Positions 1 through 64,000 of a stretch of 64,000 nt of DNA are shown here, in pieces. The notes under the pieces were generated by a model. That model was not told where the DNA came from, made no database searches, and saw only the letters and a list, made by a program, of their open reading frames with translations. The translations under genes and the position numbers were made by a program. How positions within the stretch are numbered: position 1 is the stretch's first letter; each line of letters begins with the position of its first letter. The DNA is from Acidobacteriota bacterium (lineage in GTDB: Bacteria; Acidobacteriota; UBA6911). The stretch lies in NCBI GenBank assembly GCA_963664705.1, contig OY761556.1:6592001-6656000 (forward strand). Reading direction: 5' to 3'.

Positions 1-933
1 CCGTTTCGATCTTGTACCCATAGACAAATATGAGTGCGCCCACTCCGCCGATGAAGAAAGCGCCGAAGGGATGCACGATATCCGAGCCCGCGCAGATGGC
101 AATCAAGCCGGCAAGTGCGCCGTTGTGGGCAAAGCCGGGGTCATTCCGCGAGAAGACAATGGCGAACAGGACGCCGCCCACCATCGCAAAGAGGGAATTG
201 ACTGCAACCAGGCCGCTGATCCCCTCGAATCGCTGAGCGCTCATGACGTTGAAGCCAAACCAGCCAATCGCGAGAATCCAACTGCCAAGCGAGAGGTAGG
301 GGATGTTTGAAGCCGGAATGCCGATGCTTTTCCCGTTAACCCAGCGTCCAAGCCTCTGTCCCAGAATGATGACGGCGGGCAACGCCAGCCAGCCGCCCAT
401 CGAATGGACAACGACCGATCCGGCAAAATCGTGGAAAGTTGCTCCGGAAAAGTTGTGAATCCAGTTCTGGAAAAGCTCAGTCTTCCCCAGATCAGCGCCT
501 CGAAAAACGGATAGCCTACACCGGTAAAGATTCCGCCCGCCAGAACCTGCGGCCAGAAGCGGGAGCGCTCGGCGATGCCGCCCGAAATAATTGCAGGAAT
601 ACATGCGGCAAATGTCGTTAGAAAGAAGCAGTGCAGAAGGTCGAACCCGCGTGCGCCTTCAGCCGGAGATCCGTTGATCATGTTCAGAATCGACCCGGCG
701 CCCGCCCAGAATGAAATGCCGTAGGCAATCGGGAAACCAATCAGAAAATAGGCCAGCGTTGAAACCGACCAATCGGTGAATATTTTTACGAGAGCATTCA
801 CCTGGTTCTTGGTCCGGACGGAGCCTGCTTCCAGAAAGGCAAAACCCGCGTGCATGGAAAAGATCATGACCGCGCCGATCATCAGGAAAAGAGCATCCGC
901 GCTGTAGCGTATGGTCTGAAGCGGTTCGTTCAT
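1..933 (-). pseudogene. amt: Ammonium transporter (Amt family), interrupted by a 1-nt frameshift near 471-474; 3' end runs off the window
   Basis: The first frame has MHAGFAFLEAGSVRTKN and AIISGGIAER. After WGRLSF the Amt sequence continues in another frame (FHDFAGSVVVHSMGGW, GWFGFN, HNGALAGLIAICAG). ATG at 933 has a GGAGG RBS. Could be a sequencing error rather than a real pseudogene. Confidence 0.85.
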
Positions 934-1015
934 TGCACCTCCTGTATTCATTGCGTGCACCCCTGCATTCAATTCACACCCTGTGAGACAGACTTGGATT
1001 CAAATAGACCTGAAA

Positions 1016-1032
1016 TGCAAAATATGGGCCGG
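1016..1032 (-). promoter_or_regulatory. Putative sigma54 (-24/-12) promoter of amt
   Basis: Minus strand reads CCGGCCCATATTTTGCA: GG-N10-GC with TTGCA, about 80 bp upstream of the amt ATG. Confidence 0.6.
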
Positions 1033-1150
1033 AGATGGCGGGAGGTTTATAAATCCTATAAGTATATGAATATAATTGCCTTATGTGTTGGGATGCTGTT
1101 GATTGGATAGTTCTTATTTATGACGGAAATGTCATGTTGCCGGTATGCCA

Positions 1151-1267
1151 TACAAATATGTAGGCTGGCAGGGGCCTGCAGGCCCGGCAGATGAGCGGTA
1201 ATCGGACTGCGCGAAAGATCTTTTTATACAAAAATGTTTGACGGTTCACATGGTTGACATAATTGTA
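1151..1267. promoter_or_regulatory. Three ACA-N4-TGT palindromes, candidate enhancer-binding-protein sites
   Basis: TACAAATATGTA (1151-1162), TACAAAAATGTT (1227-1238) and GACATAATTGTA (1256-1267), upstream of the sigma54-like promoter. Confidence 0.35.
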
Positions 1268-1268
1268 G

Positions 1269-1310
1269 GATTCCAGATTTCAGATTCCGGATTCCAGATT
1301 CCAGATTTCT
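1269..1310. repeat. Heptamer tandem repeat, 6 copies of GATTYC(A/G/T)
   Basis: gattcca gatttca gattccg gattcca gattcca gatttct, just past the ABC permease stop codon. Confidence 0.9.
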
Positions 1311-1313
1311 GTC

Positions 1314-2528
1314 TCATTCGTGCCGGAGCGCTTCGATCGGATCCAACTGTGCCGCTTTGCGCGCAGGGAAGAAGCCGAATAGAACTCCTACCAAAGCCGA
1401 GAAAATGAATGAAAAGGCTGCCATCTGCACATCAGGGATGAACGGCACATCCAGAAGCTTGGAAACGAGGACCGAGGATCCCATTCCCATGGCTATCCCA
1501 ATCACGCCGCCCAGGGAGGAGAGAACGACGGCCTCCACCAGGAATTGCATCATGACATCATGTTCGAAGGCGCCGATGGCGAGGCGCACTCCGATCTCCC
1601 GCGTGCGCTCTGTTACGGAAACGAGCATGATGTTCATGATGCCGATGCCGCCAACCAGGAGGCTGACGGCGGCAACGGCTCCAAGCAGCATGGTCAGGAG
1701 TTTTGTGGTGCCGGTCAGCGTACTCAGCAGTTGCTGTGGGTCTCGAACGGTGAAATCGTCCTCCTGGTTGACCTGGATGTTCCTGCGCTGACGCAGCAGG
1801 CGTTCGATGTCGGACCGAACCTTATCCGGATCGGAGTTCTCGCGTCGGGCGACCAGGAGTTCGCCGATGTATCGATTGCCGGAAATGCGTCGCTGAAAAG
1901 TATGCAGCGGGATCAAAACGAGATCGTCCTGATCCATCCCCATGCCTGACTGGCCTTTTGTCTCGAGCACGCCTGCTATCTGGCATGAGATGGATTGCAG
2001 GCGCACGGTGGCGCCCACGGGGTCTTTGTCGCCAAACAGCTGTTTCCGTACCGTCGCACCGATAATGCACACGGCTCCGCCCGACTGCAACTCAGCTTCG
2101 GAAAACTCTCTCCCGCCCGACAGAACCCAGCTCCGGACGCTCAGGTAGTTGTTATCCGTTCCGTAAACGGTGGAAGACCAGTTGGCATTTCCGTAGATGA
2201 CTTGCATGGATTTTGAAGTTGTCGGAGCAACGGCGCTTACGCCGGCTACTTCGTCCTTCAGCGCCTCGATGTCGCTTGAGTCAAATTGTCGGGCTTCTTC
2301 TCGAATGCCGCCACCTCCTCCGCGCCGTTCCTGGCCTGGCATGATCATGATCGTGTTTGTTCCCAGGCTGGAGATATTCGAGCTGACTTGCGCGGTTGCG
2401 CCATTTCCCAGTGTCACCATGATGATGACGGCGGCAACTCCGATGATGATGCCCAGCACGGTCAGGGATGATCGCATCACATTCCGACGGATGGCGGCCA
2501 GTGCGAGTAATATGGCATTCCAAAGCAT
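1314..2528 (-). CDS. MacB/FtsX-like ABC transporter permease
   Basis: RSSLTVLGIIIGVAAVI, GGIGIMNIMLVSVTERTREIGVRLAIGA, FFPARKAAQLDPIEALRHE. Confidence 0.95.
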   Translation of the reverse strand: MLWNAILLALAAIRRNVMRSSLTVLGIIIGVAAVIIMVTLGNGATAQVSSNISSLGTNTIMIMPGQERRGGGGGIREEARQFDSSDIEALKDEVAGVSAVAPTTSKSMQVIYGNANWSSTVYGTDNNYLSVRSWVLSGGREFSEAELQSGGAVCIIGATVRKQLFGDKDPVGATVRLQSISCQIAGVLETKGQSGMGMDQDDLVLIPLHTFQRRISGNRYIGELLVARRENSDPDKVRSDIERLLRQRRNIQVNQEDDFTVRDPQQLLSTLTGTTKLLTMLLGAVAAVSLLVGGIGIMNIMLVSVTERTREIGVRLAIGAFEHDVMMQFLVEAVVLSSLGGVIGIAMGMGSSVLVSKLLDVPFIPDVQMAAFSFIFSALVGVLFGFFPARKAAQLDPIEALRHE

Positions 2529-2543
2529 CCTGCCCTCCTTTTT

Positions 2544-3296
2544 CTAGCTTGCAGCCTGGACTTCCGGTGCTGCATAGATGTCGGACGATACCAGTCCGTC
2601 GCGGAAGAGAATGATCCGACTGGCATAGGCCGCCATGTCCGGTTCGTGCGTGACCATGATGACGCTTATCTTTTCCTCGCGATTCAGCCGCGTCAGCAGG
2701 TCCATGATTTCCCGGCTGCGCGCTGAATCCAGGTTCCCCGTCGGTTCGTCCGCAAGCAGAACAGCCGGGTCTGTGACAATGGCGCGGGCGATGGCGACTC
2801 GCTGCTGCTGTCCACCGGACAGTTGAGCGGGAGTGTGGGCTTCCCAGCCTTTGAGCCCCACCAGTTCCAGCGCGTGATTGGAGAGCCTGCGCCGCTCATT
2901 TTTTTTCATGCCGCGGTACATCAGCGGCAATTCCACGTTCTCCAATGCCGAGGTTCGGGCCAGCAGGTTGAATCCCTGGAAGACAAATCCGAGATAATGC
3001 CGTCGCAGCCGGGCCCGCTGCATCCGTGTCAACTGGCCGATGTCGACTCCTTTGAATAAAAACGCGCCACCGCTTGGTGTGTCCAGGCAGCCGAGGATAT
3101 TCATACAGGTTGATTTGCCTGAGCCGCTCGGTCCCATGATGGCCACGAACTCCCCGTTCGCGATTTGGAAATCTACCCCGGCCAGGGCCATGACGGCTGC
3201 ATCCCCTTGGCCATAGACTTTCGTGACACTCCTGAATTCCATCAGGGGTTCCTCGCCCATAACCGCTTTTCCAGGGTCTGCATTTATTGATCTCAT
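2544..3296 (-). CDS. ABC transporter ATP-binding protein (MacB/LolD-like)
   Basis: Walker A GPSGSGKST, signature LSGGQQQRVAIARA, Walker B LLADEPTGNLD, H-loop VTHE. Start placed at the ATGA overlap with the upstream gene; 3260 is an alternative. Confidence 0.95.
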   Translation of the reverse strand: MRSINADPGKAVMGEEPLMEFRSVTKVYGQGDAAVMALAGVDFQIANGEFVAIMGPSGSGKSTCMNILGCLDTPSGGAFLFKGVDIGQLTRMQRARLRRHYLGFVFQGFNLLARTSALENVELPLMYRGMKKNERRRLSNHALELVGLKGWEAHTPAQLSGGQQQRVAIARAIVTDPAVLLADEPTGNLDSARSREIMDLLTRLNREEKISVIMVTHEPDMAAYASRIILFRDGLVSSDIYAAPEVQAAS

Positions 3297-4582
3297 TTTT
3301 CCACCTTTAGCGTGTCCACCACCAGGGGAGTGCCGGATTGAATTTCGTTGGTAATGATTTCCGTCCATTTGCCATTTGTGATGCCGGTCTTCACCGTGAC
3401 AGGGACGGGTTGTTGATTTTTGAGTATCCAGACGCGCGGTCCGGAGTGTTCTTCCTCCTGGCCCTTGGAAGCGGAGGGCCTTGGCGGCGGACCGGGCATT
3501 ATCCTCTGGATAAGACTGCGCTGATCTGTCTGCTGAGCAGAGGCAGTGATCGCGGGAGTAAAACGCAGTGCAATGTTGGGCGCCAGCAGCGCGTTTCTGA
3601 CCGACTGCACGGTGATGGCGGCAGTGGCTGTCATCCCGGGCCGCAGGCTGAGATCATTGTTGTCAACCGAGATAATGGCCGTGTAGGTGACCACGTTATT
3701 TGTTGTCGTCGAGGCATAGCGCACCTGGATGATTTTGCCGGGGAACTGACGGCCCGGGTAGGCGTCGACGGTGAAGAAGACTTTCTGCCCTTCTTTCACA
3801 AGCCCGATGTCTGCCTCATCGATGTTTACCTCGAGCTTCATCCTGGTCAGATCTTCCGCAAGCTCAAACATGGTGGCTACGGAGAAGGATGCCTGGATTG
3901 TCTGCCCCGGCTCGACATTCCGTGAAAGCACTACGCCGTCCACCGGAGATTTGATTACGGCTTTCCTGATATCCGTTTCATTTTGGGCAAGCGTTGCTTC
4001 CGCCTTGTCCACGGAGGCCTGCCTGTTGGTAACCGCTACCCTGGCTCGCTCATAATTGGCCTTGGCCGTGTCCACGTCGGTCTGAGCTGGCAGTTGTCCA
4101 TTCGATCGGGCTCTTGCATCCAGGATGCGTTTGTATTCGTGTTCCTTTTCTTCCAGCGTTACCTGTGCGTCCTGAACATCGGCGCGGGCAGAGGCGAGGG
4201 AAGCTTTTGCCTGCAGAACCGCCTGCTGCAGTTTTTCCAGGTTTATCTTTGCCAATACCTGTCCGACTTTGACCGGGCTGTTGTAGGTAACCTCCACGGA
4301 GTCGATGGTTCCCGACACTTCACTGCCGACATTGACGGTATTGGTGGGTTTCAATTGCCCGGTTGCCGTGACGGTAACGGTCAAATCTCCCAGGCGTGCG
4401 GTTTCCATTCGATACTGAATGGGAGGTTCCGCCGCCGGCTTGAGTTTTTTCACCGCAAAACCTCCGGTGGCACCGAGCGCCATCAGGATAAGCAGCCAAA
4501 GCACGCGCTTTTTCCAGCGGCCATTGCGATCCGCTACTCCCAGCACCTTGTGGATATCCTTTTGTTCTGAGTTCTTTCGCAT
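3293..4582 (-). CDS. MacA-like periplasmic adaptor (membrane fusion protein)
   Basis: N-terminal TM anchor, VGSEVSGTI, IKSPVDGVV, VDAYPGRQF, LRPGMTA. Confidence 0.93.
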   Translation of the reverse strand: MRKNSEQKDIHKVLGVADRNGRWKKRVLWLLILMALGATGGFAVKKLKPAAEPPIQYRMETARLGDLTVTVTATGQLKPTNTVNVGSEVSGTIDSVEVTYNSPVKVGQVLAKINLEKLQQAVLQAKASLASARADVQDAQVTLEEKEHEYKRILDARARSNGQLPAQTDVDTAKANYERARVAVTNRQASVDKAEATLAQNETDIRKAVIKSPVDGVVLSRNVEPGQTIQASFSVATMFELAEDLTRMKLEVNIDEADIGLVKEGQKVFFTVDAYPGRQFPGKIIQVRYASTTTNNVVTYTAIISVDNNDLSLRPGMTATAAITVQSVRNALLAPNIALRFTPAITASAQQTDQRSLIQRIMPGPPPRPSASKGQEEEHSGPRVWILKNQQPVPVTVKTGITNGKWTEIITNEIQSGTPLVVDTLKVEK

Positions 4583-6132
4583 TAGGAAATCTCCTTGCCG
4601 CGATTATCTTCCTCCTGCGCCGGAGCGAACGGGCTGACAACGACGGCATCGGACGCGGTTTGCATGCCGGTCAAGCCACCCGTCGGCGCAGCCTGGTTCC
4701 ATCCGCCTCCCAGGGATTTGTAGAGGCGCACCAGGTTTTCTGCAATCGAGGCATTGCTCTGAGTCCATTGATTCTGAAGATTCAGAAGGGATCTTTGCGT
4801 TTCCAGCACATTCAAGTAATCTTTCAGCCCGACGGAATACAGCTCCTTGGACATTTCGGCGGCATGCTCTGCCGCGTTCACGGCCTGTGCCAGGGTGTTC
4901 CGTCGTTCCTGTTCCTTCGCAAAGGATTGCAATGCATCTTCTACATCCTTGACGGCAGTCAGTACCGTCTCTTCGTATGTCGTCAGGTATTGATCCAGCA
5001 CGGCGTCCTGTACCTTGATCTGTTCCCGAATTTTCTGCCGGCTGAAAAGCGTCTGTTGAATCGAGCCGGCGAGGCTGGATACGATGGCTGAAGGGGTCAG
5101 ATTCCAGACTCGCAGCGCACTCATGCCAAAAGAGCCGGACAGAGTGAATGTGGGATAAAGATTCAGGTTGGCTGCGCCCACACGCGCGGCCTGGGCCGCA
5201 ACCTTCTGCTCCGCGCTACGGATATCGGGGCGGCGGCGCAGCAGATCGGCCGGCAACCCGATGGCCACTTCCAGCGGGATTTGTGGAATGGACTGGATGG
5301 TTGCCAGTTCCTTGTCGAGTGCGCCCGGACGTTCGCCTAGCAGCAATGCCAGGCTGTTCATGGATTTTTGCAGGCTGGTTTCCAGCGTTGGAATCTCGGA
5401 GCGTGTGGACTCCACCGTCATGCGGGCTTGCTCGGCATCCAGTTGTGTGGCGAGACCGCTGTCGGCGCGCGCCTGGGTCAGCCGGTATGTCTCCTCCTGC
5501 GATGACAGGTTGCTCCGGGTTGTAGCCAGTTGGGCCTGGTAGGATCGAATATCGATATAGTTCAGGGCAACTTCCGCGACAAGGCTGACCAGGGTATCCC
5601 GCAGATCTTCCTGGGTTGCCGCCAGGTCGGCATCGTATGCCTGGAGATTCTGCCGCGTTCGATGAAAGAAATCCGCTTCCCAGCTCGCGTCGACATTCAG
5701 GCCATAGGATTGTCCATAATTGCCTCCCGTCTGGGAACTGCTCCGGTTTCCGTTTGCAGACGCTCCGGCCGCTACGGATGGAAGTCCCCCTGCTGCGGCC
5801 ACATTGCGTTGCGCCCGCGCCTGCCGGATCGCCGCATCCGCCTTGCGCAAACTCAGATTGCCTTTCACGGCTCGCTCTTCCAGCGATGCCAGCAGTGGAT
5901 CGTTGAACCCTGTCCACCACTGAGACAAGGCTGCCTCATCGATGGCAGCGATCATTGCGCCTCCCGCAGGCTGCGTATTCCACTGCGAGTTCTGATCCAC
6001 CTTTGGCGTTGCCGGCGGTTGGTATTTCGCCCTGGCTTTGATGCAACCGGTCAGATTGAGAGCCAGTCCGATGACAGCAATTCCCGTAAGAAGTTGCTTT
6101 TTTGCCCGGTGAGATTCCGCATGCTGAAACAT
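4582..6132 (-). CDS. Outer-membrane efflux lipoprotein (NodT/OprM family)
   Basis: Lipobox LTGC, WWTGFNDPLL, ASWEADFF, GLPADLLRRRPDIRSAE, LYKSLGGGW. Confidence 0.95.
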   Translation of the reverse strand: MFQHAESHRAKKQLLTGIAVIGLALNLTGCIKARAKYQPPATPKVDQNSQWNTQPAGGAMIAAIDEAALSQWWTGFNDPLLASLEERAVKGNLSLRKADAAIRQARAQRNVAAAGGLPSVAAGASANGNRSSSQTGGNYGQSYGLNVDASWEADFFHRTRQNLQAYDADLAATQEDLRDTLVSLVAEVALNYIDIRSYQAQLATTRSNLSSQEETYRLTQARADSGLATQLDAEQARMTVESTRSEIPTLETSLQKSMNSLALLLGERPGALDKELATIQSIPQIPLEVAIGLPADLLRRRPDIRSAEQKVAAQAARVGAANLNLYPTFTLSGSFGMSALRVWNLTPSAIVSSLAGSIQQTLFSRQKIREQIKVQDAVLDQYLTTYEETVLTAVKDVEDALQSFAKEQERRNTLAQAVNAAEHAAEMSKELYSVGLKDYLNVLETQRSLLNLQNQWTQSNASIAENLVRLYKSLGGGWNQAAPTGGLTGMQTASDAVVVSPFAPAQEEDNRGKEIS

Positions 6133-6396
6133 GGCTGCACTCCTTAAAAGACCTCAAAGTCCAACTGCGCTGATCGGTCTATTTCTTCGCCTTCACTGAC
6201 AATTACGCAAAGAAGCCCCGCCAAAACGTAAAGGTTTGTTAAATCTATTAAAATGCTTTAATCGTCAGGATTTGCAGTGGCGGATTGCCTGTGCTCCGTT
6301 TTGCGTTGCTTGTGATTGGCGGGCCTGAGATACTCATCCCCAAAAATAAAACCCGGTTGATGGCTGTCCGAAAGAGCTGTTTTCAGAGGTATTGAT

Positions 6397-8622
6397 ATGG
6401 CACGGAGCGGGATGCATGGAGCAATGCGAGCAGGCTATAGCGCATTGCTGGTGATTCTGGTTGGCGGGATTTTGGTATCCGACTTGAGAGCGCAGGAGTC
6501 GAGCGCGGCTGAAACAGGCGAGGTCGGGTACAGGGTTGCTCCTGTGCGATCGCGCATTGTGCTGGACGGCCTTTTGTCCGAATCAGATTGGGTCGATGCT
6601 CGACCGATTGGAATGATTCGCCAGCGCGAGCCGCATCAGGGCGAACCCGCTTCAGAGCGAACCGAAGTCAAGCTTCTATTTGATGATCGAAATATCTACG
6701 TCGGCATCCAGTGTTTCGACGCAGAGCCGGGCCGTATTATTGCGACGCAGATGGCCAGGGATTCGGATCTGGCCATGGATGACAAGGTTGAAATTCTGTT
6801 CGACACTTTCCACGATCATCGCAATGCGTTTTATTTTGCAACTAATCCTGCCGGTTCCCTGGTGGACGGACTGATCATCGAGAATGGTCAGATCATGAAT
6901 CTGGAGTGGGATGCAATATGGGATGTTCGAACAACGAGGTCCGAGCAGGGGTGGAGCGCCGAGTTTGCGATTCCATTCAAAACCCTCAGTTTCAAAGCCG
7001 GTCAGAAGGCATGGGGCTTTAATTTTTCCCGCACGATTAAGAGGAAGTTTGAGGAAGATCGGTGGGCCTCGCCTCGCCTGGATACGACCTTTCAACAGGT
7101 TTCCCAGGCCGGAAAAATTGAGGGGCTGGCGGAGGTGGCCCAGGGATTAGGAATCGACATTCGCCCCTATGGTTCCGGCGATGCCATTCACTATGGCGAT
7201 ACTCAATCGAGTGCGCTGGCAGGCAAGGGGGGTGGCGATGTTTTTTACAGCCTTACTCCCAGCCTCAAGTGGTCGACCACGTTTAATACCGATTTCGGCG
7301 AGACGGAGGTGGATGATCGCCAGATCAATCTGACGCGCTTCCCCCTGTTTTTTCCCGAAAAACGAGCCTTCTTCCTGGAAAATACGGGAGTTTTCGATTT
7401 TGGAGTCATTCCCGGTCAGTTCTTTTCAGAGTTGATGCCATTCTTCAGCCGTAAAATCGGGCTGGTGGGAGATCAGGAGATTCCGCTATCGGTGGGAACG
7501 AAATTGACCGGCAAAGCCGGGCGTTTCGATATCGGGATCATGGATGTACAAACGCGCGCCGCCGGGGATATCGACAGCAAAAATCTTCTGGTTACGCGTG
7601 TAAAGAGAAACCTGTTCAGCCAGTCCTACATAGGAGGGATGTTTACCAACGGCAATCCTACTGAAGCGTCATCGTCCCAGACGTATGGCTTTGATCTGAA
7701 CCTGGCGACGTCAAACTTTGCTGGATCGGGAAAGAATTTAAAGGTGACCACCTATCTCCTCAAGACCTCCAACGAGGGGATCAAGGGCAAGGACCGCTCG
7801 TATGGCTTTGCTGTTAATTATCCGAACGACTTGTGGAACTTGGGATTCGAGTGGGGTACGGTCGAGGAGAATTTTGAGCCGGCAATGGGCTTCGTTCTGC
7901 GCGGCAACACGCGCAAGATTCGGATTGATGCGGTCTTCTCGCCAAGGCCCAGGAATTTTCTCAACCTCCGTCAGATGTACCACGAGTTCCGCTTCTACCG
8001 GTATGTGCGGCTGGATTACGGGCAGACGGAGAGTTGGCAATTTCTCACTGCTCCGATCAATTATAGATTCAATTCGGGCGATCGCCTGGAATTTGACTAT
8101 GCACCCGAATTTCAGAGGCTTTTTGAAAATTTTGAAATTTCCAAGGGTGTGACATTGCCGTCGGGCACTTACCGCTTTACGCGCTACCGGGCGGAGTGGG
8201 AAAGCGCATCCAAGAGAAAATGGGAGGCCTTTATGACCTGGTGGTTTGGTACGTACTATTCGGGTACCGCCGACCAGATCTCAACCACCTTTTCCTATAA
8301 GCTGGCGCCGCACCTGCAAACCAGCATTGGTTTGAATCAGACCTTCGGCAGATTGAAGGAAGGCAACTTTGTGGCACGCATTTATAGCTGGAAAGCCAAC
8401 TACTCCTTCACGCCGTTCCTTACGCTTTATAACCTTGTCCAATTCGATAACGAGACGAGGAATCTGGGATGGCAGAGTCGTTTGCGCTGGATTGTGAAAC
8501 CCGGGAATGACCTTTTCCTGGTGTTCAATCAGGGGTGGATTCAGGATGAACAAAACGATTTTAAGTTTCGAATGACCGACCGCAAACTATCTTTCAAGAT
8601 TCAATATACATTTAGACTCTAA
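6397..8622 (+). CDS. Exported protein with an N-terminal CBM9-like domain and a C-terminal beta-barrel (DUF5916-like)
   Basis: Signal peptide, LDGLLSESDW, GWSAEFAIPFKTL, NTDFGETEVD, RFPLFFPEKRAFFLE, aromatic C-terminal strand KIQYTFRL. Confidence 0.8.
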   Translation: MARSGMHGAMRAGYSALLVILVGGILVSDLRAQESSAAETGEVGYRVAPVRSRIVLDGLLSESDWVDARPIGMIRQREPHQGEPASERTEVKLLFDDRNIYVGIQCFDAEPGRIIATQMARDSDLAMDDKVEILFDTFHDHRNAFYFATNPAGSLVDGLIIENGQIMNLEWDAIWDVRTTRSEQGWSAEFAIPFKTLSFKAGQKAWGFNFSRTIKRKFEEDRWASPRLDTTFQQVSQAGKIEGLAEVAQGLGIDIRPYGSGDAIHYGDTQSSALAGKGGGDVFYSLTPSLKWSTTFNTDFGETEVDDRQINLTRFPLFFPEKRAFFLENTGVFDFGVIPGQFFSELMPFFSRKIGLVGDQEIPLSVGTKLTGKAGRFDIGIMDVQTRAAGDIDSKNLLVTRVKRNLFSQSYIGGMFTNGNPTEASSSQTYGFDLNLATSNFAGSGKNLKVTTYLLKTSNEGIKGKDRSYGFAVNYPNDLWNLGFEWGTVEENFEPAMGFVLRGNTRKIRIDAVFSPRPRNFLNLRQMYHEFRFYRYVRLDYGQTESWQFLTAPINYRFNSGDRLEFDYAPEFQRLFENFEISKGVTLPSGTYRFTRYRAEWESASKRKWEAFMTWWFGTYYSGTADQISTTFSYKLAPHLQTSIGLNQTFGRLKEGNFVARIYSWKANYSFTPFLTLYNLVQFDNETRNLGWQSRLRWIVKPGNDLFLVFNQGWIQDEQNDFKFRMTDRKLSFKIQYTFRL

Positions 8623-8717
8623 CGTGGTGAGTCAGAATTCCTTTGCTATTTGGAATTCCTGTTTTAGCGCCTATGATTGTGCAACATGGCCTGTTCAGGT
8701 AAAAAGGAAAAGAAAAA

Positions 8718-8790
8718 CTTGGAGTTTGGGTGTGGAAACCCGGAAGGAGCCCGGAGGGCGACCGAAGGGTTTCTACTCCCAAACTCCAAG
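8718..8790 (+). other. Long stem-loop in the element leader (24-bp arms, 2 mismatches, inner GCCC-GGA-GGGC hairpin)
   Basis: CTTGGAGTTTGGGTGTGGAAACCC pairs with GGGTTTCTACTCCCAAACTCCAAG. Confidence 0.85.
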
Positions 8791-8835
8791 CGCGGATGCA
8801 CTCGGATAGCACAGTCCTACATATTGAAGGCGCCC

Positions 8836-9654
8836 ATGATCAATAACACCAACCTTTCTCACTGGAACAGACTCCAAGCGAAGAGCCTTGACGCTCAATT
8901 TGTTAATGAGATGATTACCGGCCTTAACTGCTCTCCTTTCGAGGCGGAAGCTATTGTAGAGAAAGTTCATGAGGTTTACGTGCCGCTGTTTCAGACGGCG
9001 CAGGGACTTAAGCCGGGTCAGATTCAAGTGGCCGTGATCGATGCTTCGGTAGCGCCTAATGTGCCACTGGCAAAAGCCAAGCAGAGACTGGTAACCCTGA
9101 CCCTTCATGCAGGTACCGAAGATATCGAGACTCGAAAAAGGGGATCCGTACCAGCTCTTCGTCAGAAACGATTGTGCCGCATGTGCCAAGAAGCATTTCA
9201 GCAAGGGGGATTGTTGACCTTGGAGGATTTGGCCAATCTGTTCAATTGCGGCGTCCGCACTCTGGTGAACGACCTGGCGGCCTTGCGCAAACAGAGCATT
9301 GTGCCTCCTCTGCGCTCTACGACCAAGGATATGGGCCGCGCCATCACCCATCGCCAACTGATTATCACGCTCTGGATGCAAGGGCTTGAGTACTCCGAAA
9401 TCGCCCGTAAGACCAATCACACCATCGACTCCGTAGCCAACTACGTGGATAAGTTTAAACGCTGTGCAGCCCTGTTTGTTTCTGGATTTGACGTGGATAC
9501 AGTTGCTCTGATGGTAAAGCTTTCAACGCCTCTGACCAAGGAATTTCAGCGTATCCACTCCGCTTGCCACGGGACTCCTCACCGTCTTCGGGAATTGGAA
9601 GATTTCCTCAAAAAAAACCGCATACCAAGCCTGCGCGGGAGGAAACGGTCATGA
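8836..9654 (+). CDS. DUF1670-like protein A
   Basis: EAFQQGGLLTLEDLANL, DMGRAITHRQLII, TNHTIDSVANYVDKFKR. ATG 8836 with GAAGG RBS is preferred over GTG 8677, which would translate the hairpin. Confidence 0.8.
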   Translation: MINNTNLSHWNRLQAKSLDAQFVNEMITGLNCSPFEAEAIVEKVHEVYVPLFQTAQGLKPGQIQVAVIDASVAPNVPLAKAKQRLVTLTLHAGTEDIETRKRGSVPALRQKRLCRMCQEAFQQGGLLTLEDLANLFNCGVRTLVNDLAALRKQSIVPPLRSTTKDMGRAITHRQLIITLWMQGLEYSEIARKTNHTIDSVANYVDKFKRCAALFVSGFDVDTVALMVKLSTPLTKEFQRIHSACHGTPHRLRELEDFLKKNRIPSLRGRKRS

Positions 9655-10436
9655 TTGCCCAATCTGAGGCTCAAAAACAATTCGGCTCTGCGCGGAAGCG
9701 CTTCCTGCAGTCTTCTATTGAAAATTTTCTGGACCAGGAGTTCCCTCGCACCTTCGGACCAGTAATTCGCGAGAAAATGGCAGAAAAGATTGTGGCGCTT
9801 GTCGACCAACAACTACCTCCCAAGGATCATCTGCGCCCTGGACAGTGTGTTTGGAATGCCGTATCCATTGCGACCCGGCCTGACAGCCCCAACTGTCGTC
9901 TTGTCCCCATAGTCTTGACGCTTGTGGATTCTTCGGATGCCGAGCAACTGGCTCGCGGAACACCCATGTCCAGAATCGCCCAAACGTCCATCGCTCGGAT
10001 TTGCCGTGAAGCCTTTGAACAAGGAGCCTTGCTCTCGATGCGCGATATTGGCCTCTTAGTCTGGCGAGATAACGCCCACATCTCGCAGGTCCGGAAAAAG
10101 TGGGAGGCTGAACAGCAAACATCGTTGCCTCATGTCGGAACTATTCAAGATTTCGGCTCATGCATCACTCATAAGTCGGTCATTGTGCGCAAGGTTGTTT
10201 ATGAAGGGAAAGATCCCCGTCGTGCTGCAGATGAAACCAAGCACTCGCAGAGAGCCGTCGATCGTTACCTAAAAGACTTTCATCGAGTAAGAACGTGCTT
10301 CGAACATATCCAAGATGTTGAATTCGTTATCAAAACAACAGGTCTATCCAGGCAGCTGGTAAACCAATATGTCAGAATCATCATGGAAAATGAGAAAACG
10401 TTTCCTAAAGAGAACTTGACAGGCAAGATTGCTTAA
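9651..10436 (+). CDS. DUF1670-like protein B (paralogue of A)
   Basis: EAFEQGALLSMRDIGLL, DFGSCITHKSVIV, TKHSQRAVDRYLKDFHRV. ATGA overlap with A and a GGAGG RBS. Confidence 0.8.
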   Translation: MIAQSEAQKQFGSARKRFLQSSIENFLDQEFPRTFGPVIREKMAEKIVALVDQQLPPKDHLRPGQCVWNAVSIATRPDSPNCRLVPIVLTLVDSSDAEQLARGTPMSRIAQTSIARICREAFEQGALLSMRDIGLLVWRDNAHISQVRKKWEAEQQTSLPHVGTIQDFGSCITHKSVIVRKVVYEGKDPRRAADETKHSQRAVDRYLKDFHRVRTCFEHIQDVEFVIKTTGLSRQLVNQYVRIIMENEKTFPKENLTGKIA

Positions 10437-10524
10437 ACTCTGGCGCTCGGTATTTGGCTTACGGATCCAAATCCTGTGTAAAGATCCGTTGGATTCGCCA
10501 CACCAGGAAAGCAGGCGGGTGCCC

Positions 10525-11028
10525 ATGAAAAACGATGTTCTTCAGCAGCGTCGCATAGAAGCGAATATCATCCAGGCTTTATACGAGGAGCTGTCCAGGG
10601 AGATTGGCGAGGAACGGGCTCTGACGCTCATCGCGACTGCGGTCGGGAAGCAGGCCTTTCAAAAAGGAAGAGACCTGCGCACACTGCATCCTTCCGGCGA
10701 TTTATCGGTTCTTGCGGAGTTGTGGCGGAACCTTGGGGATGGCGGTGCCCTGGATATCGAATTCATTCAACAGAGCGCGGATTGCCTTCAGTTTCGCGTG
10801 AATCGTTGCGGGTATGCGGAAGCTTATGCCGAAATGGGGATCAGCCCCAGGCTTGGAGCGGTCTTGAGTTGCTCGCGGGACGAAGCTTTGCTCAGAGGTT
10901 TCTCGGAGCAAATATCCTTCGAATGCTCGAGGACTATCATGGATGGGTCGGGATTCTGCCAGTTCACGTACAGGAAACAGCCGTTGCCGTCCGACGACGG
11001 CAATGCAGTGCCTCCGCGAAATGACTAG
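10525..11028 (+). CDS. L-2-amino-thiazoline-4-carboxylic acid hydrolase-like protein
   Basis: LQQRRIEA, FRVNRCGYAEAY, LSCSRDEAL, RTIMDGSGFCQFTY. Start at MKNDV (10525). Confidence 0.75.
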   Translation: MKNDVLQQRRIEANIIQALYEELSREIGEERALTLIATAVGKQAFQKGRDLRTLHPSGDLSVLAELWRNLGDGGALDIEFIQQSADCLQFRVNRCGYAEAYAEMGISPRLGAVLSCSRDEALLRGFSEQISFECSRTIMDGSGFCQFTYRKQPLPSDDGNAVPPRND

Positions 11029-11224
11029 CCGTCTTGCACCGCCGAGATCTAAATAATCGATAAACACCTAATCTCGTCGATTCTTCGAATTCATTCCGCT
11101 ACAATAGCCCCAAATTTCATGTTGGTTTTGATTATTGCAACGGCCGTCGGGCCGAGCATTACTCCTCGAGACCGACGACATTTCTGCCATTGTATTTCTG
11201 AAACCTCTGAGGAGGCCATTCGAT

Positions 11225-12457
11225 ATGAAGAACAATGACGCCCCGGCATCTTCTTACCGCTGGGTCATTCTTGTCGTCAGCATGCTGGCAGGATTCATCG
11301 GCAGTTATGCGCAGTTTCAGCTTCCCCCCCTGGCATACAAAATCATGCCGGCTTTGAACATTAACACGTCCGATTTTGCACTGCTGATGGGCGGGCCATT
11401 GACCGGCTCTCTGTTCATCTGCCTGATCGGTGGAAGCCTGGCGGACCGCTATGGCGTGAAAAATGTCGTCACGATAGGTCTTGTTCTTGCCGTGATTGGC
11501 TGCACCTTCCGATATGCGGTTACCTCTTTCTGGCCCTTTTTCTTCCTGACTATTCTGGCCGGCCTGGCTTCGGGTCTGCTGGTGGCAAACATCTCCAAGC
11601 TGTTTGGCGCCTGGTTTGCACCGGAGCAGATGGGAACGCTGATGGGCTCCTATATGGTCAGCCCTATGCTTGCCGGGACCATGGCTACCGCTACGACCGC
11701 ATTTTTCCCGTCGGAAAAGAGCGCCTTCATTTTTTCCGGCGTGGTTTGTTTCGTCATTCTCATCCTATGGCTCATTTTTGCCAAAAATAAGCCGGAAGGA
11801 GCCCCTGATTTGCCGAGCCTTCCCGTAACCCGGTACATTGGGAAAGCGGCTCGAAGCCGGGCGATCTGGCTGGCCGGTTTATGTTCGCTGTTTGTGATGG
11901 GTTCCATGATGACCTTCACGGGATTTCTTCCGAATGTGCTGGGAGAAAAGCCGGGTATCAGCCGACAGCTGGCGGGCTTCTGGGGGTCTCTGCCGAACCT
12001 CGGCGGCATTTTCGGCTCCTTTCTCGGCCCTATCATCTGCAAGCGCCTGGGCGTGATGAAGCCCTACCTGATTGCCGTCAGCCTGCTGGGTGCGGTTGTC
12101 ACATTCTGGTCCTGGCAACTCCCCGTGGGAGCGACGAGCTTTGTCTCCCTGATGCTTGCGGGAGCGCTGCAGAGCGCTATGCTGCCGCTGCTGCTTTCTC
12201 TTCCCGTGCTTCTGCCGGAGATTGGACCGGCCTATGCGGGGAGTGCCGGCGGCATCGTTACCACGCTGCAGGTGCTTGGAGGGATCCTGGTTCCCTCTTA
12301 TATCATCACCCGCCTGGCCGGGCCGAGCACCACAATTCTGTTCGGGCTGGCGGCAGTTTGCTGTGCGCTGATTGCAGTCCCGGCTTTATTTCTTCCCGAA
12401 CTTGGATCCAAAGCCCTGGCTGCAAAGGCTGGACAGGCAAAAGCGGCCGCTCATTAG
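11225..12457 (+). CDS. MFS transporter (CynX/NimT-like)
   Basis: About 12 hydrophobic segments, motif A GSLADRYGVK, GGAGG RBS before ATG 11225. Confidence 0.88.
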   Translation: MKNNDAPASSYRWVILVVSMLAGFIGSYAQFQLPPLAYKIMPALNINTSDFALLMGGPLTGSLFICLIGGSLADRYGVKNVVTIGLVLAVIGCTFRYAVTSFWPFFFLTILAGLASGLLVANISKLFGAWFAPEQMGTLMGSYMVSPMLAGTMATATTAFFPSEKSAFIFSGVVCFVILILWLIFAKNKPEGAPDLPSLPVTRYIGKAARSRAIWLAGLCSLFVMGSMMTFTGFLPNVLGEKPGISRQLAGFWGSLPNLGGIFGSFLGPIICKRLGVMKPYLIAVSLLGAVVTFWSWQLPVGATSFVSLMLAGALQSAMLPLLLSLPVLLPEIGPAYAGSAGGIVTTLQVLGGILVPSYIITRLAGPSTTILFGLAAVCCALIAVPALFLPELGSKALAAKAGQAKAAAH

Positions 12458-12498
12458 ACTACTGGGCGACCACTCGAGCAAATCAATATACGAAGGAA

Positions 12499-12575
12499 TG
12501 CTTTGTGCAATTCGTGAAATTTGTGGCTGATTGGCAGCTCTTTTCGGCCACGAATTTCCCGAATTGCACAAAGCA
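12499..12575. repeat. REP-like inverted repeat (ATTCGTG(A/G)AATTCGTGGC family)
   Basis: 32-bp arms with 3 mismatches: tgctttgtgcaattcgtgaaatttgtggctga / tcggccacgaatttcccgaattgcacaaagca. Confidence 0.85.
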
Positions 12576-12672
12576 GTCGTTGGAACGCCCAGCCAAAGAC
12601 AGCTTCCCGCTTTTTTTACAAAACTTTACACACGAAAAGATAAGCCACAGGTAATACTTGGACGAGAAGAAG

Positions 12673-12725
12673 TAAGTGAGTACACGCTTAGATGCTTGAC
12701 AAATGAGTGAGTGCTCACTTAGAAT
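12673..12725 (+). promoter_or_regulatory. Sigma70-type promoter with TetR-type operator
   Basis: TTGACA (12696-12701), 18-nt spacer, TAGAAT (12720-12725). Palindrome AGTGAG-TG-CTCACT (12706-12719) lies in the spacer, with a degenerate copy TAAGTGAGTACACGCTTA upstream. Confidence 0.7.
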
Positions 12726-12735
12726 GTGCGACCTT

Positions 12736-13431
12736 ATGACGAATGAAACTACATCCCACACCCGAATGTCCGCTGCCGACCGGCAGCGTCAGTTGCTTGA
12801 AGTTGCGACCGGGGCTTTCTCCCGCCGCGGCTTCAAAGGCACCACTACCAAGGAAATCGCGGCGGCTGCCGGTGTAGCCGAAGCGGTTATTTTCCAGCAT
12901 TTCCCGTCCAAGGAGGCGCTTTACAGCGCTGTATTGGAATCTCATCTGGAACCCGCTGATGAACAGAAGTGGATGCAGGAAATCAGCGATTGCATGGAGC
13001 GCAACGATGATGAAGGGTTGTTTCGCTCGTTCATCCTTCGGATCCTTTTCTCCTATCGGCATGATCCGATGATCAATCGCGTGATCCTTTTCGCGGCCCT
13101 GGAAGGGCATGAGCAAGGCTTGGCTCGTATGCGAAAGCAGTTTACTCCGGTCTTCGAGCGGTTCCTGGAGTATATCGAGCGCAGGCAGCGGGAGGGAGCG
13201 CTTCTGTCTTGCGACCCGCAGGCCGTCATGATCAGCCTGGGCGGAGTGGCCCATCAATATGGGCTGATAACACAGATTTTCCGTGCGCCGATCCCCGAGA
13301 TCAGCGACGAGGAAATGGCTCGATCTTTTACGCGCATATTGCTGAGCGGTTTGCAGGCGCCGGCCCCTGCCGACGAAGCAAAGAACGACCATGCGCAGAA
13401 AAACATAGGCAACAGAAAGGCGAAGAAATAG
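12736..13431 (+). CDS. TetR/AcrR family transcriptional regulator
   Basis: HTH: GFKGTTTKEIAAAAGVAEAVIFQHFPSKEALY. Confidence 0.95.
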   Translation: MTNETTSHTRMSAADRQRQLLEVATGAFSRRGFKGTTTKEIAAAAGVAEAVIFQHFPSKEALYSAVLESHLEPADEQKWMQEISDCMERNDDEGLFRSFILRILFSYRHDPMINRVILFAALEGHEQGLARMRKQFTPVFERFLEYIERRQREGALLSCDPQAVMISLGGVAHQYGLITQIFRAPIPEISDEEMARSFTRILLSGLQAPAPADEAKNDHAQKNIGNRKAKK

Positions 13432-13433
13432 AA

Positions 13434-14714
13434 ATGTCCCGATTCAGTGCAATTTTGTCCCTTGTTACCCTGTTCCTGTCGGCTTGTGCTCCTCCGAAGG
13501 GAGGCCCTGCCAAAAAAGAGAATGCTTCCAGCGAAAAGGTGGCTTATGCCACGGCACAATCGTTGGTTCGGGATGTTCCAGTTTCCTTCCAGGCCACGGG
13601 CGCATTCATTGCCGAAGACACCTCCGATGTGGCTCCGGCCATTGGTGGAAGGGTTGCCTCGACTCCGGTGGAGATTGGCGATTTTGTGAAAAAGAGTCAA
13701 TCCATCTGTGTTCTGGAACAGCGTGAAGCCCAGCTGCGCGTCGACCAGGCGAGGGCCGGCCGGGAGCAGGCCAGGTTTGTATTCAATCAGGCGCAATCGA
13801 GAGTTGGGTGGAGCGGCAGCGGGGAGTTTAACCCTGATCTGGTTCCTGAAGTGGCATCGGCGCAGGCCGCCTACGAATCCGCCCAGGCAACCGCCAGGCT
13901 TGCGGCGGCGGACGCGCAGCGGTATGCCAATCTCGTAAAGAGCGGGGACGTTTCCCAAAGCAGCTACGAGAAATTCAAGACGCAGCAACAGACTGCAGAG
14001 TCGGCGGCAAATTCCGCGCGGAAGCAGTATGAAGCGCAGGTTAACAATGCCCGCCAGAACTTTCGCGCCATTGAGGCCGCCCAGGCTTCCCTGGCAGCGG
14101 CGGAATCGCAGTTGGCGCAGGCCGAGAAGAACCTGGCGGACACGACCGTCCGGGCTCCCTTCGATGGATTTGTTACGGAGCGACCGGTATCGGCAGGGCA
14201 ATGGGTAGGAACCAATAACAAAGTTGCAACGGTGGTGCGCATATCCACGGTACGGCTTCAGTTGAAAGTGCCTGAACAGAGGGCGGCCGATGTCAAAACG
14301 GGAATGATGGTAACGGCTCGCGTTGCCGCCTATCCGAATCGGGATTTCACCGGGAAGGTGAATGCCGTGGTCCCATCCATTGATTCCAGCTCGCGCGCGT
14401 TCATGGTTGAAGCCAGGTTTGAAAATCCCAAGGCTGAGCTGCGTCCGGGCATGTTTGCCAATGCGAAGGTAATGATGCCGGGACTGGAGCCGGGCGTTTT
14501 TGTTCCTGCCCGGGCTGTTTTCTATGACAGCACGACGGATGCGAATCACATTTATACCGTAGCCAACGGCGTTGCTCATCTGAACGTGGTGCAGAAGGGC
14601 GATACCGAAGGCGATTCGATACGGGTTCTCACCGGGCTTGCGGGGAATGAGACGGTGGTCACCGATAACCAGGGCAGTCTGTACGACGGTGCCTCCATCG
14701 CTACTCGTCAGTAA
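13434..14714 (+). CDS. RND periplasmic adaptor subunit (lipoprotein)
   Basis: Lipobox LSAC, VRAPFDGFV, LRPGMFA. Confidence 0.93.
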   Translation: MSRFSAILSLVTLFLSACAPPKGGPAKKENASSEKVAYATAQSLVRDVPVSFQATGAFIAEDTSDVAPAIGGRVASTPVEIGDFVKKSQSICVLEQREAQLRVDQARAGREQARFVFNQAQSRVGWSGSGEFNPDLVPEVASAQAAYESAQATARLAAADAQRYANLVKSGDVSQSSYEKFKTQQQTAESAANSARKQYEAQVNNARQNFRAIEAAQASLAAAESQLAQAEKNLADTTVRAPFDGFVTERPVSAGQWVGTNNKVATVVRISTVRLQLKVPEQRAADVKTGMMVTARVAAYPNRDFTGKVNAVVPSIDSSSRAFMVEARFENPKAELRPGMFANAKVMMPGLEPGVFVPARAVFYDSTTDANHIYTVANGVAHLNVVQKGDTEGDSIRVLTGLAGNETVVTDNQGSLYDGASIATRQ

Positions 14715-14730
14715 CGGAAAGGGTTTTTCA

Positions 14731-17700
14731 ATGCACGCATTAGCAAGACTCTGCATCAAGCGCCCCGTTTTCGCGACCATGTTGATGTTGTCGTTCATCG
14801 TCGCCGGCATCTTTACCTACTCGTCGCTGGGCGTAGACCGCATGCCGAACATCGATGCCCCGATGGTTACGGTGACAACGGTGAATCTCGGTGCCTCCCC
14901 GGAGGAAATTGAAACCGAAATTACCAAGAAGATTGAGGATGCCGTCAACAGCATCAACGGATTGGATGAAATCAGTTCCACGTCATCGGAAGGAATGTCC
15001 ATCGTCCGGATCGAATTCGATCTGTCCAAAAGCGGAATCGTTGCGGCTGAGGAAGTCCAGAACAAGATTAATCAGATTGTAAACCAGCTCCCTTCGAGCG
15101 CCGAGGTCCCGGTTGTTTCGAAGATGGACCCTGACGCCGGTGCGGTTCTGCAGATAGCCGTATCCGCGCCGCGTTCCACGCGTGATGTCACGATGATTGC
15201 CGACAAGCTGATCAAGCAGAGACTCGAGAACTGCGAGGGCGTCGGACAGGTTCAGATTCAGGGTGGCGCTGAACGCGAAATCCACATTGTCGTCAACCCC
15301 GAGCGTTTACGTGCGTACAACCTCACCGTTACGGACGTCTTCAATGCTCTCCGGACGCAGAATATGGAGATGCCCGGAGGAAGCGTCAAGACGGGCGCCA
15401 GGGATCTGACGATCCGCACCTCGGGGAAAATAAAGGATCCCGTTGATTTCAATAATATTGCCGTTGCTTCCCGGAATGGATACCAGGTCAAAGTCAGCGA
15501 TATCGGATATGCGCAGGACAGCACCAAGGAACCGACAACCGCGGTCCGGTTGGATGGAGTGCCGGCGGTTCAGCTGGCCATTTCCAAACAATCCGGGACG
15601 AATACGGTTGAAGTTGTGAAGGCCGTAAAAGCGCGGCTCGAACAGATCAAAGAAACGCTGCCCAAGGATATCAAGATCCAGGTGATCAACGACGGTTCGG
15701 TTTTTATCGAAGCCGCGATCAACGGCATCCGCGATCACCTGCTGGAAGGAAGCCTGCTTGCCGCCATCGTGCTGTTCTTCTTCCTGGCCAACTGGCGCAC
15801 AACCGTGATTGCTGCCATCGCGATCCCGGTTTCGATCATCTCTTCGTTCTCGCTCATGGCGATCATGCATTACACCATGAATCAGATTACGATGCTTTCC
15901 CTTACCCTGATGGTCGGCGTGGTGGTCGACGATGCCATTATTGTGCTCGAGAACATATACCGGTATATCGAGGAGAAGGGCATGGGGCCGTTTGAGGCGG
16001 CCGTCCATGGAACCAAGGAAATCGGGCTTGCGGTCTTGGCTACAACGGTATCGCTTCTGGCTGTGTTCCTTCCCGTGGGATTCATGGGGGGAATGGCGGG
16101 GAAATTTCTGAGCGCTTTCGGGTTTACCTGCGCGGGAGCGGTGATCATATCCCTGTTGGTGTCCTTTACATTGACCCCGATGCTCTGCTCTCGTTTCGTC
16201 CATCCGCCGGCCGGGAATTCGGGGCACAAATCGAAAGATTCGCGCTTTTTCCGCATGTTGGATACGACCTATACCAGGGCGCTGGTTTGGTCCATGGGAC
16301 ATCGCAAGATCATTGTCGCCGGGTGCCTCCTGGTTGTGCTCAGCATCATTCCGCTGTTCATGATGATTGGCAAAAACATGGTTCCCCGCGATGACCAGTC
16401 GCAATTCAACATCAGTATACGGTTGCCCGAGGGCAGTTCGCTGGCTGCGACAACCAAGTATTCCGAAGGTGTCGCTCGAACTATTCGCGTCCTTGACGGA
16501 GTGACCCACACCCTAACAACAATTGGCGGCAGTTCCAGCGGCGCCATCAACGAAGCCTCCATTTACGTCAAGCTGGTTGATATCAAAGACCGGGAGATGT
16601 CGTCCGAGGATCTGGCAACCAAGGCTCGCGGCATGCTCAGGAATCATCCGCCCAATATTTTTCTTTCCGTTGTCGCGGCAACCGGCATGGGCGGCGGTGG
16701 GCCGGGGATGTCCGATATTCAGTATTATCTGCAGGGACCGGATTTGAAAAAGCTCGGCGAATATTCGGATAAGCTGGTGGCTGAGGCCAAAAAACTTCCC
16801 AGCGTCGGCGATGTCGACACTTCCCTGAGAACGGGAAAGCCGGAAGTACGTCTCGATATCGACCGCCTGAAGGCAGCGGATCTCGGCGTTTCGGTGCAGG
16901 ATATCCAGCAGGCGCTCAACACCCTTGTTGCCGGGCAGACCGCCAGCACATTCAATGCAGGCGATGATCAATACGATGTTGTTGTCAGGGCGGAGAATCG
17001 GTTCCGAGGTTCGCTGGATGGACTGGATAAGCTGACGGTGGCTTCCACAAAAAATGGATCGGTTGGATTGAATGAGGTCGTGCGCAGAAGCATCAGTTCA
17101 GGACCCTCCTCCGTCAAGCGGCTGAACCGTCAGCGCATTGTGGAAATTACCGGCAACCTGATGCCGGGTGGATCCCAGTCCGCCGCCGTGTCCGAATTCA
17201 ACCGCATGATCGATAATCTGAACCTGGGTTCGGATTACAAAGGCGGAGCCACCGGCATGACCGGCGAGATGAACAAGATTTTCTATAACTTTGCGATCGC
17301 GTTTGCGCTGGCGTTCATCTTCATGTACATCGCGCTCGCCGCCCAGTTCGAGTCTTTTATCCATCCGGTTACCATTCTGATCACGCTTCCGCTGGCAATA
17401 CCCTTCGGTTTGTTCGCAATGCTGATCACCGGGCAGAGCATCAATATCTTTTCGGGACTGGGGCTCCTGCTGCTTTTCGGCATCGTGAAGAAGAACGCCA
17501 TTCTTCAGATCGACCACACCAACGGGTTGCGGGCAGCCGGGATGGGCCGCAATGAAGCGATCATTCAGGCCAACCGCGATCGTCTGCGGCCGATCCTGAT
17601 GACAACGCTTGCGCTTGTGTTCGGCATGGTGCCGCTTTTGCTGTCTCGCGGCGCCGGTTCAACAACGAACCATTCCATTGGTGTCATGGTCGCGGGCGGA

Positions 17701-19431
17701 CAATCGCTGTGTCTCGTGCTCACGCTTCTGGCCGTGCCGGTCTTCTACTCCATTTGGGAAGATATAGGTGCCAGGCTTCGATCAATTCGAGGCGCGCGAC
17801 GGGGAATCAAGCCGGTGACCAAGGCGGCCGCCGCGGCTCTGGGTATTATCCTTGCCGTATCGGTTTCGTTTGGACAATCACCGGAACCGTCATTCTCCCT
17901 GCAGCCCCTTCAGGATATCAAGCTGCCACCCCGGATCGGCATCCAGGGTGAGAGAAGTTTGAGCCTGAGAGATGTCATCGAGAGGGTGCTGGCGGGCGAT
18001 CCCGAACTGGAGATTTCCCGCATATCGCTGGATCAGTCGGTGCGCAGCGCCAATGGAGCGGAAGGATTCTTCAGCCCGGTGTTTGTCATCGACGGCTCGA
18101 GGTCGCGTACGGTCACGCCGATGGCTTCAATTATCGGCGGGTCCAGCAGCGGTAAGCTGACATCCACGGATTTTACGTTCACTCCCACGGTCAGCGGAAC
18201 TTCACCCTGGCTTGGGACAACCTATACGCTGAAATTCAGCGATTCCAAGCAGACCAATGACAGCAGTTTTACCACGCTGAATCCGCAATATCCTTCTTCG
18301 TTGAGCCTTACCTTCACGCAGCCGCTGCTGCGCGATTTGCGGATAGATGTGGGACGCCGGTCTCTTCTGGTGGCGAGGAAGAATCAATCCTTAAGCGCCG
18401 AAAGGCTGCGCCAGAAGGCGATCGAGAGAGTTACGCTGGCCGTGCAATATTACTGGGAGCTCGTGTACGCCCGCCAAAACCTGGATGTGCAGAACGAGGC
18501 TGTCCAACTGGCCATTCAACAGTATGAAAGCAACCGGCGGCAGGCAGAGCAGGGGATGCTGGCTCCGATCGAAGTCGTTGCTGCCCAGACACAGGTGGCG
18601 ACCTATCGACAGGCTCAGGCCTCGGCCAGGCAGACGCTGACGATTGCTGAAAATAACTTGAAGCAGATGATGGCGGATGGGTCGGAGGATGCGCTCTGGA
18701 ATCAGGCGTTCATTCCACAGACAGAACTTGCGCTCGATTTCAGCGCTCCCGCTCTGCAGGAAGCCGTGAAGGAGGCGCTGAATTCCAGGCCTGAACTTGC
18801 CGAAAGCGCAATCGGCCTGGCGATCAACAAGATCGATACCAAGTATTTCAAGGACCAGGCCAGGCCTCAAATAGACTTTTATGCGACTCTGACCGCAGCC
18901 GGCCTGGCCGGGACCCAACAGTCAACCATCCAGTTTGGGAACTTTCCGATCGGCAATGTGCCGGAGATTCTGGTTGGCTCCAACCGGCAATCGCTCTCGA
19001 ATATGTGGGGACGCGATTTCCCAACCATCAAAGCGGGAATCCAGATATCGCTGCCATTTTCGAACCGAACGGCCCGGGAGAATGCCACCGTGTCCATGCT
19101 GGAAGGCAAAAGGCTGCTGGTGGCAAAGAAACAGATGGAAATGTTTGTCGAGGCGGATGTGCGGAATGCGCTGGAACAGCTGAATGCTGCCCGCTCGAAA
19201 TCGGATGCGGCGAGGATTGCAGCTCGTGCGGCCCGGGAGCAGTACGAGAGCGAACAGCGCCAATTTCGGTCCGGGACATCGACGATGTTCCTTGTTCTTC
19301 AGCGGCAAACCAGCCTGATTGCCGCGCGCAGCAGCGAAGTTCGTGCCCGGGCGGATCTTGCGGAGGCGATTGCCAATGTGCAGCGAGCAACGGCGCAAAC
19401 GCTGGAATCGCATCAAATAAAACTGAAATAG
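14731..19431 (+). CDS. RND efflux permease (AcrB/MdtB-like) fused to a C-terminal TolC-like domain
   Basis: IKRPVFA, GVVVDDAIIVLENI, GIVKKNAIL, RLRPILMTT. Then a basic/hydrophobic linker and about 510 aa of OMF-like sequence (LSLRDVIERVL, ALNSRPEL, EQRQFRSGTST). Single uninterrupted ORF. Confidence 0.9.
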   Translation: MHALARLCIKRPVFATMLMLSFIVAGIFTYSSLGVDRMPNIDAPMVTVTTVNLGASPEEIETEITKKIEDAVNSINGLDEISSTSSEGMSIVRIEFDLSKSGIVAAEEVQNKINQIVNQLPSSAEVPVVSKMDPDAGAVLQIAVSAPRSTRDVTMIADKLIKQRLENCEGVGQVQIQGGAEREIHIVVNPERLRAYNLTVTDVFNALRTQNMEMPGGSVKTGARDLTIRTSGKIKDPVDFNNIAVASRNGYQVKVSDIGYAQDSTKEPTTAVRLDGVPAVQLAISKQSGTNTVEVVKAVKARLEQIKETLPKDIKIQVINDGSVFIEAAINGIRDHLLEGSLLAAIVLFFFLANWRTTVIAAIAIPVSIISSFSLMAIMHYTMNQITMLSLTLMVGVVVDDAIIVLENIYRYIEEKGMGPFEAAVHGTKEIGLAVLATTVSLLAVFLPVGFMGGMAGKFLSAFGFTCAGAVIISLLVSFTLTPMLCSRFVHPPAGNSGHKSKDSRFFRMLDTTYTRALVWSMGHRKIIVAGCLLVVLSIIPLFMMIGKNMVPRDDQSQFNISIRLPEGSSLAATTKYSEGVARTIRVLDGVTHTLTTIGGSSSGAINEASIYVKLVDIKDREMSSEDLATKARGMLRNHPPNIFLSVVAATGMGGGGPGMSDIQYYLQGPDLKKLGEYSDKLVAEAKKLPSVGDVDTSLRTGKPEVRLDIDRLKAADLGVSVQDIQQALNTLVAGQTASTFNAGDDQYDVVVRAENRFRGSLDGLDKLTVASTKNGSVGLNEVVRRSISSGPSSVKRLNRQRIVEITGNLMPGGSQSAAVSEFNRMIDNLNLGSDYKGGATGMTGEMNKIFYNFAIAFALAFIFMYIALAAQFESFIHPVTILITLPLAIPFGLFAMLITGQSINIFSGLGLLLLFGIVKKNAILQIDHTNGLRAAGMGRNEAIIQANRDRLRPILMTTLALVFGMVPLLLSRGAGSTTNHSIGVMVAGGQSLCLVLTLLAVPVFYSIWEDIGARLRSIRGARRGIKPVTKAAAAALGIILAVSVSFGQSPEPSFSLQPLQDIKLPPRIGIQGERSLSLRDVIERVLAGDPELEISRISLDQSVRSANGAEGFFSPVFVIDGSRSRTVTPMASIIGGSSSGKLTSTDFTFTPTVSGTSPWLGTTYTLKFSDSKQTNDSSFTTLNPQYPSSLSLTFTQPLLRDLRIDVGRRSLLVARKNQSLSAERLRQKAIERVTLAVQYYWELVYARQNLDVQNEAVQLAIQQYESNRRQAEQGMLAPIEVVAAQTQVATYRQAQASARQTLTIAENNLKQMMADGSEDALWNQAFIPQTELALDFSAPALQEAVKEALNSRPELAESAIGLAINKIDTKYFKDQARPQIDFYATLTAAGLAGTQQSTIQFGNFPIGNVPEILVGSNRQSLSNMWGRDFPTIKAGIQISLPFSNRTARENATVSMLEGKRLLVAKKQMEMFVEADVRNALEQLNAARSKSDAARIAARAAREQYESEQRQFRSGTSTMFLVLQRQTSLIAARSSEVRARADLAEAIANVQRATAQTLESHQIKLK

Positions 19432-19439
19432 GTTTTGCA

Positions 19440-19476
19440 AACTGGGAGCGCCGACGTCTCACCGGCGCTCCCAGTT
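19440..19476. repeat. REP-like GC-rich hairpin, possible terminator
   Basis: Perfect 14-bp stem AACTGGGAGCGCCG / CGGCGCTCCCAGTT. Related sequences lie near 53627-53650 and 53790-53817. Confidence 0.75.
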
Positions 19477-19481
19477 CAGTC

Positions 19482-19779
19482 GAGACTCAGTCTTGTTCCG
19501 GAACCCATTTGGTCAGATTGGTTTGAAAGAGCTTTCGATAACCGCGAAGACCTCGAAGACCGCAAAGAAAATATTTTTGCAGGCTTTGCGCTTATCGTTC
19601 TCGCAAGATCATAGGCTGGATTCCGTCCTTGATGCGTGGGACTTTCCAGCTAATTAAGAAGAGCAAAATGAGCCAAAAAAATCTTTGCGGTTTTCGCGGT
19701 TCAAAGATAAAAGCTAACTCCCCAAAGCCGTTGCTCCCGGCATTTTGAATGATGTGAGACTCACTCTTGTTCCGGAACC
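19482..19779. repeat. 24-bp direct repeats flanking a ~160-bp MITE-like, inverted-repeat-bounded segment
   Basis: GAGACTCA(G/C)TCTTGTTCCGGAACC at 19482-19505 and 19756-19779. Inner IR aaccgcgaagacc..gcaaaga (19540-19568) / tctttgcggttttcgcggtt (19682-19701). Confidence 0.7.
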
Positions 19780-20066
19780 ATGGTGATAGCTCCTTTGGGG
19801 CAGACGTGGGCGCAAAGCCCGCAGCCTTTGCAATACGTCAGATCGATCACCGCTTTTTGCGTATCCGGATCCTTCGTAATCGCCTGTTCCGGACACATCA
19901 GAATACATACTTCGCACCCTTCGCATGGATGGAGTGAAAGGCATCGGCGTGCTTCCGCCAACGCATCTTCCGGCGTCAGGGGCGGTGGCGGTTCGCTCTT
20001 GTTCCGCAATCGCCTGGGCTGAGATGCTGCGGATGGCGGCAATGGGCAGCGCGGACGCTTTTTCAT
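19761..20066 (-). CDS. 2x[4Fe-4S] ferredoxin-like protein (delta-subunit-like)
   Basis: CEGCEVCILMCP and CKGCGLCAHVCP. GGAGG RBS, ATGA overlap with the upstream gene. Confidence 0.9.
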   Translation of the reverse strand: MKKRPRCPLPPSAASQPRRLRNKSEPPPPLTPEDALAEARRCLSLHPCEGCEVCILMCPEQAITKDPDTQKAVIDLTYCKGCGLCAHVCPKGAITMVPEQE

Positions 20067-21406
20067 TGGAAAACCTCCCGCAGAATTCTATCCGCGCAGC
20101 CGATTCCGCCGGCGATGGCTTCGACCACTGTCGCAGGTCCTGTGACAATGTCTCCGGCCGTATAGATCCATTGGGCTGAAGAATTACTTTGATTGAAACT
20201 ATCGTTGCCGGTTTTCAGTGCCTCGCCCCATTTGGTGAGATTCCTTTCCTGGCCGAGGGCAAGAATCACCGTGCGAACGGGGACCGTTTTCTTTGTGCCA
20301 AAGAGTGGTGTAAAGATACGTCTCCCATCTTTACCTTCTCTTCCCGGGCTTGTTTCCTGGATCCGGATCTGCTGGACACCGTTTCGGGCATCCCCTTCGA
20401 AATCGACCGGCTGCCACCGGAAAACCAGTTCAACCCCTTCATCCGCAGCGGCGTCAATTTCCTCGGGATAGGCCAGCATGTCCGCCCGATCCCGTCGATA
20501 GAGCAGCACGACCTGGGCGGTCAGTCTTGCCGCCCAGCGGGCCGCATCCGTTGCTACATTCCCTCCGCCGATCACCATAACCGGAGGGTTTATCGAAAGA
20601 ACAGGGCCGAAGGCCATTTCCCGGAGAAAATCCAGGCCGGACCAGATGCCCGGCAGATCGCTGCCCGGGATCTCGGACTGCCTGGAGTCGGAGGCTCCAC
20701 AGGCGAGGATGACGGCGTCGTACTGTGCCTGCAGGGACTTCAACTCATTGGACGGAATGTAAGAATTAAGCTTCAGGACGACCCCGTGCTGCAGGATATA
20801 GGAAATATCCTCCTGCACTGCTTTGCGCGGCAGTCGAAACGGAGGAATTGCCCAGGTCAGCAATCCGCCAGGGGCCGGAGCGCTTTCGTAAACTGTGACT
20901 TGAACGCCGGACCGACTCAAAGCCCACGCGGCGGACAGCCCTGCCGGACCCGCTCCAATGACGGCAATCCGGCCCTTCGATGGACCCGAATATCGGCGGA
21001 CCTCCGGGCGTTTTGCCATCGATGCGAACCGCTTCAAATCGCGGATCGCCGGAGGGCGCTGGAATGAACCGGATATGCAGGCTTTTTCGCAGGGATGGTG
21101 GCAGACATATCCGAGGACCGCGGGAAATGGATTGTACCGCAAAATCCATGCGAGCGCGCCGTAAGGATCTCCGGCGGCGATGCGACTCAGATATCCTGGA
21201 ATATCCTGGCCGATCGGGCAGGCTTGTCTGCAGGGTGGTTGTGCCGGTTTTCCCGAGGACTGGCCCTGCTTTGTCACGCGTGCGCGAATAGTATCGGACT
21301 CAAAGGAAAGATCGGGGAAGACGCGCCCGGGACAGCCGTCCTGGCAAACGTGGCAGATGCCGCACAGTTCCGGATGAAGCTCTGGTCGCTGCGTTCGCCC
21401 TTTCAT
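20063..21406 (-). CDS. GltD/NfnB-like FAD- and Fe-S-containing NAD(P)H oxidoreductase
   Basis: PCRQACPIGQDIP, NPFPAVLGYVCHHPCEKAC, GAGPAGLSAA, VIGGGNVATDAAR, GDIVTGPATVVEAIAGG. Confidence 0.9.
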   Translation of the reverse strand: MKGRTQRPELHPELCGICHVCQDGCPGRVFPDLSFESDTIRARVTKQGQSSGKPAQPPCRQACPIGQDIPGYLSRIAAGDPYGALAWILRYNPFPAVLGYVCHHPCEKACISGSFQRPPAIRDLKRFASMAKRPEVRRYSGPSKGRIAVIGAGPAGLSAAWALSRSGVQVTVYESAPAPGGLLTWAIPPFRLPRKAVQEDISYILQHGVVLKLNSYIPSNELKSLQAQYDAVILACGASDSRQSEIPGSDLPGIWSGLDFLREMAFGPVLSINPPVMVIGGGNVATDAARWAARLTAQVVLLYRRDRADMLAYPEEIDAAADEGVELVFRWQPVDFEGDARNGVQQIRIQETSPGREGKDGRRIFTPLFGTKKTVPVRTVILALGQERNLTKWGEALKTGNDSFNQSNSSAQWIYTAGDIVTGPATVVEAIAGGIGCADRILREVFQ

Positions 21407-21999
21407 GGGTATTCCTGCGTCCCTGATGTGCGGCGGCGAGCCTGAAGGCCGGCTGCCGGCAATGACATTGTTCCCAGTTCGATTCCCAAATGAAGAGCTC
21501 TCAGGTTCAAGTCCGCGTAACGATCCGGGATATGCGTCCGGATGGCTTTCTCGAGTCCCTGCTTGCTGATCAGGCCCGTAAGGCTTGCGATTACCCCGGT
21601 CCAGGCTACATTCACAACCTGCGTGTCCTTCAACCGGTCCCTGCTGGCGGCGGTTAGGTTGAACGGAATCTCATCCCTTTTTCCCGTGCCGGGTACGACA
21701 AAGGCCGGATCGAAAAGAATGCGGCCTTCGGAGACGAGGCTGGCGCCATAGGCATCGTATCCCTCCTGGCTCATCGCGATCAGAAGACTTGCCCGCTCGA
21801 TGCGGGGATAATCGATGGGGCCGCGGGAAACCACAATGTCAGCCGCGCAAAGAGAGCCGCGCGACTGGGCTCCATAGGAACTGGATCCGGCGGCGTACAG
21901 TCCATCGCAAACGGCCGCATGCCCGAGAAGCAGTCCTGCCAGGACGACGCCTTGCCCTCCGAGACCAGCCAGTCGGATCGCTGCGGTGTTTTCATCCAT
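21403..21999 (-). CDS. korC: 2-oxoacid:ferredoxin oxidoreductase gamma subunit
   Basis: IRLAGLGGQGVVLAG, SYGAQSRG, LNLRAL. Confidence 0.88.
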   Translation of the reverse strand: MDENTAAIRLAGLGGQGVVLAGLLLGHAAVCDGLYAAGSSSYGAQSRGSLCAADIVVSRGPIDYPRIERASLLIAMSQEGYDAYGASLVSEGRILFDPAFVVPGTGKRDEIPFNLTAASRDRLKDTQVVNVAWTGVIASLTGLISKQGLEKAIRTHIPDRYADLNLRALHLGIELGTMSLPAAGLQARRRTSGTQEYP

Positions 22000-22000
22000 T

Positions 22001-22750
22001 TCAAAATTCCCCCAGAACGATCCTGTCTTCTGGCAGCGGCAGGGACGCATCGATTTCAGATCGATCCGCGCATGCGGCGGAGAGGCTGTCAAACATGACC
22101 GCGGGAGTATCCTGCTGATTGCGTCTGCCGTATTGCGTCGGGCATGGACTCAGGACTTCCACAAAGGAGAATGACGGGGATGTAAGTGCGCGGCGAAGAT
22201 ATTCCATCAGCGCGTACGGGCGGACAATAGCGCCCCTCGCGACATAAGCCGCACCGGCCGCTTTTACCAGTCGGCACAGATCGAATGGCGGATATTCACA
22301 TCCATTGGGTGTCGTGGTGGTCAGGGAACCTTGAGGTGTTGTGGATGCAGCCTGTCCACCGGTCATTCCATAAATCATGTTGTTGGCGCAAACAACCGTC
22401 AGGTCATGGCCGCGCCGTGCCGCATGAATCAGATGATTCCCGCCGATCGATGCCAGATCCCCATCCCCCGAAATAACGACCACTTTCAGTTCCGGGTTGA
22501 CCAGTTTTGCTCCGGTTGCGAAAGGAATGGCTCGCCCGTGCAGCGCATGGAGAGTATCGGCTTTATAGTTCGGGTTTGGAATCCATGCCGCGCAGCCGAT
22601 TCCGGAGACGAAGAGCATGCGCTGCATGTCCAGTTGCATATCGTTAATAGTGCGAAGAAGAAGACCGAGCAGGATCCCGTGGCCGCAACCCGGGCAGAAT
22701 GGAGTGCTTTGCACCTCTTCACGCAAGTACTCTTCATAGGCGCGGACCAT
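22001..22750 (-). CDS. korB: 2-oxoacid:ferredoxin oxidoreductase beta subunit (TPP-binding)
   Basis: FCPGCGHG, VSGIGC, LHGRAIPFATG, GDGDLASIGGNH, NNMIYGMTGGQ. Confidence 0.92.
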   Translation of the reverse strand: MVRAYEEYLREEVQSTPFCPGCGHGILLGLLLRTINDMQLDMQRMLFVSGIGCAAWIPNPNYKADTLHALHGRAIPFATGAKLVNPELKVVVISGDGDLASIGGNHLIHAARRGHDLTVVCANNMIYGMTGGQAASTTPQGSLTTTTPNGCEYPPFDLCRLVKAAGAAYVARGAIVRPYALMEYLRRALTSPSFSFVEVLSPCPTQYGRRNQQDTPAVMFDSLSAACADRSEIDASLPLPEDRIVLGEF

Positions 22751-23937
22751 CAGAAGGCCTCCTCGATGGCTGCAAGAATTGCGGATGGCGCAATGGTCTC
22801 GCCATTGACCTGCGTGAGTGAATCTACACGGCTTCCCGCGACCGCGGCCCGGACCAGCTCTGCCAGCTGTCCCATGTTCATCTCGGGAACAAGAAAGCGT
22901 CGGCCGGCATATTGTGCGAAGGCTGCCTTATTGAACGGCCAGAGAGTGATGGGACGAAGAAGACCCACGGGGAGTCCACGGGCGCGTGCCGATTTCACTG
23001 CCCGAAATGCAGCTCGGGCGGTAAAGCCGCACGCGATCACGATCAGCTCGGCCGATTCGGTCTCCCACTCCATCTGCCGGCAGATCTGCCCGGTTCGAGA
23101 TATCACCTTTTCATTCAGGCGCCGGACCAAACGGTCATGTACCCACGGATCTTCGACTTTGCGGAAGCCGCGGCCGTCATGCGTTGAGCCCGTGATCATG
23201 AGGTTTTCGCCTTGACCAAATCGCGGCATGGAGGGTACGCCGTCCGGTTCGGAAGAGCCGAAAGGCGAAGCTCCGGGAGAATAATCCCGGCTGAAGAGCT
23301 CCAGGCGTTCAGGCAGATCCACTCGTTCTCTCAAATGTCCGGTCGCCTCTTCGGCAAGGACAAAGCAGGGTACCCGCAGCCGTTCCGACCAGTTGAATGC
23401 TTCTACCGTGAGCGTGAACATCTCCTCAACGGACCAGGGGGAAAATGCGACAATCTGATAATCGCCATGGGAACCCCAGCGGGCGGCCATCAGATCGCCG
23501 CCGCCTGCTTTCGTCGCCTGTCCCGTCGCCGGCCCGGCGCGCTGCACGTCAATGACCACAAGAGGCGTTTCCGTGAAAGCCGCGTATCCCAGACTCTCCT
23601 GCATGAGGCTGAGCCCGGGGCCGCTGGTGGCGGTCATGCATTTCGCGCCGGCCCAGGAGGCTCCAATGACTGCCGAAATCGAGGCAATTTCGTCTTCCAT
23701 CTGGATAAAGCGACCGCCGGTCTCCGGCAGTTCCCGCGCAAGCTCCTCCATAATTTCCGAGGATGGAGTAATCGGATACCCGGCATAAAACCGGCAGCCG
23801 GCCGCGAGCGCACCAAGGGCAGCGGCTTCGTTGCCGGATAGATAGCGCGGACCCATTCCGACCGGCAGGGGTATCGTGGATTGCGGCATATCACGATTTA
23901 AGCCCTTTATGACGGAAAGATCAAGGTGAGGAATCAC
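22750..23937 (-). CDS. korA: 2-oxoacid:ferredoxin oxidoreductase alpha subunit
   Basis: GNEAAALGA, AGYPITPSSEI, QMEDEIAS, TATSGPGLSLMQE, VPEMNMGQL. True start may be ATG 23889. Confidence 0.92.
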   Translation of the reverse strand: MIPHLDLSVIKGLNRDMPQSTIPLPVGMGPRYLSGNEAAALGALAAGCRFYAGYPITPSSEIMEELARELPETGGRFIQMEDEIASISAVIGASWAGAKCMTATSGPGLSLMQESLGYAAFTETPLVVIDVQRAGPATGQATKAGGGDLMAARWGSHGDYQIVAFSPWSVEEMFTLTVEAFNWSERLRVPCFVLAEEATGHLRERVDLPERLELFSRDYSPGASPFGSSEPDGVPSMPRFGQGENLMITGSTHDGRGFRKVEDPWVHDRLVRRLNEKVISRTGQICRQMEWETESAELIVIACGFTARAAFRAVKSARARGLPVGLLRPITLWPFNKAAFAQYAGRRFLVPEMNMGQLAELVRAAVAGSRVDSLTQVNGETIAPSAILAAIEEAF

Positions 23938-24008
23938 TCCGGCCGGCGGAGGATTCTATGACTGGATGCGAGGTAGCCCTCCGCAGATTCGCGGAATTGA
24001 GCAATCGG

Positions 24009-24602
24009 CTATCGCAGCAGCATTGCAGTAACGCCGGCAGAATAGGATTTGACGTCGTATCGTTCCGGCTCGGCCACGAGACGCAAGGCGCAGCCTTCGA
24101 TAAAGCTGGTGACCATATCGGCCAGGGCCTCCGCGGAAATTCCCGCATATCGTTCCCGGTGTTCGGCTACGACAGCGCGCGCCAGGGGCAGATAGGAATT
24201 GCGATATCGATTGAGCGCGGTGCGGATGCGTTTCCGGATGGCTTCGTCATGAGCGCTGGAAAACCAGTAATCAAAGAAAAGCTCAATGCGTTCGCGTTCT
24301 TCATGGAGCGCTTCGATGGCGCCCCTGACCTCCTCTGCCAGCCGTTCCAGGGCATTTGCTGTGACAACCCCCGGATCCACGGCTCTGCGCAGGATGGTCT
24401 CCGTCAGCAGCCAGTCGAGAAGCGCAAGGAGGAGTTCCTGCCGGTTGCGGAAGTGGAAGAACACCAGCCCGTTGCTGATACCGGCTTCGGCCGAGACCGC
24501 GCGGGTCGACAGGCCGGCGAGTCTATGTTGAAGTGCTACGCGGTAGGCCGCGTGCAGTATCTGCTCCCGTCGGCGGTCTTCCGGTATTTTCTTTCCAGGC
24601 AT
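24009..24602 (-). CDS. TetR family regulator (BetI-like), divergent from the RND operon
   Basis: STRAVSAEAGISNGLVFFHFRNRQELL. GGAGG RBS before ATG 24602. Confidence 0.93.
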   Translation of the reverse strand: MPGKKIPEDRRREQILHAAYRVALQHRLAGLSTRAVSAEAGISNGLVFFHFRNRQELLLALLDWLLTETILRRAVDPGVVTANALERLAEEVRGAIEALHEERERIELFFDYWFSSAHDEAIRKRIRTALNRYRNSYLPLARAVVAEHRERYAGISAEALADMVTSFIEGCALRLVAEPERYDVKSYSAGVTAMLLR

Positions 24603-24611
24603 AAAACCTCC

Positions 24612-24670
24612 ATTGACCAAATGCTCAATATAATGTTATCTTATGCGCGTTGATTGAGCAAGTGCTCAAT
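24612..24670. promoter_or_regulatory. Two TetR-type operators in the divergent promoter region
   Basis: ATTGACCA-AA-TGCTCAAT (24612-24629) and the perfect palindrome ATTGAGCA-AG-TGCTCAAT (24653-24670). Confidence 0.75.
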
Positions 24671-24695
24671 ATTAGAAATGAAGGGGGAGTGAAAA

Positions 24696-25901
24696 ATGGT
24701 TGCCCGAAATCGAATCGCTGTAGCCGCCACGATTCTTGCGCTGTGCGCGGTATCCTGCAGCCGGTCAGTGCCGGATAAAGCGGCACCAGGCAAAGACGCC
24801 GTGATCGCCGTGCGCGTTCAGAAACCCGATCGACTCAATCGGCCTTTGCTGGTTCCTGCCAGCGGCACGGTGGAGGCGGCACAAACGGTTGACCTCGCCT
24901 TCCAGATTCCCGGGCGCGTGGCGCAGGTGCGTGTCGAAGAGGGTCAGGTAGTTCGGAAGGGACAGCTTATTGCCGAACTCGACAGTGCGGACTACCAGTT
25001 TGGATTGAGGGCATCCGAAGGCCAGGCCGGGATTGCCCAGGCCGGCTTCGACAAGGCGCAGACTGGAACCCGCATGGAGGAGTTGGAGCAGGCGCGCGCC
25101 GGCTATGACCGGGCCGAGAATGAATATCAGCGCTATAAAAAACTATATGAGCGGAAGAGCATGGCGCCGGTCGACTTTGCCAAGGTGGAAGCTGCCTATC
25201 GGGCGGCAAAAGCGCAGTACGAAATGGCGCAGAACGGGGCTCGAACAGAGGACCGAGCGGCCGCGAGTTCTGCCGTCAAGCAAGCCCTGGCTCAAGTTGA
25301 CTCCAACCGGAAACGAATGGCCGATACTTCTCTCCTTTCCCCTATTGACGGCATCGTGGCGCGACGTGGCGTGGATCCGGGCGAGATGGTCAATGCCGGG
25401 TTGCCGGTTTTTGTGATTGTTAACCTCAATCCGGCGCGCGTCCGCGTGGGAATCCCGGAGACGGACATCGGACGTATTCGCATGGGGCAAGATGCCAGGA
25501 TTGCCGTCCCTGCGCTGGGCGGGATGGAATTCGCCGGCAAAGTCGACCTGGTTGGTGTTGCAGCCGATTCCAGTTCTCGAACCTTCACCGCCAAGATCGC
25601 GGTGCCGAACCGGAATCTCCAACTGAAGGCGGGCATGATTGCCGAAGCCAGCATTGAGGCCAGCGGAACCGTCCATATCGTCACTATTCCGGGGGAGGCG
25701 ATTGTGCATGATCCGCAGGGCAGCACGCTGGTATATGTCTATTTCCCCGACAAAAAGCGCGTATATGCCCATCGCGTCGAAACCGGTTTCGTGAAAGGTC
25801 CTGGCGTGGAGATCCGCTCGGGGCTGAGTGGCGATGAACTCATTGTTGTCGCAGGACAGCATCAGTTGCGTGAGGGATCTCTTGTCGAGGTGATGCCATG
25901 A
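24696..25901 (+). CDS. RND periplasmic adaptor subunit (lipoprotein)
   Basis: Lipobox AVSC, LLSPIDGIV, LKAGMIAE. Confidence 0.93.
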   Translation: MVARNRIAVAATILALCAVSCSRSVPDKAAPGKDAVIAVRVQKPDRLNRPLLVPASGTVEAAQTVDLAFQIPGRVAQVRVEEGQVVRKGQLIAELDSADYQFGLRASEGQAGIAQAGFDKAQTGTRMEELEQARAGYDRAENEYQRYKKLYERKSMAPVDFAKVEAAYRAAKAQYEMAQNGARTEDRAAASSAVKQALAQVDSNRKRMADTSLLSPIDGIVARRGVDPGEMVNAGLPVFVIVNLNPARVRVGIPETDIGRIRMGQDARIAVPALGGMEFAGKVDLVGVAADSSSRTFTAKIAVPNRNLQLKAGMIAEASIEASGTVHIVTIPGEAIVHDPQGSTLVYVYFPDKKRVYAHRVETGFVKGPGVEIRSGLSGDELIVVAGQHQLREGSLVEVMP

Positions 25902-28900
25902 ACCCTGTCCGCAGTTCTTTGCTTCATGTATCGGTCACGCTGACCTTGACCGCGGCCCTGTTTGGCGCCGGGATCTATTCGCTGGTAAAGATGCCGAGGC
26001 GCGAAGATCCAAAGATCACAATTCGAACGGGGCTTGTTTCCGCGCAGTATCCGGGAGCCACGGCCGAGCAGGTGGAAAAGCAGGTCACCACCAAAATAGA
26101 AGAGCGGTTGTTCCGCTATGCCGAAGTACGCAAGGATCGCACCTTTTCCACCAGCCGTCCCAATGTTGTCATTATCAATGTCGAGTTGGAGGATTGGGTC
26201 ACGGCTCCGGACACGTTCTGGTCCAAACTGCGCCATGACATGAATCAGCTGCGGGCGGATCTGCCCAAGTCGGTGCGCGGGCCGGTGGTCGATTCCGACT
26301 TTGGCGACACGGTTGCAGTTTTGATAGCCGTGCGTGGGAGTCGCTATGGCTATCGGGAACTGAAAGATTATTCTCAAAGGATCGAGGAAGCATTGCGGAC
26401 GCTGCGTCCGGTATCAAAGATCAAGCGAGTGGGGGAGCAGCCCGAGGAAATTCAGATCACCAGCTCATTGGAACGCCTTGCCCAGTATTCGCTCGATCCG
26501 GTCAAAGTGGCCGGGGCTTTGCAGGGACGGAATTCCGTGGAATATGCCGGCAGCCTCGATTCCCCTGGCGGAGCGGTGCAACTCAATCCCAACGGGCCCT
26601 TTCAGACGGAAGACCAGATACGCCGCGTCATTGTGGATGTGTCTCCGCTGACCGGCCAGCCGGTGCATATTGGCGATGTGGCCGGCGTTCGACGCGGATA
26701 CAAGGACCTCGAGTTTGCCACGCGCTTTAACGGGGAACCTGCATTGATGCTGGCGGTGGAAATGCAGGAGGGGAACAACATCGTCGAGTTCGGTGATGCC
26801 CTGAGGGCGAAACTGGAGGAAGTGAAGAATGTTCTTCCGCCTGACATTCACATCGCTCTGGTGGCGGATCAGCCGCACATGGTCGGCGAGCGCATATCCC
26901 ATTTTATACGCGAGTTTGGAATTGCCATCGCCTCCGTCATCCTCGTGACCATTCTATTGCTGCCTTTTCATGTAGCCCTGATTGCAGCGCTGGCTATTCC
27001 CGTAACGGTTGCGGTTACCTTCGGCGCTCTCAACATTTTCGGCGTGGAGCTCCATCAGGTTTCCATCGCAGCGCTGATTGTTGTGCTGGGGATGGTGGTA
27101 GATGACGCTATTGTAATTGCCGACAACTACGTTGAACTTCTGGATCGCCGTGTGCCGATTGCCGAGGCCGCCTGGCGCTGCGCTTCTGAAATGGCCGTGC
27201 CCGTGTTGACCGCAACCCTTACGATCGTGGCCTCCTTCCTGCCGCTGCTGATGCTGTCCGGATCGGTGGGCGAGTTTATCCAGGCTCTGCCCATTGCCGT
27301 GGCGACGGCACTGCTGGTGTCCTACGCGGTGGCGATGCTGGTGACTCCGCTGCTTGCCCGTTTCTTTATCAAAAAGGGACTCAAGGAGGAGAATTCCGGG
27401 GGATGGCGCGCCCGTTTCAGTCCGCTGGCAATCATGAAAAACAACTATGTCCGGATCATTGCGCTGGCGATGAAACACAAGCCCCTGGTGCTCGCGGGTG
27501 CAGTGCTGGCTCTTGTGGCGGGGGTGTTGATGCTGCGGTTTGTTCCCCGACAGTTTTTCCCATCGGCAGAGCGCAACCAATTTGTGATTGATGTATTTGC
27601 TCCCGAGGGGACGCGCATCGGAGTTACCGATGGGATGGCGCGCCGCATTGAAAGCCATCTTGCCTCCGAACCGCTGGTTCGCAGCTACTCGACATTTCTG
27701 GGAGGGAGTGCCCCGCGGTTTTATTACAACGTCAACCCCCAACAGCCGGCATCCAATTATGCGCAGGTTTTGGTAAATACCAAGGCGGAGGAAGGAACCC
27801 CGGAACTGGCACACCAGCTGCGGGAGAAGCTTGCCAGGCTGACACCGGAAGCACTTGTGCTTGTGCGCGAGCTCCAGCAGGGGCATGTCATGGAGGCACC
27901 GGTCGAAATACGCATTTCGGGTGATGATCTGCCGACCTTGAAAGCCATCGGGGAACGGGCCAGGGATATTGTCCGAGGCATTCCGGGCGCCGTCTATACC
28001 CACAGCGATTACAGGGAAGACCTCTGGCAGATGCGCATTGATGTCAACGAAGAGGTCGCAAACCGCCTTGGGTTGAGCAATACCACTATTGCCCGCCAGC
28101 TTGCCGGCAGTTTTCACGGTCTGCCCGTTACAACATTTTGGGAAGGTGAACGCGCCGTGGATGTGACGCTGCGCGTTGAGGCGGATCGGCGAAAATCATT
28201 CGACAATGTGGAGAATGCTTATGTGACATCATTGTTGACGGGTGCCAAGGTGCCGCTGCGCGCTGTCGCGACATTCCGTCCTGATTGGGAAAGCGGCCGC
28301 ATTGTCCGCCGGAACGGAGTTCGGACGCTTACGGTTCGGACATTTCCCGATGAACACCACTTCGCCTCTCAGTTGCTTGCCTCGGCCAGGCCAAAGCTCG
28401 CAGCGCTCAGTCTGCCCGCCGGATATCAGATTCGATATGGAGGTGAAGCGGAAAAACAGGCGGAGACCTTTTCTGAATTGCTCGGGGCATTGGCGGTCAG
28501 TGCCGGAGCGATATTTCTGATCCTGCTATTCCAGTTCCGCTCGATTTCTGAAACGCTGGTGGTAATGACCTCGATACCCCTGGCTTTCCCCGGTGCCGTT
28601 GCAGGTTTGCTGTTGGTCGGCAATCCTTTTGGATTCACCGCCTTTATGGGGATCGTCAGTTTGGGAGGAATTGTTGTGAGAAATGCCATCATTCTGGTTG
28701 ATTACATCAAGGAGCGATTGCGCGAAGGTGAGGACCTGGAGCATGCGGCTATGGAGGCCGGCGTGCGCCGGTTGAGGCCTATCTTTCTCACCACCATGGC
28801 AGCCGCGGTTGGAGTGACTCCCATGATCCTGTCCGGATCCTCTTTATGGTCTCCGCTGGCAAGCACCATTGCAGTCGGGCTGATTGTTTCCATGTTTTTC

Positions 28901-30286
28901 ACGCTGATTGTTGTGCCGGTGATCTTCGTGATTGTCAAAAAGAAGTCGACCGGTCGGCTTGCGGGCAGCATGGTGGTGGGCATCCTGATGCTTGCCTTGG
29001 CTTCCTCTCCTGCTGCCAGGGCGGAACAAAGACGAATCACGCTGGAGGAAGCGGTGGGTTTGGCCACGGAACAAAACAGTTTGGTCAAACTGGCCGCGCT
29101 CAAGCTTCGGGAGGCTGAGGCAAAACAGACGCAGATGCGGGCCAACTACTTCCCCCAGATTGCCAATGAGTCGAGCCTGTATAACATCATCGAGAAGCAG
29201 AGAATTGTGCTGCCCGCCGGATCTCTCGGCACCATTCCTTCGCTAGGGCCGATTCCATCTTCGCCAACGACCGTTTATCAGGGTGGGCGAGCGTTGTTGC
29301 TAGCTCAAACAACGGCAGCCCAGCCGCTGACACAGCTTTTCAAAATACGGGAAGGGAATGCCGTTGCGCAGGCCGACCGTGCGATAGCAGGGACGCAGGT
29401 GGAGCGGGCCCGCGTTGAAATTGCGGCGAAGGTGAAGGAGGTTTATTACTCGCTGCTCGGTCTGCGGGCTCGTCAGCGTGCGGCAAAGGCGGCAATTGTT
29501 GCCGCGCAGGAGCGTTTGAAGGAGGGGCAGGATGCGGCGGAAACCGGCGTCTCACTCGAGGTCCGTGTGATGCAGGCACGTGCTGCTTTGCTGGAAAGCA
29601 GGCAGGCAGATTTGACCCTGGATATTCAAACGGGGGATCTCTGCCTGGAGTTGAATGAGCTTTTGGGGATCCCCCTGGATACGGAGCTTGAGCTGGTTCC
29701 GCCGGAGAAGGCGGTTGCGGTGCCCGCCCTGGAAGAGTGTGTCCACCGATCAACCGAGCAAAACCTGGAATTGAGATCGGCAAGGCAGACGGTGGAGAAA
29801 GCCCGTCACGGTGTTGCCGCGGCTAAAGCTGATTTCATTCCGGAACTCGGATTTTTTGCCCAGCATATTTATCAGCAGGGCGTTCCATTCCTTGCATCCA
29901 ACAACGGTGTCATCGGCCTGCGATTGAATCTCAATATCTGGGATTGGGGCAAAAGATCCGGGGTGATGCGGGAGCGGGAGGCACTGCTTGCCCAGGCAGA
30001 GGAAGAGCAACACCGAATCGAGCGCCGCATTCAAATTGACGTCGAGAAGGCATACCGGAGAGTCCAGCGCGTGACCAGCCTGGCGAGCGTCGCCAGGGAG
30101 GCCACAGCGGTACGACGGGAGGCGCAGCGCATTGCCGGAGATCAGTTTGAACTGGGGCTCAGCAGCCGGGCGGCCTATGAAGAGGCCAATGCCGCGGTTT
30201 ACGCCGCTGAAGGGGATCTGGTTGCGGCGGAATATCAAATTGCCGTGGCTGTCGCCGATCTTGATCGACTGTCGGGTTCCAAATAA
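25898..30286 (+). CDS. RND efflux permease fused to a C-terminal TolC-like domain
   Basis: [41 protein letters not shown]. Then [29 protein letters not shown] followed by an OMF-like domain ([17 protein letters not shown]). Confidence 0.9.
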
Positions 30287-30314
30287 GCTATAGGATGAGA
30301 GGGAGGTTTCCCGG

Positions 30315-31139
30315 ATGGATCCCGATGTTAAAAAGATAGTCAGGGATAAATATGGAAAGGCTGCCAGCCTGGCGAAGGCCGGGGTGAGCGATTGCTGCGG
30401 GACGTCGGGTTCCTGCTGTTCCGTGGACCCCATAATCAAGAATCTGTACACATTCGACGAGATATTAGCGCTACCCAAAGAAGCGGTTGCCGCTTCTCTG
30501 GGCTGCGGGAATCCCACGGCCCTGGCGGCACTGAATCCAGGCGATGTTGTGCTCGATCTTGGATCGGGTGGCGGCATTGATGTTCTTCTTTCTGCCAAAC
30601 GCGTGGGTCCGCAGGGCAAAGTTTACGGGCTCGATATGACGGATGAGATGCTGGCGCTGGCGCGCGACAATCAGCAGAAAGCGGGAGCGACCAATGTCGA
30701 ATTTTTAAAGGGAGAAATCGAGGCTATTCCGCTGCCGGATAATAGTGTGGATGTGATTATCTCCAATTGCGTGATCAATCTTTCCGGTGACAAAGACAGA
30801 GTGCTGCGGGAGAGTTTTCGGGTTCTGAAGCCGGGCGGCCGGTTTGCAGTTTCCGATATCGTTGTTTTGGGAGACATTCCCGATATAGTGCGGAGAAGCG
30901 TCGAACTCTGGGCTGGGTGTGTTGCCGGAGCGCTGCATCGGGACGAATACCAGGCACGGCTCGTGAGTGCAGGCTTCGAGCAGGTGAGCATTGAGCCAAC
31001 CCGGATATATCGGGGGAAGGACATTGCCGGTGTTCTGGAAGGTACGGGGTTGAATGCCGATGCGGTCATTCCCTACATCGAAGGGAAGTTTGCCGGCGCG
31101 TTCATTCGCGCTCTGAAACCGTCCGTATCTATCCTCTGA
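30315..31139 (+). CDS. arsM: Arsenite S-adenosylmethionine methyltransferase
   Basis: [44 protein letters not shown], and N-terminal CC pairs. Confidence 0.9.
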
Positions 31140-32037
31140 AGTATTCGAGGATGTAGGTCGAAGCAAGAAACAGCATCATAATTCCCATTACTGCCTTGAT
31201 AAGAGCTTGCGGGAAGAATTTCTGCGCCCGGGCTCCGCAATACATTCCGACCAATCCTCCCAGCCCGAAGAGAATTCCCAAAGCCCAGTCGGGCGAGGTC
31301 GAAATGCCCGATCTGACGGGGATAATGCTATAAAAGGCCACTCCGGCAATGGAGGTTAGAAAGGTTCCCAGAAGCGCGGCTCCCGCAACCGTGTAGACGG
31401 GCAGACCAAAGAAGGTCACGCAAAAAGGGGAAATTATCGAGCCGCCGCCAATACCATAGATACCTCCGACCGTACCGACGACAAAAGACAGCAGAAGCAT
31501 CCGCGCGGTTTCAAAGGAGTACCGTTCCTGGCAGAACTCATATTCCACTCTCTTCAGAGAGAAATGATGAGACTGCACGGCGGTTGGCTCGGCGGATCCG
31601 GCTGGGAGACCGACAATGTTGCTTTTGCGGCGCGGATAGATTTCGCGCACAAGGCGTACCCCCACATAGAGGAGTACGAATCCGACAAACAGACGGAATG
31701 ATCTTGGATTCGGGAGAAAGCGCACGCGGATGAAATAGCCTAGGAGGACGCCAGGCAAAGTTCCGGCGATAATAATCCAGGTCAGAGGCCAGACCATGCG
31801 TCTTTCACGCATGTAGCGATACACTCCGCTTGGAATGGCGACGATGTTATAGACAAAATTCGTTGCGCTCACCGAAGGGGAGAGAAAATGAAGAAAACTG
31901 ATTTGGAAAGGCAGAAGAAGGAAGGCTCCGGAAACTCCGCCCATGGAAGCCAGGAATGAGACGGCGAAGGCTACCAGCGGAGGAATGAAGATCCAGGTGC
32001 TGACTCCTGATGTGGGAAATGTAACGTACAGATTCAC
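31129..32037 (-). CDS. Sulfite exporter TauE/SafE family membrane protein
   Basis: SMGGVSGAFLLLPFQ, GGIYGIGGGSII, highly hydrophobic. Overlaps the 3' end of arsM by 11 bp. Confidence 0.85.
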   Translation of the reverse strand: MNLYVTFPTSGVSTWIFIPPLVAFAVSFLASMGGVSGAFLLLPFQISFLHFLSPSVSATNFVYNIVAIPSGVYRYMRERRMVWPLTWIIIAGTLPGVLLGYFIRVRFLPNPRSFRLFVGFVLLYVGVRLVREIYPRRKSNIVGLPAGSAEPTAVQSHHFSLKRVEYEFCQERYSFETARMLLLSFVVGTVGGIYGIGGGSIISPFCVTFFGLPVYTVAGAALLGTFLTSIAGVAFYSIIPVRSGISTSPDWALGILFGLGGLVGMYCGARAQKFFPQALIKAVMGIMMLFLASTYILEYFRG

Positions 32038-32200
32038 CCGTTCCTCCGTTTCTGCCAGTCAACCCCTGATCTGTATGGAGTCTATGATAGGCCAATATGG
32101 ACCGGGTGTATTTATATTTTCGGACTGGGCCGCTTGTGTCCACCGGAAGCGCTGTCGTCCCGGCTAATACTGCATATCATTTGTCGAGGGTGAAGTCCTT

Positions 32201-32260
32201 CGGTGGCTTGCCACCGCGGCTTTTATGGTTTTCAAGAGCGGCAGCAAGCGGCCGCACTCC
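32201..32260. repeat. Degenerate pair of REP-like hairpins (GCGGCAGCAAGC..GCCGCACTCC type)
   Basis: CGGTGGC-TT-GCCACCG (32201-32216) and agcggcagcaagcggccgcactcc (32237-32260). Confidence 0.5.
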
Positions 32261-32336
32261 TCGGTTCCGATTCGGGCGTGTCTTTTACAAATAATACTGT
32301 CTGTGGTAGAGGCAGCTTTGCTCTCGCCGGCTTTCC

Positions 32337-35300
32337 TTAACTGTCGAGTACCTGGAGTGTCATGCGTGTAAGGTCCGATGCCGAGAATGGTTTTTGCAGG
32401 AAGTGGAATTCCTGCTCGGGTGCGGCGCTATCGCGCAAGTGATCGGCGGTGTAGCCCGACATATAGATGCATTTGATGTTCGGATACATCACCTGGACTT
32501 TCTGGGCAAGATTGCGGCCGTTCATTTCTGGCATGACAACATCCGTAACCAGCAACTGAATGTCGTGCCCATAATCCTGCGCAATCCTGATTGCCTCCAT
32601 CGGGCTCCTGGCCTGCAGGACCGTGTGTCCCTCGGATTTGAGTATTGTAGCGGTCAGACGCAGGATTGCCGGTTCATCTTCGACCAGAAGCACGGTGACG
32701 GGGTTTCTCTTGATGGCTTCCTGCTCTTCTTTGAGGTGAAGCTCGACTGTCGAACCGAAATCGCGGGGAAGGTAAAGAGAAATGGTGGTGCCTTGCCCTG
32801 GGGCGCTTTGGATGTCGATGTGCCCTTCGTTCTGCCGGATGGTGCCATACACCGTAGCCAGGCCGAGGCCCGTTCCTTGCCCGACAGGCTTGGTTGTAAA
32901 AAATGGTTCAAAGACATGCTCGAGCGTTTCTTCGTTCATGCCGCATCCTGTATCGGTGACTGAAACGCGCACATAATCCCCGGGCGCAAGCTCCTGGTGG
33001 TGTGTGGAGCAGTCCTTTTGATTGAGTGCACAGTTTGCCGTCTCGATGGTTATCCTGCCTATATCCGTAATTGCATCGCGCGCATTAACACAAAGGTTTG
33101 CGAGAATCTGATCAATCTGGGACGGGTCAATTTTTACGGGCCACAATCCGGCCTCGGGTTTCCATTCAAGCGCAATGTGTTCGCCAATCATGCGTTCGAG
33201 CATTTTTAGCATGCCGGCGATTGTCTGATTGAGATCCAGCACTTTAGGCGTAATGGTTTGCCTTCGAGCAAAGGCAAGCAGCTGGCGCGTCAAATCGGAC
33301 GATCGTTTGGTTGCATTCAGAATTTCCGAGATATTGTCATGAATCGGGTGTGAGGGCGCGACCTGTTTGAGAGCCATCTCCGAGTGTCCCAGGATAACTC
33401 CAAGCATGTTGTTGAAATCATGGGCCACGCCTCCCGCAAGGCGTCCAATCGATTCCATTTTTTGCGCCTGCTGAAGCTGGGCGGCTATTTGGGTCTTCTC
33501 TTCCTCCGCCTGTACCCTTTGGGTGATATCGCGGATCAATACGATAAAGCGCTTTTCCTTGCCGGCTGCGCCGGCCTTGGTCGCGATGGAAAGCTCAAAC
33601 CAGCACCGGCCGGCCGGCAGGTCCAATACATAGGTGGCTCCGCGGTGCGTGCCTTCCGCTGCCGCCTGCGCGATGGCCTTCTGAATAATGCCGGTGGGTT
33701 CCGGGGGAAGGATTTGGCTGACCGTCTTGTTGAGAAATGCTTCGGGCGGAGCGTATAGGGATCCCCAGGCAGAATGGTAGTCGAATATCTGCCCGCGGCT
33801 GTCTACTTCAAACAGCAGGTCTGGAACGGCATCGATGGTTGCCTTGAGGCTGAGATGGGTTTCCCTGAGTTCAGCTTCGGCTTTTTTGCGTTGAGTGATA
33901 TCCCGATCCATTCCACGGTAGCCTTTGAATTCGCCTTTCTCATCGAAAAATGGCACACCGTTTGTTTCCAGGATAACGTCATGACCATCCTTGTGTTTGT
34001 TGACATTTTCCAATTGGAAAAACCGTTCCCTCTTCTCGATAAGCGACAGGAATAGAAAGGCCACACGCGTTGCTTCTTCCGTCGACATAAAGTCAAAGGG
34101 AGTCTTGCCAAGGATTTCTTCGGGTTTGTAGCCCAGGAGATCTTCGATGTGAGAGCTGGAATATGTATAAGCTCCTTGTGCGTCCACTTCCCAAATCCAG
34201 TCATTGGATGATTCGACAATGTGACGAAGGCGCTCCTCGCTTTGCCTCAAAACAAGTTCCGCCAGCTCTTTTTGAGTCTTCTGTTCCAGCTGCCTCAAGG
34301 CGAACTCTAAATTCAAAGTTGCTTCTTCGAACAAGAGGACCTCTTTGCCCTGGAAGAAATCGGGCTCTTCCGCATAAACGCACAGGGCGTAATGGACACG
34401 CGCTCCCTTCCGGATAGGAAAGGCGGCGGTAGAAGCAAAGCCGGCTTCTTTGCAGAACTTTGTGCAATCGGTATTGACGGCGCCGTTGCAGATAATGGCT
34501 TGCTGCTCGCGCAGGACGGCTCCGATCGGACCATGCGACAGGCAAGTATCGCCGCCGGATGATTTCAACCGGTTAAAGGAACCGCTCGCACCTTCCGCAT
34601 AGGCGACCGGTTCCACACCATGAGTTTGGGCGTTGTACCGGCCGATCCAGGCCAGGTTCAGGCGTCCGTATTGCACAAGAATTTTGCAAACGCCGGAAAA
34701 CAATTGTTCGAGCGTCTCCGCGCGTGTAATGAGCTGATTGACATGACTCAGTGCAAGATAAAGCTCATTCAGGCGTTTGATTTCGGCTTCCTGCAATTTT
34801 TTGTGAGTAATATCCAGATGCGATCCGCGAATGCATAAAGCATTCCCGGCATCGTCATATTCCGTCGATGCCTGCGCAAACATCCATCGATAGATCCCAT
34901 CTTTGTGTCGGAAGCGGAATTCGAGATGAAAGCCGAGTTGGTGTTGTTCAATGAGTTGTCTTATCTGCGTAAGCAGCGGGTCGATGTCGGCGGGGTGAAC
35001 GCGGTCATGCCATTCGCGGAAATCATTTCCGATTTCCCAATCTTCGTATCCGATCTGCCGCTTCCATTCGGGTGAATAGTAGACCTCGTTGGTTTTGAGG
35101 TTCCAGTCCCAGAGGCCCACATTGGCAGCTTGAACGATGCGTTGCTGCCGATCGCGGCTTTCCCTTAGATCTTCCTGCGCGCGCATCTGCTCGGTGACAT
35201 TTTCATTGATGAGCATGATGCCGGCCACTTCACCGAGGTGGTTATGCCAGGGCTTAACTTCCCATCGAAGCCATGCAGAAGTGCCATCAGGATTTGTAAT

Positions 35301-35582
35301 CCGGTCGCCCATGGAACGGACCACCTCGCCGTTCAGGCCTCGCCTATGAGCTTCCTTCCATTCTTCCTCCAGCGTGGGGAAAACTTCATAATGCGAGAGC
35401 CCGGCAAGGTCTCTGCCTTCCAGCCCGTATAGGCTTTTCCAAAGGCGGCTTGCCGCGAGATAGCACATGTTGCGGTCAAAAAGGGCCATGCATAATGGTG
35501 TCTGTTCCAATAACAGGTCATATTGCTCCGCAATAGCCTGCAGTTGCTCAAATGTAGCGGTATTGTGCTGCTTGTCTTCCAT
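32337..35582 (-). CDS. Cytoplasmic hybrid sensor histidine kinase (multiple PAS, GAF, HisKA, HATPase, receiver)
   Basis: PAS/PAC repeats (WDWNL..YYSPEW, DITQRK), LAGGVAHDFNNML, NLCVNARDA, EPFFTTK..GTGLGL, VLLVEDE..VTDVVMP. Start uncertain (35582 or up to 35678). Confidence 0.93.
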   Translation of the reverse strand: MEDKQHNTATFEQLQAIAEQYDLLLEQTPLCMALFDRNMCYLAASRLWKSLYGLEGRDLAGLSHYEVFPTLEEEWKEAHRRGLNGEVVRSMGDRITNPDGTSAWLRWEVKPWHNHLGEVAGIMLINENVTEQMRAQEDLRESRDRQQRIVQAANVGLWDWNLKTNEVYYSPEWKRQIGYEDWEIGNDFREWHDRVHPADIDPLLTQIRQLIEQHQLGFHLEFRFRHKDGIYRWMFAQASTEYDDAGNALCIRGSHLDITHKKLQEAEIKRLNELYLALSHVNQLITRAETLEQLFSGVCKILVQYGRLNLAWIGRYNAQTHGVEPVAYAEGASGSFNRLKSSGGDTCLSHGPIGAVLREQQAIICNGAVNTDCTKFCKEAGFASTAAFPIRKGARVHYALCVYAEEPDFFQGKEVLLFEEATLNLEFALRQLEQKTQKELAELVLRQSEERLRHIVESSNDWIWEVDAQGAYTYSSSHIEDLLGYKPEEILGKTPFDFMSTEEATRVAFLFLSLIEKRERFFQLENVNKHKDGHDVILETNGVPFFDEKGEFKGYRGMDRDITQRKKAEAELRETHLSLKATIDAVPDLLFEVDSRGQIFDYHSAWGSLYAPPEAFLNKTVSQILPPEPTGIIQKAIAQAAAEGTHRGATYVLDLPAGRCWFELSIATKAGAAGKEKRFIVLIRDITQRVQAEEEKTQIAAQLQQAQKMESIGRLAGGVAHDFNNMLGVILGHSEMALKQVAPSHPIHDNISEILNATKRSSDLTRQLLAFARRQTITPKVLDLNQTIAGMLKMLERMIGEHIALEWKPEAGLWPVKIDPSQIDQILANLCVNARDAITDIGRITIETANCALNQKDCSTHHQELAPGDYVRVSVTDTGCGMNEETLEHVFEPFFTTKPVGQGTGLGLATVYGTIRQNEGHIDIQSAPGQGTTISLYLPRDFGSTVELHLKEEQEAIKRNPVTVLLVEDEPAILRLTATILKSEGHTVLQARSPMEAIRIAQDYGHDIQLLVTDVVMPEMNGRNLAQKVQVMYPNIKCIYMSGYTADHLRDSAAPEQEFHFLQKPFSASDLTRMTLQVLDS

Positions 35583-35954
35583 AGCGGGCCCCTGCTGCCT
35601 TACCTGGTGAAGATTTGCGGGTTTGTGCTGCGCGAGTCGCACAAAGTATTCTCCCCCGCATAGATATGATCGGCTCAAAAAACGGCCTGCGTTAACTCAT
35701 GATTCCCGAAATTTTTTGGTTATGGGCCTTAATTAAAAAAGACTAATCGTTCGATGTGGAGGCCAGATCCTGTTTCACGGCAAATATTTATTGTGTTTAG
35801 CGAAGGGTTCGGGTGATCATGGCTGCAGTTCAATTTAGCAATTGCCGTCACTTGCGTCCTGTAGCGAAGATGTCGCGCGGGTTTATCTATGCTCGATCGG
35901 AAATCGAATGCCCCGCTAACCCTGAATAAATCCGGAAATTCCTATTGAGAGCGT

Positions 35955-37199
35955 ATGAAAAAGCAAACCTATCAGAATGTTATTGCCTTGTTGTTCTCGT
36001 TGACATGGGGGCTTGTACTGTTGGACCGGAATGCTATTTCTTTCCTGTTCCCGGTGCTGATGAAGACTTTCAACCTGAACAATGCCCAAACCGGCCACAT
36101 TGTCATGTATACAGGTTTTGGGTTCGTGATTTCATCTCTCCTGCTGACTCCTTTTGCCGATCGATCCGGGTTGAAGAAGGCATGGCTGGTCCCCGTCATT
36201 ATTCTCTCCGGTGTTTTTTCGGGAGGAACTGCTTTCGCGGGTTCTTTGACCGCGATGCTCATGGTCCGATTCCTGACCGGTTTTGCCGATGGTCCTATCT
36301 ACCCATTGATGAGTTCTGTTCTGAAGGTCCAGGGCGAGCCCAAACGGTTTGCTTCCTATCTGGGAATGATGCAGCTTGCCATAGGCATCATTGCGCAAAT
36401 TATCGGGCCTGCCTTGACCATTCAACTGGCGCTCCGTTTCGACTGGCACTATGCGTTCATTTTTACCAGCCTGCCGACCGTGATGGTGGGAGTTGCGATC
36501 TGGTTTGTTTTGAAGGAAGTAGTTCCGACATCGGAGGTGTTGCCGAATGCCGGTCCGGTAAAGGCCGAGTCCACGATGAAATGGAGCGATTTGCCGAAGA
36601 TATTTGCCTATCGAAACTGCACTCTGTCCTTTATTGCCAATATCCTGGTAATGGTCGGGTTCTGGGGAGTCGTCAGTTTTGGGACAACTTATTGGGTCGA
36701 CGAAGGCGGGCTGACGCTGTCGCAGACAGGGTACCTGGGTTCCATCTCAGGCATCGTGGGGCTGGGGTGGGCTGTGGTGATCCCGATCATCGTTGATCGG
36801 TTTGGGCGAAAACCTTCCGCGTCCCTGTTTACGATCTATATCGCCGCTTCCATGTTTATCATGTATCTGAGCAAAGGGCTGATAGCCCAGATTGCTTACG
36901 TCCTGGTGATCGGCTGCTGCGGATTTGTTTCGGTGCTGTTTGTGGCGATCATTTGCCAGGAATCTGTTCCGCCCGCGATCGCGGCTACGACGACCGCAAT
37001 CGGTATGGCGATAGGAGAGCTGTTCGGCACCGCTATTGCCCCTCGAATACTTGGATCGCTTGGCGATATTTATGGGTTGCGGACCATCTTTCTGGTAGGA
37101 GGGGTCAGCACGGTTATTGCCTTTGTCATTACCTTCTGGCTGACCGAAACCGGAAAGTCAAAACTCGAAGAAGAACCGGCCCTCTCCCTGAGCGCTTAG
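35955..37199 (+). CDS. MFS transporter
   Basis: LLDRNAISFLFP, FADRSGLK, VDRFGRK, about 12 TM segments. Confidence 0.9.
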   Translation: MKKQTYQNVIALLFSLTWGLVLLDRNAISFLFPVLMKTFNLNNAQTGHIVMYTGFGFVISSLLLTPFADRSGLKKAWLVPVIILSGVFSGGTAFAGSLTAMLMVRFLTGFADGPIYPLMSSVLKVQGEPKRFASYLGMMQLAIGIIAQIIGPALTIQLALRFDWHYAFIFTSLPTVMVGVAIWFVLKEVVPTSEVLPNAGPVKAESTMKWSDLPKIFAYRNCTLSFIANILVMVGFWGVVSFGTTYWVDEGGLTLSQTGYLGSISGIVGLGWAVVIPIIVDRFGRKPSASLFTIYIAASMFIMYLSKGLIAQIAYVLVIGCCGFVSVLFVAIICQESVPPAIAATTTAIGMAIGELFGTAIAPRILGSLGDIYGLRTIFLVGGVSTVIAFVITFWLTETGKSKLEEEPALSLSA

Positions 37200-37361
37200 A
37201 GAGCAAGTTGTGGCAGTTCAGGTGCGTTGAATTGGCGGCATCGTTCCGGTTTCCTTTTTTACGGAATTCACGAGCCATTCAAAGCGCTGTTATTGCGGTT
37301 GCCACAAACGCATCGATTTCGCCGGGATTCAGCCCTACAATAAGCCCCGGAGGTCTGGGCC

Positions 37362-38810
37362 TTGAATTCGCGTCGCGGCGTTCGGATTATCGTGTCGTTG
37401 GCCGGGCTGGCCATGTTCACGCTGGCGGCGCATGCTTTTCCCGTGAACGCCACCACGGTCGGTTTTGCCTACCTGCTGCTCATCCTGATTGTTGCCAGCA
37501 CCTGGGGATTTATCGAGGCCTTTATTCTTTCAATCGCAGCGACCCTGGCGTTCAATCTCTTCTTTCTGCCTCCGGTCGGCACATTCAATATTGCCGAGGC
37601 GCAGAACTGGGTTGCGCTGTTCACTTTTCTCACAACCTCCCTGATTGCGAGTCGACTCTCGACCAAAGCAAAACGGCGCGCACTGGATGCCATCGAGCGT
37701 CAGCAGGATATTGAAAGGCTGTATTCCTTCAGCCGGGCAATCCTGCTGATCGACAGTTCCGAGTCTTTTCCTGCCCAGTTGATCCGGAAACTGGCGGATA
37801 TATTTCAGTTGAGCCTGGCCGTTCTTTACGAGCGGCGCACCGACACTTTCTACCGGGCCGGCCCGTCGGAAGCGGAAGGTGTTGAGAAACAGCTTCGGGA
37901 CACAGCCCTGAAGGGCACAACGTCCTCCGTGGAGGGATCCTGCACTTTTACCGCCATACGGCTTGGATCCGAGCCGATCGCCAGCCTCGCAATCCAGGGG
38001 AATCGTTTCACCGATTCGGTTCTTCAAGGCATCGGGAACCTGGTGGCCATTGGTTTGGAGAGAGCCCGGGCGCAGGATCTTGCCCACGAAATCGAGGCGA
38101 CGAGGCGAAGCGAGCACCTGCGCACAACGCTGATAGACGCAATGGCTCATGAATTCAAGACCCCACTTACCTCTATCAAAGCGACGACGACGGCACTCCT
38201 GGATGCTCCCGATCAGGCATTGGATGCCCGCGTGGAACTGCTGAAGATTGCCGATGAGGAGACGCAGCATTTAGGAAATTTGATTGATGACACGGTGGCG
38301 ATGGCACGCCTGGATGCCGGTCGCATCAAGGTCAATCCTGAAATTGTGGATATGTTCGAGGTCATCGAAGATATTTGCCTTTCACTCAAAGCGGAATTGC
38401 AGGGTCGACAGCTCGACGTGATCAGGAGCGCCGAGGTTTCAGCTGCGATCTTTGACCGGCGCCTGGTAAAGCTAGCAGTCAAGCAGTTGGTGGAGAATGC
38501 AATCAAATACTCTCCGGTCACGACACCGTTGAAGATTCGTATTGAAAGTGATGATAAACTGCTTGGTGTATGCGTTACGGATTACGGCAAAGGTATACCG
38601 GTGCAGGAGCAGCAACGTATCTTTGAGCGTTTTTATCGAAGTCCTTCGGTTCAGGACCAGATTCCCGGATCGGGATTGGGTTTGAGCATTGCTAAGAGTA
38701 TTGCGCGAGCCCATGGCGGGGATTTGACCGTTTCGAGCCGTCCGGGGGAAACCACTTTCCGGTTGGTTTTGCCTCTCGAGTACAGAGGAGAACATCGTGA
38801 GCGCGGGTAG
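37362..38810 (+). CDS. kdpD: KdpD C-terminal part (DUF4118 4-TM, GAF-like, HisKA, HATPase), lacking the KdpD/Usp N-terminus
   Basis: FNLFFLPPVGTF, MAHEFKTPLTSI, LVENAIKYS, GSGLGLSIA. Directly upstream of kdpE. Confidence 0.85.
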   Translation: MNSRRGVRIIVSLAGLAMFTLAAHAFPVNATTVGFAYLLLILIVASTWGFIEAFILSIAATLAFNLFFLPPVGTFNIAEAQNWVALFTFLTTSLIASRLSTKAKRRALDAIERQQDIERLYSFSRAILLIDSSESFPAQLIRKLADIFQLSLAVLYERRTDTFYRAGPSEAEGVEKQLRDTALKGTTSSVEGSCTFTAIRLGSEPIASLAIQGNRFTDSVLQGIGNLVAIGLERARAQDLAHEIEATRRSEHLRTTLIDAMAHEFKTPLTSIKATTTALLDAPDQALDARVELLKIADEETQHLGNLIDDTVAMARLDAGRIKVNPEIVDMFEVIEDICLSLKAELQGRQLDVIRSAEVSAAIFDRRLVKLAVKQLVENAIKYSPVTTPLKIRIESDDKLLGVCVTDYGKGIPVQEQQRIFERFYRSPSVQDQIPGSGLGLSIAKSIARAHGGDLTVSSRPGETTFRLVLPLEYRGEHRERG

Positions 38811-39498
38811 AATTCTTGTGGTGGACGATGAGCCCCAGATCCGGCGCGTCATGCGCCCCACGCTGATTGCGGCAGGATATGAAATCGAGGATGCCAAGTC
38901 CGGAGAAGAGGGCATTGAGAAGGTAAACCAGTTTCGCCCGGACCTGGTGCTGCTTGACATCAACATGCCCGGGATGGGCGGGTTGGCCGCCTGCAAGCTG
39001 ATCCGGATGGCGGATAAAAATATCGCCATCATCATTCTTACCGTTCGCGACTCGGAAGCGGATAAAGTAGCCGCGCTGGATGCCGGGGCAGACGATTTTG
39101 TCACAAAGCCCTTCAGTACGCCGGAATTGCTGGCGCGAATCCGCGCGGCGCTGCGCCGGGTACCGGCGCTTCAATCAAATCCGGACCGGATCCAAGTCGG
39201 CGCTCTATCGATTGACTTTGCTTTGCGCACCGTAGCCAATGGCGGCGAGCCCATACACTTGACTCCCAAGGAACTGGATTTGCTGCGGTATCTGACCCAG
39301 CACTGCAACCAGGTTGTGTCTCACCGGGAACTGTTGCAGGCTGTATGGGGCGCGGATTACGGGCGCGAGGTAGATTATCTTCGGGTGTTCATCAAGAATC
39401 TGAGAAAGAAAATTGAAGCGAACCCGGATGCCCCGGAATACATTACCACCGAGCCGTGGGTGGGGTACCGCTTCAACGGCACGCCCGAGCCTTTATAG
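38797..39498 (+). CDS. kdpE: OmpR-family response regulator KdpE
   Basis: ILVVDDEPQIRR, ALDAGADDFVTKPF, YLRVFIKNLRKKIE, TEPWVGYRF. Confidence 0.9.
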   Translation: MSAGRILVVDDEPQIRRVMRPTLIAAGYEIEDAKSGEEGIEKVNQFRPDLVLLDINMPGMGGLAACKLIRMADKNIAIIILTVRDSEADKVAALDAGADDFVTKPFSTPELLARIRAALRRVPALQSNPDRIQVGALSIDFALRTVANGGEPIHLTPKELDLLRYLTQHCNQVVSHRELLQAVWGADYGREVDYLRVFIKNLRKKIEANPDAPEYITTEPWVGYRFNGTPEPL

Positions 39499-39568
39499 AA
39501 TTTTTATAAATCCTCCATAACTTCTTCAGGGTTCCTCTACGCCTTCTTCAGGCCGCGCGTCCTATGCT
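39492..39568 (+). promoter_or_regulatory. KdpE-type binding array and -10 box of the kdp operon
   Basis: Hexamers TTTATA, TTTATA, TCCATA, TTCAGG, TCTACG, TTCAGG start at 39492, 39503, 39514, 39525, 39536 and 39547 (exact 11-bp period). TATGCT at 39563-39568. Confidence 0.65.
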
Positions 39569-39587
39569 ACTCACGGAGCGTGCGACC

Positions 39588-40049
39588 ATGTCGACAACAA
39601 CAGCTTTTGGAATTTATGCAGACAGCGGGATTGATGAGTCTCTTCCAGCGCCCGCCATTTTGAATATCGGTCTGACCGTATTCGTGCTGTTTACATCCAT
39701 AGACGAGACGCTGAAAGCACTGCGAAGAGCGCAACAGATTGCGAGGCCGGTAGGCGCCCACATCGTTGTAGTGGCGGCACCGGTGATTCCTCACCCGCTG
39801 CAACTTGATCAGCCGCCGGTGTCTTTCGACTTTCTGATCAAGGAATTTGAGGAAAAGGCCGGCGGACATTTGGACAACATACGAATTGCAGTCTATCTGT
39901 GCCGCGATCAAGAGGAAGCACTAAAGCGTGTTTTGAACATCCATTGCCCTGTGGTTATCGGGATCAGTAAGCGTTGGCTCCCAACCAGGGAGGAACGATT
40001 GGCGAAAAGGCTGCTTCGCATCGGGTACGACGTTATCACGGTTTCCTAG
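39588..40049 (+). CDS. Hypothetical protein, possibly a degenerate Usp-like alpha/beta fold; first gene of the kdp operon
   Basis: GGAG RBS before ATG 39588 (ATG 39564 lies inside the -10 box). Alternating beta/alpha pattern VFVLFTS..LKALRRA..IVVVAA. Confidence 0.65.
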   Translation: MSTTTAFGIYADSGIDESLPAPAILNIGLTVFVLFTSIDETLKALRRAQQIARPVGAHIVVVAAPVIPHPLQLDQPPVSFDFLIKEFEEKAGGHLDNIRIAVYLCRDQEEALKRVLNIHCPVVIGISKRWLPTREERLAKRLLRIGYDVITVS

Positions 40050-40058
40050 GAGGATCCC

Positions 40059-40142
40059 ATGCTGGACCTGTTCTATCTCGCCGTTGCCGCATGTGTCCTC
40101 GCTGTTTTCTGGGGATTCGCCATTATTTGCGACAGGCTTTAG
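40059..40142 (+). CDS. 27-aa single-TM peptide upstream of kdpF (KdpZ/KdpG-like)
   Basis: AGGAGG RBS, MLDLFYLAVAACVLAVFWGFAIICDRL*. Not in the ORF track. Confidence 0.7.
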   Translation: MLDLFYLAVAACVLAVFWGFAIICDRL

Positions 40143-40152
40143 GGAGAAGTAA

Positions 40153-40236
40153 ATGGATTACATCATTGCGGGGCTTACATCGGCGGCTCTCTTTGTTTAC
40201 CTGGTATATGCGCTTTTGAAACCGGAGCGTTTTTAG
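40153..40236 (+). CDS. kdpF: K+-transporting ATPase subunit F
   Basis: GGAG RBS, MDYIIAGLTSAALFVYLVYALLKPERF* with the diagnostic YL.YAL..PERF end. Not in the ORF track. Confidence 0.92.
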   Translation: MDYIIAGLTSAALFVYLVYALLKPERF

Positions 40237-40245
40237 GAATCAATC

Positions 40246-42012
40246 ATGACAAGACAGGGTGTTCTGCAGATTGCCGTCTATTTTGTTGTGTTGCTCGTAT
40301 TGACGAAACCACTCGGGGCATTCATGGCCAATGTATATGAAGGGAAGCGGACGTTCCTTCATCGCGTTTTCCGGCCATTGGAGCATTTCATTTATAGGCT
40401 CAGCGGCATTTGCGAGGAAACAGAACAGCGATGGATCCAGTATACCGCCTCGCTGCTGGCTTTCAGCCTGGTTTGCTTTGTCTTTACCTATCTCCTTCAG
40501 CGCCTTCAAGGTTTTCTGCCACTGAATCCGGCGGGGTTTGGTTCAAAGCAGGTTGCTCCTGATTTGGCCTTCAATACCGCAGTCAGCTTCATCACCAACA
40601 CTAACTGGCAATCTTATAGTGGCGAGACAACTCTGAGCTATTTCGTACAGATGGCCGCTTTAACGGTTCAGAACTTTGCCTCAGCGGCGGCGGGAATGTG
40701 TGTTGCCATCGCTTTGATTCGTGGCTTTGCCCGGAGGCAGGTGAGTACCATAGGCAATTTCTGGGTGGATCTTGTACGGAGCATTCTGTATATCCTTCTG
40801 CCTTTGTCTTTGATTGGGGCTCTCCTGCTTTGTTCTCAAGGCGTTATACAGAATTTCAGCCATTCTTCCGCGATAACAACACTTGAAGGGAGTAGCCAGA
40901 TCATAGCGCAGGGCCCGGTAGCTTCCCAGATTGCCATCAAACAATTGGGTACAAACGGGGGAGGTTTCTTTAATGTCAATTCTGCGCACCCATTCGAGAA
41001 CCCAACACCGATTTCCAACTTCCTGGAAATGCTGTTCATCCTTCTGATTCCGGCCGGGCTTGTCTACACGTTTGGGCGGATGGTGAAAGACACGCGCCAG
41101 GCATGGGCGGTGTTTGCCGCGATGAGCCTGCTTTTTCTGGCAGGCGTTTTTATCTGCTATCCCGCAGAACAGGCCGGCAATCCCAACCTTACAAAACTGG
41201 GTGTCCAGGGTGTCCCGTCCAATGCCCAATCCGGTGGCAATATGGAAGGTAAAGAGGTCCGCTTCGGCATTGCGCCGTCCGCGCTTTGGGCTGTGGCGAC
41301 CACCGATGCAAGCAATGGCAGTGTGAATAGCATGATGGACAGCTTTACTCCCATTGGCGGCCTGGTGGCGCTTTTCAATATTCAAACCGGCGAGGTCATT
41401 TTCGGAGGAGTCGGATCCGGCCTCTACGGGATGCTGCTGTTTGCCATTATCGCAGTCTTCATAGCGGGTTTGATGGTGGGACGAACTCCGGAGTATCTCG
41501 GCAAGAAGATCGAGGGAAAGGAAGTGAAGATGGCAATGCTGGCGCTGATCGCCTGTGCGGCTTCCATCCTGATTTTCACTGCAATCAGTACCCATCTCCA
41601 CTTTGCCAAGGGGGGGTACTGGAATCCTCCCGGTGCGACTGCAGCCAATATAGCCAATAGCGGGCCGCATGGGCTTTCGGAAATTCTATACGCCTATTCA
41701 AGCGGTACGGGAAACAACGGCAGCGCCTTTGCCGGGCTAAATGCCAACACGCCCTGGTACAACTTGACCATTGGGCTGGCAATGCTGATTGGGCGTTTTC
41801 TTATCATCATTCCAATGCTTGCCGTGGCGGGGAGTCTGGCACTGAAAAGCCCTGTGCCGGTGACCAGCGGGACGCTACCGACGCATGGTCCTCTATTTGT
41901 CGGGCTGCTTGCCGGGACGGTGATTATAGTGGGCGCCCTTACCTATTTCCCCGCACTTTCATTAACTCCCATTGTCGAACATTTTCTCATGAGCAGCGGC
42001 CGGATGTTTTAA
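40246..42012 (+). CDS. kdpA: K+-transporting ATPase subunit A
   Basis: [44 protein letters not shown]. Confidence 0.98.
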
Positions 42013-42034
42013 CCGACGCGCAAGAGGAGGATTC

Positions 42035-44164
<2,130 letters not shown>

Positions 44165-44172
44165 GGAGGAAT

Positions 44173-44781
44173 ATGCTGAGACAGATAGTGCCCGCGTTGC
44201 GCATCACCATGGTTCTGACCGTTCTTACCGGTTTGCTGTATCCCGGCATTGTTACCGGCCTTTGCCAGTTGTTGTTTCCGCATCAGGCCAATGGTAGTCC
44301 GGTCGTGGGAAACGGCCGCGTTGTCGGCTCTGACCTCATTGGTCAAAATTTCCGCAGTCCCGAGTACTTTCATCCACGCCCTTCTGCCGCTGGTACCGAA
44401 GGCTATGATGCTTCTTCGTCCGGAGCCTCGAACCTGGGGCCTACCAGCAAGGCTCTGATGGATAGAGTGCAGGCGGATATAGCGAAATTCCGTCTCGAGA
44501 ACCCCGATTATCATGGCCTTATCCCCGCCGATATTGTGACGGCGTCCGGAAGTGGGTTGGATCCACACATCAGCCCAGCCGCCGCGCAGGCCCAGGCCGC
44601 GCGTGTTGCAATGGCGAGAAAGATACCGGTTCCTGAGGTACGGCATTTGATAGATCTAAACAGGGAAAAGCCCTCGCTTGGATTCCTTGGCGACGCACGG
44701 GTGAATGTATTGCGATTGAATCTGGCACTGGATCACCTGCAGTCATCGATTCTTCGAGAGCAAAGACTGAGACGGCCATGA
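44173..44781 (+). CDS. kdpC: K+-transporting ATPase subunit C
   Basis: YFHPRPSA, SGASNLGP, VTASGSGLDPHISP, VNVLRLNLALD. AGGAGG RBS before ATG 44173. Confidence 0.97.
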   Translation: MLRQIVPALRITMVLTVLTGLLYPGIVTGLCQLLFPHQANGSPVVGNGRVVGSDLIGQNFRSPEYFHPRPSAAGTEGYDASSSGASNLGPTSKALMDRVQADIAKFRLENPDYHGLIPADIVTASGSGLDPHISPAAAQAQAARVAMARKIPVPEVRHLIDLNREKPSLGFLGDARVNVLRLNLALDHLQSSILREQRLRRP

Positions 44782-45860
44782 ACCACGAAATGCGACGCAA
44801 GACGCCGGAGGAGCTGCTGCTGGAGCTTCATGAGGAAGAGATGGTTTCCAAAGGCCATCTGAAGATTTTTCTTGGCTATGCATCCGGCGTTGGAAAATCG
44901 TTTCGAATGCTTGATGAAGCGAGACGACGCAAAGACAGGGGCCAGGATATCATCGTCGGTGCCGTTCAACCTGGGGTTGCCGAGGATGTCCAGCGGCTGC
45001 TGGATGGACTCGAACTTGTACCATTGCGACAATACGCCCAGGGCAGTGGTCTGGATGTCCCCGCAATATTGTGGCGTAAACCGGAGGTGTGCGTTATCGA
45101 TGGCCTGGCCTTTACCAATCCACCCGGTGCCCGGAATAAAACACGCTGGCAGGATGTTCAGGATCTGGTGAAAGCCGGGATAAAGGTCATTGGATCGATC
45201 AATATTCAGTATATTGAGGAACTGCGGGAAGAGGTGGAGGCCATTACCGGCAAGCATGTGATCGATACGGTACCGACACGATTCATTCTTGGGGCGGATG
45301 AAATTGAAATCGTGGATGCTCCGCCTGAAGAACCAATGGAGCGATCTCCCGAGCAGCAGCTGGATCTTAATAAACGCCAGGAGCGCTATTGCGCATTGCG
45401 GGAGAGGACCCTCGTGCTTGCGGCCGATGTGGTGGATCATCAGCTGAACGGCTATCTGGAAAGACACGGAATCAGACAGAGCTTTGGTGCCCAGGAGCGT
45501 ATTCTTGTATGCATAACGCCTCGTGCAAATGCACAGGAAATGATCCGAGTCGCTCGAGCTATTGCTGACCGGTTTCATGCCGAGATGATGGTTGCCTATG
45601 TCCGGCAACCCGATTTATCACCTGCGGACAGTATCCTGCTTGAGAATAGGCTTGAAGAGGCCCGCTCCATGAGAGCGCAGATTGAAATTTTGGATGGCGA
45701 TGATCCCGTGAAGACCATTCTTGATTTTGCGCAGGCCAGGGGAGTAACGCAGCTCTTTATCGGTCATACTCAGACCGTGAGGAAGTGGCCGTGGAGTGAC
45801 CCGGTTGAAAAGCTGATCATCGGAGCGCGCGGGATGGATGTGCGCATTTTTCCGCAATAA
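44778..45860 (+). CDS. Stand-alone KdpD N-terminal + Usp protein, copy 1 (degenerate motifs)
   Basis: RKTPEELL, GHLKIFLGYASGVGKS, IDGLAFTN, RWQDV, C-terminal Usp domain (ILVCITP..GVTQLFIG). Confidence 0.88.
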   Translation: MNHEMRRKTPEELLLELHEEEMVSKGHLKIFLGYASGVGKSFRMLDEARRRKDRGQDIIVGAVQPGVAEDVQRLLDGLELVPLRQYAQGSGLDVPAILWRKPEVCVIDGLAFTNPPGARNKTRWQDVQDLVKAGIKVIGSINIQYIEELREEVEAITGKHVIDTVPTRFILGADEIEIVDAPPEEPMERSPEQQLDLNKRQERYCALRERTLVLAADVVDHQLNGYLERHGIRQSFGAQERILVCITPRANAQEMIRVARAIADRFHAEMMVAYVRQPDLSPADSILLENRLEEARSMRAQIEILDGDDPVKTILDFAQARGVTQLFIGHTQTVRKWPWSDPVEKLIIGARGMDVRIFPQ

Positions 45861-45870
45861 AGAGACGATC

Positions 45871-46968
45871 ATGATCGGAGCTGAGCGCGGAAAACTGAAG
45901 CTGTTCATGGGGTATGCCGCGGGCGTCGGCAAGACCTGCCATATGCTCGAAGAAGGACAGGCGCTCAAAACTCGCGGGATCGATATCGTCATTGGTTACT
46001 TCGAGCCTCATGGCAGGAAAGATACGATTGCCAGGACGGAGGGGTTGGAGTTTGTTCCGAGGATGAAGGTGGCCTATCGCGGCTCGGTTTTCGAGGAGAT
46101 GGATGCGGATGCCATTCTTGCCAGGAATCCCCGCGTCTGCCTCGTCGATGAGTTTGCGCATACGAACGTCCCTGGATCTCCCCGTATCAAGCGCTGGGAG
46201 GATGTGGAGTTGCTGCTGACGGCAGGGATCGATGTGCTGACGACCATGAATGTCCAGCATCTCGAGAGTCTCAATGATCAGGTTCGGCAGATTACAGGTA
46301 TCCAGGTGCGCGAGACAATTCCGGATTGGGTTGTGCAGCGGGCAGTCGAGGTTGTCGTAGTCGACCTGTCCCCGCGCGCGCTGCTTCATCGGCTGGAGCG
46401 CGGTGTTATCTATGATCGAGAGAAAGTGGATCTTGCGCTGCAGAATTTCTTCAGGGAATCAACCCTGGTGGCCTTGCGTGAGCTTGCGCTGCGCGAGACT
46501 GCTCACGAAATCGAATATCGGGTAATCAGAGAGGAGCCGCACTCCAGCGCGGATGCGACGGATCTGGTGTCGGGACGCAGGCATAAAATCCTGCTCGTTG
46601 CCACGGAGGATCCAAGGAGTGCGATGTTGATTCGACGCGCCCGACGCGTCAGTGATTATTTGGGAGCCGAGTGTTTTGCCGTGGCCGTCAAAGCGGAGGC
46701 GGGTCCAATGCCGGACGCAAGACGCCAGGCAATAGAAAAACACCTGGATTTAGCGCGCAATATGCAAATTGAAACGAGAGTCCTGGAAGGCCGGGATGAA
46801 GCTCAAACGCTGGTCGACTTTGCGCGCAGGAATCAGGTGACCCAGATATTCCTTGCCCGCCCACGAGAGAAGCCCTTCCTATGGCAGGAAGGGCTTCTGC
46901 AGAAAGTGGTTCGTCTTGCCAGGGATATGCAAATTGTTATTGTTTCGGACCGGGAGCCGGATATGTGA
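45871..46968 (+). CDS. Stand-alone KdpD N-terminal + Usp protein, copy 2 (canonical motifs)
   Basis: RGKLKLFMGYAAGVGKT, VDEFAHTN, KRWEDV, TTMNVQHLESLND, LRELALR, Usp domain. Confidence 0.9.
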   Translation: MIGAERGKLKLFMGYAAGVGKTCHMLEEGQALKTRGIDIVIGYFEPHGRKDTIARTEGLEFVPRMKVAYRGSVFEEMDADAILARNPRVCLVDEFAHTNVPGSPRIKRWEDVELLLTAGIDVLTTMNVQHLESLNDQVRQITGIQVRETIPDWVVQRAVEVVVVDLSPRALLHRLERGVIYDREKVDLALQNFFRESTLVALRELALRETAHEIEYRVIREEPHSSADATDLVSGRRHKILLVATEDPRSAMLIRRARRVSDYLGAECFAVAVKAEAGPMPDARRQAIEKHLDLARNMQIETRVLEGRDEAQTLVDFARRNQVTQIFLARPREKPFLWQEGLLQKVVRLARDMQIVIVSDREPDM

Positions 46969-47012
46969 AATTCGTGGCGTAGGCTCAGACCTCTTGCGTC
47001 ACGAATTTCACA
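46964..47012. repeat. REP-like hairpin between convergent genes (possible bidirectional terminator)
   Basis: tgtgaaattcgtggcgta / tgcgtcacgaatttcaca, same family as 12499-12575. Confidence 0.75.
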
Positions 47013-47031
47013 AGCCGCACAAACGATGCCG

Positions 47032-49290
47032 CTATTTATCCGATGCCTGCGGCAGGGCCCGATCCTGTTTTTTCGCCGAATGCGCCGAGGTTTCTTTGCC
47101 AAGTTCTTCGATAATAGCGGGGGCCTCGGCGGTCCCGAGCGATGACTGCAGCCTCCTCAACGCGATCCGGACAACATCCCGGTGATGCAGTTCGTGGCCA
47201 AGCCCGCGCTTTGTAAGATCGAGCCACAAGTCGTGCAGCAGTTCCATGTCCTCGGGCCAGAGCCTGGGCGGATGCGGGCCGAGGTTGAAGAACACCTGTT
47301 TGCCGGTTTGCTCGTCGAGGATTTCCAGCGAGAGCTGAGGCCGCGGAGGCGGCAGTTTTTCCCAGGCGTCGCCAAATGCTTTTGCCTGTTCCGCCGGCGT
47401 CATTTTTGCCGATAGTCCCATTACCACGAGAGCGGACTTAAGCCGCTGCGCAACCTCTACAATGGCACGGTTATAGTCTCTGCCGGGGACTACAAGAAGC
47501 TCCACATGTTTACCGGCCTTTTCCGCAACCGATACCACTCTCGTGAAGAGCTGGGCAACCTTGTCAGTGAAGATCTGATCCGTATCGAGAGCAAACCCGC
47601 CGCTGCCGTGTCCGGAAGTGCGCTTGACGGTCAAAGCGACAATGTCCAGCTTTCGGGTGTCGACTCTATCGAGCACCCTCGCCAGATGCCTGAGTTCATA
47701 GGGATTCCGGGCGGCAACCAGAACATTGCCCGGACGCACCTTGATGGATTGATGCGAAAGCATTTCCTGGTTTACGAGCCGGAATTTTTCATGTTCATCC
47801 GAGTGGGCTTTCTTTTTGCGGTTGTAGCGCTCCGACAGGGTAAAAATCATGAAGATGGTGATTGTAAATATGAATCCCCATACGGTTGCCACCTTCTTGG
47901 TAAAGAGGTTGACCACCGCAATTGTGAAAAGAGCCAGCGTAATCAATGCCAGGCCCAGGGGGAATTCTTTTCCTGCAATCCGGAAATTCAGCGGAACTTT
48001 CCACTCCGGTTCTTCCGGCTGCTTGTACCGGAGCACCAGGACCGATAGTCCCTGCATGGCAAAACTCCAGACGATTCCGAAAGCATAGGCATCGCCAAGG
48101 AGCTGTATGTTTCCACGCGTCAGGATAATGGTGACGATCTGCAGGGCTACGATCATCGTTATGAGATTAACCGTTGTCCCGTATTTTTTATGCGGATTCC
48201 GAAACCAGTCTGGAAGCACGCCGTCTTCCGCCACACGGTTCAGCACGCCATTGGATCCGACGATGGCTGTATTCACGGCTCCCGATAGTAGAATGGTGCC
48301 AACCACGACCACAAAGGCATGGAATAGAAGTCGCAGCGGGAGCGGACCGACGACGTTCATGGCCAATCCACCGATCAGGTTGTCGATATAAAGGTGCACT
48401 CTCTCGTTGTCCGGGATGATCATGACGGCGAAGAAGGAAACGAGGGATGTGAACACCAGGCTATAGACAAAAATAATGAAGCCGGCGCGTTTGAGATTCT
48501 TGAGCTTGGGCGAGGCAATTTCACGATTCACCTGGGCCAGGCTTTCTTCACCACTCATGGCCAGTACGGAATGGCCCAAACCGATCAGGATGGCAATCAC
48601 GCTCACCTGGGTCCATGCCGATCCCTTCAACCAGCCTACGGCCTCGTCGGTAAAATGGATGTTCTCGATGGTTGGAAATGGCACGGGATTGAATCCGCGC
48701 TGCAGGACCGTAATGACACACCAGACGATCAGTACCACGACCATGACGGTCGTCAACTGCATAATTCGCAGCGCCTTCTGACTGGATTCATGCATCCCGA
48801 TGATGTTCTTGCGCCAGAAATAGAGGGTGACCAGAATCGTAAAAAACGCCGCGAAATAGGGTGGATTTACTTTGCTTCCGGGCGAATGCAGCAGATCGGA
48901 CGTTTCGTTGATCAGCCCCGCCAGGTAAAGCCCCGCGCTGACTCCGCTGATAGGGCCCGTCAGAATATAGTCGAACATCAGGGCTGATACGGAAAACTTC
49001 GCCAGCGTGCTGCCCAGCGCTTCGTGGACGACGCGATACACCCCGCCGCGAACGAACATGCTGCAGCTCTCAACATAGACAGCCCGGACTGCATAGGAGA
49101 ACAGCATGATTCCGAGGATGAACCACGGTGCCGACTTGCCAAGATATCCCTCGGCAATACCCCCTGCGTAATAGGCAGAGGAGCCCAAATCGCAGAGGAC
49201 AATGGCTGCCGCTCGCCAAAAAGAGATGAACGACAGCATGATGGTGGATGCTACAACCACTTTGTTTACAGAATCGTCTCGAGCTTTCAT
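47032..49290 (-). CDS. APC-superfamily permease with a C-terminal Usp-like domain (possible K+ transporter)
   Basis: DLGSSAYY, GGVYRVV, ALMFDYILTGPISG, LAMSGEESL, about 12 TM segments, then a soluble alpha/beta domain. Confidence 0.85.
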   Translation of the reverse strand: MKARDDSVNKVVVASTIMLSFISFWRAAAIVLCDLGSSAYYAGGIAEGYLGKSAPWFILGIMLFSYAVRAVYVESCSMFVRGGVYRVVHEALGSTLAKFSVSALMFDYILTGPISGVSAGLYLAGLINETSDLLHSPGSKVNPPYFAAFFTILVTLYFWRKNIIGMHESSQKALRIMQLTTVMVVVLIVWCVITVLQRGFNPVPFPTIENIHFTDEAVGWLKGSAWTQVSVIAILIGLGHSVLAMSGEESLAQVNREIASPKLKNLKRAGFIIFVYSLVFTSLVSFFAVMIIPDNERVHLYIDNLIGGLAMNVVGPLPLRLLFHAFVVVVGTILLSGAVNTAIVGSNGVLNRVAEDGVLPDWFRNPHKKYGTTVNLITMIVALQIVTIILTRGNIQLLGDAYAFGIVWSFAMQGLSVLVLRYKQPEEPEWKVPLNFRIAGKEFPLGLALITLALFTIAVVNLFTKKVATVWGFIFTITIFMIFTLSERYNRKKKAHSDEHEKFRLVNQEMLSHQSIKVRPGNVLVAARNPYELRHLARVLDRVDTRKLDIVALTVKRTSGHGSGGFALDTDQIFTDKVAQLFTRVVSVAEKAGKHVELLVVPGRDYNRAIVEVAQRLKSALVVMGLSAKMTPAEQAKAFGDAWEKLPPPRPQLSLEILDEQTGKQVFFNLGPHPPRLWPEDMELLHDLWLDLTKRGLGHELHHRDVVRIALRRLQSSLGTAEAPAIIEELGKETSAHSAKKQDRALPQASDK

Positions 49291-49330
49291 TGTGTCATCA
49301 CGTCCTAAATGATTCGTATGCAAACGTAGG

Positions 49331-49386
49331 ATGATACCGCCGCGCAACGTGAAGAATTTGTGGATAATTTATAAAGATTTCATGAA
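49331..49386 (-). promoter_or_regulatory. KdpE-type binding array and -10 box upstream of the APC permease
   Basis: Minus strand TTCATG-N5-TTTATA-N5-TCCACA-N5-TTCACG-N11-TATCAT, the same architecture as the kdp promoter. Confidence 0.6.
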
Positions 49387-49515
49387 GATTTGGCTGGGGG
49401 TGCCGGCGTGCCCGAATGGGAGCCGTGAAGGGCGGCAGCTTGCTCCCGCCTGACTTGATGTGCCTGCGACGATGGCTCTGTTTCTCTCAGAACGGCTGAA
49501 CAGCGAAACAATACG

Positions 49516-50319
49516 TCAGATGGGATGGGCGGCCAAAAGATGCCGGATCGCTTCCAGCACGCCTTCGCCGATGGCCATGGCCTTGTCCGAAATGTGCCGG
49601 CAGTCGTAACTGCTGTCCTGGGGTTCGATATCTCCGAGCTTTTCGCGCTCATTGATGGGAATCTCCCGGATAAGCCCTCGGAGCGTTCCATCCATGGCGG
49701 CGCGAACAGGAGTATCGTTTACATAAAGAACAACGTCTCCGGTTTTTACGGTATCTCCGATGGATAGCGCGTGGCGTACGGTGCCCGCATGAGGGGCACG
49801 AAGCACTCTCTCCCAGCTATAGCCCGATTTCACCGATGGCGTCCCTGTGAACGGCTCCGTTAGGCCTTCGTAGATGACTCGACCGAGATTGGGACCTCGA
49901 TTGCTTTCCACGACTGCATGAACGACATCCGGGGCAGAGAAGCCCGGACCGATTCCAATGACGGCGCGTGCTTCGTTTCGGAAGGATCCGAGGTTTCTTT
50001 TTGCCAGGATCGCATCAACGACAACATCCGGTTTTAGTTCAGCAATGATCTTCCATTCGGGATCGATCATCACGCCGATTTGCCTCCGGGTCCAGGCCTC
50101 CGCCAACCCAGCCCGGTCGTGAACCAGCGTTCCCAGTACTCCTTCAACTTCGACCTGCCGCTCGTAAATGGCTTCGCAAAACGAGGCCTGCCTGCGGACG
50201 CAGAGTGGTGCGGCGATCTCAATCATGCAGATGCGCGTCATCTCGGCCATAAAAAGGCGATGCGCAATGCCGGAAGCCATTTCCCCGGCTCCTTTGATGA
50301 CAATCGACACGTCCAACAC
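49516..50319 (-). CDS. yqeB: YqeB family selenium-dependent molybdenum hydroxylase accessory protein
   Basis: KGAGEMASGIAHRL, VRRQASF, VVDAILAKRN, IGPGF, ERVLRAP, KLGDIEP, ISDKAMAIGEGVLEA. Confidence 0.85.
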   Translation of the reverse strand: MLDVSIVIKGAGEMASGIAHRLFMAEMTRICMIEIAAPLCVRRQASFCEAIYERQVEVEGVLGTLVHDRAGLAEAWTRRQIGVMIDPEWKIIAELKPDVVVDAILAKRNLGSFRNEARAVIGIGPGFSAPDVVHAVVESNRGPNLGRVIYEGLTEPFTGTPSVKSGYSWERVLRAPHAGTVRHALSIGDTVKTGDVVLYVNDTPVRAAMDGTLRGLIREIPINEREKLGDIEPQDSSYDCRHISDKAMAIGEGVLEAIRHLLAAHPI

Positions 50320-50439
50320 TCTTTATTCCTCTTCCAGGCCACCGCTATGGTCGCCTGATGCTGATTGATTGAAAAACCGGATGGTCTTGTGCCTGAGGTG
50401 ATTGGCGGCTATCCTGCAGACGCTCTACCCGCGCGGGCG

Positions 50440-51093
50440 CTACACTGCCTCTTTTTGGTTATGAAAATGTCTCAGAACACCTTGCGACAGGACCTTTTTA
50501 GCGACCTCCTGTGTATTATCGAGGTGCACTTTTCTGGAAAGGACCCGTTTGCTCTGTTCGATGTACACAATGCCCAGGAATGTGGACCAGATGACTTCCG
50601 CCAGGGCTCTGTAATCGCAATTGATGAAAACGCCTTGTGCCACGCCGTACTCGACAATCTTATGGTGGAGGGCGACTACTTTTGCACCCGTTTCGTGAAG
50701 AATGTCCCGCAGTTCGGGTGAGAGATTTCCGATTACATCACTTTGATGCAGGTAATACCAGGCCGTGAAGGTAGTGGGATCCTTTTCATAAAATCGATTG
50801 AAGCATTCCCACATTTTGTCCAGGAGTTGATCCTTTGTGTTTTCGCGGTTGTCATAGGCGTCTCTCAATAGCTCGGCAAAATAATCCGAGTGGGCGACGA
50901 CAGCGCTGACCAGAATCTCCTCTTTGTTTTTGAAATAAAGATAAAGGGCCGCACGGCTAAGCTCGGAGCGTTCGGCGATCTTGTCCATTGTAATGGCATG
51001 ATAACCTTCCTCCTCGTAGATCTTCATGGCGGCGTCGATGGCAGATTCGCGCCGTATCTCCCGTTCCCGTGCTCTTCGTTCCATCACTCCCAT
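50440..51093 (-). CDS. TetR/AcrR family regulator
   Basis: ITMDKIAERSELSRAALYLYFKNKEEI. AAGGAGG RBS. Confidence 0.93.
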   Translation of the reverse strand: MGVMERRAREREIRRESAIDAAMKIYEEEGYHAITMDKIAERSELSRAALYLYFKNKEEILVSAVVAHSDYFAELLRDAYDNRENTKDQLLDKMWECFNRFYEKDPTTFTAWYYLHQSDVIGNLSPELRDILHETGAKVVALHHKIVEYGVAQGVFINCDYRALAEVIWSTFLGIVYIEQSKRVLSRKVHLDNTQEVAKKVLSQGVLRHFHNQKEAV

Positions 51094-51222
51094 GCGAAAC
51101 GAAACCTCCTTGTCAGAATGAGATGGAGCCCAATCCATGGATACAGCGCCATCTATGCAAGGATCCTACTCCATTTTAGCCCTGATGAGGTAGTGTAATA
51201 CGCCATTGGGAATCGAGGGCTC

Positions 51223-51594
51223 CTAGGTTCCGGATCCCTCGATTTCAGCCAATCGAGCCTTTACCAGTTTTTGGATAAGCGATGTCGGCAATGGTTTGTC
51301 GAGCGGAAAGCGGATGGTGCCTTTTGAGATGGAATAGCGCTTCAGATCGTCCGCGAGGCTTGCGATGACGGAGGCGCCCGGAAACAGGCTGCAATGATCT
51401 TCGAATGCGGCGAACCAGACCAGGATCTTCCTGTATTTGAAGGCCGGCATACGATAGCTGATTGTTTCTGTGGCGTCCTTGGGCGCTGCGTCTCGAATTG
51501 CTTTGCGAACCCGCAGCAGGGTTGTGCGTGCCGGCTCGGGTACTCCGGCAAGGTATGCGTCGATGGTGGTCGGGATCTGTGTCTGCTTTTTCAT
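51223..51594 (-). CDS. DUF1801/YdhG-like protein
   Basis: TIDAYLA, ETISYRMPAF, WFAAFEDHCSLFP, SKGTIRFPLDKPLP. Confidence 0.85.
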   Translation of the reverse strand: MKKQTQIPTTIDAYLAGVPEPARTTLLRVRKAIRDAAPKDATETISYRMPAFKYRKILVWFAAFEDHCSLFPGASVIASLADDLKRYSISKGTIRFPLDKPLPTSLIQKLVKARLAEIEGSGT

Positions 51595-51603
51595 GGTTGT
51601 TGA

Positions 51604-53223
51604 TTACCTGGTCTTGCCGGAAAGAACGTGATTGGGATTTACATTGATTGAGGCGGCAAACGGGTCGTTGGCATCTCCGTACGAAACCATTTTGATGCCT
51701 GTCGGCCGGATGGACGGAACCAGGGCCGCATCGCCTTGATCGATGACCTTCTGAGCTGCGAGCACCATGTAGTCCAGGTATTTGGAGCCCACCGGGCCGG
51801 CATTGTGGCCTGTAAAGATCGAATCATACTGGCCGCCGGCTTTTGTCATGAAATTCTTCAGCACTGCCTGATATTCGTCAACATAAAGGCTTCCGGGTAA
51901 TTGAAGCCAGAGTCCTCCCTGGTTGGACTGGGTGCCCGCGGCGTCTCCTGTGAACAGCAGACGTTTTTCCGGACAGACGAAAACCATGCTGCCCTGTGTG
52001 TGGCCGGGGAGCGCATAGGCTTTGAGCGTTACTCCGCCGAAGTCATATACGTCGCCTTCCTTTATGTCTTTGAACGATGAAGGATCGACCTGTTTGGGGA
52101 GTATCCCGTCATCTTTTCGATTCATAAATACGGTTTTGAACTGATTGGCTGAAAAAGCGTGATCCACATGGCCATGGGTGATGATCAATTCGATTGGGAG
52201 TCCGTCCGCATGTTTTTCGACAATGGTCCGTAGATTCCCCTCGCCCATAGCCGTATCGATGACGGCGACTTTGTTTTTGCCCTTCAGGATATAAGCGCAG
52301 TTATACCCGAAATAATCCCGGATGGTGATGACGCCGGGTGCCGGCTCCGTAAGAGTGTATTCGCTTTTATTCGGCTGCCCCTGAAGGTAAAGGTTCATCG
52401 GGTTATAAATGACGGTGGCGAGACCATAGGTAGATGCCCATCCCGAGCCGCCCAATTTGTAAGGCTTGGCGATGATATCGCCGGAAAACACCCCTTCCGT
52501 TGCTTTCCGCATATCTGAAACATACGATGCCGGCAGCGGCTTATAGTTGGACTGCCAAAAATGGCCGCCATAGATTGCATCGAATTCATGCATCCTGCCT
52601 TCCAGTCTTTTGACCGCTGCCAGGTATTCAACGAGCGGTCGCGTACCGTTGATATGGTTCCAGACGTAACCTGAGCCAATGGCATCGCCTGTGAAAATCA
52701 TCCGATCCTTGGCATCGAGGAATGCAACAGATCCCGGCGTATGGCCGGGTATATCGATGACTTCCAGTTCTTTGCCACCCAATGAGATCTTCTGGCCATC
52801 CGCGAGCGGGAGTGTCTTGGATATATCAAAAGGGACCCGCGATCCGGCGTCCTTCTGAGGAAAGTAGATGGTATCAAATTGGTTGGCCTGGCCCGTGTGA
52901 TCGCCGTGGCCGTGAGTAATCAACACAACCACAGGCAGTTTTGTCAGAGTTTTGATATAGGCTGCCAGATCGCCCGAGCCCATCCCGGTGTCAATGAGAG
53001 CCGCTTTTTCCCTTCCTTCCACGAGGTACATACTGTTCCGGTAGGGTTGGTCCGTTGGTTCCTCGACGTGATAGATCCCCGGGGCAAGTTTGGCGGATGC
53101 GTATCCTTTTTCAGGAGCGGTTCCCGCCAGCTTCGCGGCAGGAGCTTTTTGCTGAGCCAGACAGAAAGCAGTCGAGATGACCGAGAGAACCATAATACCG
53201 GCAACATAAGTGAAACGCTTCAT
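51604..53223 (-). CDS. Exported protein with two tandem metallo-beta-lactamase-fold domains
   Basis: Signal peptide MKRFTY..AFCLA. THGHGDH / PGHTPGS / FTGDA / GGH, then THGHVDH / PGHTQGS / FTGDA / TGH. GGAGG RBS before ATG 53223. Confidence 0.88.
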   Translation of the reverse strand: MKRFTYVAGIMVLSVISTAFCLAQQKAPAAKLAGTAPEKGYASAKLAPGIYHVEEPTDQPYRNSMYLVEGREKAALIDTGMGSGDLAAYIKTLTKLPVVVLITHGHGDHTGQANQFDTIYFPQKDAGSRVPFDISKTLPLADGQKISLGGKELEVIDIPGHTPGSVAFLDAKDRMIFTGDAIGSGYVWNHINGTRPLVEYLAAVKRLEGRMHEFDAIYGGHFWQSNYKPLPASYVSDMRKATEGVFSGDIIAKPYKLGGSGWASTYGLATVIYNPMNLYLQGQPNKSEYTLTEPAPGVITIRDYFGYNCAYILKGKNKVAVIDTAMGEGNLRTIVEKHADGLPIELIITHGHVDHAFSANQFKTVFMNRKDDGILPKQVDPSSFKDIKEGDVYDFGGVTLKAYALPGHTQGSMVFVCPEKRLLFTGDAAGTQSNQGGLWLQLPGSLYVDEYQAVLKNFMTKAGGQYDSIFTGHNAGPVGSKYLDYMVLAAQKVIDQGDAALVPSIRPTGIKMVSYGDANDPFAASINVNPNHVLSGKTR

Positions 53224-53359
53224 GACGACTGCCTCCCTGGTAAAGACTGACCAAATGCTGACGGATGCTCCATCTTCTACCTTGTCGTAACTCCGCTCTT
53301 CGAGTCCTTCGGCGGCATCAGTGCCATGGAAGTGGCTGTGCTCTTGCCGGCGAGATGCC

Positions 53360-53627
53360 CAATGGCATTTACTTTTTTTATAGTCGTTTTTCTTTCGCAC
53401 CTTCAGGCCTCTTTGAGCCCCGAACATAACGCCGGGCTTGCAAGCTCGTCCGGGGCCACTATCTTTCGCGCCTCCGGCGCTTGGTGTCGATGGAACAAAG
53501 TTCCAGCGCCGGAGGCGCGAAAGATAGTAGCCAGGGGTGAGCGGAGCGAACCCCTGGTAGAATAGTGAAAAAATAGGAGCCCTGAAAGGGCGAAAGAACG
53601 GCAATTGCAAAAAAGTAAATGGCATTG
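53360..53627. repeat. ~270-bp nested palindromic REP/MITE-like element
   Basis: Outer IR caatg(g/c)catttactttttt, perfect 24-bp inner arms (53458-53481 / 53505-53528), and internal hairpins CCAGGGGT..ACCCCTGG and GCCCTGAAAGGGC. Confidence 0.8.
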
Positions 53628-53851
53628 AGCGAGACGCCGGCGCTCACAGTATAACCGCTAAGCTTCCGGCAACGATGAGTCTGCCGGAGGGATCACATTT
53701 ACATTCATTCGGAGATTTTGCATCTTATCCCCCCGGTTTGTGGTCGCCGCGATTATAATCGAGTTCATCATGAAGCGTCGGCCTAAATAGCCGTCGGATT
53801 CGTCTGTGCTCCCAGTATTTATAAACATGAAGGCGTGTCATCGGATTTGAT

Positions 53852-55024
53852 ATGAAACAGAACGTCCCTCGAGCTGTATGGATGCTTGGTTTTGTCAGCC
53901 TGTTCATGGACATATCTTCCGAATTGATTCACAGCCTCCTTCCGGTTTTTATGGTAGCTTCGCTGTCGGCGAGTGCCCTGGATGTTGGTTTGGTGGAAGG
54001 CGTCGCTGAGGCTACCGCCCTTATAACAAAGGTCTTTTCCGGGACACTGAGCGATTACTTCAGAAAGCGCAAATTTCTCACTGTTTTAGGTTATGCGCTG
54101 GGTGCATTCTCAAAGCCCCTGTTTGCCGTGGCCGCCAGCATCCATGCCGTCCTCGCAGCCCGTTTCATTGACCGCATTGGAAAAGGGATGCGCGGCGCGC
54201 CGAGAGATGCGCTGATAGCAGATCTGACTCCCGAGTCAGCCCGGGGCGCTGCCTATGGCTTACGCCAGTCCCTGGATACGGTCGGTGCCTTTATCGGGCC
54301 CTGCCTTGCCGTGGTGTTGATGATTTTGTGGCATGGAAATGTCCGGAGAGCTTTCTGGCTGGCCATTATACCGGGCTTCATCGCGGTCCTTTTGCTGGTA
54401 TTCGGCGTACAGGAACCGGAAGGGACACTTCGGAATATCGGTCGCGGAAGGCCTGTGCGCTGGAGCCTGCTGAAGGATCTGGGACCGGCATATTGGGGGA
54501 TCGTTGCTATCGGGACTGTCTTCACGCTGGCGCGGTTCAGCGAAGCGTTTTTGATACTGCGGGCCAGGCAGACCGGTTTGGCCGATGCCCTGACACCGCT
54601 CGTGCTGGTTTTGATGAATGGGGTGTACGCAGTCTCGGCTTACCCCGCGGGGCGCCTTGCGGATCGAATGAATCGGCGCGCTCTGCTGGCTGCCGGCATC
54701 GTTGTTCTTGCTTTCGCAGAGTTTTTCCTTGGAGTGGCCGGATCATTGTCGCTTTCCGCTCTAGGGGTTGGATTGTGGGGATTGCACCTTGGGTTGGTGC
54801 AGGGATTGCTATCCGCAATGATTGCGGACGTTGCACCGGGAGATCTGCGCGGAACGGCGTTTGGTTTCTTCAACCTTGCCGGCGGCGCCGCCATGCTGGT
54901 GTCAAGCGCTTTGGCTGGACTTTTGTGGGATAAAATTGGTCCAGCCTCTACCTTTCATGCCGGAGCGGCATTTTCCGTAATCGCGCTCCTGCTCGTAATC
55001 CTGTTGAAGCCCAGGAACCGTTGA
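53852..55024 (+). CDS. MFS transporter
   Basis: GFVSLFMDISSELIH, DRIGKGMRGAPRDALIAD, GRLADRMNRR. Confidence 0.92.
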   Translation: MKQNVPRAVWMLGFVSLFMDISSELIHSLLPVFMVASLSASALDVGLVEGVAEATALITKVFSGTLSDYFRKRKFLTVLGYALGAFSKPLFAVAASIHAVLAARFIDRIGKGMRGAPRDALIADLTPESARGAAYGLRQSLDTVGAFIGPCLAVVLMILWHGNVRRAFWLAIIPGFIAVLLLVFGVQEPEGTLRNIGRGRPVRWSLLKDLGPAYWGIVAIGTVFTLARFSEAFLILRARQTGLADALTPLVLVLMNGVYAVSAYPAGRLADRMNRRALLAAGIVVLAFAEFFLGVAGSLSLSALGVGLWGLHLGLVQGLLSAMIADVAPGDLRGTAFGFFNLAGGAAMLVSSALAGLLWDKIGPASTFHAGAAFSVIALLLVILLKPRNR

Positions 55025-55192
55025 TGCGGTATGGTCGAGAGCGCCGCCGTTCCGGCTAATGCCGCATACTATTTGCCCAGGGAACTTTGAATCGCAATGC
55101 ATATCAGCCCCTGCGGGCCTGGTGCTTCACGTCGCAGAATTCAGCACTATTATTATGCGGCATCAGCGCCATGCAAGCAGCCATGCCAAAAC

Positions 55193-56656
55193 TCACCAGG
55201 AGAAGAGTATTTCAGCCCGCAAAAACGTCATCCCATTGGGATGTGCGTAATAATCCCCTTCCCAGAGTTGTTCTCCCTGCAGGTGTCCGCCGATATTTTT
55301 TGTAAATTGATGTTTGAGCACCGCCTGGAGAAAATGGCCGCGGAAATTTCCGTTGTGGCTGAACAGGGTGGGAGATAGCGCCCTCGTGGGGGAATTCTGT
55401 GGAGCCGCGAGAGCATTGTATACCACGCTGAAGGTTTCCTTTTTGCAGGGCGCAAAGCTCCAGCGCAATCCGACGCGTCCGATGTTGTTCATCTGGCCCA
55501 CGTGCCCGCTGGTTTCAGGGATGTAGGAGTATAGGTACATATCGGTCCAGCGGGGCCATCTTCCCCAGAGGACATCAAACATCTCATCCTTGTCCGGTGT
55601 ATTGGGAGAATCGCCCGTGAGATACTCTCCCACCAGCGCAATCTGGTTTTTTCGCCGGTCGCCGAAAGAATAGTTCAACTTTGATTTGACGCCCCAGGCA
55701 GTGATATCTCTTGTGGCAAGGACTCCATCAACCTTTGCCTTTCTGGATCCGGATTGACGGGCAGCTTCAACGGAGTAATCCAGTTTGTGGGGCAGCTTGC
55801 CGGAGAGTTTTGCGCCGTATGTATAGATATTGGCGTCATCCCCAGGTGTAACCGCGGCATTATTAACGAAAAAGGTTTCCGATGTGTTGTGCTTGCGGAT
55901 GAGATAGACGTCGAATTTTGCGCTCTCCGATGATTTGTTCGAGGCGTACAGGATAAATCCGCGCTCGTTCTGATCGCTTTCAGGATACTCGTCGGAGTTG
56001 CCGATCGTGGGGAGCACTCTTCCCGGAAGGGCCTTATCGTCAAAGTAGATGATATCGAAGGTAGTTCGGATCTTTTCGGCCCTGGCGGTTACGCGTATGG
56101 AATCCAGGTAGGAGGTGAAGGAGCCTTCGTTTGGGGAGGCATCATTTACCAGCCAATAGTCGCCGGGGTCTCCCAGCGAGATATCCTGCCGCCCTGCCGT
56201 AATTGTGATGGGTTTGTTGAAGGCATTTTCCCATTTCACATTCAGGTTATCAAAAATCCCGTAGCGCCATTCAAGCCCGCTTCTCCCGCGATATGCCGCA
56301 ACGAATGCGGGTTGAGCCCATTCTCTGGGCTCTGCGGCTAGCCGAAGATTGAATTTGAGGTTATGGGCCGGAGCGAACGTAGCCCAGACCTTCGTCCGAT
56401 AGCGCACGACGTTCTGTTCGGCGATCGGGTTGTCATGGGTCAGGGTTATGACATTTGAAAAGTATTCATTGCGAACGCGAAAATCAGCGCCCCATTCCAG
56501 CCACATTGTCGGGTGCTTAATCTTCTTGGTTATGGTATCTGTATTCTGCTGCGGGGGAGTGTTGCGCTCCTCTGCACAGCAGCATGTAACGGTAAACAGG
56601 GCAATAAGCCCGCAAAAATAACGCAGTGACCGCATCCCGGACTCCAATGGTGACAA
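55193..56656 (-). CDS. Alginate-export (AlgE-like) outer-membrane beta-barrel
   Basis: Signal peptide, WGADFRVRNEY, AGRQDI, YLTGDSP, C-terminal aromatic strand AEILFSW. Confidence 0.7.
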   Translation of the reverse strand: MSPLESGMRSLRYFCGLIALFTVTCCCAEERNTPPQQNTDTITKKIKHPTMWLEWGADFRVRNEYFSNVITLTHDNPIAEQNVVRYRTKVWATFAPAHNLKFNLRLAAEPREWAQPAFVAAYRGRSGLEWRYGIFDNLNVKWENAFNKPITITAGRQDISLGDPGDYWLVNDASPNEGSFTSYLDSIRVTARAEKIRTTFDIIYFDDKALPGRVLPTIGNSDEYPESDQNERGFILYASNKSSESAKFDVYLIRKHNTSETFFVNNAAVTPGDDANIYTYGAKLSGKLPHKLDYSVEAARQSGSRKAKVDGVLATRDITAWGVKSKLNYSFGDRRKNQIALVGEYLTGDSPNTPDKDEMFDVLWGRWPRWTDMYLYSYIPETSGHVGQMNNIGRVGLRWSFAPCKKETFSVVYNALAAPQNSPTRALSPTLFSHNGNFRGHFLQAVLKHQFTKNIGGHLQGEQLWEGDYYAHPNGMTFLRAEILFSW

Positions 56657-56740
56657 AAAACCAGACAGCTTACACTATAAAGTTAGTGGATGCCACTCCA
56701 TTTTCGTCGAAAATGGGAGATATCCCTATCTGGAGGTAGC

Positions 56741-57706
56741 ATGGAAAGAACCGTAATGACCGTAACCGGTCCGATTCCCCTGGAAAGCTTGGGTCTGACG
56801 CTGATGCACGAGCATTGCACTTTTGCCTATCCGGGATGGTTTGCGGATGAGAGCGTGGAACCTTACAGTCCCGAGAAAGCGGAGGCTGCATGTCTGAAAG
56901 TTCTCGCGGACATTAAGGGACTTGGAGTGCGGACGGTGGTGGATGCGACGGCTGCGGATGTGGGTGGACGGGATCCGCATTTACTGAAGCGGCTGTCGGA
57001 AAAGTCCGGCGTTCACATCATTGCAGCCACGGGGCTGTTTCCTGAAAGCGTGGGAGCAGCCAATTATTACAAGTGGCAATCCGCCATGCGAGGACGAAAC
57101 ATTGCGGAGGACCTTTATGAACTCTTCACCACGGAATTGACAGTAGGGATTCGAGGGTCAGGGGTTAAAGCCGGGATCCTCAAAGTGGCAACAGGCGATC
57201 CCGGGATCACGGACTATGAGGCGGTGGTCTTCGAAGTTGCCGTGAAGGTGGCCAGGGAAAGAGGGATTTCCATCATCACTCATACCGAGGCTGCGACCGT
57301 TGCACCGCTTCAGCAGGATCTTTTCCTCAAGCTTGGAGCGGATCCGGCCAGAATCATGATCGGGCATCAGAATAATTCCGAGGACATCAACTATGCTTTG
57401 AATCAACTGGAGAGGCCCGGTTTTTATCTCGGATTCGACCGCAGCAATCCTCTGATGTCGTCCGCATCGGAGGATAACATCGTCGAACTGGTGAAGCGTG
57501 GATATGGGGACCGCATCATGCTTTCCCATGACTACATTTTCTACTGGCTGGGTCGTTCCGGGAAACTGGATCCCAGGTTTGCCGCCTGGTATCCCGACTA
57601 CATTTTCAAACGGCTGATTCCCAGGATGAATGCAGCCGGCATCACGGAACAGCAAATTCAAAGCATCCTGACCGATAATCCTCGCCGGTTTTTCGGTGGC
57701 GCTTAG
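56741..57706 (+). CDS. Phosphotriesterase-like amidohydrolase (PTE/PHP family)
   Basis: TVTGPI..LGLTLMHEH, AGILKVA, IITHT, IGH, GFDR, MLSHD, NPRRFF. GGAGG RBS. Confidence 0.9.
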   Translation: MERTVMTVTGPIPLESLGLTLMHEHCTFAYPGWFADESVEPYSPEKAEAACLKVLADIKGLGVRTVVDATAADVGGRDPHLLKRLSEKSGVHIIAATGLFPESVGAANYYKWQSAMRGRNIAEDLYELFTTELTVGIRGSGVKAGILKVATGDPGITDYEAVVFEVAVKVARERGISIITHTEAATVAPLQQDLFLKLGADPARIMIGHQNNSEDINYALNQLERPGFYLGFDRSNPLMSSASEDNIVELVKRGYGDRIMLSHDYIFYWLGRSGKLDPRFAAWYPDYIFKRLIPRMNAAGITEQQIQSILTDNPRRFFGGA

Positions 57707-57727
57707 AAGGAAAGGCTGTCCAGATCT

Positions 57728-59077
57728 TTATGAATGGCACAAAGTGCGCGCTTCGCGGACTCTTTTGCGAATGCGCATGGACAGCAATGCCGCGGCGGCG
57801 ATCAGCCCCGTTAAAAATCCATACCAGATTCCAGGGGCGCCCAGGTGCAAAGTAAAAGCGCATAGATAGCTGGTGCAAAGTCCGATGACCATGTAGGAGA
57901 AGCCGGAGATGAACATAGGGGCCTTCACATCGGCGAAACCCCGGAGGATTCCAAGGCAGACAATCTGGATTCCATCAAATAGTTGAAATAATGCCGCCAC
58001 CATCAGCAGGGAAGCGGCAACATTGATGACATGAACATCCGTGGTAAATACGCGAGGCAGTGCCTGGCGGAAAATGAAAAATCCCAGGCCACACAGGCTC
58101 ATATAGACCAGAACGAGATGCAGCGCTGAATAGGCAACCCTGCCTATTTCATCATAGCTCCCAGTGCCACGCTGGAAGCTGACGCGAATCGTGGTTGCCA
58201 TCGCCACTCCGTTGGCGAGCATGAAAGTGAAACTGGCCAATCCCAGGGCGACCTGATGGGACGCCAGCGGAACAGGGCCGAGCCATCCCATCATAACCGC
58301 ACTGACGGCGTAGGATGCAACTTCGAGGACCAGCTGCACGGCAATTGGAAGGCCAAGGGCAAAGATTTTCCAGATTTCGCGGGAAGTGGCCTTTGCCGTA
58401 TGCAATAACGCAAAATATCTTCCGGTGCTCTTCAGGTAGCTGAACCCTGCATACATGAGCAGCGGCATGGTTGCCCTGGCGGTAAGCGTTGCATACCCGG
58501 ACCCCATCAGGCCCAGCCGTGGAAAGCCCATGTTTCCAAAAATCAAGGTGTAGTTCAGGAAAATATTCAGGGCATTGGCAAAGATCGTTACCGCCATGGC
58601 AATGATCGTGTTGCCCAATCCTTCGCCGATCTGCTTCAGCAATGTGAAAACCAGGAAGGGTATCGTCGATAGAACCAGGGCTCTGTAGAATGGCACGGCG
58701 AGGCGAACGACCTCTTCCGTTTGTCCCATGTGGGGCATTGCCCAGGATATCGACCAAGCGGAGAGTGTAATGGCCGGAACCAGCAGGCCGGTGAGTGCGA
58801 ATCCGCTTTTCATCGTGACCGCGACCTGTAAATCGTCATTCGCTCCCCGGAACTGTCCTACAAGCGGAGTGATTCCCAGAAAGATCCCCAGGCCAAACAG
58901 CATGACAACCATATAGATGTTGTTGGCGAAGGAAGCAGCCGCCAATTCGGCAGTGCCGACACGCCCTACCATGGCCGTGTCGACTAATTGAACGGACATC
59001 TGCCCGGCCTGTGTCAGCACCAGGGGGATGGCGAGCTGCAGCAGCTGTGTGTAATGAGAGTAGTATTTCCGCAACAT
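57728..59077 (-). CDS. MATE family efflux transporter (NorM-like)
   Basis: LAIPL..VDTAMVGR, LGLPIAVQLVLE, LASHQVAL, FQLFDGIQ..LRG. Confidence 0.93.
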   Translation of the reverse strand: MLRKYYSHYTQLLQLAIPLVLTQAGQMSVQLVDTAMVGRVGTAELAAASFANNIYMVVMLFGLGIFLGITPLVGQFRGANDDLQVAVTMKSGFALTGLLVPAITLSAWSISWAMPHMGQTEEVVRLAVPFYRALVLSTIPFLVFTLLKQIGEGLGNTIIAMAVTIFANALNIFLNYTLIFGNMGFPRLGLMGSGYATLTARATMPLLMYAGFSYLKSTGRYFALLHTAKATSREIWKIFALGLPIAVQLVLEVASYAVSAVMMGWLGPVPLASHQVALGLASFTFMLANGVAMATTIRVSFQRGTGSYDEIGRVAYSALHLVLVYMSLCGLGFFIFRQALPRVFTTDVHVINVAASLLMVAALFQLFDGIQIVCLGILRGFADVKAPMFISGFSYMVIGLCTSYLCAFTLHLGAPGIWYGFLTGLIAAAALLSMRIRKRVREARTLCHS

Positions 59078-59100
59078 AATTTATCCGGCGGACGCACAGC

Positions 59101-59161
59101 GCAATCCGTGAGATTCGTGGCTAAAAAGCGAATGCAAGCCGGCCACGATCTCACGAATTGT
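59101..59161. repeat. REP-like hairpin (ATTCGTG family)
   Basis: gcaatccgtgagattcgtggct / ggccacgatctcacgaattgt. Confidence 0.7.
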
Positions 59162-59176
59162 ACAGGGACAGTGCCT

Positions 59177-60076
59177 TTATTTCGCAGGCATTTTGAAGAT
59201 GTCCGGGAGAGTATTGGGAAAGGATTCCCTGGAGCGGCCGGCCGTCAGCGATTCCGGGACAGCTTTCGCCAGTTCTTCCGGCGTCCAGGTGCCGTCCTTG
59301 GTGATCTTTTTGGCAATCGGTTGCGGCTCCACAAAAATGGCTACGTGTCCGTGCAGAACTTCAAAGATGCATCCGTTAATGTGATCGGCTGCTTCACTGA
59401 CAAGGTATGTTGCGAGAGCGGCCACATCTTCCGGCTTATTGGCCTCGATTAGGGGGTCTCTGACTGCGGGGCCGGGGCCTCGCCAGAGAGCAATCGGACG
59501 AAGGACATTGCAGGTGGTTCCGAAAGGAGCCATTTCTCGTGCCACCGTTCGCGCGAAACCGACAATACCTTCTTTGACCGTTGAATAACTCGCCTGCCCC
59601 GGGAAGCCGAAACCGATGTGCGAAGATGTGCAGAGAATGCGACCATAGTTCTGTTTCTTCATATAGGCAGTCGCAGCTCGCGTGCAATACATCATTCCAT
59701 ATAGATGCGTCTTGATCGTAAGATCCCAGTCTTCCGTTTTGATTTTGTCGATATCCTGGTGCCGGATGATGCCGGCATTATTAATCAGGATGTCGATTCT
59801 TCCGAATTCATCGATTGCCTGGCGGATGATAGAGGCGGCGCCATCTTCTGTCGTCACACTCGCGTAATTGGCGACGGCGGTACCTCCCGATTGTCGAATT
59901 TGCTCGACCACACGGTCTGCGTCATCCCGGCCCGCTCCATGGCCATCGTGAGAGGTCCCGAGGTCGTTTACGACCACGCAGGCTCCCTGTGCTGCAAAAC
60001 TGATTGCATCCGCCCGGCCAAGGCCGTTTCCGGCTCCGGTGATAACGGCTACGCGACCTTTCAGCATGTCTCCCAT
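59177..60076 (-). CDS. Short-chain dehydrogenase/reductase (3-hydroxyacyl-CoA dehydrogenase-like)
   Basis: TGAGNGLG, VVNDLG, INNAGI, YxxxK (YSTVK). Confidence 0.93.
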   Translation of the reverse strand: MGDMLKGRVAVITGAGNGLGRADAISFAAQGACVVVNDLGTSHDGHGAGRDDADRVVEQIRQSGGTAVANYASVTTEDGAASIIRQAIDEFGRIDILINNAGIIRHQDIDKIKTEDWDLTIKTHLYGMMYCTRAATAYMKKQNYGRILCTSSHIGFGFPGQASYSTVKEGIVGFARTVAREMAPFGTTCNVLRPIALWRGPGPAVRDPLIEANKPEDVAALATYLVSEAADHINGCIFEVLHGHVAIFVEPQPIAKKITKDGTWTPEELAKAVPESLTAGRSRESFPNTLPDIFKMPAK

Positions 60077-60146
60077 GAAAACTCCTTTCGCGTTGTTGAG
60101 GTAAGGTCGTCATTCGTCCCGGTCAAGCTGGGGTGAGTTTTAGGGA

Positions 60147-60169
60147 CGAGATGATGGGGCATCATCTCG
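60147..60169. promoter_or_regulatory. Perfect 10-bp inverted repeat in a divergent intergenic region, candidate operator
   Basis: CGAGATGATG-GGG-CATCATCTCG. Confidence 0.45.
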
Positions 60170-60320
60170 GAACCGCGACGGGAAAGTCCAGGAAATAGTG
60201 CGCGATCATTTTGTGGCGATCCGGGAATAGTTTATTTGAAATATTGAAATATGGGGGCGATGCCTTCGGCATCAAGCGTGGGTCTTGCGTCGGTTCCACC
60301 GCAAAAAGTATACTCGTCGA

Positions 60321-61556
60321 ATGAGCGACATATCGATAATCTCACCCGCGGTGCTGAAGCTGCTCGACAGGGGCGCGATTATTCCCTGTCCCTCCTCTGT
60401 GGAGGTGGATGATTCCATTAACCCTGAACGCATCGCTCCCGGCGTTGTCGTCCACACGGGGAGCCGTCTTTCAGGGGCAATGACTTCGATCGGGCCCGGA
60501 TCGGAGCTTGGCAGGGAAGGCCCGGTTGTGTTGGAGGACTGCCAGCTCGGGCATAAAGTCGAGCTAAAAGGCGGTTTCTTTTCGGGGGCAACATTCCTGG
60601 ATGGGGCTGTGATGGGGAGCGCGGCGCATGTGAGGCCGGGAACGCTTGTTGAGGAGGGGGCCGGCGGCGCTCACGCGGTAGGTTTCAAGCAGACTATTCT
60701 GCTACCATTTGTGACCGCGGGCAGTCTGATCAATTTCTGTGACGCTCTGATGGCAGGCGGAACCGATCGGAAGAATCATAGCGAAATCGGGTCTTCCTAT
60801 ATTCATTTCAATTTCACTCCGCATCAGGATAAGGCGACTGCTTCGCTGATTGGGGATGTGCCGCGGGGGGTTTTCCTGAATCAAGCCCCGATTTTTCTGG
60901 GCGGGCAGGGCGGGCTGGTAGGCCCCGCGCGGATTGCCTACGGTACGGTTGTTCCCGCCGGCTCGATTTGCCGCAAGGATATTCTCGATGAATCGACCTT
61001 ATTCATCCCTGCATTCGTCGCGGGTGCGCCGCGCAAATTTGTTGCCGGAGTCTACCGAGGGATCAACCGAATCATCGAAAATAATTTGATCTATATCGGG
61101 AATCTGTGGGCTCTGCGAGCCTGGTATGCGGATGTGCGGGTGAGGACGATGGCTGTGGACAGCTATGGTGAGGCATGCCATGCCGGAGCGATCGAGAGGG
61201 TAGATTCCGGACTGAAGGAACGTATCCAGCGACTGAAGGAACTGGCCGGGAAGATGCCGTTGTCCCTCGAGCTTGCGTGTTCCAAAGGAGGTGCGGAACT
61301 GCCCCCCGGTGTCCAGGCTCAGCAGCGTGCGTTGATTGATCGCTGGCCCGAAATGGAATCGCATCTCATGGCCGGGCCGCCCTCCGATACCGGGTCTGCC
61401 GAGCGAGATGCTTTCCTGGAAACGTGGAATAACGTCGATGTATCCGAAGGCCATATCAAAGCCATAGGCGCAATTCCGGAACCGGCGCAGAAGGCGGGAG
61501 TTTTGTGGCTGCAGAGCCTGGTGGATTTCGCTGCAACGCTTTGGACGGCTGTATAG
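60321..61556 (+). CDS. Left-handed beta-helix protein resembling the GlmU acetyltransferase domain, without a uridylyltransferase domain
   Basis: AHVRPGT..VGFKQT..INFCDA..EIGSSYIHFNF..DKATASLIGD..FLGGQGGLVGPARIAYGTVVPAGS parallels the GlmU C-terminus. TATACT 6 nt before the ATG suggests a leaderless transcript. Confidence 0.65.
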   Translation: MSDISIISPAVLKLLDRGAIIPCPSSVEVDDSINPERIAPGVVVHTGSRLSGAMTSIGPGSELGREGPVVLEDCQLGHKVELKGGFFSGATFLDGAVMGSAAHVRPGTLVEEGAGGAHAVGFKQTILLPFVTAGSLINFCDALMAGGTDRKNHSEIGSSYIHFNFTPHQDKATASLIGDVPRGVFLNQAPIFLGGQGGLVGPARIAYGTVVPAGSICRKDILDESTLFIPAFVAGAPRKFVAGVYRGINRIIENNLIYIGNLWALRAWYADVRVRTMAVDSYGEACHAGAIERVDSGLKERIQRLKELAGKMPLSLELACSKGGAELPPGVQAQQRALIDRWPEMESHLMAGPPSDTGSAERDAFLETWNNVDVSEGHIKAIGAIPEPAQKAGVLWLQSLVDFAATLWTAV

Positions 61557-61570
61557 ACGGAGAAAAACTG

Positions 61571-62923
61571 ATGGGACGCATGTTTGGGACCGACGGGGTA
61601 AGAGGGGTGGCGAATATTCACCCGATGACCGCGGAAATGGCGCTTGAAATAGGCCGCGCCACGGCATATATCTGCAAAAAACGCTCAAAGCACAAGCCGG
61701 CAATCGTTATCGGGAGAGATACCCGCATCAGCGGACATATGATCGCATCGGCGTTGACCGCCGGCATCTGTTCCATGGGCGTAGATGTACTTCTCGTCGG
61801 CCCGCTGCCAACACCCGGCATAGCCTTTATGGCGCAGAGTATGCGGGTGGATGCCGGTATGGTTATTTCGGCGTCGCATAACCCCTACCAGGATAATGGC
61901 ATAAAAATCTTTTCCGGCGATGGATTCAAGCTTCCGGATAGCGAGGAAGATGAAATAGAAGATTTGATCGCATCCGGCCGGATTCGCGATGTGCGGCCCA
62001 CGGCAGACGAAATTGGCCGTGTTCGGCGCGTCGAGGATGCGAGCGGACGGTATATTGTGTTCTGCAAAGGCACTTTCCCCGGAGATCAGACGCTGGAAGG
62101 GTTGAGGGTTGTGCTCGATTGCGCAAATGGGGCGACCTACAAAGTGGCGCCTGCCGTCTTTTCCGAACTGGGAGCGTCCGTCAGTGCCATCCATTGCAAT
62201 CCCAATGGCATCAATATTAACGAACGCTGCGGATCGCAGCATACCGAAGATCTCAGTGCGCGAACGGTCGAATCCGGGGCGGATGCGGGACTGGCGTTCG
62301 ACGGCGATGGCGATCGGCTTATTGCGGTCGATGAGAAAGGCAATCGGGTCAGCGGCGATCAAATCCTGGCAATATGCGGTACAATGTACAAAGAGTTGGG
62401 GTTGCTGACCAATAACCTCGTTATCGCCACCGTGATGAGCAATTTCGGGTTTTTCAGGGCCATGCGAAAACTGGGCATTCAGGAAGGCGTCAGCAATGTC
62501 GGAGACCGCTACGTACTGGAAATGATGAAGCAGAAGGGAGCTGTTCTGGGAGGCGAGGACTCTGGGCATGTAATCTTCTTGAATCACCATACAACCGGAG
62601 ATGGAATCATTGCTGCCCTGCAGCTAATGTACGCGGTGCGTCGATCCGGGCAGCCACTGTCCGAGTTAGCCAAAGTGGTAGTCCCGTCACCTCAGCAAAT
62701 CATCAATGTAGACGTCAGAAGCAAACCGCCATTGAGCGACATTCCGGAACTGCAGATGGCGGTCCGGCAGGCAGAGGAAGAACTCGGAGACAGCGGCAGA
62801 GTGTTGATCCGGTATTCGGGGACTCAGTCGATGTGCCGGGTCATGGTGGAAGGACCGACAGAAGACCTCACGAATCGCCTGACCCAGAGACTGGCGGATG
62901 TGGTTCGACAGAAGATCGGCTAG
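61571..62923 (+). CDS. glmM: Phosphoglucosamine mutase
   Basis: FGTDGVRG, ISASHNPYQDNGIK, FDGDGDR, VGDRYV, GGEDSGH, IRYSGT. Confidence 0.96.
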   Translation: MGRMFGTDGVRGVANIHPMTAEMALEIGRATAYICKKRSKHKPAIVIGRDTRISGHMIASALTAGICSMGVDVLLVGPLPTPGIAFMAQSMRVDAGMVISASHNPYQDNGIKIFSGDGFKLPDSEEDEIEDLIASGRIRDVRPTADEIGRVRRVEDASGRYIVFCKGTFPGDQTLEGLRVVLDCANGATYKVAPAVFSELGASVSAIHCNPNGININERCGSQHTEDLSARTVESGADAGLAFDGDGDRLIAVDEKGNRVSGDQILAICGTMYKELGLLTNNLVIATVMSNFGFFRAMRKLGIQEGVSNVGDRYVLEMMKQKGAVLGGEDSGHVIFLNHHTTGDGIIAALQLMYAVRRSGQPLSELAKVVVPSPQQIINVDVRSKPPLSDIPELQMAVRQAEEELGDSGRVLIRYSGTQSMCRVMVEGPTEDLTNRLTQRLADVVRQKIG

Positions 62924-62950
62924 AGCGCCGGGCGATGCAGCAGGAGCGCT

Positions 62951-63979
62951 ATGTCCTTTAAGGTCATTGTAACCAGCGATTTTGATCATATGAGTGAAGT
63001 CGCATCCAGTCTGCTGGTTGAGGATATAAACCGGAAGCTCGAATCCGAGCCGGCTTATGTGCTGGGACTGGCGACCGGGAACTCTCCTACCGGCCTGTAT
63101 AAGCACCTTGCCAAAGCCGCCAATACCGGGAAGATCGATTCAGCAAGGCTGATCAGCTTTAACCTGGACGAATACATCGGGCTGGCCGGAGAGAATGCGC
63201 AGCAAAGGGCCCTGAATAACGAGAGCCGCAGTTATTTTATGGTTCAAGAGCTGTTTGGGCTCCTGCGGAATAAATTTCGCGAAGTGAATGTGCCGTGGGG
63301 GACACTGATTGACCAGGATATTTTTGAGGCTGAACTGAAGGCCAATCCCGAAGATTGGGATTATCAGGGAACCGATAAAGGCAAGGCCGTCGTCATCAAG
63401 CGCGATGCCGCATCAGAATACCTGCGGTGGATCCGACGGGAGATTCTGGATGCCTACGAGGAAAAAATCGATAAATGCGGCGGAATAGATCTGCATGTAA
63501 TCGGTGTGGGGAGCCGTGGGCATGTGGGATTTCACGAGTCCGGCATTCCGTTTGAAAAAAACAAAGTGCTGCTGGTGAAACTGGACGAGGATACAATCAC
63601 CAATGCCGTGCTGGATGGGCACTTTTCGAGCAGGGCCTCGTGTCCGCTCTACGCTGTGTCCATGGGGGCCGAGCTGATCTATCGTGCAAAAACAGTACTG
63701 CTTCTCGCAAACGGCGAGAGAAAAGCGAATGCAATTGCCAGCGCTTTGCTTCGTGGGCCCCACTGTTCCGTGCCCATTTCCTATGGACACCTCCTGTCTC
63801 AAAGCGGCGGGCGCATGATTTTTGTCATCGACCGGCTCGCTGCGGCGGGAATTCTGGATAAGACGGATCAACTGCGGAAACATGGAGTCGAACTGGAGGA
63901 TCGCAGTTCAGAGCAGGCAACTGTGGCTGTGGCCGATCTGCTGTTTTCCAGGGATGCGCGCACGGGCAGGATTCACTAA
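62951..63979 (+). CDS. nagB: Glucosamine-6-phosphate deaminase-like protein with an internal insertion
   Basis: VLGLATGNSP, FNLDEYIGL, GGIDLHVIGVGSRGHVGFHE, AVSMG, LLANGERKA. Confidence 0.75.
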   Translation: MSFKVIVTSDFDHMSEVASSLLVEDINRKLESEPAYVLGLATGNSPTGLYKHLAKAANTGKIDSARLISFNLDEYIGLAGENAQQRALNNESRSYFMVQELFGLLRNKFREVNVPWGTLIDQDIFEAELKANPEDWDYQGTDKGKAVVIKRDAASEYLRWIRREILDAYEEKIDKCGGIDLHVIGVGSRGHVGFHESGIPFEKNKVLLVKLDEDTITNAVLDGHFSSRASCPLYAVSMGAELIYRAKTVLLLANGERKANAIASALLRGPHCSVPISYGHLLSQSGGRMIFVIDRLAAAGILDKTDQLRKHGVELEDRSSEQATVAVADLLFSRDARTGRIH

Positions 63980-64000
63980 TCAGAACCAAATTTCCCGATA

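Follow-up and report, generated by a model that had tools for sequence, protein, structure and literature searches.

An insertion sequence with 2 DUF1670 genes and no recognizable transposase, located at the loop edge of host hairpins in an Acidobacteriota genome

The window, that is, the whole stretch of 64,000 nucleotides analyzed here (contig OY761556.1, positions 6,592,001 to 6,656,000), contains 2 genes for DUF1670 proteins that overlap by the sequence ATGA. The first gene, orfA (8836..9654), encodes a protein of 272 amino acids and the second gene, orfB (9651..10436), a protein of 261 amino acids; coordinates of these genes and of the element features described below refer to the plus strand. 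Both proteins scored above the Pfam cut-off of 25 for PF07900, with 137.8 bits (E 4e-40) for OrfA and 149.5 bits (E 1e-43) for OrfB, which confirmed the initial annotation of the pair as overlapping DUF1670 paralogs. They were 27% identical to each other, and their family profiles aligned over 242 columns. The gene upstream of the locus (6397-8622) matches CBM9 and, weakly, DUF5916, the gene downstream (10525-11028) is PF14196 ATC_hydrolase-like, and both are intact. An antisense ORF (9420-8773) gave a Pfam score below the cut-off only and was treated as a shadow frame.

No function has been assigned to DUF1670 (PF07900) in Pfam. Searches of the main texts of open papers retrieved no text naming DUF1670 or PF07900, and descriptive searches for such elements in the main texts of open papers gave no hits either. 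In agreement with the initial annotation, searches of Pfam, NCBIfam and PHROGs assigned the pair to no DDE, DEDD, HUH or serine recombinase family. They gave no tyrosine recombinase family either, and no transposase name in NCBIfam was obtained above the cut-off.

Comparison within the genome identified 3 copies of the segment, at C1:6600672, 6821030 and 6862865, which were 99.9% identical in sequence and had differing flanks. These unrelated flanks were intergenic hairpins in all 3 cases. The identity of the 2 further copies to the window was limited to positions 8667-10447, and the sole differences among the 3 copies were located at 10440-10441, which indicates that these bases are derived from the target. 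In sequencing contigs from what is probably the source sample, the repeat collapsed at 8667-10439, with a depth of 2.2-2.8x that of the flanks. The limits were set by the relatives to 8672-10437 plus 1 duplicated base. Based on the 3 copies and the end motifs in relatives, the element proper (8672..10437) is 1,766 bp long and extends from TATGATTG to TAAA, with a core base C on the left (8671) that is repeated on the right (10438). The 1,766-bp segment is a genuine insertion sequence, as evidenced by near-identical copies, sharp ends, unrelated flanks and paralogous empty sites. The proposal of a mobile element that has the DUF1670 pair as its only genes was thereby upheld: it is multicopy and contains no recognizable transposase.

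The limits differ from those proposed in the initial annotation, in which the element was placed at 8624-10501 between inverted repeats, each next to a 7-bp hairpin, with AC as a target duplication. The 2 end motifs and the 2 hairpins are present, but similarity among the copies ends at 8667-10447 rather than at 8624/10501, and the motifs are not element termini, being absent from the 2 other copies. Hairpins of 7 bp occur at a density of 1.75 per kb in the window, so the 2 in question are unremarkable, and they belong to a host repeat. The site obtained by rejoining 8624-8671 and 10439-10501 matched 2 full-length empty paralogs, at C1:2822234-2822123 and C1:3510130-3510242, with E values of 2e-13 and 1.5e-12. 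Of the 119 nt in the query, the alignments took in positions 4-116 and 4-117 (approximately 8623-10502), and partial copies were also found. Since the paralog limits were at most 1 to 2 nt away from the previously proposed ends, most began with GTAG and AC flanks were lacking, we conclude that the proposed ends are the ends of the host repeat and that AC is not a target duplication. Moreover, the empty gap between the upstream stop codon and the downstream ATG is 135 nt and not 22 nt, and relatives share the inner ends.

The host repeat, of about 112 bp, is probably of the GTAG-tagged REP kind, as this kind is described in PMC3733652, and the element lies inside the hairpin at its center. Judged from the empty paralogs, the GTGG/GTAG-tagged left half (8624..8671) has GCGCC, the 5′ arm of the target hairpin, at its end, and the right half (10439..10501) starts with the 3-nt loop TCT and the 3′ arm GGCGC, followed by the right hairpin and right end of the initial annotation. 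An empty site was thus found in paralogs, but no orthologous empty site was identified among 40 relatives, nor an empty allele of the locus in the assembled contigs of the sequencing runs. It was also noted that the repeat, with its central hairpin and GTAG/GTGG tags, is low-copy, with other sites at C1:4940085, 4956940 and 4654303. An IS1111-type element (PF01548, subterminal inverted repeats) was located just after GTAG in 11 places on C1, such as L206-L215. Its copies and the DUF1670 element occur in one composite repeat family, with 2 unrelated elements sharing one host repeat; as a helper for the DUF1670 element, the IS1111-type element was rejected, its ends being unrelated. The genome holds 1 PF01797 gene (C1:1439920), and abundant tandem units of the 7-bp TCTGGAA type and a dispersed repeat family of about 80 bp were observed at many places on C1, for example in the right flank of L048.

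To compare the junctions, 89 loci of the close group were examined (L001-L006, L061-L140 and the 3 own copies), of which 47 had 2 ends and enough flank; 44 were retained once identical flanks had been dropped. The ends were located by motifs taken from this element, and their presence in 35/37 and 40/42 relatives with enough DNA is thus conserved partly by construction (the misses were 3 variant ends and 1 assembly containing Ns). The relatives cannot be treated as independent, and repeats assembled into short metagenome contigs may be chimeras. In all 44 distinct loci, the base that precedes the left end also follows the right end, as C/C in 38, T/T in 5 and G/G in 1. A CT core was ruled out, 5 of the 44 sites having A or G after the core yet T on the left. 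In the tree, the T-core rows comprised one clade of 4 with 100/100 support and 1 separate row; such near-confinement to a single clade is expected if the core must match. The junctions fit a one-base duplication from a staggered cut equally well.

Insertion occurs in one orientation, at the 5′ boundary between the stem and the 3-nt loop of a GC-rich host hairpin. Given a 3-nt loop, the 5 stem pairs were complementary in 33, 42, 40, 41 and 41 of the 44 sites. The complementarity between left and right flanks amounted to 228, compared to 183+/-5 in permuted data, a value reached by 0 of 10,000 permutations, in which kinship among rows was ignored. Fewer than 4 of the 5 stem pairs were formed at 3 of the 44 sites, and the innermost pair was C-A at 7 of the 44, with 27 such sites being empty in this genome. 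The GCGCC arm was present in 4/4 loci of the lineage of this genome. The loop was TNC at 27 sites, another TNx at 12 and GNA at none of the 44, whereas genomic hairpins of the same form include 226 with TNC, 226 with GNA and 1,176 with other loops; the insertion is therefore oriented. The opposite strand of the target hairpin usually carries C(GNA)G, which is a very stable DNA loop according to PMC3201870.

A Bacteroidales group with about 50% protein identity followed the same plan. Among its 19 two-ended loci, all 18 with flank were C/C, and the loops were 2 to 4 nt long. Furthermore, a 42-bp miniature consisting of nothing but the two ends, left and right, was found in a genome of the same genus (L040, G003:C56, about 16600-16640, minus strand). 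It has the same one-base core and junction logic and is located in a perfect 8-bp hairpin, and represents a natural minimal substrate.

The distribution of DUF1670 relatives is patchy in the genomes searched. PF07900 was present in 2 of the 30 genomes of the genus and a protein match in 3 of the 401 genomes of the phylum, and relatives were found in metagenome-assembled genomes labelled Bacteroidales, Acidimicrobiia, Methanomicrobiales and others. The element type occurs in both bacteria and archaea, the anatomy of its ends being the same, and 1,087 DUF1670 clusters (at 50% identity) were obtained at E<=1e-10. No relatives of the element were identified among the viral contigs or plasmids searched. 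The 3 own copies have replichore and orientation in common, a number too small to count. No replication-strand bias was seen among the copies in other genomes, of which 9/18 were on the G-rich strand, with the local skew being noisy in draft genomes. Nor was there a bias relative to the direction of the upstream ORF, which was the same in 16 and opposite in 12 cases against a background of 68/53, as scored with a crude ORF rule.

Joining the right end, 1 core base and the left end in silico gave the sequence TTGACA-17-TATGAT. The 17-nt distance between the predicted -35 half, TTGACA (10416..10421), and the predicted -10 half, TATGAT (8672..8677), arises solely by joining the ends with 1 core base. 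The spacer was 17 nt in all 44 loci, and TTGACA was exact in 40 of the 44, although the search motif itself required the first 4 bases, TTGA. TTGACA lies inside orfB here; in relatives it overlaps the orfB stop codon or is located about 200 nt downstream. In the Bacteroidales relatives, the left end was TATATTTG in 17 of the 19 loci, and these fit the promoter box of that phylum, TAnnTTTG, as described in part of PMC6414381. Two quasi-palindromic 12-bp boxes, which are predicted protein-binding sites, flank the joined ends: the left subterminal box (8680..8691) is set 8 bp from the end, and the right subterminal box (10422..10433), 4 bp from the end, repeats the left box imperfectly in inverted orientation.

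The predicted promoter that joining the ends would create makes it likely that the element moves via an excised circle. No circle junction was found in the contigs of 7 sequencing runs over 2 stretches (1 run had no contigs there) or among 225 other loci; a single raw-read run contained no reads from the stretch, and assembled contigs drop rare forms such as circle junctions. A search for the junction motif in viral contigs gave 121 matches, 0 of which had flanking element boxes. Because no contig or locus contained the junction, the circle is one that we infer from the ends.

A slippery heptamer, A_AAA_AAC (9612..9618, in a run of 8 As at 9610-9617), is located near the end of orfA, and a -1 slip at this site would yield an OrfAB fusion of about 533 amino acids in addition to OrfA and OrfB. 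We consider this product to be probable. In 86 of the 88 distinct junctions, an A6N heptamer was present and the -1 frame stayed open into orfB, the 2 misses having A7, and the heptamer was located 13 codons before orfB in 81 junctions. By comparison, the control frame was open in 36/86 junctions, and 45% of the Lys codons elsewhere in orfA were AAA. The gene orfA was located upstream of orfB in 74 of 75 loci. Natural DUF1670 proteins with 2 domains were also observed (P0255 and P0264, of 532 and 544 amino acids), as were 3-domain proteins of 930-952 amino acids (P0245, P0246, P0249 and P0251), the first domain of which appeared by eye to lack the H/Y motif.

The leader, of 164 nt, contains a 73-nt hairpin (8718..8790) with a variable stem and a near-invariant tip resembling the target hairpin. 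Two-sided changes were observed in 22 of the 32 predicted pairs across 24 leaders; the search of Rfam gave no family at the gathering score and 1 weak match far below it. The tip was inverted in L044 relative to L052. Further downstream (8809..8833), the left end recurs in inverted orientation as a copy followed by GGCGC, with GGCGC located 3-7 nt before the start of orfA. In a read-through RNA, the inverted copy and the 5-mer are predicted to pair with the left end and the target arm. In lineage-collapsed rows, the 5-mer matched the right target arm in 12/33, against an expectation of 4.7 (p 0.0003), and the left target arm in 10/33, against 5.2 (p 0.009), and in held-out loci with only a left end it matched in 6/13 (2.9 expected, p 0.013), in a post hoc test for a likeness first spotted by eye, with 9 variants tried per set. 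Most rows had mismatches between the 5-mer and the target arm, and the 5-mer is also the ribosome-binding region. No comparable 5-mer was seen by eye in the Bacteroidales leaders, and no bridge-type guide was found, either in the right end or spanning the insertion point (p 0.69-0.88 for the latter). IS10 and IS50 are controlled by fold-back inhibition, and IS608 uses a base-pairing guide. By analogy with these systems, we favor fold-back silencing over a guide as the role of the leader 5-mer, and quasi-palindrome correction is a third option.

The median dN/dS values relative to this element were 0.059 for orfA and 0.057 for orfB, based on 20 of 38 pairs (of the others, 14 were saturated and 4 contained gaps or stops and were skipped), and ratios of about 0.06 indicate that both DUF1670 genes are under purifying selection. 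Protein alignments were made from the best 150 of 1,999 representatives, with lengths of 235-300, plus close hits. The residues Q123, R160, H172, H195 and Y203 were invariant in all 76 aligned OrfA sequences, as were R116, Q124, H174, K175, H198 and Y206 in all 71 aligned OrfB sequences. The invariant His, Tyr and Arg residues are thus maintained in both paralogs despite an identity of 25-30%. Acidic residues in OrfA were conserved to 88-97% (E119 in 70/76, D131 in 74/76 and D165 in 67/76), and OrfB of this subfamily lacks the Arg of the PxRG motif.

The models of OrfA and OrfB, both confident (pLDDT 88), contain N-terminal helices, a β-hairpin, a winged helix and 2 further HTH units. The β-hairpin was the only such structure, with no RNase H-type sheet, central DEDD-type sheet or HUH β-sheet in either model. 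No match in PDB or BFVD was obtained with Foldseek at E<=0.001. The VIA structure search retrieved HTH domains only (best Z 6.1 and 6.7), including a weak match to the winged helix of Topo VI-A (Z 5.3-5.9), and the N-terminal segment of about 100 residues was barely covered. The catalytic fold of tyrosine recombinases was not among the best 50 structure matches of each search, the PDB sequence search gave HTH regulators only, and the ESM Atlas matches were all <0.9. Likewise, hhalign comparisons with 19 of the 27 PF00589 matches in the genome gave probabilities of 0.17-0.20%, that is, no profile similarity. In the models, the invariant Tyr sits in a sigma4-like HTH and could be structural. We know of no enzyme with the architecture of OrfA and OrfB.

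The status of the DUF1670 genes as sole cargo, their purifying selection, the invariant His, Tyr and Arg residues and the predicted frameshift fusion nevertheless give indirect support to the DUF1670 proteins as the putative catalyst. With moderate confidence, we favor an autonomous element that forms a circle with a one-base core, switches on the junction promoter, expresses OrfA and OrfB together with rare OrfAB, and relies on DUF1670 catalysis to integrate at the stem/loop edges of hairpins. Insertion takes place between the stem and the 3-nt loop in one orientation, with one and the same base at both junctions. Excision would probably join the right end, the core base and the left end, with the resulting promoter driving the leader and both genes, and a rare -1 slip at A_AAA_AAC would, with similar probability, give OrfAB. 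The HTH domains may then recognize the target hairpin as well as both 12-bp boxes near the ends. More tentatively, strand exchange over the one-base core might proceed via Y203 and Y206, helped by the cluster of His, Arg and Lys residues. After insertion, the read-through RNA would fold over the ribosome site of orfA and keep the element quiet.

Among the alternatives, the DUF1670 proteins could be DNA-binding adaptors for a host enzyme or a foreign transposase. Every recognizable DUF1670 domain is an HTH, and potential partners are available in the genome, which has 1 Y1 transposase, 27 matches to tyrosine recombinases and 11 to the IS110 family, several of these 11 lying next to the same repeat family. 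We nevertheless regard an adaptor role as rather unlikely: the IS1111-type copies have unrelated ends and a different insertion point, the end anatomy is constant for an element that spans bacteria and archaea, and invariant His, Tyr and Arg residues at 25-30% identity would seem to exceed the usual needs of DNA binding. Still less likely, in our judgment, is an autonomous element with metal-dependent DUF1670 chemistry, in which E119, D131 and D165 would act together with H172 and H195 on a composite site with a 1-bp target duplication. Such a duplication agrees with all 44 junctions, and the acidic residues of OrfA are conserved to 88-97%, but it is Tyr and His that are invariant, and the models contain a β-hairpin alone rather than an RNase H-type sheet. 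Furthermore, lineage-locked core bases better suit a requirement for matching, though a changed protein preference would also explain them. About equally doubtful is a more specific proposal, according to which OrfAB represents a new class of HTH-only, site-specific recombinases with tyrosine nucleophiles, an extruded C(GNA)G target and the leader 5-mer as a reprogrammable guide to the target arm. Finally, an element bounded by terminal inverted repeats at 8624-10501 and flanked by duplicated AC is highly improbable: its motifs exist and delimit a repeated sequence, but neither end is present in the 2 other copies, the repeat is found without genes and without AC flanks, and the inner ends are those common to relatives.

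To our knowledge, the prokaryotic insertion sequences are moved by DDE, DEDD, HUH, serine or tyrosine enzymes. The DUF1670 element, as interpreted here from its sequence, is likely mobilized by an enzyme type not yet described. Its DNA signals are IS1111-like and its expression signal is IS1-like, and it is a member of neither group. Passages of PMC11187229 and PMC11208160 describe subterminal inverted repeats and a circle-junction promoter in IS1111 elements (ISEc11, ISPa11 and ISKpn4) and IS621. Relative to these accounts, the likeness consists of subterminal inverted repeats that are unequally set (here the 12-bp boxes 8 and 4 bp in), a promoter across the joined ends (here in silico only), a REP or other folded target with a fixed base and a short core instead of a long duplication, and a non-coding region of about 160 nt (PMC11187229, PMC11208160). 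Unlike IS110 and IS1111, the DUF1670 element has no DEDD RuvC-type recombinase (no match to PF01548 or PF02371), contains 2 genes with a predicted frameshift and has a one-base core. No bridge or seek RNA with 2 target-matching guides was found in it; the 5-mer before orfA matched one target arm in 10-12 of 33 rows.

IS3 family elements have 2 overlapping ORFs and a frameshift of the AAAAAAC type. An A6C frameshift motif is described for insA/insB′ of IS1 in passages of PMC12903888, and the DUF1670 element resembles both groups in having overlapping ORFs in frames 0 and -1, with AAAAAAC near the end of the first. In contrast to IS1 and IS3, however, orfB is a paralog of orfA with a separate start codon, there is no DDE domain match, the ends TATGATTG and TAAA are not inverted, 1 base is duplicated rather than 8-9 bp, and the target is a specific hairpin. 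Tyrosine recombinases have an overlap of 6-8 bases, compared to a single base in the DUF1670 element. Several cooperating genes, a circle (proposed here from the ends) and invariant Arg, His, Lys and Tyr residues are reminiscent of the tyrosine recombinases and the multi-integrase elements RIT, GInt and SE, as far as described in part of PMC10214605. The difference from PF00589 is that there is no profile similarity to the R-K-HxxR-H-Y signature and that the DUF1670 residues are located on HTH domains. Hairpin substrates and GTAG-tagged repeats are shared with IS200/IS605 and RAYT systems, as presented in passages of PMC3733652, and a tyrosine nucleophile and a short base-pairing guide near the left end are possible further likenesses. 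Unlike IS200/IS605, RAYT and IS91, the DUF1670 element has no HUH domain and no PF01797-type match, and it differs from IS200/IS605 in that 1 base is duplicated. No replication-strand bias was seen among 18 copies in other genomes (9/18), where the local skew is noisy.

If the DUF1670 proteins are catalytic, they would represent a new chemistry of DNA breakage and reunion and provide a function for a Pfam family of unknown function. The corrected ends, the one-base core, the target hairpin, the 42-bp miniature and the frameshift site make the element directly testable, and a compact integrase precise to a single base would be a useful tool.

A few incomplete copies were also noted. In genome G018, 3 left ends with a TTTGATT variant (L042, L047 and L050) were located at contig ends, with differing GTCCC flanks and the body of the element unassembled. 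Furthermore, L052 (G009:C121) and L046 (G001:C51) contained a left end, with or without the leader, and no orfA thereafter, and are probable deletion remnants.
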